Source: Chiloscyllium plagiosum
Taxonomy: Eukaryota
Reading direction: 5' to 3'
Length of the DNA stretch: 34,065 bases
Assembly (NCBI RefSeq): GCF_004010195.1
Contig: NC_057753.1
Span: forward strand, 10,315,823-10,349,887
In this document: positions 1-34,065 of the stretch, in pieces
Layout of the letters: every line of letters starts with the position of its first letter
Position numbering within the stretch: the stretch's first letter is position 1
Position numbers and translations under genes: made by a program
Notes under the pieces: model-generated
Told to the model about the DNA's origin: nothing
What the model saw: the letters and a program-made list of their open reading frames with translations, nothing else
Databases searched by the model: none

Positions 1-523
1 AAGTAGGATGGCATGGGAAAACAGAATGGTCCTTGATATGATTTTAGCGGAAAAAGGGGGTGTGTGTGTGATGTTAGGAGGAAGCTGTTGTATCATTATG
101 CCTAATAACACTGCACCTGATGGTTCAATTACTCGGGCCTGAAGGGGATTGACTACTTTAGCAGAGGAACTGGCTGAGAATTCAGGAGTAGACACATCTC
201 TCACGGGATGGCTTGAATCATGGTTTGGAAAATGGAAGGGGGTGGTGGTCTCCATCCTTACTTCCCTGATAGTAGTAGTCGGGGTATTGGTGGCCATTGG
301 CTGTTGTATCATACCCTGTATACGAGGGCTCACCCAGAGACTGATTGAGACAGCCTTAATGAAACAGATGTCCCTAAAGAGCAATCGGGGAGAAGGGCTC
401 TACCTGTTAAACATGGAGGGAATAAGCGACCTCGGGGAGATTTCCAAAATAAATGAAATTTCGGGAAAGGTGCTGGTCAATTTGGAAGCGACATATAAGA
501 AAAATGCAGAAGATTTCAAATGA
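1..523 (+). pseudogene. env: ERV env, TM subunit 3' end (upstream provirus unit), in-frame stop at 140-142
   Basis: Frame 2 reads RMAWENRMVLDMILAEKGGVC (immunosuppressive domain), CVMLGGSCC (CX6CC), then TGA at 140-142. It continues as ORF 149-523 with hydrophobic TM VVVSILTSLIVVVGVLVAIGCC and a cytoplasmic tail. Confidence 0.93.
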
Positions 524-528
524 TAATT

Positions 529-542
529 AAAGAAAAAGGGGG
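529..542 (+). promoter_or_regulatory. Polypurine tract (plus-strand primer site)
   Basis: AAAGAAAAAGGGGG lies between the env stop and the LTR start TG at 547. Confidence 0.9.
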
Positions 543-546
543 CAGT

Positions 547-1235
547 TGTGGGATATAGGTAAAGCAGTGTTACTTCTGCAACCATTATTACTTATGCAAG
601 GTAAATGAACTCACACCAGTGTATAATTGTTTCAGCCAAGAGCTGAGTCAACAAGAATGAAAACTATGTGAAGGAAATATATAATTGCTTTTGCATACAA
701 ATGTGCATACAAGAATGAAATGTGCCTGCAAACAATGGTAGATGTTACAGACAAATAGATAAGGTGCTGTGAGGGGAGGGGGTGTAGGTTTAGCTAGATA
801 TGCCTGTACAAACAGTTACAAAACAAGACCACCATCAAAAGGTCATAAGGCTCTGTGTAAATAAAGAATAAAAGGAAATATTGCTCTGGCTAGCATGGAA
901 ACAGATGGCAGTGAAGAAGGATAAATATCAATGAGACCACAGAGGGAGGTGGTCACACGGCGTTGTGAGGCCAGAGATAAACATTTTGTCACGGACAAGG
1001 ACGGATGAGTTCAAGATAAACAGCCAGGTTTAAATTAGAAACAGATGTAAACAGGGGAGGAGCAAAGGGAGGAAGGAAGAGAAACAAATTACATAAATAT
1101 TGTGTACTCGTTAAATTCAGTGTCTGTGGACAGTGGACACCACACCCCTCTTGCAAGAGCGTAATAAACGATACTACTGATTCAGATCTTGTCTTGGACT
1201 GAAATTATTGAAGTGAGTGAGCTTCGTTTCTCACA
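547..1235 (+). mobile_element. ERV LTR (LTR-A), shared between two tandem provirus units
   Basis: Termini TGTGGGA...TCTCACA; TATA-like TACATAAATA 1090-1099; palindrome CTCTTGCAAGAG 1148-1159; AATAAA 1163-1168. Near-identical copy at 6484-7227. PPT upstream and PBS downstream. Confidence 0.95.
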
Positions 1236-1237
1236 AT

Positions 1238-1255
1238 TGGGGGCTTGTCCAGGAT
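1238..1255 (+). promoter_or_regulatory. Primer binding site, tRNA-Pro type
   Basis: TGGGGGCTTGTCCAGGAT matches the canonical tRNA-Pro PBS TGGGGGCTCGTCCGGGAT at 16/18 and starts 2 nt after the LTR end. Confidence 0.92.
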
Positions 1256-1463
1256 ATTTATCCATCGCCGGGGGAAGTGGCTGGCCCTGGACACTGGGAA
1301 GACGCGGCCCGTTCCCAATTGAGGAGCGGTCCCGTGTCCCAAATTGGCCCACTCCCTTGGATGACTGGTACGAATCCCACAGGAGAGACATCTGAATCAG
1401 ACAGTGAAAGGAGGTTGATGGGAAATACGGCAAAAAGAGGCCAGGCAACTCTGTGCATAGACT

Positions 1464-1472
1464 AAGGTAAGA
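1464..1472 (+). promoter_or_regulatory. Probable ERV major splice donor; matching env acceptor candidate at 3952/3953
   Basis: AAG|GTAAGA in the leader before gag. Polypyrimidine tract TTGTCCTCCTCTTTGTCTTTCCTCAG|G in the integrase region. Confidence 0.6.
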
Positions 1473-1550
1473 AAATTGACTTTTAAGTACTGCCTTGGTG
1501 GCTGGGATTGAGTTTTAGTAGTTACTAAGGGACTAACAAAGGAAATTAAT

Positions 1551-2010
1551 ACGGGCTGTGCCGTGGGTAAGGAAAAAGCCTCCGTGAAAACAAAAGGAAA
1601 AAGGCAATGGAAATGGAGGCGGGGTCCCTTACAACATACCTCCAGAAAGTCTATTGGGCAGGATGTTGTGGAATTGGAAAAATAATACTTGTACACGGGA
1701 AAAAGATAGGAAAACGATGATTAAATATTGTTGCTTTGTATGGACTAAGGAATCCATTCTTCGTCACGCCGTCTTCTGGCCGAAGTACGGGTTGGATGAA
1801 GACTGGGTTTGTAGATATTTGAATTTATATGTCAATGAAAAACAGCCTTACAGTCAGGAGGGATCAGATTATGCTTCAAGTCGGAAGGGCTAGTAGCTGA
1901 AGGGCTACTGAGGGTACACTTTGTAACTAAATCATGGCCAGACATCCAGAAAAATATTCAAAAGATAGAGAGGTGAAGTGAGGAGCACCTAGAGGTGTTG
2001 TTGCGGGAAG
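1551..2010 (+). pseudogene. gag: ERV gag fragment: MA region fused by deletion to a short CA piece
   Basis: ACG-GGC-TGT (MGCAVGK-like start, mutated), then ORF 1654-1893 (RMLWNWK...MIKYCCFVW...FWPKYG...WVC..LNLYVN), typical of fish epsilon-type gag. Then LLRVHFVTKSWPDIQK. Confidence 0.8.
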
Positions 2011-2939
2011 CTCAGGAAGTGACTGTGAGATACGGTGTGTGTGTGAGAGAGAGAGAAAGAGCTGTACAGCTGGTAGAAAGTTTAACCCTTTGTGATTTGG
2101 TTTGAATGCACATTTGTTTGTTGGTGATTGAGTGTTTGTGCTTTGTTCCCTGGAACTTGAGATCCAGGACCGTTTTGAATCTGATTTCTAGCATTGAAAT
2201 TTAACATGATTTCTTTTAAGGTTAAGGATTTTACAGTGATTATGAAATAAAATGTTAAGTCCTCTTCTTTTTATAGGTCATGACTGCCTTACTATCAATT
2301 TCTAACTAATCTCTTTTATCCTTACGTAAAAGCGATTTATAGAGGACAGTTGAAGTTTGAGTTCTACATTAGATTGTAATAAAACAAAATCCTATGGTAA
2401 ATGTCCGTGCCCTTGGATTCGGCCATTATTCATGCATTAGATGTTTTTTTTAACTTGAATAGACAAATCCTTTTAAGGCAGCTCTGATTATTTCACGACC
2501 TATAGCATTGTAATTGAGCAATGACTGGTTAGGACTACTTAAGAAACTGATTTTGGATTTAAATTAAGGGACTAAAACTGTGTAATTATAGTGGATTTCA
2601 AAGTTGGTAATTTTATGCATTTTACATTTTAAATATTAAATACTGAATAAATGAATTTATAATATATAAATATATATTTACAAGTAAGGTTCCAAAATGT
2701 ATAGTTAGGAACAGGCTTTAAAGTTAGACAAGCATAACTTGATGAATTAGTATTTAAAGTTATGGGGAGCAAGAAATATTGCAATATTTCTTTAAAAAAA
2801 AATTTTTCAAGGTCTAAACAAGACATTGGGTGATGAAGCACGGCCATTTGGTGGCCCTAAAGCTGTTCAGTTGGTTAAATCGAGTCAGCAATTGATCTGG
2901 CAATGTAACGTGAGAAGTAGAAACAAAAGGCAAAAATAA

Positions 2940-3320
2940 TAATAGCCACGGTTGATGAGATAATAAAGAAAAGGACAAAACTAAACGAGAAAGAAACCGG
3001 AATGGTTGGGGAGGAGATGTTAAGGGGTCTGGTAGACAGGAACAAGGATCAAAGTGGAAATCCCCACAGGCGGGATGTTATTACTGTGGAAAGACAGGTC
3101 ACTTTAAGAGAGAGCGTCCAGATCCGAAAAAGGAAGTAAAGGCAGTGCCGTTTATGAACCTTGATGAAAAATAGGGGTGTCAGGAGTTCCTGCCCCTGGG
3201 GACCCACCAGGAACCCTTGATAAATTTAAAGGTCGGACTTTATAAAGAGGACATCGTTTTCCTAGTCGATACGGGGGCAGTAAGGTCATCCTTAAAATTT
3301 AAGCCCAAGGGAGCGGGAAC
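2940..3320 (+). pseudogene. gag-pro: ERV gag NC + readthrough TAG + protease N-terminus
   Basis: CYYCGKTGHFKRER zinc knuckle from 3076 (last Cys changed to Arg, CGT), TAG 3172-3174, then in-frame protease motif FLVDTGA (3259-3279). Confidence 0.92.
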
Positions 3321-3779
3321 AAAAGAATTAATTGGATTATGGCGACAGTTTTGTGATGAGAGGCAAGAAGAATCAGTTTTGCGCTTATGACGAGATCTTG
3401 ACACCAAATTGGGAACTGAATTAACTGCAAATAGTGCTATAGAATCTGTTGAGGTTCTTAAAAATGAATGTGCTCGAGCAAAACAATGACAGAAACAGAA
3501 TGAGAAGTCACAAGTGACTGGTAAACAAACAGAACTGCGCGATTACAGTTTTAAAAATGTTTTAGTCACTTGTTGCGTTTCCACCCTGAATTACAGATAA
3601 TGATTTTTATATAATATATAATTAATAATTAATATTTATAATAAATCGATTGTGTCAGCCTGAATCAATATTAATTGGCAGGATCCCTTCACACATTCTC
3701 AGTGACCTGTCATATTGATTCATGGTTAATTTAAAACATGAACTGCATTAATTCATCGTTAATTAAAGAATGGAAAGCT

Positions 3780-4238
3780 ACACTACTGGCTGATGAGGTA
3801 ACTAAAGAAGCAGCCCTGAATCCACAGGAAGCGGTGGTTTATTCCTCAATACCTATTGTCCCAGGTCCTTGGGAAGCTCCAATCCCAGAAACTAAAGATT
3901 TGTTCTTAAAGAAGTATATACTGGGCTTGTCCTCCTCTTTGTCTTTCCTCAGGAAACAGGGTTTATTGGCACAGACTCTGCCCCTCGAATTCGTTGTTCA
4001 TCCGATTCGACCAGGAGATTGGGTCTTAGTAAAATCATGGACAGAGACTAAAATGCAACTGGACTGGGAAGGGCCGTATCAGGCTCTTTTGACTACCGAA
4101 ACAGTGATAAGAATGGCAGAAAAAGGCTGGACTCACTACACTCGGATCAAAGGGCTAGTGGAATCTCCAGTTGAGGAAGAAGTCTGGACAGCCGAATCAA
4201 CGCAAGAACCACTGAAACTCAGGCTAAAGAGACTTTGA
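3780..4238 (+). pseudogene. pol: ERV pol remnant: RNase H tail (LADEVTKEAA) joined to integrase C-terminal domain
   Basis: ORF 3738-4238 contains PGDWVLVK...WEGPYQALLTT...GWTHYTRIK (GPY/F motif) and ends PLKLRLKRL. RT and the integrase core are absent. Confidence 0.9.
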
Positions 4239-4328
4239 GTAACTGATTATACAGTGGCGACTCGAGCGCGGGATTATTTCTGTAGGATTGTATATTAAGT
4301 CTTTTGGTGCTTCAGCTCGATGTTTAGA

Positions 4329-5480
4329 ATGCTGGGGATGCTTAGGGTTATGATATAAGCTCTCTTAGTATTGGGATTTTGTCAAATATTATTTTCATAT
4401 GTGTTATTGACAGTTCCTGAGTCTGATAATCCGCAGGTAATTGACGCTGATGCATGCAGCTTGGTGAATTGTGGGGATGTAGATAATCAAAGACAGTATC
4501 ACAGCTCAGAGATACATCTTAAATCCTACTGGGATGGCCTTGAGGATGGTACCTGGTATAATGGTCCCGTCACAGTACACCGGGCACCCTTCCGATCAGC
4601 TCTCGATTGTCCCGATAAAGAGCATAACCCAAAATACCTAACGATAAAGAAAACCAGCTGGCACGAACCAACTCTGGTGGGGGGGGGTGGAGCACCTATG
4701 AGATACAATTAGATGAAACATTTGGGATTGAAATGAAAGCAAACGGGAAGGATTTCTCGGGCTGTTGTTTTCGAATTAGCGTAGAACAGGGAAAAGGGAC
4801 AGAACTGTTGGATAATAAGATACAACCTTTTGCCCTTCCCAACAACCCAAAGGTGGTAAAAATTATAGAGATAAAGGACTTGAAACAGACCATCGAGATA
4901 GAGACTGGGTACGGGGATGCAAATGCCTGGGTTGAATGGGTAAAGTATACTGTAAAAAGTCTGAACAAAAGCAATTGCTATGGATGTGCCTCCGGTAGGC
5001 CAGTGGCCCAGGTGGTTCCCTTTCCGCTCAGGTGGAAGCGAGACAGGAAGGGCATGAAATGTATGATAGCCCTGTATCAGGATGAGACTGCATGGAATGA
5101 TAGGAATTGTACCTCCCTATCTCTGATGTTCCCTCCCTTGGAGAAGAAAGATGCAAAAGTTCCCCCACAGTTGGAAATCACACGTCGTGTGTGCACAGGC
5201 GAGGTACGAGTCGGTCGAGACATTTGGGGGAGCTGAAATTATGTACAGAGATGAAGAATATTACCGAAACGGAGAAGGGAGGGAACTACTCAGCACTAAA
5301 GGTTCCCCAAGCGGATCTGTGGTGGTACTGTGGAGGAAAAATATTGAGACCCACACTACCTCCGGATTGGAAAGGGATATGCGCAATTGTACAATTGGCA
5401 ATTCCATTTACCCTGGCATTTGAGAAGGAAAAGATAGTAGGGAAAAAGGGAAGGGGTAAGAGATTACTGTCAGATACTTC
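4329..5480 (+). pseudogene. env: ERV env SU subunit (second unit), frameshifted, truncated just after the furin site
   Basis: Hydrophobic signal-like start at 4329 with an internal stop. ORFs 4371-4712, 4733-5236 and 5107-5493 contain IETGYGDANAWVEW, CXXC motif CYGC 4976-4987, LWWYCG..LPPDWKGICA and furin site RGKR 5452-5463. Confidence 0.9.
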
Positions 5481-5699
5481 TTATTTTGCATGAAATTTTA
5501 GCGAGCATTCCCCCTTCCATTCCTTATCAATTTTTCCATTACCTTTACTTATGATCCTTTTCTTTTTATATATTATTGTAGACTAAGTCTAGTTACCATG
5601 TCTACCAAAGTATAAGATGAAAATACTTTTTTTCCTGATCCCATACTTAACTATCCCATAAAGCTTGTTAAGAGGAAGGGTGGCATTAAGGAAACTGGT

Positions 5700-5806
5700 G
5701 AAATCTATATTGATCCCATGTGTTGGAGGGTCCCATAATGGAAGATGAAGTGTTCTTCCTCCAGGTGTCAGGTGGCTAGAGTTTGGCGATGGAGGCAGCC
5801 CAGGAG
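5700..5806 (-). mobile_element. Penelope-like element, GIY-YIG C-terminal fragment
   Basis: Minus strand reads LEEEHFIFHYGTLQHMG, homologous to KLKERHLIFGLGGL in the Penelope piece at ~27 kb. Confidence 0.7.
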
Positions 5807-5819
5807 GTAAATGGTGCCT

Positions 5820-6010
5820 GTCTGCCCCCCTCCCTCCGTCAGAAACCGCCCGCTGAGTCGATGAGAAAACCGCAGCCTCGCACCGCCATCTTTGTTTTTC
5901 TTCTTCTTTCCGTCTCCGCCTTCAGTGACGCGCGTCATCCGCGTCCCCTCCAATCAGAGCGCACCTTACTCCGTCTGACCAATGGCAGCCGGCTTAGCAG
6001 TCGATAGGGG
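5820..6010 (-). promoter_or_regulatory. CpG-rich Pol II promoter-like element, probably leftward
   Basis: CCAAT at 5950-5954 and 5979-5983, palindrome TGACGCGCGTCA 5926-5937, YY1-type AAGATGGCGG on - at 5883-5892. CpG is dense in an otherwise CpG-poor background. Confidence 0.6.
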
Positions 6011-6118
6011 ACCCACAACACGGGATCTCACTCTCCGATTGATCCACACCGACCACAGACTTTGGGATTAGTGAAGAGGTTGGCAAGAGCATCATTGTCT
6101 CCGCCCCTTTCTATTCCC

Positions 6119-6340
6119 ATTCATTCATGCAACAGGAGCGAACCTAATTTACTGTAATGGGCCCTCTCGGGACACAGTGGTAGTGTCCCATGTTCAGGAG
6201 GAAGGTGCTTCCATTCATTCAACAGAAGAGGACCTATTTACTACAGAGGTATTTTTGAGGCGCAGTGGTAGTGTCCCTACATCTGAGCCCTGAGGCCCAG
6301 GTTTAAATTCCCACTGCTCCAGCGATGTGTAAAACATCCT
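6119..6340 (+). repeat. tRNA-derived SINE head with a partial tandem duplication of its 5' flank
   Basis: A-box-like GGCGCAGTGGTAG and B-box-like GGTTTAAATTCC. The segment TCATTCA..AACAG..ACCTA.TTTACT..CAGTGGTAGTGTCCC occurs at ~6119-6189 and ~6212-6277. Confidence 0.55.
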
Positions 6341-6359
6341 CAATCAACTCTTTTAATCA

Positions 6360-6445
6360 TAAGTCATAGGACACCAAATTATATTCCAACAGGTTTATTT
6401 GAAATCACAAGCTCTTGGAGCGTAGCCCCTTCATCAGGTGAAGTC
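6360..6445 (-). mobile_element. Penelope-derived terminal-repeat fragment with degenerate hammerhead core
   Basis: Same family as 23543-23945, 25455-25870 and 27786-28040. Minus strand reads CAC-CTGATGA-A-GGGGC-TAC-GCTCC-AAGA. Confidence 0.65.
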
Positions 6446-6483
6446 ATGAAAGAAAGTGCAGGAAACAGAATTCAGGTTAATGA

Positions 6484-7227
6484 TGTGGGATATAGGTAAA
6501 GCAGTGTTATTTCTGCAATCATAATTGTTTATGCAAGGTAAATGAACTCACACCAGTGTATAATTGTTTCAGCCAAGAGCTGAGCTAACAAGAATGAAAA
6601 CTATGTGAAGGAAATATATAATTGCTTTTGCATTAGCTAAAATGTGCATTAAAGAATGAAATGTGCCTGCAAACAATGGTAGATGTTACAGACAAATAGA
6701 TAAGGTGCTGTGAGGGGAGGAGGTGTAGGTTTAGCTAGATATGCCTGTACAAAAAGTTACAAGCATCTGTTTCCTGCTTTAGCAAAAACAAAACAAGACC
6801 ACCATCAAAAGGTCATAAGGCTCTGTGTAAATAAAGAATAAAAGGAAATATTACTCTGGCTAGTATGGAAACAGATGGCAGTGAAGAAGGATAACTAACA
6901 ATGAGACCACAGAGGGAGGTGGTCACACGGCGTTGTGAGGCCAGAGATAAACATTTTGTCACGGACAAGGCCGGATGAGTTCAGAGATAAACAGCCGGGT
7001 TTAGATTAGAAACAGATGTAAACAGGGGAGGAGCAAAGGGAGGAGGGAAGAGAAACAAATTACATAAATATTGTGTACTCGTTAAATTCAATGTGTGTGT
7101 GTGTGTGTGCGCGCTTTGTGGACAGTGGACACCACACCCCTCTTGCAAGAGCGTAATAAACGATACTACTGATTCAGATCTTGTCTTGGACTGAAATTAT
7201 TGAAGTGAGGGAGCTTCATTTCTCACA
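6484..7227 (+). mobile_element. Solo LTR (LTR-B) of the same ERV family
   Basis: Aligns end to end with 547-1235, apart from a ~29-bp insert near 6762-6790 and a (TG)n expansion near 7092-7110. Flanked by ATGA at 6480-6483 and 7228-7231. No PPT or PBS adjacent. Confidence 0.95.
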
Positions 7228-7682
7228 ATGATGAACTATGGATGGTAATGAAAGACAGAGCATCTCAACGGTCAATTGCACACTTCCACTCCTATTTCTG
7301 ATCTTCTCAATATATGGCAAGTTGTGTGTTTTCCAAACAATAATCTTATTTCCATGGTTTAAAAATGAATATTAAAGGATGGTCTGTTTGTTCTTTCTCG
7401 CTTAGGCACATTATAGCCCACAATAATTTACTGTATATAGCACTGTAAATATCATAAATCCTCTCATGAGATATCACAGGAGCAGTTCATAAGTGAAATT
7501 TGACACTGGGTCACTCAAGTAGAGATTAGAACAGAGAAAGCATCCTGCAGATATTGGGAATCTAACTAAAAGTCATCAATCTGAAGTGTTAACAGGTTTT
7601 CACTTTCCAATGATGCTGCTTGACCTGCAGAGTATTCTTAGCATTTTACTTTTTATTCCAGGATGACATGGGAACTTTTTAT

Positions 7683-8630
7683 ATTCATTCATGGGCCGAT
7701 ATATTTTGACCTTCCGAGTTGTCCTTGAGAAGGTAGTGGTGAGTTGTCTTCTTGAACCTCTGCAGTCCATGTGCTGTAAGTTGGCCCAGAATGGGGTGGC
7801 AGAATGGCTCAGTGGTTAGCACTGCTGCCTCACAGTGCTAGGGGCACCAATTCCATTCCTGCCTCAGGCCACTGTCTGTGTAGAGTTTGCACATTCTCCC
7901 CATGTCTGCATGGGTTTCCTCTGGGTGCCCTGGTTTCCTCCCACAATCCAAAAAATGTGCAGGCCAGGTGAATTGGCCATAGTGTTAGGTGCAGTAATCA
8001 GAGGTAAATATAGGGTCAGGGAATGGGTCTGGGTGGGTTACTCTTTGGAGGGTCGGTGTGGACTTGTAGGGCCAAATGGCCTATTTCCATACTGTAGGGA
8101 ATCTGATCAATGCCATTAGGAAGGGAATTCCAGGATTTTGACCCAGCGCCAGTGAAGGAACTGCGATAAATTTCCAAATCAAGATGATGAGTGACTTGGA
8201 GAGAAACTTGCAGGTGATGGTATTCCCATGTATCTGTTGCCCTTGTCCTTCTAGCTGGAAGTGCTTGTGGGCTGGAAAGTACTATCTAACAATGCTTAGT
8301 GAATTTCTGCAGTGCATCTTATATATAGGACACACTGTTGTTACTGAGCAACAGTTGTGGAGGGAGTGGATGTCTGTGAACGTGGTGCCAGTCGAGCCGG
8401 CTGTTTTGACCTGGATGGTGTCAAGTTTCTCTTCAGTGTTGTTGGAGATGCTCCTAACCAAGCAAGTGGGGATTATTCCATCACATTCCTGGCGTGTACC
8501 TTGTAGTTGGAGGACAGGCTTTGGGGTTTGAGGTGGTGAGCTACATGATTCATAGACACTGGTCTGCTCTTTTGCCGCAGTGTATCAGTTCAGTTTCTAG
8601 TCAATGGTAAACCCCAAGATGTTCAAAAGT
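7683..8630 (-). mobile_element. CR1/L2-superfamily LINE 3' region, split by a SINE at 7794-8108
   Basis: Characteristic 3' end (CCTTGAGAAGGTAGTGGTGAGTTGTCTTCTTGAACC on +) continues collinearly after the SINE into degenerate RT-end sequence. Confidence 0.65.
7794..8108 (+). mobile_element. HE1-like tRNA-derived SINE
   Basis: Head TGGCTCAGTGGTTAGCACTGCTGCCTCACAG, core GAGTTTGCACATTCTCCCC, tail CCATACTGTAGGGAATCT. At least seven copies in the window. Confidence 0.85.
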
Positions 8631-8924
8631 GTGTGACCAAAAACTTGGTCAAAATGCAGGATTATTGTAACACAACAGGCAAGTAAATTTGGAGAACCTA
8701 CGGTGGGATAATGGTGGTGATGTTGGTGGTGGTAGTGATGGGGTGGGGCTTGAATCCATAGATTGAGGAGAGTAGGAATTCAGAAATGAGTTGTGAGGCA
8801 GATTGAGCTCACAGAGTTTGGGAGGATGACCATATTTAAACCAAGTATGAACTTTGTAATGGAGGCTTGCCAGATCAGGAGCCAAAGTAGATCAGCAGGC
8901 ATGGGGGTGAGGAGTGGAGGGTAC

Positions 8925-9060
8925 TTAGAGTCTTAGAACTATATAGCTGATCCAACTGATCCATGTCAACCAGCTATTCTAAAATAATCTAGTCCCATTT
9001 GCCAGCATTTGGCCCATGTCCCTCCAAATCCTTCCTATTCATGTTGTAACAGCTTCCACT
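8925..9060 (-). mobile_element. CR1 LINE 3' tail fragment
   Basis: AATCTAGTCCCATTTGCCAGCATTTGGCCCATGTCCCTCC is shared with 23358-23470, 24187-24980 and 30842-31618. Confidence 0.75.
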
Positions 9061-10832
9061 ACATCGAGGGAAGTTATTTTGATTGAACAGGGAAATAAGA
9101 AAGGGATGATCACCTGACAGGGATTGTAATAGACCCCCTAAGTGTCAGCAAGAAATCGAGAAACAAATTTGTCAGGAGGTTTCAGTTTTCTGTGAGAATA
9201 ATAGGATGGTTACGGTAGAGAATTTTAACTTTCCAAACATAGATTGGGACTGCCATACTGCTCAGGGTTTAGAAGGAGAGGAATCTTTTCTGATTTGGTA
9301 CGTGGATATTGCTACTAGAGAAGGCGCAAAACTTGACCTACTTTTGGGAAATAAGTCAGGGCAGGTGACTGAGGTGCCAGTGGGGAAGCAGTGTGGGGCC
9401 AGCGACGATAATTCTATTGGTTTTAAAATAGTGATGGAAAAGGTTAGACCGGATCTAAAAACTGAAGTTCTAAATTGGAGGAAGGCTAATTTTGATGGTA
9501 TCAGGCAAGAACTTTCAAAAGCTAATTGGGGGCAGATATTCGCAGGTAAAGGAATAGTTGGAAAATAGGAAGCCTTCAAAAGTTAGATCGTGAGAGTCCA
9601 GAGCCAGTATATTCCTGTCAAGGTAAAAGAAAACGCTGGGCAGGTGTAGGGCATACTGGAGGAGTACAGAAATTAACGTTTTGGTTAACGAATAAAAGGA
9701 AGCACATGACAAGTATAGACAGGAGAAATGAAATTAATCCTTAGAGTATACTTAAGGAGGAGTATACTTAAGAGGGAAATCAGGAGGACGAAAAGAGGAC
9801 ATGAGATAGCTTTGGCAAATAGGGTTTTGGAGAATCCAAAGGGTTTTTTATATAAATACATTAAGGACAAAAGGATAACTAGGGAGAGAATAGGGCCCGA
9901 AAAATGTGTTGCTGGAAAAGCGCAGCAGGTCAGGCAACATCCAAGGAGTAGGAGAATCGACGTTTCGAGCATAAGCCCTTTTTATGCCCGAAACGTCGAT
10001 TCTCCTGCTCCTTGGATGCTGCCTGACCTGCTGCGCTTTTCCAGCAACANNNNNNNNNNNNNNNNNNNNNNNNNNNNNNNNNNNNNNNNNNNNNNNNNNN
10101 NNNNNNNNNNNNNNNNNNNNNNNNNNNNNNNNNNNNNNNNNNNNNNNNNNNNNNNNNNNNNNNNNNNNNNNNNNNNNNNNNNNNNNNNNNNNNNNNNNNN
10201 NNNNNNNNNNNNNNNNNNNNNNNNNNNNNNNNNNNNNNNNNNNNNNNNNNNNNNNNNNNNNNNNNNNNNNNNNNNNNNNNNNNNNNNNNNNNNNNNNNNN
10301 NNNNNNNNNNNNNNNNNNNNNNNNNNNNNNNNNNNNNNNNNNNNNNNNNNNNNNNNNNNNNNNNNNNNNNNNNNNNNNNNNNNNNGTTTTTACAAATACA
10401 TTAAGGACAAAAGAGTAACTAGGGAGAGAATAGGGCCCCTCAAAGATCTGCAAGGCTAAGTGTGGAGCTGCAGGAGGTGGAGGAGAAATTAAACAAGTAT
10501 TTTGCATCAGTGTTTACTGTGGAGAAGGACATGGAAGATATAGAATGTTGGTAAGTCCAGAACTAGACAGCATTGGTTCAGGGTGAGAGGGGAAAGTTGA
10601 AAAGAGACCTAAGGGGCAACGTTTTTCATGCAGAGGGTGGTGTGTGTAAGAAATGAGCTGCCAGAGGAAGTGGTGGAGGCTGGTACAATTGCAGCATATA
10701 AAAGGTACCTGGATGAATAGGAAGGGTTTAGCAGGATATGTGCCAAATGTGACTAGATTAGGTTAGGATATCTGGTTGGCATGGAGAGTTGGACCAAGTC
10801 TATTTCCATGCTGAACATTTCTATGACTCTAT
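9060..10832 (+). mobile_element. CR1 LINE (endonuclease-to-linker part plus 3' end), interrupted by a Penelope hairpin and a gap
   Basis: ORF 9206-9568 NFNFPNIDW...TREGAKLDLLLGN...SDDNSI..LNWRKANFDGIRQEL; NPKGFLYKYIKDKRITRERIGP; 3' tail TCTATGACTCTATG. Confidence 0.88.
9899..10049. mobile_element. Penelope-derived fold-back (68-bp inverted repeat)
   Basis: Arms 9907-9974 and 9982-10049 are reverse complements with 3 mismatches around a 7-nt loop. Confidence 0.85.
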
Positions 10833-11107
10833 GTCCACACCAACCCTCCGAAGGAGTAATCCACCCACACCCTTTCCCTAACTCTATTTCTCCACATTTA
10901 CCCCAACTAATGCACCTAACCTGCACACTGTGGGGTAATTTAATCAGTTCACCCTAACCTGCGTATCTTTGGATTATGGGAGGAAACCCACGCAGACATG
11001 GGACAACGTGCAAACTTCACACAGACATTCGCCTGAGGATGGAATCAAACCTGTGTCTCTGGCACTGTGTGGTAGCAGTGCTAACCACCAAACCACCGTG
11101 CCACCCC
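10833..11107 (-). mobile_element. HE1-like SINE
   Basis: Reverse complement of the SINE head (GCAGTGCTAACCACC..CCACCGTGCCACCC) and core (TGCAAACTTCACACAGACA). Confidence 0.85.
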
Positions 11108-11314
11108 TGTATGCTGAAAGAGGTGTGCGGTGGAAACTTAATTGACTGTACTGCACGGTGTTGAGTAAGGTTAAATCTCATGGGGTCTGGGGAGAGCTGA
11201 CCAACTGGGTAGAAAATTTAGGAATGCATTGCTGCCCCTAGTCTTGAAATCTCTCAGCCAAGGGAAAAGACCCCTGCCATTCACCTTGTTGATACCCCCA
11301 TACTTTATCAATCT

Positions 11315-11432
11315 ATCTGGTGAAGAGTCATCTGGACTCAAAACGTTAGCTTGCTCTCTGCATGGATGCTGCTGACCCACTGTGATCTCCAGCATTTGTT
11401 GTTTTCGGGACAGATTCCAGCATCTACAACAA
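11315..11432 (+). mobile_element. Penelope-derived terminal fragment with degenerate hammerhead core
   Basis: CTGGTGA-A-GAGTC-ATCTG-GACTC-AAAAC followed by GATGCTGCTGACC...TCCAGCATCT. Confidence 0.6.
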
Positions 11433-11453
11433 CACACTCCTAAATGTTCACTG

Positions 11454-11766
11454 CTCAGGGGTTAGCACTACTGCCTCACAGCACCAGGAACCTGGGCTCA
11501 ATTCCACCCTCCAGGCGACTGTCTGTGTTAAGTTTGCACATTCTCCCCGTGACTATGTGGGTTTCCTCCCACAGTCCAAAGATGTGCAGGTTAGGGTGAA
11601 TTGGCCATGCTAAATTGCACCATAATGTTCAGGGATGTGTAGGTTAGGTGCATTAGTCAGGTAAAAATAGATTAATAGGGGTAGGGGAATGATCTGAGTG
11701 TGTCACTCTTTGAAGGGTCGGTGTGGATGGGCTGAATGGCCGTTTCCACACTTTAGGGACTCTGTA
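11454..11766 (+). mobile_element. HE1-like SINE
   Basis: GCTCAGGGGTTAGCACTACTGCCTCACAG...TTTGCACATTCTCCCC...TTTCCACACTTTAGGGACTCT. Confidence 0.85.
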
Positions 11767-11916
11767 TGGCATCCCCCCAGCTCTTTGCATTTCCCATAGA
11801 GGCGGCGGGGAGGGGAGGAATAAAGTGTTTTACACGGGAGGAAGGTTGAGTGAGTGAGAAGCTAAATTGCTTCGCTTGAGCTCAAGCTGAGTGACTTGGT
11901 GGGGAGACTGGAAAAG

Positions 11917-12151
11917 GATGGTACGGTGGCTCAGAGGTTGGCACTGCAGCCTTAGTGCCAGGGACCCGGGTTGATTCCAGCCTCGGGGCGACTGTCTGTG
12001 TGGATATTGTACATTCTCCCCAGTGGTACCTGGGTAGGTTTCCTCCGGCACACCGATGTGTGGGTTAGATGCATTGGGGTAGGGGACTGTGTTTGGGTGG
12101 GTCATCCTTCGGAGGGTCGGTGTGATTTCGATACACTGTAGGGATTCTATG
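11917..12151 (+). mobile_element. HE1-like SINE (internally deleted)
   Basis: GGTACGGTGGCTCAGAGGTTGGCACTGC...ACACTGTAGGGATTCTAT. Confidence 0.82.
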
Positions 12152-12194
12152 AAAAGAACGGATTGTTGCAAATTCCGCTGACATCTGGTCTGAA

Positions 12195-12378
12195 GCAGGG
12201 CAGCGCAGGCGCAGTGCGAGTGCCCGCCGTCGGCCAAGTCCGCCCCTGATTGTGATGTCACAATGGGGAAATGGCCCTGTCGGTTTGCGAGAAACTGGGC
12301 AATGGGGGGGCGGGTGAAATGTGGTCACTTGTAACAACTGGAGTGGATCCAGGGAGGGAGCAGACTCTGCAAACTCAG
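12195..12378 (+). promoter_or_regulatory. Promoter and non-coding first exon of the + strand ZNF gene
   Basis: NRF1-like GCGCAGGCGCA, GC box CCGCCC, near-palindrome TTGTGATGTCACAA, donor CAG|GTATGT at 12378/12379. Acceptor candidates at 12880/12881 and 13045/13046. Confidence 0.6.
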
Positions 12379-12580
12379 GTATGTGTCTTAGTTACCCGGG
12401 TGAGGGGGAACGGAAGCACTGAGATTGGGAAGGGGGAGGGGTTTTCCGTTTGTATTTTTAAAATGCACCGATTCCCTCAAATAAATTGCAGTTTCAAACC
12501 GGCTGCAACGCTTTTGCATCCTCATTCTTCCTCCGCCTTGGCTCTAGGACACTCGGCTTCCTTCCTCCCCCCGGCCCGAG

Positions 12581-12654
12581 GTGAGGCGGGAATTGAACCC
12601 GGGTCTCTGGCGCTGTGAGGCAGCAATGCTAACCACTGTGCCACCGTGCCGCCC
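12581..12654 (-). mobile_element. HE1-like SINE head fragment
   Basis: GGAATTGAACCCGGGTCTCTGGCGCTGTGAGGCAGCAATGCTAACCACTGTGCCACCGTGCCGCCC. Confidence 0.85.
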
Positions 12655-13426
12655 ATTTTGCTCCCCCCATTCCCTGGGACGTAAACCATTTCATGTCTGG
12701 TTGCTTCTCAAGAAGCTGTATTGGACATTCATCCTGAATTGGCAAGCTTTGCTTTCTTCCCAAAATCAGACCTGCTTAGTCTCATAAATATCCCAATGTT
12801 GTGAAAGGTGTTAGCTTTCAAATATGGTTATCCAAAATTTAAAGATGTTTTGACATTTTTACTTTCTCTGCTTCTATAAGATCCTGAATCAGCACCTTCA
12901 GGAGAATTAGTTAGAGCGGAGTGAGAACAGAGGGAGAGAGAGTTTTGTGGAATAACAAAAAAAGTGTTCCGCAGAATGTAGAGTTGGTTGTTCTGAATTT
13001 CCACCCTGGACTGACAGTGATAACTTTTGTAATCTCTTTTTACAGTATTTGAAGGTCTGAAGACAGAGTTTCAAAATGAACAGATTATGCCTGAAAAGTT
13101 GACTCTCCTGCTCCTCGAATGCTGCCTGACTTGCTGTGTTTCTCCAGCACCGCACTTTCCAGCGTCTGCTGACCTCACTTTCACGTCAATGTCTGACAGT
13201 CACTCAATCCATTGGGACCGCAACAATTTTCAACTGATTCTGTGAGAAGGAGCAAAGCTTTTTGGTTCCTGTTTCAGTACGTTTTCAGTATCAGTGGGAC
13301 TGGATAAGAGACCCTCCTGTCGCAGAGCACTGAGTGTGGAGCCTGAAACAGTTATACGACCTGGAAAGAGGAACTGACCGCAGGGAGGGCCTGTACACAC
13401 ATTTGTGTGCGGCTGAAGCTTCAGCC

Positions 13427-14602
13427 ATGGAGAACCCTGAGGAATCCCGTCCTGTGGAGAAACCGTGGAAATGTGGCGACTGTGGGAAAGGCTTCCGTGT
13501 CCCATCTGCCCTGGAGACCCATCGACGCAGTCACACCGGGGAGAGGCCATTTTCCTGTTCCGAGTGCGGGAAGGGATTTGTTCAGGCCTCCCACCTGCTG
13601 GCCCACCAGCGGGTGCACACTGGTGACTGGAGGTCCACCTGCCCTGTGTGCGGAAAGGGCTTTACCCAGGCCTCCCACCTGCTGGCCCACCAGCGAGTCC
13701 ACACTGGGGAGAAGCCATTCACCTGCTCCGTGTGCGGCAAGGGCTTCGCCCATTCCTCCCATCTTGTGGCCCATCGGCGGGTCCACACAGGGGAGAGGCC
13801 ATTCTCCTGCTCAGTGTGCGGGAAGGGCTTCAGCCAGGCCTCCCACCTCCAGACACACCGGCGGGTCCACACGGGAGAGAGGCCGTTCTCCTGCCCTGAG
13901 TGTGGGAGGGGCTTTGCTCTCTCCTCCCACCTGCTGATCCACCGACGGCTCCACACGGGAGAGAGGCCGTTCGCCTGCCCCGACTGCGGGAAGGCCTTCT
14001 GTGATCCATCAGCCCTGCGCACCCACCGGCGTGTCCACACGAGGGAGAGGCCGTTCTCCTGCCCCGACTGCGGGAAGGCCTTCAGCCAGTCGTCCACCCT
14101 GCTAATCCATCGGCGGGTCCACACCCGGGAGATGCCCTACAGCTGCCCCGAGTGCGGGAAGCGGTTCACCCAGGCCTCCAACCTGGTAGCTCATTGGCGG
14201 GTCCATACCGGGGAGAGGCCCTTCAGCTGCCCTGAGTGTGGGAAGGCCTTCAGTGATTCCTCCGCCCTGCTGAGGCACCAGCGGGTCCACACCGGGGAGA
14301 GACCCTTCAGCTGTCCTGAGTGTGGCAAGGGCTTCACCCGCTCCTACCACCTGGTGGCCCACCAGCGGGGGCACATCGGCGTGAGGCAGTTCATCTGCTC
14401 CAAGTGTGGGAAGGACTTTGTCGACTCATCCGACCTGCTTAGGCACCGGCGAGTGCACACCAGGGAGAGGCCATTTGCCTGCCCAGAGTGTGGACGGAGG
14501 TTCACGTTGTCCTGCAACTTGCGGAGACACCAGCGGGGGCACCAGAGCTCCCAACAATTGGATTCCACTGGCGAAGCTGCTGTGGGTCACCCCCAGGACT
14601 GA
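13427..14602 (+). CDS. C2H2 (Krueppel-type) zinc-finger protein, 391 aa, 13 tandem fingers, no KRAB/SCAN/BTB domain
   Basis: Uninterrupted ORF; ATG in Kozak context GCCATGG at 13427; 13 C-X2-C-X12-H-X3-H fingers, mostly with TGE[RK]P linkers; GC-rich codon usage. Confidence 0.93.
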   Translation: MENPEESRPVEKPWKCGDCGKGFRVPSALETHRRSHTGERPFSCSECGKGFVQASHLLAHQRVHTGDWRSTCPVCGKGFTQASHLLAHQRVHTGEKPFTCSVCGKGFAHSSHLVAHRRVHTGERPFSCSVCGKGFSQASHLQTHRRVHTGERPFSCPECGRGFALSSHLLIHRRLHTGERPFACPDCGKAFCDPSALRTHRRVHTRERPFSCPDCGKAFSQSSTLLIHRRVHTREMPYSCPECGKRFTQASNLVAHWRVHTGERPFSCPECGKAFSDSSALLRHQRVHTGERPFSCPECGKGFTRSYHLVAHQRGHIGVRQFICSKCGKDFVDSSDLLRHRRVHTRERPFACPECGRRFTLSCNLRRHQRGHQSSQQLDSTGEAAVGHPQD

Positions 14603-15729
14603 ACCCCTGCCTACTCTATCAGTGGGTGCAGTGGGAGAGTTGCTGGGCTTTTTTTTTTGTTTTCTCCTGGACTGTCCTGTCTTTCCCTCCCACCCCCAAC
14701 TTTGCTTCCAGTAGCTGCTGCTGCTTGTTGAGACCAGGAGCTACTCACTTTCGTTTCTTCTGTCCAATGAAAGAATTGCTGGATCTTTCTGGGAATGAGT
14801 TGCACTCTGTAAGAAATAGCTGAGTATTTCATTCAGCAAGTGACTTTGAAATTAGGTTATGTGCCTAGGAGCATCTCATCATTCCAAGGATTCCATGAAA
14901 GGTTGGCAATCATTGTTGGAAATTGTTTGGTTGAATTGGTAATTTTTTTTCAATTTAACCCTTTTGCCCTAGTAAAGTTGCAGTATTTATAATTGTTGGT
15001 TTTTGTTTAAATTATAATTTCGGTGTGCAAGATCTGTTCTTCTTCAAGTTTGGTTAGGAACAGTTGAGAAATTCTGAGCTACGTTGCATATTTTAATTTC
15101 ACTGTGTTATGAATCCGGTGATAGTGACACTCAATTGTATTTTATTGCTTCCCCTTGGTTGTAATGCCTTCCACCCCAAGCACTCACTATGGTAGTGAGT
15201 TCCACAATCTCATCACACCGAGGTTTCTCATGAAATCCTCAGTACAGACTTGGAAGGGAAAATATTGACATGCGTAGAATATAGGGTGCTAACTGAAAAT
15301 GCCAGGAAGATGATCGACAAAGTAAAACCGTGACAATGTAGGGACAAATAAGGAACTTTGACAACAATGAGGAGGTCACAAGTCAGTGTTCAAGAGAACG
15401 GTCATGACAAAAAAATGTACTCAGTAGACATTGAATATTGTAATTAGGCAAGTGTCTAGGTGCAGTTGGTTGAATGTGGTAAGACAAATTAAATAATCAG
15501 AACCACTAATTGATTACTGACATCATAATTACATAAAACAAGAGCATACTGTGGATCGGTATATGTAAACTGCTCTTAAAATAACACAACAGTATATCAA
15601 ACTGATTGTATTTTATTAATTGGGGAGTTTGTTGCCATCTTGTGGAAATGGCCCTGCAGGCTTGAATAAAAGCAGTGTAAGAAAAGTGTTCACATGTCAT
15701 CTGGTCAGTTACAGGCTCCAGTTTGAATC

Positions 15730-16013
15730 CCTACAGCATGCAAGCAGGCCATTCAGCCCATCACGTTGACAATGACTATGCCACCCAGACCTACTCTGCT
15801 ACCCTATAGCTGTAATTCTGCATTTCTCATGGCCAATCTATCCTCACATCTTTTGGATTGTGCAAGGAAGCCGGAGCATCCAGAGGAAACTCACACAGAC
15901 AGAGGTGGAGAATGTGCAAACACCGCACAGACAGTCTGCCCGAGGGTGGAATTGAACCCAGGACCCTGATGCTATGAGCTAGCAGTGCTAACCACTGTGA
16001 CACCACCCCATGC
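15730..16013 (-). mobile_element. HE1-like SINE
   Basis: GAATCCCTACAG tail to GCAGTGCTAACCACTGTGACACCACCCC head, in reverse. Confidence 0.82.
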
Positions 16014-16994
16014 TGCTTTCTAAAGAAGTGAATTTCAAAGACTTGGGAACCCTGAAGAGAAAAACAAAACTTTCCTATCTTAAATGAGAAGCCATCTATG
16101 TTAACTGTGTCCACTCATTTCTAATCTCTGGCTGGAAATGAGTGGACATTACATTCGCATTAAGTCCTCTCCGCATGTTATACTTCCTCAGATCATCTGA
16201 TTCTTCTAAGCTCAAACTGATACAAGCCCAGCCCAACATCCCCTTGTCTCCGATTATAAGTTGAGTAAATCAGCGACACTTGACCTTACCAGCATGACAC
16301 AGGATGCCCTCAATCTAAGTTGATCTTTACCCTCTAACCTCTTGACCCCAGGCCACCGCATGGTCAGCTGCAACTCAGCCCTGAACGAGAGCAGAGGAAC
16401 TGACCAGACAGCAGTGAGGTGGACACTGCATCCCCAGAGAAACCGATTCAAATGAGAAAGTTTTCAGCTCACATTCAGATTGTTGCAGGGACAATGTCAT
16501 TTAAATGTCTTTGCGATCCCAATACAGTTCTGGTTCTGTTGTGCATTGTGTGTATTTTATCTACCTATGTTTCACTACATGATTTTCTGTTCGTCATTCC
16601 ATTAGGAGGTGTGAATTCAGTACCAGATACATCAGAAAATTCATGTCTGGTTGCAATATCATTTTAAAACATTGGAATGTGGCAACCATGTAGAAATATA
16701 ACAAGAGCAACAAATTGAGCAGGTAACAGGTAATGAGCAGGATGGTAATTTGGACCAGAATGCTGAGTCAGCCTGACCCATGGCTGAGAGAGTTCACCCA
16801 GATGTTGCAGTTACACCAGTGCAGTTTACTCTTGTGGCTTCCCCAAAAACTTGCCCCTGGTGTAAGATCACTCAATGACCTGAAAAGCAAACTGTTTTTA
16901 TCTCCATAGCCTGCTGCCAGACTTGCTGAGCAATTCCAGCCCTTCTGCTTTACCCTTTTATGGAATTTGAGCTTCCCTAAGTCAGTGTAATGAA

Positions 16995-17220
16995 GAACTG
17001 TGGCTGCTGGAGATCTGAAACACACAAAGGTAGAAATTGCTGGAGAAACACAATAGGACTGGCAACACGTGGGGAGAGAAACGGGGTCAGCATTTTGAGT
17101 GCTGTGACCCTTCACAACTGTTCTGTACTCAGGACAGGATATTGACTCTGTTTCTTTCTCTTGCTCTCTCCACCGGTGTTGCCAGACTGGCTGACTTTCT
17201 CCAGCAATTTCTGTTTTTTG
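16995..17220. repeat. Degenerate fold-back element (Penelope-derived/MITE-like)
   Basis: AGAAATTGCTGGAGAAA...CTGGCAACACGTGGGGAGAG (~17031-17078) is the imperfect reverse complement of CTCTCTCCACCGGTGTTGCCAG...TTTCTCCAGCAATTTCT (~17164-17212). Confidence 0.65.
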
Positions 17221-17239
17221 ACTCTTTCACAAGGTTGAT

Positions 17240-17530
17240 GTTTGTTACCCATCCCTAATTGCAAGGTGTCTTGCTTGTGCCAGTCAACCACATTGCGCTG
17301 GGTCTGGAGTCACATGTAAGCCAGACCAGGTAAGGATGGCAGTTTCTTTCCCTAAGGAACATTGGTGAACCATGTGGGCTTTTATGACAATTGACATCAG
17401 TGCCATTGACACCATACTGAGACTAACTTTGTGTTACACATTTACTAATTGAATTATGAAAATTTCATTACTTGTTGTAGTGGGATTTGAACTCGCGTGG
17501 ATTACTCATCCTGTGACACGACTGCACTGT
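17240..17530 (-). mobile_element. tRNA-headed SINE of a second family (LINE-type tail)
   Basis: GGGTCTGGAGTCACATGTAAGCCAGACCAGGTAAGGATGGCAG core and B-box GGGATTTGAAC. Paralog at 21680-21960. Confidence 0.7.
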
Positions 17531-17754
17531 TGTTTCCCGTCCTTTGCTATTTTATTTTTACATCTTTGTCCTCTGATGGTAAATGGCTTCCCTAAACCTG
17601 CCCCTTTGACCAAGTCTTTAGTCACCTGCCTAATCTGTGCTCCGGTCTTGTGATTTTTAAAGGAATTCTGATTATGTTCACGTGAAGCACTTTGAGATAG
17701 TGAACTGTACCACAGGTGATATTTGAATGGAGGTTGTATCACTATCTTAACATC

Positions 17755-18030
17755 TGGATCTAGGGAATCATAATCTAAAAGTATGGGACTGCACATTTAA
17801 GACAGAAATGAGGATGATTTCTTTTCTCTCTCTGAGGGTTGTGTGTTTTCAAAAGGCAGTGGATTCAGAATCTTTAAGGCAGAGTCGTTGGTTTTTGCGA
17901 ACCAAGCAGCTGAAAGGTTGTTGGGGATGTGTAGGAATGTAGAGCTGAGGTTCAAATCAGATCAGCATGACCTTATTGAGTGGTGGGGTAGGCTCGAAGG
18001 GCCGAGTGGCCTTCTCCTGTCGCTTGTCTG
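17755..18030 (+). mobile_element. CR1 LINE 3' fragment
   Basis: TTTAAGACAGAAATGAGG...TTTAAGGCAGAG...GCTCGAAGGGCCGAGTGGCCTTCTCCTG, the CR1 3' signature. Confidence 0.7.
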
Positions 18031-18299
18031 TCTGTATCAGGCAGTCTGTGTCTCCCCTCTTAGAGCTATGAACTGGGTCGTTCATATCCAATATTGCCCC
18101 TTGAATACCAGATGGTCTCCTATTGGGAGCAGGCACATTGTAACAATTGCTTCTTACTCAGTGTTGCTGAGAATCTTCTAAATTAAAAGAAACAGTTTCT
18201 GTTATTATTGCATCAATGGAAGTGTTGGTTTGGATAAAATATAGTTAAGTTAGCAGTTGCCATGTTTCCCAGACTTCCATGTTTAAAACCCTTGAATCT

Positions 18300-18850
18300 G
18301 TTTTCTGCCCCTGAAACAGTTCTTACCAAGGTCATGCTTGACATCCTTTAATGGTGGGGAGAAAGTGAGGTCTGCAGATGCTGGAGATCAGAGCTGGAAA
18401 TGTGTTGCTGGAAGAGCGCAGCAGGTCAGGCAGCATCCAGGGAACAGGAGAATCGACGTTTCGGGCATAAGCCCTTCTTCAGGAATCCTTTAGTGGTGAC
18501 AGGGTGAACATTCTCTTAATCGACATGCGGCCAGCCTTGATCATGGTTAATGACAATACCGACCCTCTCCAACATCACTCTACCCTCTGGGAGTGTCTGC
18601 TTTTAGCTGCTTCCATTCTTATTTTGCCAACCGTAGCTGCTGGCATCTATACTGATGATATCCAGCTGTGTCTGAACACCACTTCTCTCCCGACTCCTCT
18701 GTCATTCATAATTTACCAATAACTTCCAGCATTGGATGACCAAAACATTCCCCCAGTGAAATATTGTGAAGAGTGAAGCCATTGTTTCAGTCCCCAAGTT
18801 TGACCTGACGTGTAACAGTCTGAGCTGAAACTACTCGTTGACCACCTTCC
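18300..18850 (+). mobile_element. Old L2-clade LINE RT fragments, interrupted by a Penelope piece
   Basis: ETVLTKVMLDIL, ILLIDMRPAL..V and YTDDIQLCL resemble the L2 RT motifs ETALxKVxNDIL, LLDLSAAFDTV and YADDTQLY. Confidence 0.6.
18357..18484 (-). mobile_element. Short Penelope-derived insertion with intact minimal hammerhead core and 14-bp TSD
   Basis: TSD ATCCTTTAATGGTG 18343-18356 and ATCCTTTAGTGGTG 18485-18498. Minus strand CTGAAGA-A-GGGC-TTAT-GCCC-GAAACGTC at 18455-18482. Confidence 0.85.
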
Positions 18851-19149
18851 TGTGACATTTAAAACTAGGATTGATAGATTCGTGTTCGTTCGGGGGATCA
18901 ACGGTTACAGGGAAAGAGCAGGAAAGTGGATGTGGGGAATGTCAGATCAGCCACGATCCTACTGAATGGAGGAGCAGGCCCAATGGCCTTCTCCTGTTCC
19001 TATTTCTTATGGTTCCCGTGACCTTACCTCTGATCCAAGGCCCTGGCTTGAGTATGTGCCATTACTGAGAGTGCTGGTTTTCCCTTGTGCAATACCAACA
19101 GTGCAGCAGCTGCTGAAATCTCTTGCTCCTTTGTTAGCTCTATGTGTGA

Positions 19150-19622
19150 TTTTTACCTTTGAAAATCTGTCAGTCATAACCAGCATCTCCATACTGCGCA
19201 TGCTCCTCGGTGTCAGCAACCACTACGCATGCTCGCGGGTGTCAGTAAAACACTGCGCATGGCCCTATTACAAACGACAGCGTCCCAAGACCTTGTTTTG
19301 ATGGACCAATGGGACGCACTGGAGGACCGGATGGAGATTGGTCCTCCTGCCAATCGCAGCAAACCCATAGTCTGGATGCGGAAGTTGGACCATGAGCTTT
19401 TGAAGATGGCGTTGCCCCTCTCTCTGTCTAAATTCAGGTTGAGCTTCACCCCAGACTGCAATTATCTTCCTCTCTCCAACATCTGTGAGTACAGCACTCT
19501 CTTTTCTCAACCCCTTTTCCATTCCGGGGTTCGCTGTTGACTTGCAGGAACGGAAGGGAAACGGAGTGAATCCAGGGAGGGGTCGGACTCATGAAAGTTA
19601 GTCCAGGCCTGTGTCTCAATTG
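19150..19622 (+). promoter_or_regulatory. ZNF-associated promoter/first-exon cassette, copy A
   Basis: Three ACT[GA]CGCATG units (19193, 19222, 19252), CCAAT at 19306 and 19350, ETS-like CGGAAGT 19379-19385, donor CATCT|GTGAGT 19484/19485. Homologous to 27425-28140 (-) and 32560-32825 (+). Confidence 0.7.
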
Positions 19623-19699
19623 AAAAGCACAGGAGAATTGACATTTCGGGCAGGAGACTTTCAACAGGAATGATGTGTGGATGTACAAAAGGGCCTCAG

Positions 19700-20740
19700 C
19701 ATCCTTCTACACCAGTCAGTGCCAGTTGTCAGACAGGTGCAACAAACAGTGAGCAAGGCAAGTGGTATATTAGCAAGAGGAATTGAGTTGAGAAGTGGGG
19801 ATGTCTTCCTGAAATTAGGGGGTCATTGAATATATTGAAGGCTGAGTTAATCTGATTTTTGAACAACAAAGAAGTGGATGGTTATGGGGGAAGGCATGAA
19901 AATGGTTTTAAGACCAATACAGATCAGTTACAAAAACAGACCCTTCAGTCCAACTAGTCCATGCTGATTATGTTCTCAAAATAAACTAGCCCCACCCTGT
20001 TTAGCCCATATCCCTCTGAACCTTTCTTGTTGGAGTCAGATGTACAGCACAGAAACAGACCCTTTGGTCCAACTTGTCCATGCCGACCAGCACAGACCTT
20101 GGAGTGCAGGTTCATAGTTCCTTGAAAGTAGAATCTCAGGTAGGCAGGATATTGAAGGAGGTGTTTGGTATGCTTTCCTTTATTAGTCAGAGCATTGAGT
20201 ACAGGAGTTGGGAGGTCATGTTGTGGCTGTACAGGACATTGGTTCAGCCACTTTTGGAATGCTGTGTTCTGTTCTGGTCTCTCTAGTGGTGGAAGGATGT
20301 TATGAAGCTTTGAAAGGGGTCGGAAAATATTTAGAAGTTGTTGCCAGGTTTGGAGGGTTTGAGCTGCAGGAAGGGGCTGAATAGGCCAGGGATATTTTCC
20401 CTGGAGCATCGGAGGCTGAGGGCTAACCTTATAAATGTTTGTAAGGGGCATTGATAGGGTGAATATCCTAGGTCTTTCCCCAGGTCGGGGAGTCCAGAAC
20501 TAAAGGGGCAGGAGGTTTATGGTGAGTGGGGTAAGGGGACCTGAGGGGCAACACTTTCACGCAGAGGGTGCTGCATGCATGGAATGAGCTGCCGGGAGAA
20601 ATGGTGGAGACTGGTACAACTACAACATTTAAAAAAGCAACTGGATGGGGATATGAATAGGAAGGTTACTGGATGGACACTGGATTCATTTAAGTTATGG
20701 ACTAAAGGGTTTGTTTCAGCTCTACAACTCTGACTATTTC
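19700..20740. mobile_element. Cluster of CR1 LINE fragments (two - strand tails at ~19930-20090; + strand RT end and tail at ~20090-20740)
   Basis: DLGVQVHSSLKVESQV...IEYRSWEVMLWLYRTLVQPLLECCVLFWS (ORF 20074-20286) and CR1 3' tail. Confidence 0.85.
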
Positions 20741-21052
20741 TACATAGTCGAAACCAATTTTGCAAAACGAGGAATAAGCCATTCCCCCCTTATAGCCTGT
20801 CCTGAACTGCGGTTGAACTGCACATATTTCAGTGCAAGTTTCAGGAAGATTTCAGCAGCTCTTTTAAAAAATTGAACACAGTCAGACTTTAATGATGTTT
20901 CTGAATATATCATTTTAGCTATTCTCAATTTTAAAGGTAAGAATTTCTCATGAACACAGCCCACACCTCCCAGTGCTGCCAGTAAACTTTACAATGTTGA
21001 CAAAACGATGCACTACCTGCACTCCTGAAGGATTACATTTTCTAGCGATACT

Positions 21053-21320
21053 AGCTGAAAATGTGTTGCTGGAAAGCACAGCAGGTCAGGCAGCATCCAA
21101 GGAACAGGAGAATCGACGTTTCAGGCATAAGCCCTTCTTCAGGAATGAGGAAAGTGTGTCCAGCAGGCTAAGATAAAAGGTAGGGAGGAGGGACTTGGGG
21201 GAGGGACGTTGGAATTGCGATAGGTGGAGGGAGGTAAAGGTGAGGGTGGTAGGCCGGAGTGGGGTGGGGGCGGAGAGATCAGGAAGAAGATTGCAGGTTA
21301 GGAAGGCGGTGCTGAGTTCG
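21053..21320 (-). mobile_element. Penelope-derived insertion with hammerhead core and ~11-bp TSD
   Basis: TSD CGATACTAGCT 21046-21056 and CGATACTGGCT 21319-21329. Minus strand CTGAAGA-A-GGGC-TTAT-GCCT-GAAACGTC at 21115-21142. Confidence 0.82.
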
Positions 21321-21679
21321 ATACTGGCTACTCATTCACTGCTCAATCTGATACACGACATTGGGAATTTAGTGCAGGAGGTTGAAAAAAAATGAGCCGC
21401 TTTAAAAATAAAACCTTTTGGAGCTAAATGCTTTCAATGAGAGTCTGAGCCTGGTGGTAAGTTCAGGTAATCTTTATTGTGACCCAACTTTGTTACAGCT
21501 TCAGATCCCCCAGCAAAAAGGTATAGGAAAAGTAGCTGCTTTTTAAACAGTTCAAGGTCGAAGCGCACACACTCCCCCTTCCCCCACCCCATCTCATTTT
21601 CTTTACTATTGGCCAGCACCAAGTTGACTCTTTGTAATAGTATCCTTGGTACTGCCATAACCCGTGGGGCCAGGAACAG

Positions 21680-21960
21680 GGGCAGTGTGGAGTCAAACAG
21701 ACTGCTGTGGATCTGGAGTCACATGTAGGCCAGACCAGATAAAGGATGCAGCTGGGGTGACCGAGTGAATCCTTTCCCAAAACAGCAGTCTCCTCTCTAA
21801 AAAGGGCGTGAGTGAATCAGATGTGGGTTTTCTCCAGCCCACCGAAAATGGTTTCATCGTTAGATTCTGACCGAATTCCAATTCCGCTATCTGCTGCGAT
21901 GGGATTCAAACCCAGCAGATCCCAGAACTGGGTTGATAGCCTGGTTGATAATGGCACTTG
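21680..21960 (-). mobile_element. tRNA-headed SINE (second family) overlapping the 3' end of the - strand ZNF ORF
   Basis: GGATCTGGAGTCACATGTAGGCCAGACCAGAT core as at 17240-17530; B-box GGGATTCAAACC 21901-21912. Confidence 0.7.
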
Positions 21961-22466
21961 GACGTCGCTCCTTCAATCCCCCGCGATGACACGTGAACTC
22001 GCTGGTGCCTCTGCAGGAGGGAGGAGCGGGTGAAGCCTTTCCCACACTCAGGGCAGCTGAAGGGCCTTTCCCCCGTGTGGATCCGTTGGTGCCTCAGCAG
22101 GTAGGAGGAATCGCTGAAGGCCTTCCCGCACTCAGGACAGCTGAAGGGTCGCTCCCCTGTGTGGACCCGCTCATGCTTCAGCTTGTCGGAGGAATTGCTG
22201 AAGGGCCTCTCCCCAGTGTGGATCCGCCGGTGGGTCAGCAGATCGGAGGAACGGCTGAAGGCCTTCCCGCAATCGGGGCAGCTGAAGGGCCTCTCCCCCG
22301 TGTGGACCCGCTGGTGCCTCCGCAGGGCAGAGGTCTGGACAAAGCCCTTCCTGCACTTGGGACAGGAGAATGGCCTCTCCCCGGTGTGACTGCGCCGATG
22401 AATCTCCAGCTCAGACGGAGTACGGAAGCCTTTCCCACAGTTACCACACTTCCACGGTTTCTTCAT
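21906..22466 (-). CDS. C2H2 zinc-finger protein, 186 aa, 5 intact fingers plus one internally deleted finger (gene or young pseudogene)
   Basis: Open frame from ATG 22466 ([12 protein letters not shown]...). Finger 4 lacks CPxCGKAFS. Upstream 22470-23170 is collinear with 12730-13430. Acceptor TCTCTTCTTAG intact at 22828. Confidence 0.8.
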
Positions 22467-23220
22467 GTCCGAAGCTTTAGCCACAAACACATGTACAGCC
22501 CCTCCCTGCTGTGAATTTCTCTTTCCAGGCCATATAACTGTTTCAGGCTCCACACTCAGTGTGCTGCAACAGTAGGGTCTCTCATCTAGGCCCACTCTTA
22601 TTGAAGACGTACTCAAACAGGAACCAAAAAGCTTTGCTCCTTCTCACAGAATTGTAGTCAAAAATCGTTGCACTCCCGATCGATTGAATGACTGTCAGAT
22701 AGTGACGTGAAATTGAGGACCGCAGACGTGGGAGAGTCAGTGTCGAAAAGTGCGGTGCTGGAAAAGCACAGCAGGTCAGACAGTATCCGAGGAGCAGGAG
22801 AGTCAATGTTTCAGATCTTCAAATATTCTAAGAAGAGATTACAGAAGTCATCACTGTCAGTGCAGGGTAGAAATTCAGAACAAGCAATTCTACTTTCTAC
22901 AGAACATTCTTTTCTTTTGTTAGTCTACAAAACTGAAAGCACCATCCCACTCTCTTCCCCCCTTCTGTTCTCACTCCATTCCAACTAATTCTCCTGAAGG
23001 TGCTGATTCAGCAGGGGCAGAAAATCAAAAACGTCAAGACTGACATCTCTCTGCATATTGGTTAACTCCACCTGAAAGTTAATCTCTTTCACAACATTGG
23101 GATACTGCTGAGAGTGAGCAGGTCTGATTTTGGGAAGCAAAACAAAATGCGTCAAGTCAGGATGAATCGGGAACACAGCTTGAGGAATAACCAGACACAT
23201 CAAGGCATTAACACAGACAG

Positions 23221-23297
23221 AGCTGAAAATGTGTTGCTGGAAAAATGCAGCAGGTCAGGCAGCATCCAAGGAACAGGAGAATCGATGTTCTTCAGGA
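23221..23297 (-). mobile_element. Short Penelope-derived insertion with 13-bp TSD (hammerhead helix II deleted)
   Basis: TSD ATTAACACAGACA 23207-23219 and ATTAACGCAGACA 23298-23310. Confidence 0.8.
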
Positions 23298-23542
23298 ATT
23301 AACGCAGACACTAGAGAGAAACTGAAGATAGAGACATGGCAAACGTTAGTGGAAAGCCAGAGTCATTGAGATATACTACACAGAAACAGACCCTTTGGTC
23401 CAATTCATCCATGCTGACCAGATATTGTAAATCAATTTAGTCCCATTTGCCAGCACTTAGTCCATATCCCTAGGCCAATCCACCCTAACTTGCTAAATTA
23501 TGCATAGTGCCCAGGGATGAGCATGGTCAATCCACCTTAACC

Positions 23543-23945
23543 TGGACAAAGTTAAAAGTCACACAAACCTGGGTTATAGTCCAACAGGTTATTTGGAAGG
23601 ACCATTGTTCGGAGCACTGCTCCTTCATCACGTGGTTGTGGAGAATAAGATCATAAAGCACAGAATTCAGTGTCCTGCCACTGAAATGATAGATTGAACA
23701 AACCTGGATTGTTAAGTCTCTCATCTTTTAGAATGGATTGCAGGCATCAGAACTAAATCCCAGAACTTCCTGTAAGGCACCCTCTCAAGATAACATAAGG
23801 CTTTATAACAAAAAGGTGACATCTCAGCTCAGACAATGCATTAAAGGTATGAGGTCAGAGTTTGTTTGTATCCCAATCTAGAGTCAGACTGGTTCTATTT
23901 CCAAAGCAGGAATTTATAAAATATTACCTGGATTGACTGCCTGCA
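23543..23945 (-). mobile_element. Penelope-derived terminal repeat (GGAGC-stem family)
   Basis: AAAGTTAAAAGTCACAC..GGTTATAGTCCAACAGG..CGGAGCACTGCTCCTTCATCA. Inverted paralog at 25455-25870. Confidence 0.75.
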
Positions 23946-24186
23946 TGAACTGCCGAGTCTCATTCACCAGCTGAAATGACTGGATAGGGAAGGCTTGATC
24001 CCCACAGAGTAATCAATTCCCACTTTCCACCAAAATCCCAAATGTCCACACTCACTCAGTTGCTGTCTTACAAATCAAAGATTTCATTGTAACTTCTTCT
24101 GCTCCCAGGAAGGGCAAAACATCTATGAAAGCTGCTCTGAAAGTCCCGTCTTCACAACCACACTTCTGCTTTCACCGAAGACGATT

Positions 24187-24980
24187 AGAGTCATACAGCA
24201 CGGATACAGACTCTTTGGTCAAACTCGTCTGTGCCAAACAGATATCCGAAATTAATCTAGTCCCATTAGCCAGCATGTGACTCTTCTGGTTCTAAACCAT
24301 TCCCACTCGTGTAGCCAGCCAGATGCATTTTAAATATAATTGTACCAACCTCACCACTTCCTCTGGCAGCTCATTTCATACACGCACAACCCTCTGCGTG
24401 AAAACGTTGCCCCTCAGGTTCCTTTTAAATCATTCCTCTCTCACTTCAAACATATGCCCCCTAGTTCTGGACTCCCCTACCTTGGGGAAAAGACCTTGGA
24501 TATTCACCCTATCAATGCCCATTATAAACCTCTAAGGCTGCCCCTCAGCCTCTGATGCTCCAGGGAAAATATCCCTGACCTACTCAGCCTTTCCCTGTAG
24601 TTCAAACCCTTCAAGTCTAGCAACATCCTCGCAAATCCTTTCCGACCCCTCTCAAAGTTTCACAAGTTCTTTCCTGAAACAGGGAGACCAGAACTGGACG
24701 CACTATTCCAAAAGAGGCCTAACCAACGTACAGCCACAACATGACCTCCCAACACCTATACTCAATGCTCTGACCAATAAAGGAAAGCATACCAAACACC
24801 TTCTTCAATGTCTACACTTTCAAGGAACTATGAACCTGCACTCCAAGGGCTCTTTGTTCTGCAACACTCCCCTTAACCATGTCAGTCCTGCCCTTATTGC
24901 TTGACCAAAATGCAAACCACACATTTCTGTAAATTAAACTCCATCTACCACTCCTCGGCCCATTGGCCCATCCGATCAAT
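24187..24980 (-). mobile_element. CR1 LINE 3' portion
   Basis: Tail AGAGTCATACAGCAC and RT end (LGVQVHSSLKV, ORF 24812-25045). Paralogous to 30842-31618. Confidence 0.88.
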
Positions 24981-25094
24981 TCTAATTTATAGTGAATTAT
25001 CCTTCCTCTCATTCCCTTGAAACTGAAAATCTCTATTCCACACACTTAATCCCTGCTGCTGGTCTGGTTCATGCTGATAAACAGGCCCACACTC

Positions 25095-25450
25095 AGGGGA
25101 GATCTAATTGAAACATACAGAATACTGGACAGAGTGGATGTTGGAAAGGTGTTTCCGTTGTAGGAGAGACTAGGACCCGGAGGCACAGTCTTTCGAGTAA
25201 GGGGAAGACCCTTTAAAATGGAGATAAGGAGAATTATTTTCAGCCAGAGTGACGAATCTATGGAATTAACTGCCACAGAAGGCTGTGGAGGTCAGGTCAC
25301 TGAGGATATTTAAGACTGAGATAAATTCGAGTACAAGGGGATCGAGGATTAGGAGGAGAATGTGGTTGAGAAACCTATTAGACACGATTGAATGGTATGA
25401 GCAGACCAGATAGGCTGAATGGCCTAATATTTGCACCTATATCTGATGGT
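25095..25450 (+). mobile_element. CR1 LINE 3' fragment
   Basis: RGDLIETYRIL...TRRHSLSSKG..FKMEIRRIIFSQRVTNLWN*LP, a CR1 ORF2 C-terminus. Confidence 0.8.
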
Positions 25451-25454
25451 CTCT

Positions 25455-25870
25455 TGCTGTCCTGCACACAAGACTGCATGAATCCATGTAAGATTTTGTT
25501 AATCCGTTTTTTAGATTAGAATCAGTCTGACCATTGTGGCACAGACAGCCTCACACAGGGAAACTCACACCTTCAATACGTTATCTGGGCTGATGTGACA
25601 GCAATTGGGAATGTAACTTTTAAAAAAGGTTTTGCTATTTACATAAGAAAGAACTGAAACATTCTAAAAGATGAGAGACTTAACAAACAATCCAGGTCAT
25701 TTTCAATATGTAATTTTAGTTGCATTACACTGTAAACTTTTGCTATAAATTGTGTCTTACAATCTTATTCTCCACAACCACCTGTGGAAGGAGCAGCGCT
25801 CTGAAAGCTCGTGCTTCCAAATAAACATATTGGACTATGACCTGGTGTGGTGTGATTTTTAACTTTGGAC
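25455..25870 (+). mobile_element. Penelope-derived terminal repeat (GGAGC-stem family), degenerate hammerhead
   Basis: CAC-CTGTGGA-A-GGAGC-AGC-GCTCT-GAAAGCTC-GTG near 25780-25813. Confidence 0.75.
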
Positions 25871-25959
25871 ACAGCTTGAGAATTGGGAGCAGGAGTTGGC
25901 CAATTGGTCTTTCGAGCCTGCAGACCTTAACTGGATATGAATCTACCAACATCTAGGTG

Positions 25960-26495
25960 GATAGGCTGTGCTTCACTGGAGCACAGGAGGTTGAGAGGTG
26001 ACCTTATAGAGGTTTATAAATTCATGACAGGTATACATGAGGCCGGTGTCATTTCCCTGGGTGGGTGTTTCAAGATTAGGCAGCAACTTTTGAAAGGTGA
26101 GAGGAGAAAAGTTTTAAAAAGACAGGAGGGGCACCTTTTTATTTTATACAGTGGTTCATGTGTGGAATGAATATCCAGAGATTAGATTAGATTAGATTAC
26201 TTACAGTGTGGAAACAGGCCCTTCGGCCCAACAAGTCCACACCGACTCGCCGAAGCGCAACCCACCCATACTGAGGCAGCAGTGCTAACCAATGTGCCAC
26301 CGTGCCGCCCACGTGGAGGAAGTGGTGGATGCAGGTACAGCTATTTTTAATAGATATTTGGATAAGTACAGGAATAGGAAAGGTTCACAGGGATATGGGC
26401 CAAACACTGGCAGGTGGGACTAGTTTAGTTTGTGAATATAGTCAACATGGACTAGTTGGACTGAAGGATCTGTTTCTGTGCTGTCTGACTCTGTA
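25960..26495 (+). mobile_element. CR1 LINE 3' end with nested internally deleted HE1-like SINE (-, 26179-26310)
   Basis: SLEHRRLRGDLIEVYKFM. The SINE tail (GATTA)4 and head lie between ...GAATATCCAGAG and GAGGAAGTGGTGGATGCAGG. Confidence 0.82.
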
Positions 26496-26799
26496 ACTGT
26501 TCTGTACTGGTCTTAAAATTATTTTCTTGCTTTCCCCCATAAACATCTACTTCATTCTTGCTCAAAAATCAGATGAATTCAACCTTTAATATATTTAATG
26601 ACCCGAAACATCGACTGTCATACACCTCGGATACTGTCTGGCCTGCTGTGCTTTTCCAGCACCACACTTTTCGACTCTAATCTCCAGCATGGATAGTTCT
26701 CACTTTCTCCACATCCCAACATATCACAATTTAAATAACTGTTTTTTTTCACAGCAAAGGCCAGAACTTCACAATGTGGTACTCTATTTCCCACGTGTT

Positions 26800-27422
26800 T
26801 TCCAATTGTGGTCTTCTCTACATTGGGAAGACCGAGCATAAACTTGGGGAACGGTTCGCCGAGCGTCGCAGGCGGGTCCACTGAGACTGATGGGACCTCA
26901 CAGCCACCACTCATTTTCATTCCCCTTCCCAGTCCCTTTCTGATATGACCCTCTTTGGTCTCCTCCATTGCCACAACGGACAAAACTGCAAATTGAAGGA
27001 ACGACACCTCATCTTTGGCCTGGGCGGCCTACCGCTCAGAGAACTCAACATTGAGTTCTCCAATTTCAAGTAACCTCACTTCCCATCCCCCAACTTCCTT
27101 CTCAGTCCCTCCCCCTCATTTCCACTCCTCCCTGCCACCAACCAGATCCATTCCTCCCATTGNNNNNNNNNNNNNNNNNNNNNNNNNNNNNNNNNNNNNN
27201 NNNNNNNNNNNNNNNNNNNNNNNNNNNNNNNNNNNNNNNNNNNNNNNNNNNNNNNNNNNNNNNNNNNNNNNNNNNNNNNNNNNNNNNNNNNNNNNNNNNN
27301 NNNNNNNNNNNNNNNNNNNNNNNNNNNNNNNNCCTGAAGAAGGGTTATACCCGAAATGTCAACTTCTCCACCTCCTGATGCTGCCTTGTTTGCTGTGTTC
27401 TTCCAGCTTCTTGCTGTCTATT
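26800..27422 (+). mobile_element. Penelope-like element: GIY-YIG endonuclease end, gap, terminal repeat with hammerhead core
   Basis: CGLLYIGKTEHKLGERFAE...HFHSPS...KLKERHLIFGLG...LNIEFSNFK*. CTGAAGA-A-GGGT-TAT-ACCC-GAAATGTC at 27334-27360. Confidence 0.88.
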
Positions 27423-27424
27423 TT

Positions 27425-28140
27425 GCCAATTGCGACACAGACCTGGAGCAACGTTTCCAGAGGCTGTCCCCACCCCGATTCACTCCCCTTCCTTTCAGTT
27501 GCAGCAAGTCAACACCTGGATCCCTGAATGAAAAAATAAATGGAAAACGTGAGGAGAAAAGAGAGTGTTGTACTCACAGATGTTGGACAGAGGAAGGAGA
27601 TTGCAGGCTGGAGTGAAGCTCAATCTTCATTTACAAAGAGAGGAGCAGCAGAAGCTCACGGTCCAACTTCCGCATTCAGATAATGGGGCTTACTCTGATT
27701 GGTAGGAGGGCTAATCTCCTTCCGGTCCTTCAGTGCTCCCTATTGGACAATCAAAAGAAGGTCGCACGTCTTTTTTGCGATTCGGAGATGCCGGTGTTGG
27801 ACTGGGGTGTACAAAGTTAAAAATCACACAACACCAGGTTATAGTCCAACAGGCTTCCGGTCCTTCAGTGCTCCCTATTGGACAATCAAAAGAAGGTCGC
27901 GCGCCTTTTTTTTGCGATTTGGAGATGCCGGTGTTGGACTGGGGTGTACAAAGTTAAAAATCACACAACACCAGGTTAGAGTCCAACAGGTTCAATTGGA
28001 AGCACACTAGCTTTCGGAGCGACGCTCCTTCATCAGTGGTTTGCTGACACCGGCGGGCGTGTGCACTGCTTTGCTGACACCGGCAAATATGCGCAGTATG
28101 TTCTTTGGGGATGCTGCTGTTATTGACAGATTTTAAGTGT
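27425..28140 (-). promoter_or_regulatory. ZNF-associated promoter/first-exon cassette, copy B (probable exon 1 of the - strand ZNF), carrying a Penelope insert and a tandem duplication
   Basis: Reverse-complement homology to 19150-19622; intact donor (ACTCAC 27572-27577 on +); CCAAT and CGGAAG motifs on -. Confidence 0.7.
27719..27990. repeat. Tandem duplication, 135 bp + 137 bp
   Basis: 27719-27853 and 27854-27990 are near-identical (CTTCCGGTCC...TCCAACAGG). Confidence 0.95.
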
Positions 28141-28319
28141 CCAAACGCCAAAAGGAAAAAAAGGGCAGAGCCACAATCTCTCTCTCTCTCCCCCATCCCC
28201 GTGGTTCGACATTTTATTGCTTTTGCAATTTGTTTCGTTGCTCAACTTTTGTATATCTTTTCCCCTTGTTGAGAGAGTGTCCCAGTGAGTTGATTGTTGG
28301 AGAAGAAGCATTACACTGT

Positions 28320-28499
28320 ACACAGCAGGGGGTGACTGTACACGTTTCCTGAGTGTGATCACAGTTTCGATTGTTCATCGGAAACAGAGAGACAAAAGGA
28401 CACCAGAACTGTGGAAATGTGGGGACTGTGGGAAGAGATTTCAGTCCTTGTCGGCACTGGAGATTCATCAGCTCAGTCGTAGTGGGAAGAGGCTGTTCT
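28320..28499 (+). pseudogene. C2H2 ZNF relic (first finger only)
   Basis: ELWKCGDCGKRFQSLSALEIHQLSRSGKRLF is the family's diagnostic first finger with the last His lost. Confidence 0.8.
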
Positions 28500-28539
28500 T
28501 CAAAAAATTAATACAACATTATTTCCCATTGACAAAAAC

Positions 28540-29000
28540 ACATTCACACTGCCTGATTACCTTGAACTTATACAAGTGCCTTGTCATAACATCTTTAATA
28601 ATAGCTTTGAACATTTCCTATATGACATATGTTAAGATAAATGGTCTGCAGCTTCCTGTTCTCGGTCTCCCTTTTTGAAGAAAGCAGTTTTCCAATCTAA
28701 AAAAAACTTTCCTGAAACTAGTGAGGTTTGGAAAATTAAAACCAATACATTAACAATTTCATTAGCTAGTTTTTCTTTAAAGGTCCAGGATGAAATCCTT
28801 CGGGTACCTGGGACTTGTCAATTCGTAGTTCCAACAGTTTACTCAGTACTACTTCCCTGGTAATTGTAATTTTCTTCAGGTCCTCCCTCCCTTTCAATTC
28901 CTGATTTACAGCTAGTTCTCGGGTGTTACTTGTATCCTCTCTAGTGAAGACAGATTCAAGCTCTTTTCAATTCATCTGCCATCTCTTTATCCTCCGTTGC
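28540..29000 (-). mobile_element. Old CR1 RT fragment
   Basis: Minus strand reads DKSQVPEGFHPGPLK..LANEIVNVLVLIFQTSL, resembling the CR1 motif DKSPGPDGxHPRxLKE. Confidence 0.7.
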
Positions 29001-30000
29001 TGAATCTCTAGACTCATTTTTTACATTTTTATATTTTGGCTAACTTTTTAACCTTAATTGCTGTGCTCCTGCGTGGATTATTTCTGTTGTATTGCCCGAG
29101 CTCTCAACTCTAGCATCAACCTGTCTGTTTATTCTATTGAACTGACCTTGGTTAAATGTTACAAAACACACAAGGGCAAATCTTTCCTCTCCAGAAAATC
29201 TCCGTCCTTAAAATGATAAAATACACTCTGAAATATTGTTCATTCAAACTTTACCAAGCACACCCTACAGATTTGAAATCTCACAATGGCACCCAGTTTT
29301 GTTATGATCTTTAATTTTAAAGAGAATTTTGAATATCCAGTGATTAACTGGAAGAACTGTTCATTAAGTTTTTTACATTTTTAAACAAAAAAACTCAATT
29401 AACTGGAGTAACTTAGCAGAATAACATGTCTGGCCTTAAATTGTAAATCTAGTTTTCTTTACTTCCTTGCAAGAGTTCTCACAAATCTTTACATGAATCT
29501 TGATAGTTCATTCACTTTATGAGAATCGTCCAAGGCATGCAACATCTCTCTGGGATTCACTTGACTCCTTCTCAGGATTTCAAGTATTCAAGGCAATTTT
29601 ATGATGGTGCCTCCATTAGTTTTTGGCTAAATGAGCTTCCAGGTTTCATTTGAAACTTCAAAGGTTTAGACTGATCAGTTTGAAGGTCGGTTGAAAACAC
29701 CCCTGGTTCCTCATGGCCCTCTGTACTTTTAGTCTTACAGCATCTAGTGCCTGAGTAACTAAAATGCTGCTGAACATAAACTCCAGCAATGGAATTGTTC
29801 GAGTGTTCTCACCACCTGAAATAATAATGGGGGCAATCTCAGTCAAGAAAGCACAACAATGCCTCTTTCCCTCTGGAAGTTTTTGAAATTCCGCATGTCC
29901 ATAAGGACCCTCTCCAATATTTACAGATGCATTACAGAAAGTAACGGCCTGGTATGGCTACTGCTGTGCCCAGAACCATAAGAAACCAGAGTCATAGAGA

Positions 30001-30840
30001 TTCTGGATTAGTGGTGCTGGAAGACCACAGCAGTTCAGGCAGCATCCAAGGAGCAGCGAAATCGACGTTTCAGGCAAAAGCCCTTCATCAGGAATAAAGG
30101 CAGAGAGCCTGAAGCGTGGAGAGATAAGCTGGAACTGTACCACACCCCCCTACAACCCACCGTCCCATCCTGGCACCTTCCCCTGCCACCGCAGGAACTG
30201 TAAAACCTGCGCCCACACCTCCTCCCTCACCTCTATCCAGGGCCCTAAAGGAGCCTTCCACATCCATCAAAGTTTTACTTGCACATCCACTAATATCATT
30301 TATTGTATCTGTTGCTCCCGATGCGGTCTCCTCTACATTGGGGAGACTGGGCGCCTCCTAGCAGAGCGCTTTAGGGAACATNNNNNNNNNNNNNNNNNNN
30401 NNNNNNNNNNNNNNNNNNNNNNNNNNNNNNNNNNNNNNNNNNNNNNNNNNNNNNNNNNNNNNNNNNNNNNNNNNNNNNNNNNNNNNNNNNNNNNNNNNNN
30501 NNNNNNNNNNNNNNNNNNNNNNNNNNNNNNNNNNNNNNNNNNNNNNNNNNNNNNNNNNNNNNNNNNNNNNNNNNNNNNNNNNNNNNNNNNNNNNNNNNNN
30601 NNNNNNNNNNNNNNNNNNNNNNNNNNNNNNNNNNNNNNNNNNNNNNNNNNNNNNNNNNNNNTCCCCACCCTCCTCTAGCTTATCTCTCCACGCTTCAGGC
30701 TGTCTGCCTTTATTCCTGATGAAGGGCTTTTGCCCGAAACATCGATTTCGCTGCTCCTTGGATGCTGCCTGAACTGCTGTGCTCTTCCAGCACCACTGAT
30801 CCAGAATCTGGTTTCCAGCATCTGCAGTCATTGTTTTTAC
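30001..30840 (+). mobile_element. Penelope-like element with 5' inverted terminal repeat, GIY-YIG ORF fragment and TSD
   Basis: PCHRRNCKTCAH...NIIYCICCSRCGLLYIGETGRLLAERFREH (30181-30381). 30001-30130 is inverted relative to ~30677-30806. Direct repeat ACCAGAGTCATAGAGAT at 29985-30001 and 30839-30855. Confidence 0.92.
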
Positions 30841-30841
30841 C

Positions 30842-31618
30842 AGAGTCATAGAGATGTACAACATGGAAACAGACCCTTCGGTCCAACCCGTCCATTCTGA
30901 CCAGACATCCCAACCCAATCTAGTCCCACCTGCCAGCACCCGGCCCATATCCCTCCAAACCCTTTCTATTCATATACCCATCCGAATGCCTTTTAAATGT
31001 TGCAATTGTACCAGTCTCCACCACTTCCTCTGGCAGCTCATTCCATACATGTACCACCTTCTGTATGAAAAAGTTGCCCCTTAGGTCTCTTTTATGTCTT
31101 TCCCTGCTCACCCTCACCAGAACCCTCTAGTTCTGGACTCCCTGACCCCAGGGAAAAGACTTTGTCTATTTATCCTATCCATGCCCCTCATAATTTTGTA
31201 AACCTCTAAAAGGTCACCCCTCAGCCTCCGACACTCCAGGGAAAACAGCTCCAGCCTGTTCAGCCTCTCCCTATAGCTCAAATCCTCCAATCCTTGCAAC
31301 ATTCTTGTAAATCTTTTCTGAACCCTTTCAAGTTTCATAACATCTTTCCGATAGGAAGGAGACCAGAATTGCATGCAATATTCCAACAGTGGCCCAACCA
31401 ATGTCCTGTTCTCAATACTCTGACCAATAAAGGAAAGCATACCAAACGCCTTCTTCACTATCCTATCTACCTGCGACTGCACTTTCACAGAGCTATGAAC
31501 CTGCACTCCAAGGTCTCTTTGAACACTCCCTAGGACCTTACCATTAAGTATATAAGTCCTGCTAAGATTTGCTTTCCCAAAATGCAGCACCTTGCATTTA
31601 TCGGAATTAAACTCCATC
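30842..31618 (-). mobile_element. CR1 LINE 3' portion
   Basis: ORF 31114-31638 MEFNSDKCKVLHFG...DLGVQVH...LERVQKRFTRM...RRLRGDLLEVYKIM and WNELPEEVV. Confidence 0.92.
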
Positions 31619-31841
31619 AGTTTTATGCACAGTCCCAACTATCATGGAAGCCAACCTACCATCCACGGTCTCCATCTACACATCTTATTTTCACGGAAAG
31701 GCTGCCAACATCATCAAAGTGCCCTCCCACCCCAGTAATGCTCTCTTACAACCTCTTTGGTCAAACAGAAGATACAGAATGTTGAACACGCACCAACAGG
31801 TTCAGAAGGAGCTTCTTCCCTGTCATTGTTAGAATGATTAA

Positions 31842-32030
31842 TGTGCATGTGGAATGATCTGCCAGAGGAAGTGGTGGAGGATGGTATAATTACAACATTT
31901 AGCCAGCATCTGGATGGGTGTATGATTTATAAGGGGTTGGAGGGATAGGGTCCAAGTGTTGGCAAATGGACTACGAACGAGTTAGACTCAGGGGTCTGTT
32001 TCCGTGCTGGACATCTCTATACGACTCTGT
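31842..32030 (+). mobile_element. CR1 LINE 3' tail fragment
   Basis: TGGAATGATCTGCCAGAGGAAGTGGTGGAGG...TCTGTTTCCGTGCTGGACATCTCTAT. Confidence 0.8.
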
Positions 32031-32429
32031 CCAATGCCCACTTACCATCCTCTTCAATAACATCATAATTGGAAGTACAGTATATGACATAGCTACAACA
32101 CAGTACTACAACAAATAATTACAATCGAATGTTAGAGAGCCCCAAATAGTACATTGAATGTTTAACCATTTAATAACACTCAACAGATCTCTGTCCCTCC
32201 TCGCGTTCCAGTCCCGATAAATGTCATTAGGATCAGAAAGCCTTCAGAGGGAGAGATAATCTGAATCCCTTTCCCTTGCATTCACACTCTCCGCCTCCAG
32301 TTGCCACAAGTAAACAGTGCCTTCCCTCCGTTTTTCCCTCCCAGGATGAGAAATTGGAAGGGGGAAGATATTGCTTTGCTCCCAAATGTTGCCCAGAGGA
32401 GGGGTTTTCAGTCTGAAACCGACAGGGCT

Positions 32430-32825
32430 ACTTCCTCTTTGTGACGCCAAACACTAGGGGCGGGGACTCCTATCGGAGCCGGCCGGTGATGATCCTGAGT
32501 TCTCAACGGCTTGTCTCCTAATAAGGAACCGCGACTGCGTCACAGAAGGCATTCAGAACCGCAGAGGACCGGAAGAGTCTGGTCCTCTCGCCAATCAGAG
32601 CCCCCTTATTGTCCGAAGTTGGATCATGAGCTTCTGAAGTTGCTATTGCTCTCTCTCTGAATGTATATGGACTTCACCCTGGACTTGCAACTTCCTTCCT
32701 CTGCCCAACATCTATGAATACGGGCACTCTTCTTTCCTCATTCAATGGTTATACTGCTCAGTTTCATGAACTGACAGCAAATCAATTCACGGAGGTAGCA
32801 GGGTCTGGGAAGTTTGACTTGGTCT
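32430..32825 (+). promoter_or_regulatory. ZNF-associated promoter/first-exon cassette, copy C (donor mutated, followed by ERV LTR)
   Basis: GC box GGGGCGGGG, GAGGACCGGAAG...CCAATCAGAG...GAAGTTGGATCATGAGCTT...CCAACATCT|ATGAAT (GT changed to AT at 32714). Confidence 0.68.
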
Positions 32826-33464
32826 TGTGAGAAACACTTCAATAATTTCAGTCCGAGGCCAAAAATCTGAACTAGTAGTGCCGCTTTATTTGTACACTTG
32901 CAAGTGGGTGCAATGCCTAAAGCCAGGTAAGACAATGACAAATGCACATCAAATCCAACAAACTCTCGAAATTTATACAGTTTGAATCCCCATATTTTTT
33001 TCTTATTCCATTGTTTGCTCCCTCCATCTGCTTACGTCACTCATTTCCTTAAGACTGATCCCACAACTTCTGTTTATCCGGCCTTGTCAGTGACAAATGT
33101 CTGCTCCCATAAAGTTGTTTGACGTCATCCCACCCTTTGCTTACCATTATCTGCTCCCTCCATCTGCGATGCCCCTCACAGCATCTTATCACTAAGCCCT
33201 TTTAATTGGGGTTTGTTCCTGTGTCTCTGTACAAGTGGGAAACAGATGTTTATAAAGGCCTCTTTTCACAGCATTTTATCTAGTGCCTGTATTTCTACCA
33301 TTGTTCTGTAATCACGTCTCGTGCTAAGTCCTTCCTCTATGTACTTCCCATTTTTGCTAACTCAGCTCCTTGCTGAGAAAACAATCACAGACTAATGTGA
33401 ATTCATTTACTCTGTATCAGAACTTATAATTTGCAGAAATAACATCAATTCACCGATATCCCAA
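32826..33464 (-). mobile_element. 3' LTR (LTR-C) of a divergent sister ERV
   Basis: Minus strand begins TTGGGATATCGGT and ends GGACTGAAATTATTGAAGTGTTTCTCACA. Ends align to LTR-A and the U3 middle is diverged. PPT AAAAGAAAAAGGGGAAA at ~33466-33482. Confidence 0.9.
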
Positions 33465-33484
33465 ATTTCCCCTTTTTCTTTTGA

Positions 33485-33750
33485 TTACCATTTGTTATCT
33501 TCTGCATTCTTGTCTCTTTTTTTTTAAAATCGTTCCCAAAATTCGCAAGCATCATTTCAGAGATTTCATCCATCTTGGTTTCACTCATCTCCTCATTATT
33601 TAGCCGATAAAGTTCCTCTGTCTGATTCCCTCTTAGGGGCATCTGTTTCATCAAGGCTGTTTTCAATCAGCTTTGGGTGAGCCCTCGTATACAGGGTATG
33701 ACACAACAGCCAATGGCCACCAATACCCCGACTACTACTATCAGGGAAGT
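33485..33750 (-). pseudogene. env: ERV env TM/cytoplasmic tail fragment
   Basis: Reverse complement nearly matches 260-400 (ACTTCCCTGATAGTAGTAGTCGGGGTATTGGTGGCCATTGGCTGTTGT..; LIE/KTALMKQM). Confidence 0.92.
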
Positions 33751-34065
33751 TAGGTGGGTAGGGGCGGGCTGCCTTAGAGTGGTCGGAAGGTGAGAGGGGC
33801 GGGGGCTTGCTGGGTCTGTATTGTCTGCACTTTTGTATGTAACAGTACTGTCTAATGTACAACTGTCATTGCTGTTGTCTCTTTATATCTTTGTGAAACT
33901 GGGATTTGAGGTTTGTCCTCATGTCCCTGTAAACTGTTTGAATGGTAGGGTTTGGGGCCTGGCTTTGCTGCTCCTCTCCCTTGTAAAATTGCTGTCTCTT
34001 GTATGCAGCTGTAAATCTAACTGTTTGTTGTAAACTGTTTTTGTAATTTGTTTAATAAAATAAAA
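33751..34065 (+). mobile_element. Probable 5'-truncated L1/Tx1-type LINE 3' UTR inserted in env
   Basis: env homology ends abruptly at 33750. A G-run block and a T/G-rich tract follow, then AATAAAATAAAA at the window edge. Confidence 0.5.

Follow-up and report, generated by a model that had tools for sequence, protein, structure and literature searches.

A possible shared-LTR tandem junction between endogenous retroviral sequences of the shark Chiloscyllium plagiosum

Retroviral parts of the locus

We analysed a 34,065-nucleotide stretch of the C. plagiosum assembly (contig NC_057753.1; hereafter the window). At its left end (positions 1–5487), the assembly presents an env TM tail, a polypurine tract (PPT), an LTR (LTR-A), a tRNA-Pro PBS and gag, in that order. 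The following features were recognized.

1–523, plus strand: 3′ part of env, comprising TM with immunosuppressive domain (ISD), CX6CC (65–91), membrane span and tail (Pfam TLV_coat, E 3.8e-06)
529–546, plus strand: polypurine tract and spacer, a native 3′-LTR junction (purine tract, by sequence, about 529–542)
547–1235, plus strand: LTR-A, 689 bp, TG...CA, AATAAA at 1163
1238–1255, plus strand: PBS of tRNA-Pro type, a native 5′-LTR junction, 2 nt downstream of LTR-A (16/18)
1627–2030, plus strand: gag remnant, N-terminal part fused directly to the end of CA, middle gone
2031–2915, no strand: AT-rich non-coding stretch inside gag, 885 bp, 32% GC, with GTGAGA on either side (2025–2030 and 2910–2915)
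2916–3330, plus strand: end of gag with CCHC knuckle (3073–3114; zf-CCHC, E 5.1e-05), in-frame TAG (3172–3174), protease start
3331–3760, no strand: about 430 bp, 33% GC, in place of RT and most of RNase H, with no match to a pol homologue
3768–4238, plus strand: RNase H tail and linker fused to the C-terminal part of integrase, core missing (P0014 residues 43–80, then 323–462)
4320–5487, plus strand: env signal region and SU, with CXXC at 4976–4987, to just past the furin site (P0001 residues 2–152, 121–281 and 284–391)
5488–6483, no strand: non-viral DNA between the downstream env and LTR-B, with no env match, an AT-rich stretch and a SINE-like piece
6484–7227, plus strand: LTR-B, a solo LTR of the same subfamily as LTR-A, with a 4-bp target-site duplication (TSD; ATGA/ATGA), no PPT and no PBS
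32826–33754, minus strand: second env tail, PPT and related LTR-C, about 73% identical to the LTR-A region

The upstream env frame (2–523), cut on its 5′ side by the window start, corresponds to residues 466–622 of P0001, an intact shark Env. The two are identical at 114 of 121 positions over residues 466–586, but at just 20 of 40 tail positions. This TM has an internal stop and 7/121 changes; it is decayed and is therefore not a majority copy. The purine-tract/LTR junction of LTR-A is also found at the related LTR-C. On the other side of LTR-A, the PBS differs by 2 mismatches from the MLV PBS-Pro 18-mer, a motif confirmed in PMC4587795; it is the sole match in the window, and any match arose in 1 of 100 shuffles. 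As the first-pass annotation had described, LTR-A is a single LTR with env and PPT on its 5′ side and PBS and gag on its 3′ side.

The downstream unit is gutted, being without most of CA, RT and the integrase core. P0020 aligned by tblastn to the gag remnant with residues 11–96 at 1627–1878 (52%) and residues 343–392 at 1881–2030 (48%), and its Gag_p30 domain spans residues 197–391. This homology derives from the pol matches, to which P0020 belongs, and not from the gag search with longer proteins, whose 13 candidates included 1 match, a Hemiscyllium fucolectin model that looks chimeric. The 885-bp stretch at 2031–2915 appears to be an insertion in gag. The TAG lies in frame ahead of the protease start, in agreement with the readthrough stop previously proposed, and the protease start breaks off at about 3320–3330 (P0013 residues 2–24 at 3247–3315; RVP E 0.041, below the cut-off). 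The RT-bearing proteins P0015–P0018 and P0021 gave no tblastn match in 3331–3760, and there was no Pfam match in 3331–3486. The integrase tail (about 3880–4235) matches MLVIN_C (E 8.2e-08). Three different frames carry the downstream env, its signal region contains a stop, and it ends abruptly at about 5487; its SU is identical to P0001 at 119/132 and 94/108 positions. The CXXC of this SU and the CX6CC of the upstream TM bear out the Env motifs noted earlier. TM, PPT and 3′ LTR are absent from this unit. Because env ends at about 5487 and LTR-B is solo, no outer 3′ LTR closes it, which later truncation of the second unit would explain.

LTR-A and LTR-B align end to end with 665 of 688 positions identical (96.7%; 23 substitutions and 5 indels), and their 3.3% divergence is not taken as an age, because the two need not be a cognate pair. 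LTR-A lacks two segments, one of 29 bp that LTR-B and LTR-C share and one of 21 bp found in LTR-B. The ATGA/ATGA duplication (chance about 0.005) belongs to solo LTR-B only and is no part of the tandem. LTR-B was rejected as the 3′ LTR of the downstream unit, because it has its own TSD and no PPT. The env tail at LTR-C is of the P0001 type (33/39). Within the non-viral DNA, positions 5830–6060 form a CpG/CCAAT promoter-like stretch (CpG o/e 1.17), positions 6371–6437 recur at two other places in the window, and a short minus-strand fragment is presumably Penelope-like on a six-frame reading. Scans for tRNAs and Rfam families gave 0 matches.

Origin of the env–LTR–gag order

The halves on either side of LTR-A do not overlap (P0001 residues 466–622 on the left, 2–391 on the right), and no sequence of the upstream unit recurs in the downstream one within the window. 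Positions 1–5487 therefore amount to one circularly permuted one-LTR unit, with no second full unit seen, and, as the halves have no sequence in common, their common origin is not measurable. For both halves the nearest env lineage is that of P0001 (TM 94%, SU 87–90%) rather than P0002 (84.5% and 67–77%), and their private branch lengths are alike (0.042 and 0.05) in a tree of 14/24 env proteins. Because no starred clade of that tree holds either half, the lineage assignment is based on identity, and the divergent upstream tail points to a lineage mosaic, so that 'same lineage' is a loose constraint. Of the tandem array originally suggested, the env–PPT–LTR–PBS–gag order stands, but the array does not follow: the window holds one permuted unit's worth of sequence, without repeats. 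Such an amount may come from a tandem array, and would also be expected from a misjoin or a one-LTR circle.

We favour, with a probability of about 0.5, a real, old shared-LTR tandem junction made by LTR–LTR recombination, which is the likeliest natural cause of this order. In this model, a 3′ LTR would have recombined homologously with a 5′ LTR to leave a single LTR with env–PPT on its left and PBS–gag on its right. The partners could have been the LTR pair of a single provirus, brought together by misaligned chromatids, yielding a tandem duplication and a reciprocal solo LTR; or they could have belonged to two adjacent proviruses in the same direction. A full unit would be expected to the left, and the right-hand unit would be a defective derivative that lost TM, PPT and 3′ LTR in an independent event at about 5487, either a deletion or a rearrangement. 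We favour a join that exists in the DNA because LTR-A meets internal sequence exactly on both sides, which is not expected from integrase insertion; because both halves lie nearest the P0001 lineage with similar private branch lengths; because the upstream TM, itself decayed, is no majority copy; because positions 1–10049 contain no N; because LTR-A has its own deletions and shares identical runs of at most 93 bp with LTR-B, a length bridgeable by reads of 100–150 nt; and because the mechanism has been published for HML-2, plants and kangaroo centromeres. We rejected the idea that integrase placed one provirus inside another, since this would leave a disrupted LTR or an extra TSD, whereas both junctions are native. 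Counting against the shared-LTR tandem, an arbitrary window start would be expected inside the non-overlapping span in only 13–15% of cases, the window has gaps of unequal size, the env lineage is mosaic, and copies nearer to LTR-A than LTR-B is may occur elsewhere.

Less probably, the assembly was misjoined through a collapsed LTR, and the true locus reads host–LTR-A–truncated provirus–host. In that tentative scenario, ERV copies would form a loop in the assembly graph, and the contig would possibly have left the true 5′ LTR by a wrong edge, into the env–PPT of another copy. The sequence would fit one trip round such a loop, without overlap and starting about 222 bp past the exit of the second unit from env, and the start of the window in the most conserved part of env and an end on an A-rich repeat tail resemble what contig breaks might look like. 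The three window gaps are unequal (336, 170 and 280 N), suggesting short-read scaffolding, and at least three related LTRs lie within 34 kb; LTR tandems in short-read assemblies are described in PMC11899658 as hard to separate from artefacts, which also favours a misjoin. By contrast, decay is equal in both halves, LTR-A differs from LTR-B at least every 93 bp with no gap near the junctions, and a real recent tandem would likewise break a short-read contig about here. Among 24 sequencing runs listed, 19 share part of the stretch and none shares half of its words (best 0.33), so the runs are read as relatives. If it is a misjoin, the locus shows that ERVs in gapped assemblies should be annotated with care.

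An inserted one-LTR circle, opened in env between residues 391 and 466 and captured by integrase-free repair (host–TM–LTR–gag...SU–host), is improbable. It predicts what is seen, each part once and in permuted order, and PMC11899658 considers both one-LTR circles and insertion independent of integrase for LTR retrotransposons; however, it would be rare relative to unequal crossover, and its left junction would lie beyond the window. The similarly oriented solo LTR of the same subfamily next door, 3.3% diverged, is in its favour, but is unremarkable given the high ERV density here. A title-level search for permuted or re-inserted circles gave HIV, halovirus and Drosophila papers and no ERV case. 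If the left flank is that of a permuted one-LTR circle, the locus would record the past re-insertion of such a circle in the germ line of a vertebrate. In its boldest form, which we consider highly improbable, LTR–LTR recombination excised a germ-line one-LTR circle from the provirus that left LTR-B, and the circle, opened inside env, inserted again about 1 kb from there, independently of integrase; the two reciprocal outcomes of solo-LTR formation would in that case have survived next to each other.

Least likely of all, LTR-A and LTR-B once flanked a single provirus, host DNA has taken the place of its env end, and the upstream env is a neighbour's. Their shared direction, 5.9-kb spacing and 96.7% identity fit such a pair, but LTR-B has its own TSD and lacks a PPT, 1 kb of non-viral DNA intervenes, and the native PPT junction of LTR-A is left unexplained.

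Tandem proviruses in other genomes

HERV-K(HML-2) forms tandem proviruses at 7p22.1 and 6q14.1 (PMC11807958) and tandem arrays at 13 loci (bioRxiv 10.64898/2026.09.22.753638). As in our favoured reading, an LTR is common to the env of one unit and the gag of the next, and unequal LTR–LTR recombination is invoked. Those tandems, however, have at least three LTRs, complete units and long-read support, whereas the shark locus has the middle LTR only and a gutted, truncated second unit, belongs to a class I virus and is known from assembly sequence. In a rice pangenome of 76 accessions, 266 LTR-retrotransposon tandems were reported (PMC11899658, which also cites kangaroo (centromere) and yeast cases). 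These likewise have an internal LTR common to the units, with recombination and multimer or circle-derived insertion as proposed mechanisms, but they are not env-bearing retroviruses and were confirmed by long reads that span them, together with an outer TSD. A literature search on tandem proviruses in fish listed mammalian papers only, and the word 'tandem' does not occur in the main text of a study of anamniote class I ERVs with gamma-type Env (10.1101/2021.11.23.469661). The structure and mechanism are already established, and the shark copy is dead and incomplete; if real, it would extend shared-LTR tandems to a cartilaginous fish.

Family and relatives

Class I retroviruses are marked by gag-pro readthrough of a single stop, one CCHC knuckle and an MLV-type integrase tail. 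At the shark locus, gag-pro is one frame with a single stop, and there are one knuckle and such a tail; Env is of gamma type, with ISD and CX6CC in TM and CXXC in SU. Judged by these marks, the family belongs to the class I ERVs, has a gamma-type Env and is intact in Chiloscyllium punctatum. The relative P0015 (56–57% in the integrase tail) has MLV-type RT chains as best matches, in a comparison without an epsilon reference. Epsilonretrovirus proper was rejected, because its Env is not of gamma type according to 10.1101/2021.11.23.469661. That study describes ERV-GA.a-Cpu and 46 orthologous groups in Chiloscyllium, the genus of our best protein matches; compared by description only, these ERVs likewise have gamma-type Env with ISD and CX6CC.

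RefSeq contains 12 C. punctatum env proteins, P0001 (XP_072430390.1) among them, that cluster at 90% identity, and Chiloscyllium gamma-type-Env lineages are catalogued in 10.1101/2021.11.23.469661, which weakens the suggestion that the family may be undescribed. In viral_contigs, none of 11 pattern matches to the integrase tail and neither of 2 to P0001 was confirmed; in metagenome_contigs, P0001 gave 31, with 0 confirmed. The nearest solved structures to P0001 include syncytin-1 and -2. The C. punctatum cluster resembles the shark locus at 87–94% identity over SU and the TM ectodomain, but the cytoplasmic tail of P0001 matches that of the env at LTR-C and not that of the env before LTR-A, so at least two types of 3′ end share this env.

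Paired junctions on a single LTR

Both sides of one LTR, designated LTR-A, carry retroviral sequence, and a related LTR (LTR-C) lies at the opposite end of the window.

LTRs and env tails in the window
2–523, plus strand: env TM frame, left of LTR-A (TLV_coat, E 3.8e-06)
547–1235, plus strand: LTR-A, bounded by TG and CA
32826–33754, minus strand: second env tail, PPT and LTR-C, with an abrupt start

A purine tract lies between the env TM frame and LTR-A, and the same tract–LTR junction recurs at the minus-strand LTR-C. On the right, a PBS two bases from LTR-A matches the MLV PBS-Pro motif at 16 of 18 positions; this motif has a single match in the window and had any match in 1 of 100 shuffles. 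Given the tract on the left and the PBS on the right, LTR-A has a native 3'-type and a native 5'-type junction, a pairing that is not chance. The first-pass annotation had placed env and a PPT left of this LTR and a Pro-type PBS and gag right of it, and the TM frame, purine tract, PBS and gag residues were all found. Aligned end to end with LTR-B (6484–7227, same subfamily), LTR-A is identical at 665 of 688 aligned positions, with five indels.

Insertion by integrase would either disrupt an LTR or add a TSD, so integrase cannot make the LTR-A junction; both junctions of LTR-A are native, and this route was rejected. Recombination between the two LTRs of one provirus, on misaligned chromatids, could give the junction. 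Alternatively, neighbouring same-direction proviruses could recombine to give the same local sequence, a plausible route in a zinc-finger region as rich in ERVs as this one. By whichever recombination route, the truncation at ~5487 would be a separate event.

The upstream env corresponds to residues 466–622 of P0001 (XP_072430390.1, an intact Chiloscyllium punctatum env) and the downstream env to residues 2–391; no sequence is in duplicate across the two halves, and 74 codons are in neither. Because nothing is duplicated and the halves do not overlap, 1–5487 amounts to one circularly permuted one-LTR unit. Of the tandem provirus array proposed earlier, the junction stands, being present in the assembly; the array stays conjectural, with one permuted unit's worth of sequence and no part twice. 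With a full unit to the left, an arbitrarily placed window would begin within the non-overlapping span in 13–15% of cases. Three readings predict non-overlap: an assembly walk around a collapsed repeat, an inserted one-LTR circle, and a real tandem with a contig break, in the form that contigs break where units become alike.

A real join or an assembly artefact

Known here from the assembly alone, the LTR-A junction would be real and made by recombination with a probability of about 0.5. Both env halves are nearest to the same env, P0001, which we count in favour of a real join: the TM half is identical to it at 114 of 121 positions (84.5% to P0002, a more distant env) and the SU half at 119 of 132 and 94 of 108 (67–77% to P0002). 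Also in favour, the two halves have similar terminal branches (0.042 and 0.05, each from its own tree). Each tree had 15 rows and drew on 14 of the 24 env proteins, with P0011, P0012 and eight partial members of the cluster excluded; in neither tree did the window row fall inside a starred clade. Carrying a stop and other private changes, the upstream TM is not a majority copy. Likewise in favour, a 29-bp segment shared by LTR-B and LTR-C is absent from LTR-A, LTR-A and LTR-B are identical over at most 93 bp at a stretch, and the window sequence has no N bases before 10050.

A misjoin, made by an assembly walk around a collapsed repeat, is a less likely explanation. Against a real join, the three N gaps in the window (336, 170 and 280 N) suggest short-read scaffolding, and LTR copies closer to LTR-A may exist elsewhere. 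Furthermore, the upstream env tail is identical to P0001 at 20 of 40 positions and LTR-C's copy at 33 of 39, a difference that makes the lineage a mosaic. Among the sequencing runs listed, the highest share of the window's words was 0.33. An inserted one-LTR circle is improbable. That a permuted circle went in next to its own reciprocal product, a solo LTR, is hardly credible; if true, it would be the sole reading to raise the importance of the locus.

The truncated unit and its right flank

Judged from its coding remnants, the second unit, right of LTR-A, is gutted. By homology to proteins, gag runs from residues 11–96 of P0020, a gag homologue, directly to 343–392, and most of CA is therefore missing. 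An 885-bp AT-rich stretch (2031–2915) follows, flanked by the 6-bp direct repeat GTGAGA, and then, in order, a CCHC knuckle, an in-frame TAG and the protease start, bearing out the readthrough TAG noted previously. At the expected place of RT, ~430 bp of AT-rich sequence (3331–3760) had no match to pol homologues; it stays in frame with protease for ~90 codons, with two stops. These two stretches take the place of gag and pol parts, and could mark a non-autonomous subfamily or be captured DNA. Another natural deletion form, protease-to-integrase, is seen in P0013. The RNase H tail is joined to the integrase tail, with the integrase core missing, and env residues 2–391 are spread over three frames and end just past the furin site.

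No env homology was matched beyond ~5487, where the DNA is non-viral, comprising a CpG-rich promoter-like stretch and a SINE-like piece. The stretch at 5830–6060 (o/e 1.17, two CCAAT boxes) adjoins the truncated ERV and is probably a host promoter, perhaps that of the downstream zinc-finger gene. LTR-B is flanked by ATGA at either end (chance ~0.005), with neither PPT nor PBS beside it, and is thus a solo LTR; the 4-bp TSD listed in the first-pass annotation belongs to this element and not to the tandem.

Related elements and neighbouring genes

Shared-LTR tandems have been described for HML-2 at 7p22.1 and 6q14.1 (PMC11807958), and 13 HML-2 loci are reported to carry them, in as many as six copies (10.64898/2026.09.22.753638). 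A plant study describes them as widespread there and cites examples from kangaroo and yeast (PMC11899658). Among the titles from a literature search on tandem proviruses, fish included, there were mammalian cases alone. The structure type is already known, and LTR-A adds at best another example.

The ERV family is class I with a gamma-type Env; RT is missing from the window copy, and the Pol type (gamma- or epsilon-like) lies outside this assignment. Intact envs of the family are annotated in C. punctatum as a cluster of 12, which points to a related carpet shark as the probable host. Six of these (P0027, P0029–P0032 and P0036) have nearly the same altered C-terminus, which suggests an amplified env-deleted subfamily. 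Gamma-type-Env ERVs are reported from cartilaginous fish, among them a lineage named ERV-GA.a-Cpu and, from Chiloscyllium, 46 orthologous groups (10.1101/2021.11.23.469661). These have the Env type of the window family, and Chiloscyllium is the genus with the best protein hits. Elephant shark ERVs are placed near epsilonretroviruses and snakehead retrovirus (PMC4422223).

P0001 closely resembles ERV envs of birds, with 76–86% identity in TM and 55–61% in SU for the three of six bird envs measured (turkey and two pheasant), and the integrase tail shares 50% identity with barn swallow pol. Under a midpoint root only, the SU tree puts its five bird rows together with those of carpet shark and Mustelus, apart from Scyliorhinus. 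As outlined in PMC6001957, its gamma clade is amniote-only and its epsilon clade absent from birds; given those limits, the shark–bird env link may be worth a proper tree.

Zinc-finger features in the window (C2H2, Pfam)
13334–14602, plus strand: array exon
21906–22643, minus strand: array exon
28289–28678, plus strand: one-finger relic

Pfam counts 13 and 5 fingers in the array exons, which together with the relic make up a zinc-finger gene cluster. A 137-bp tandem duplication (95%; 27719–27990) and a 96% inverted pair around the 280-N gap (29998–30133 and 30674–30809) stem either from recent SINE events or from artefacts of scaffolding. Adjoining the second env tail and LTR-C, 33755–34065 resembles a LINE 3' end, the A-rich tail of which closes the window; one env lineage is here common to two 3'-end/LTR types. 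The first 24 residues of P0025, a Hemiscyllium ocellatum 'fucolectin-like isoform X1' model, match the window ERV gag at 22 of 24; either the first exon comes from an ERV or the annotation is chimeric.
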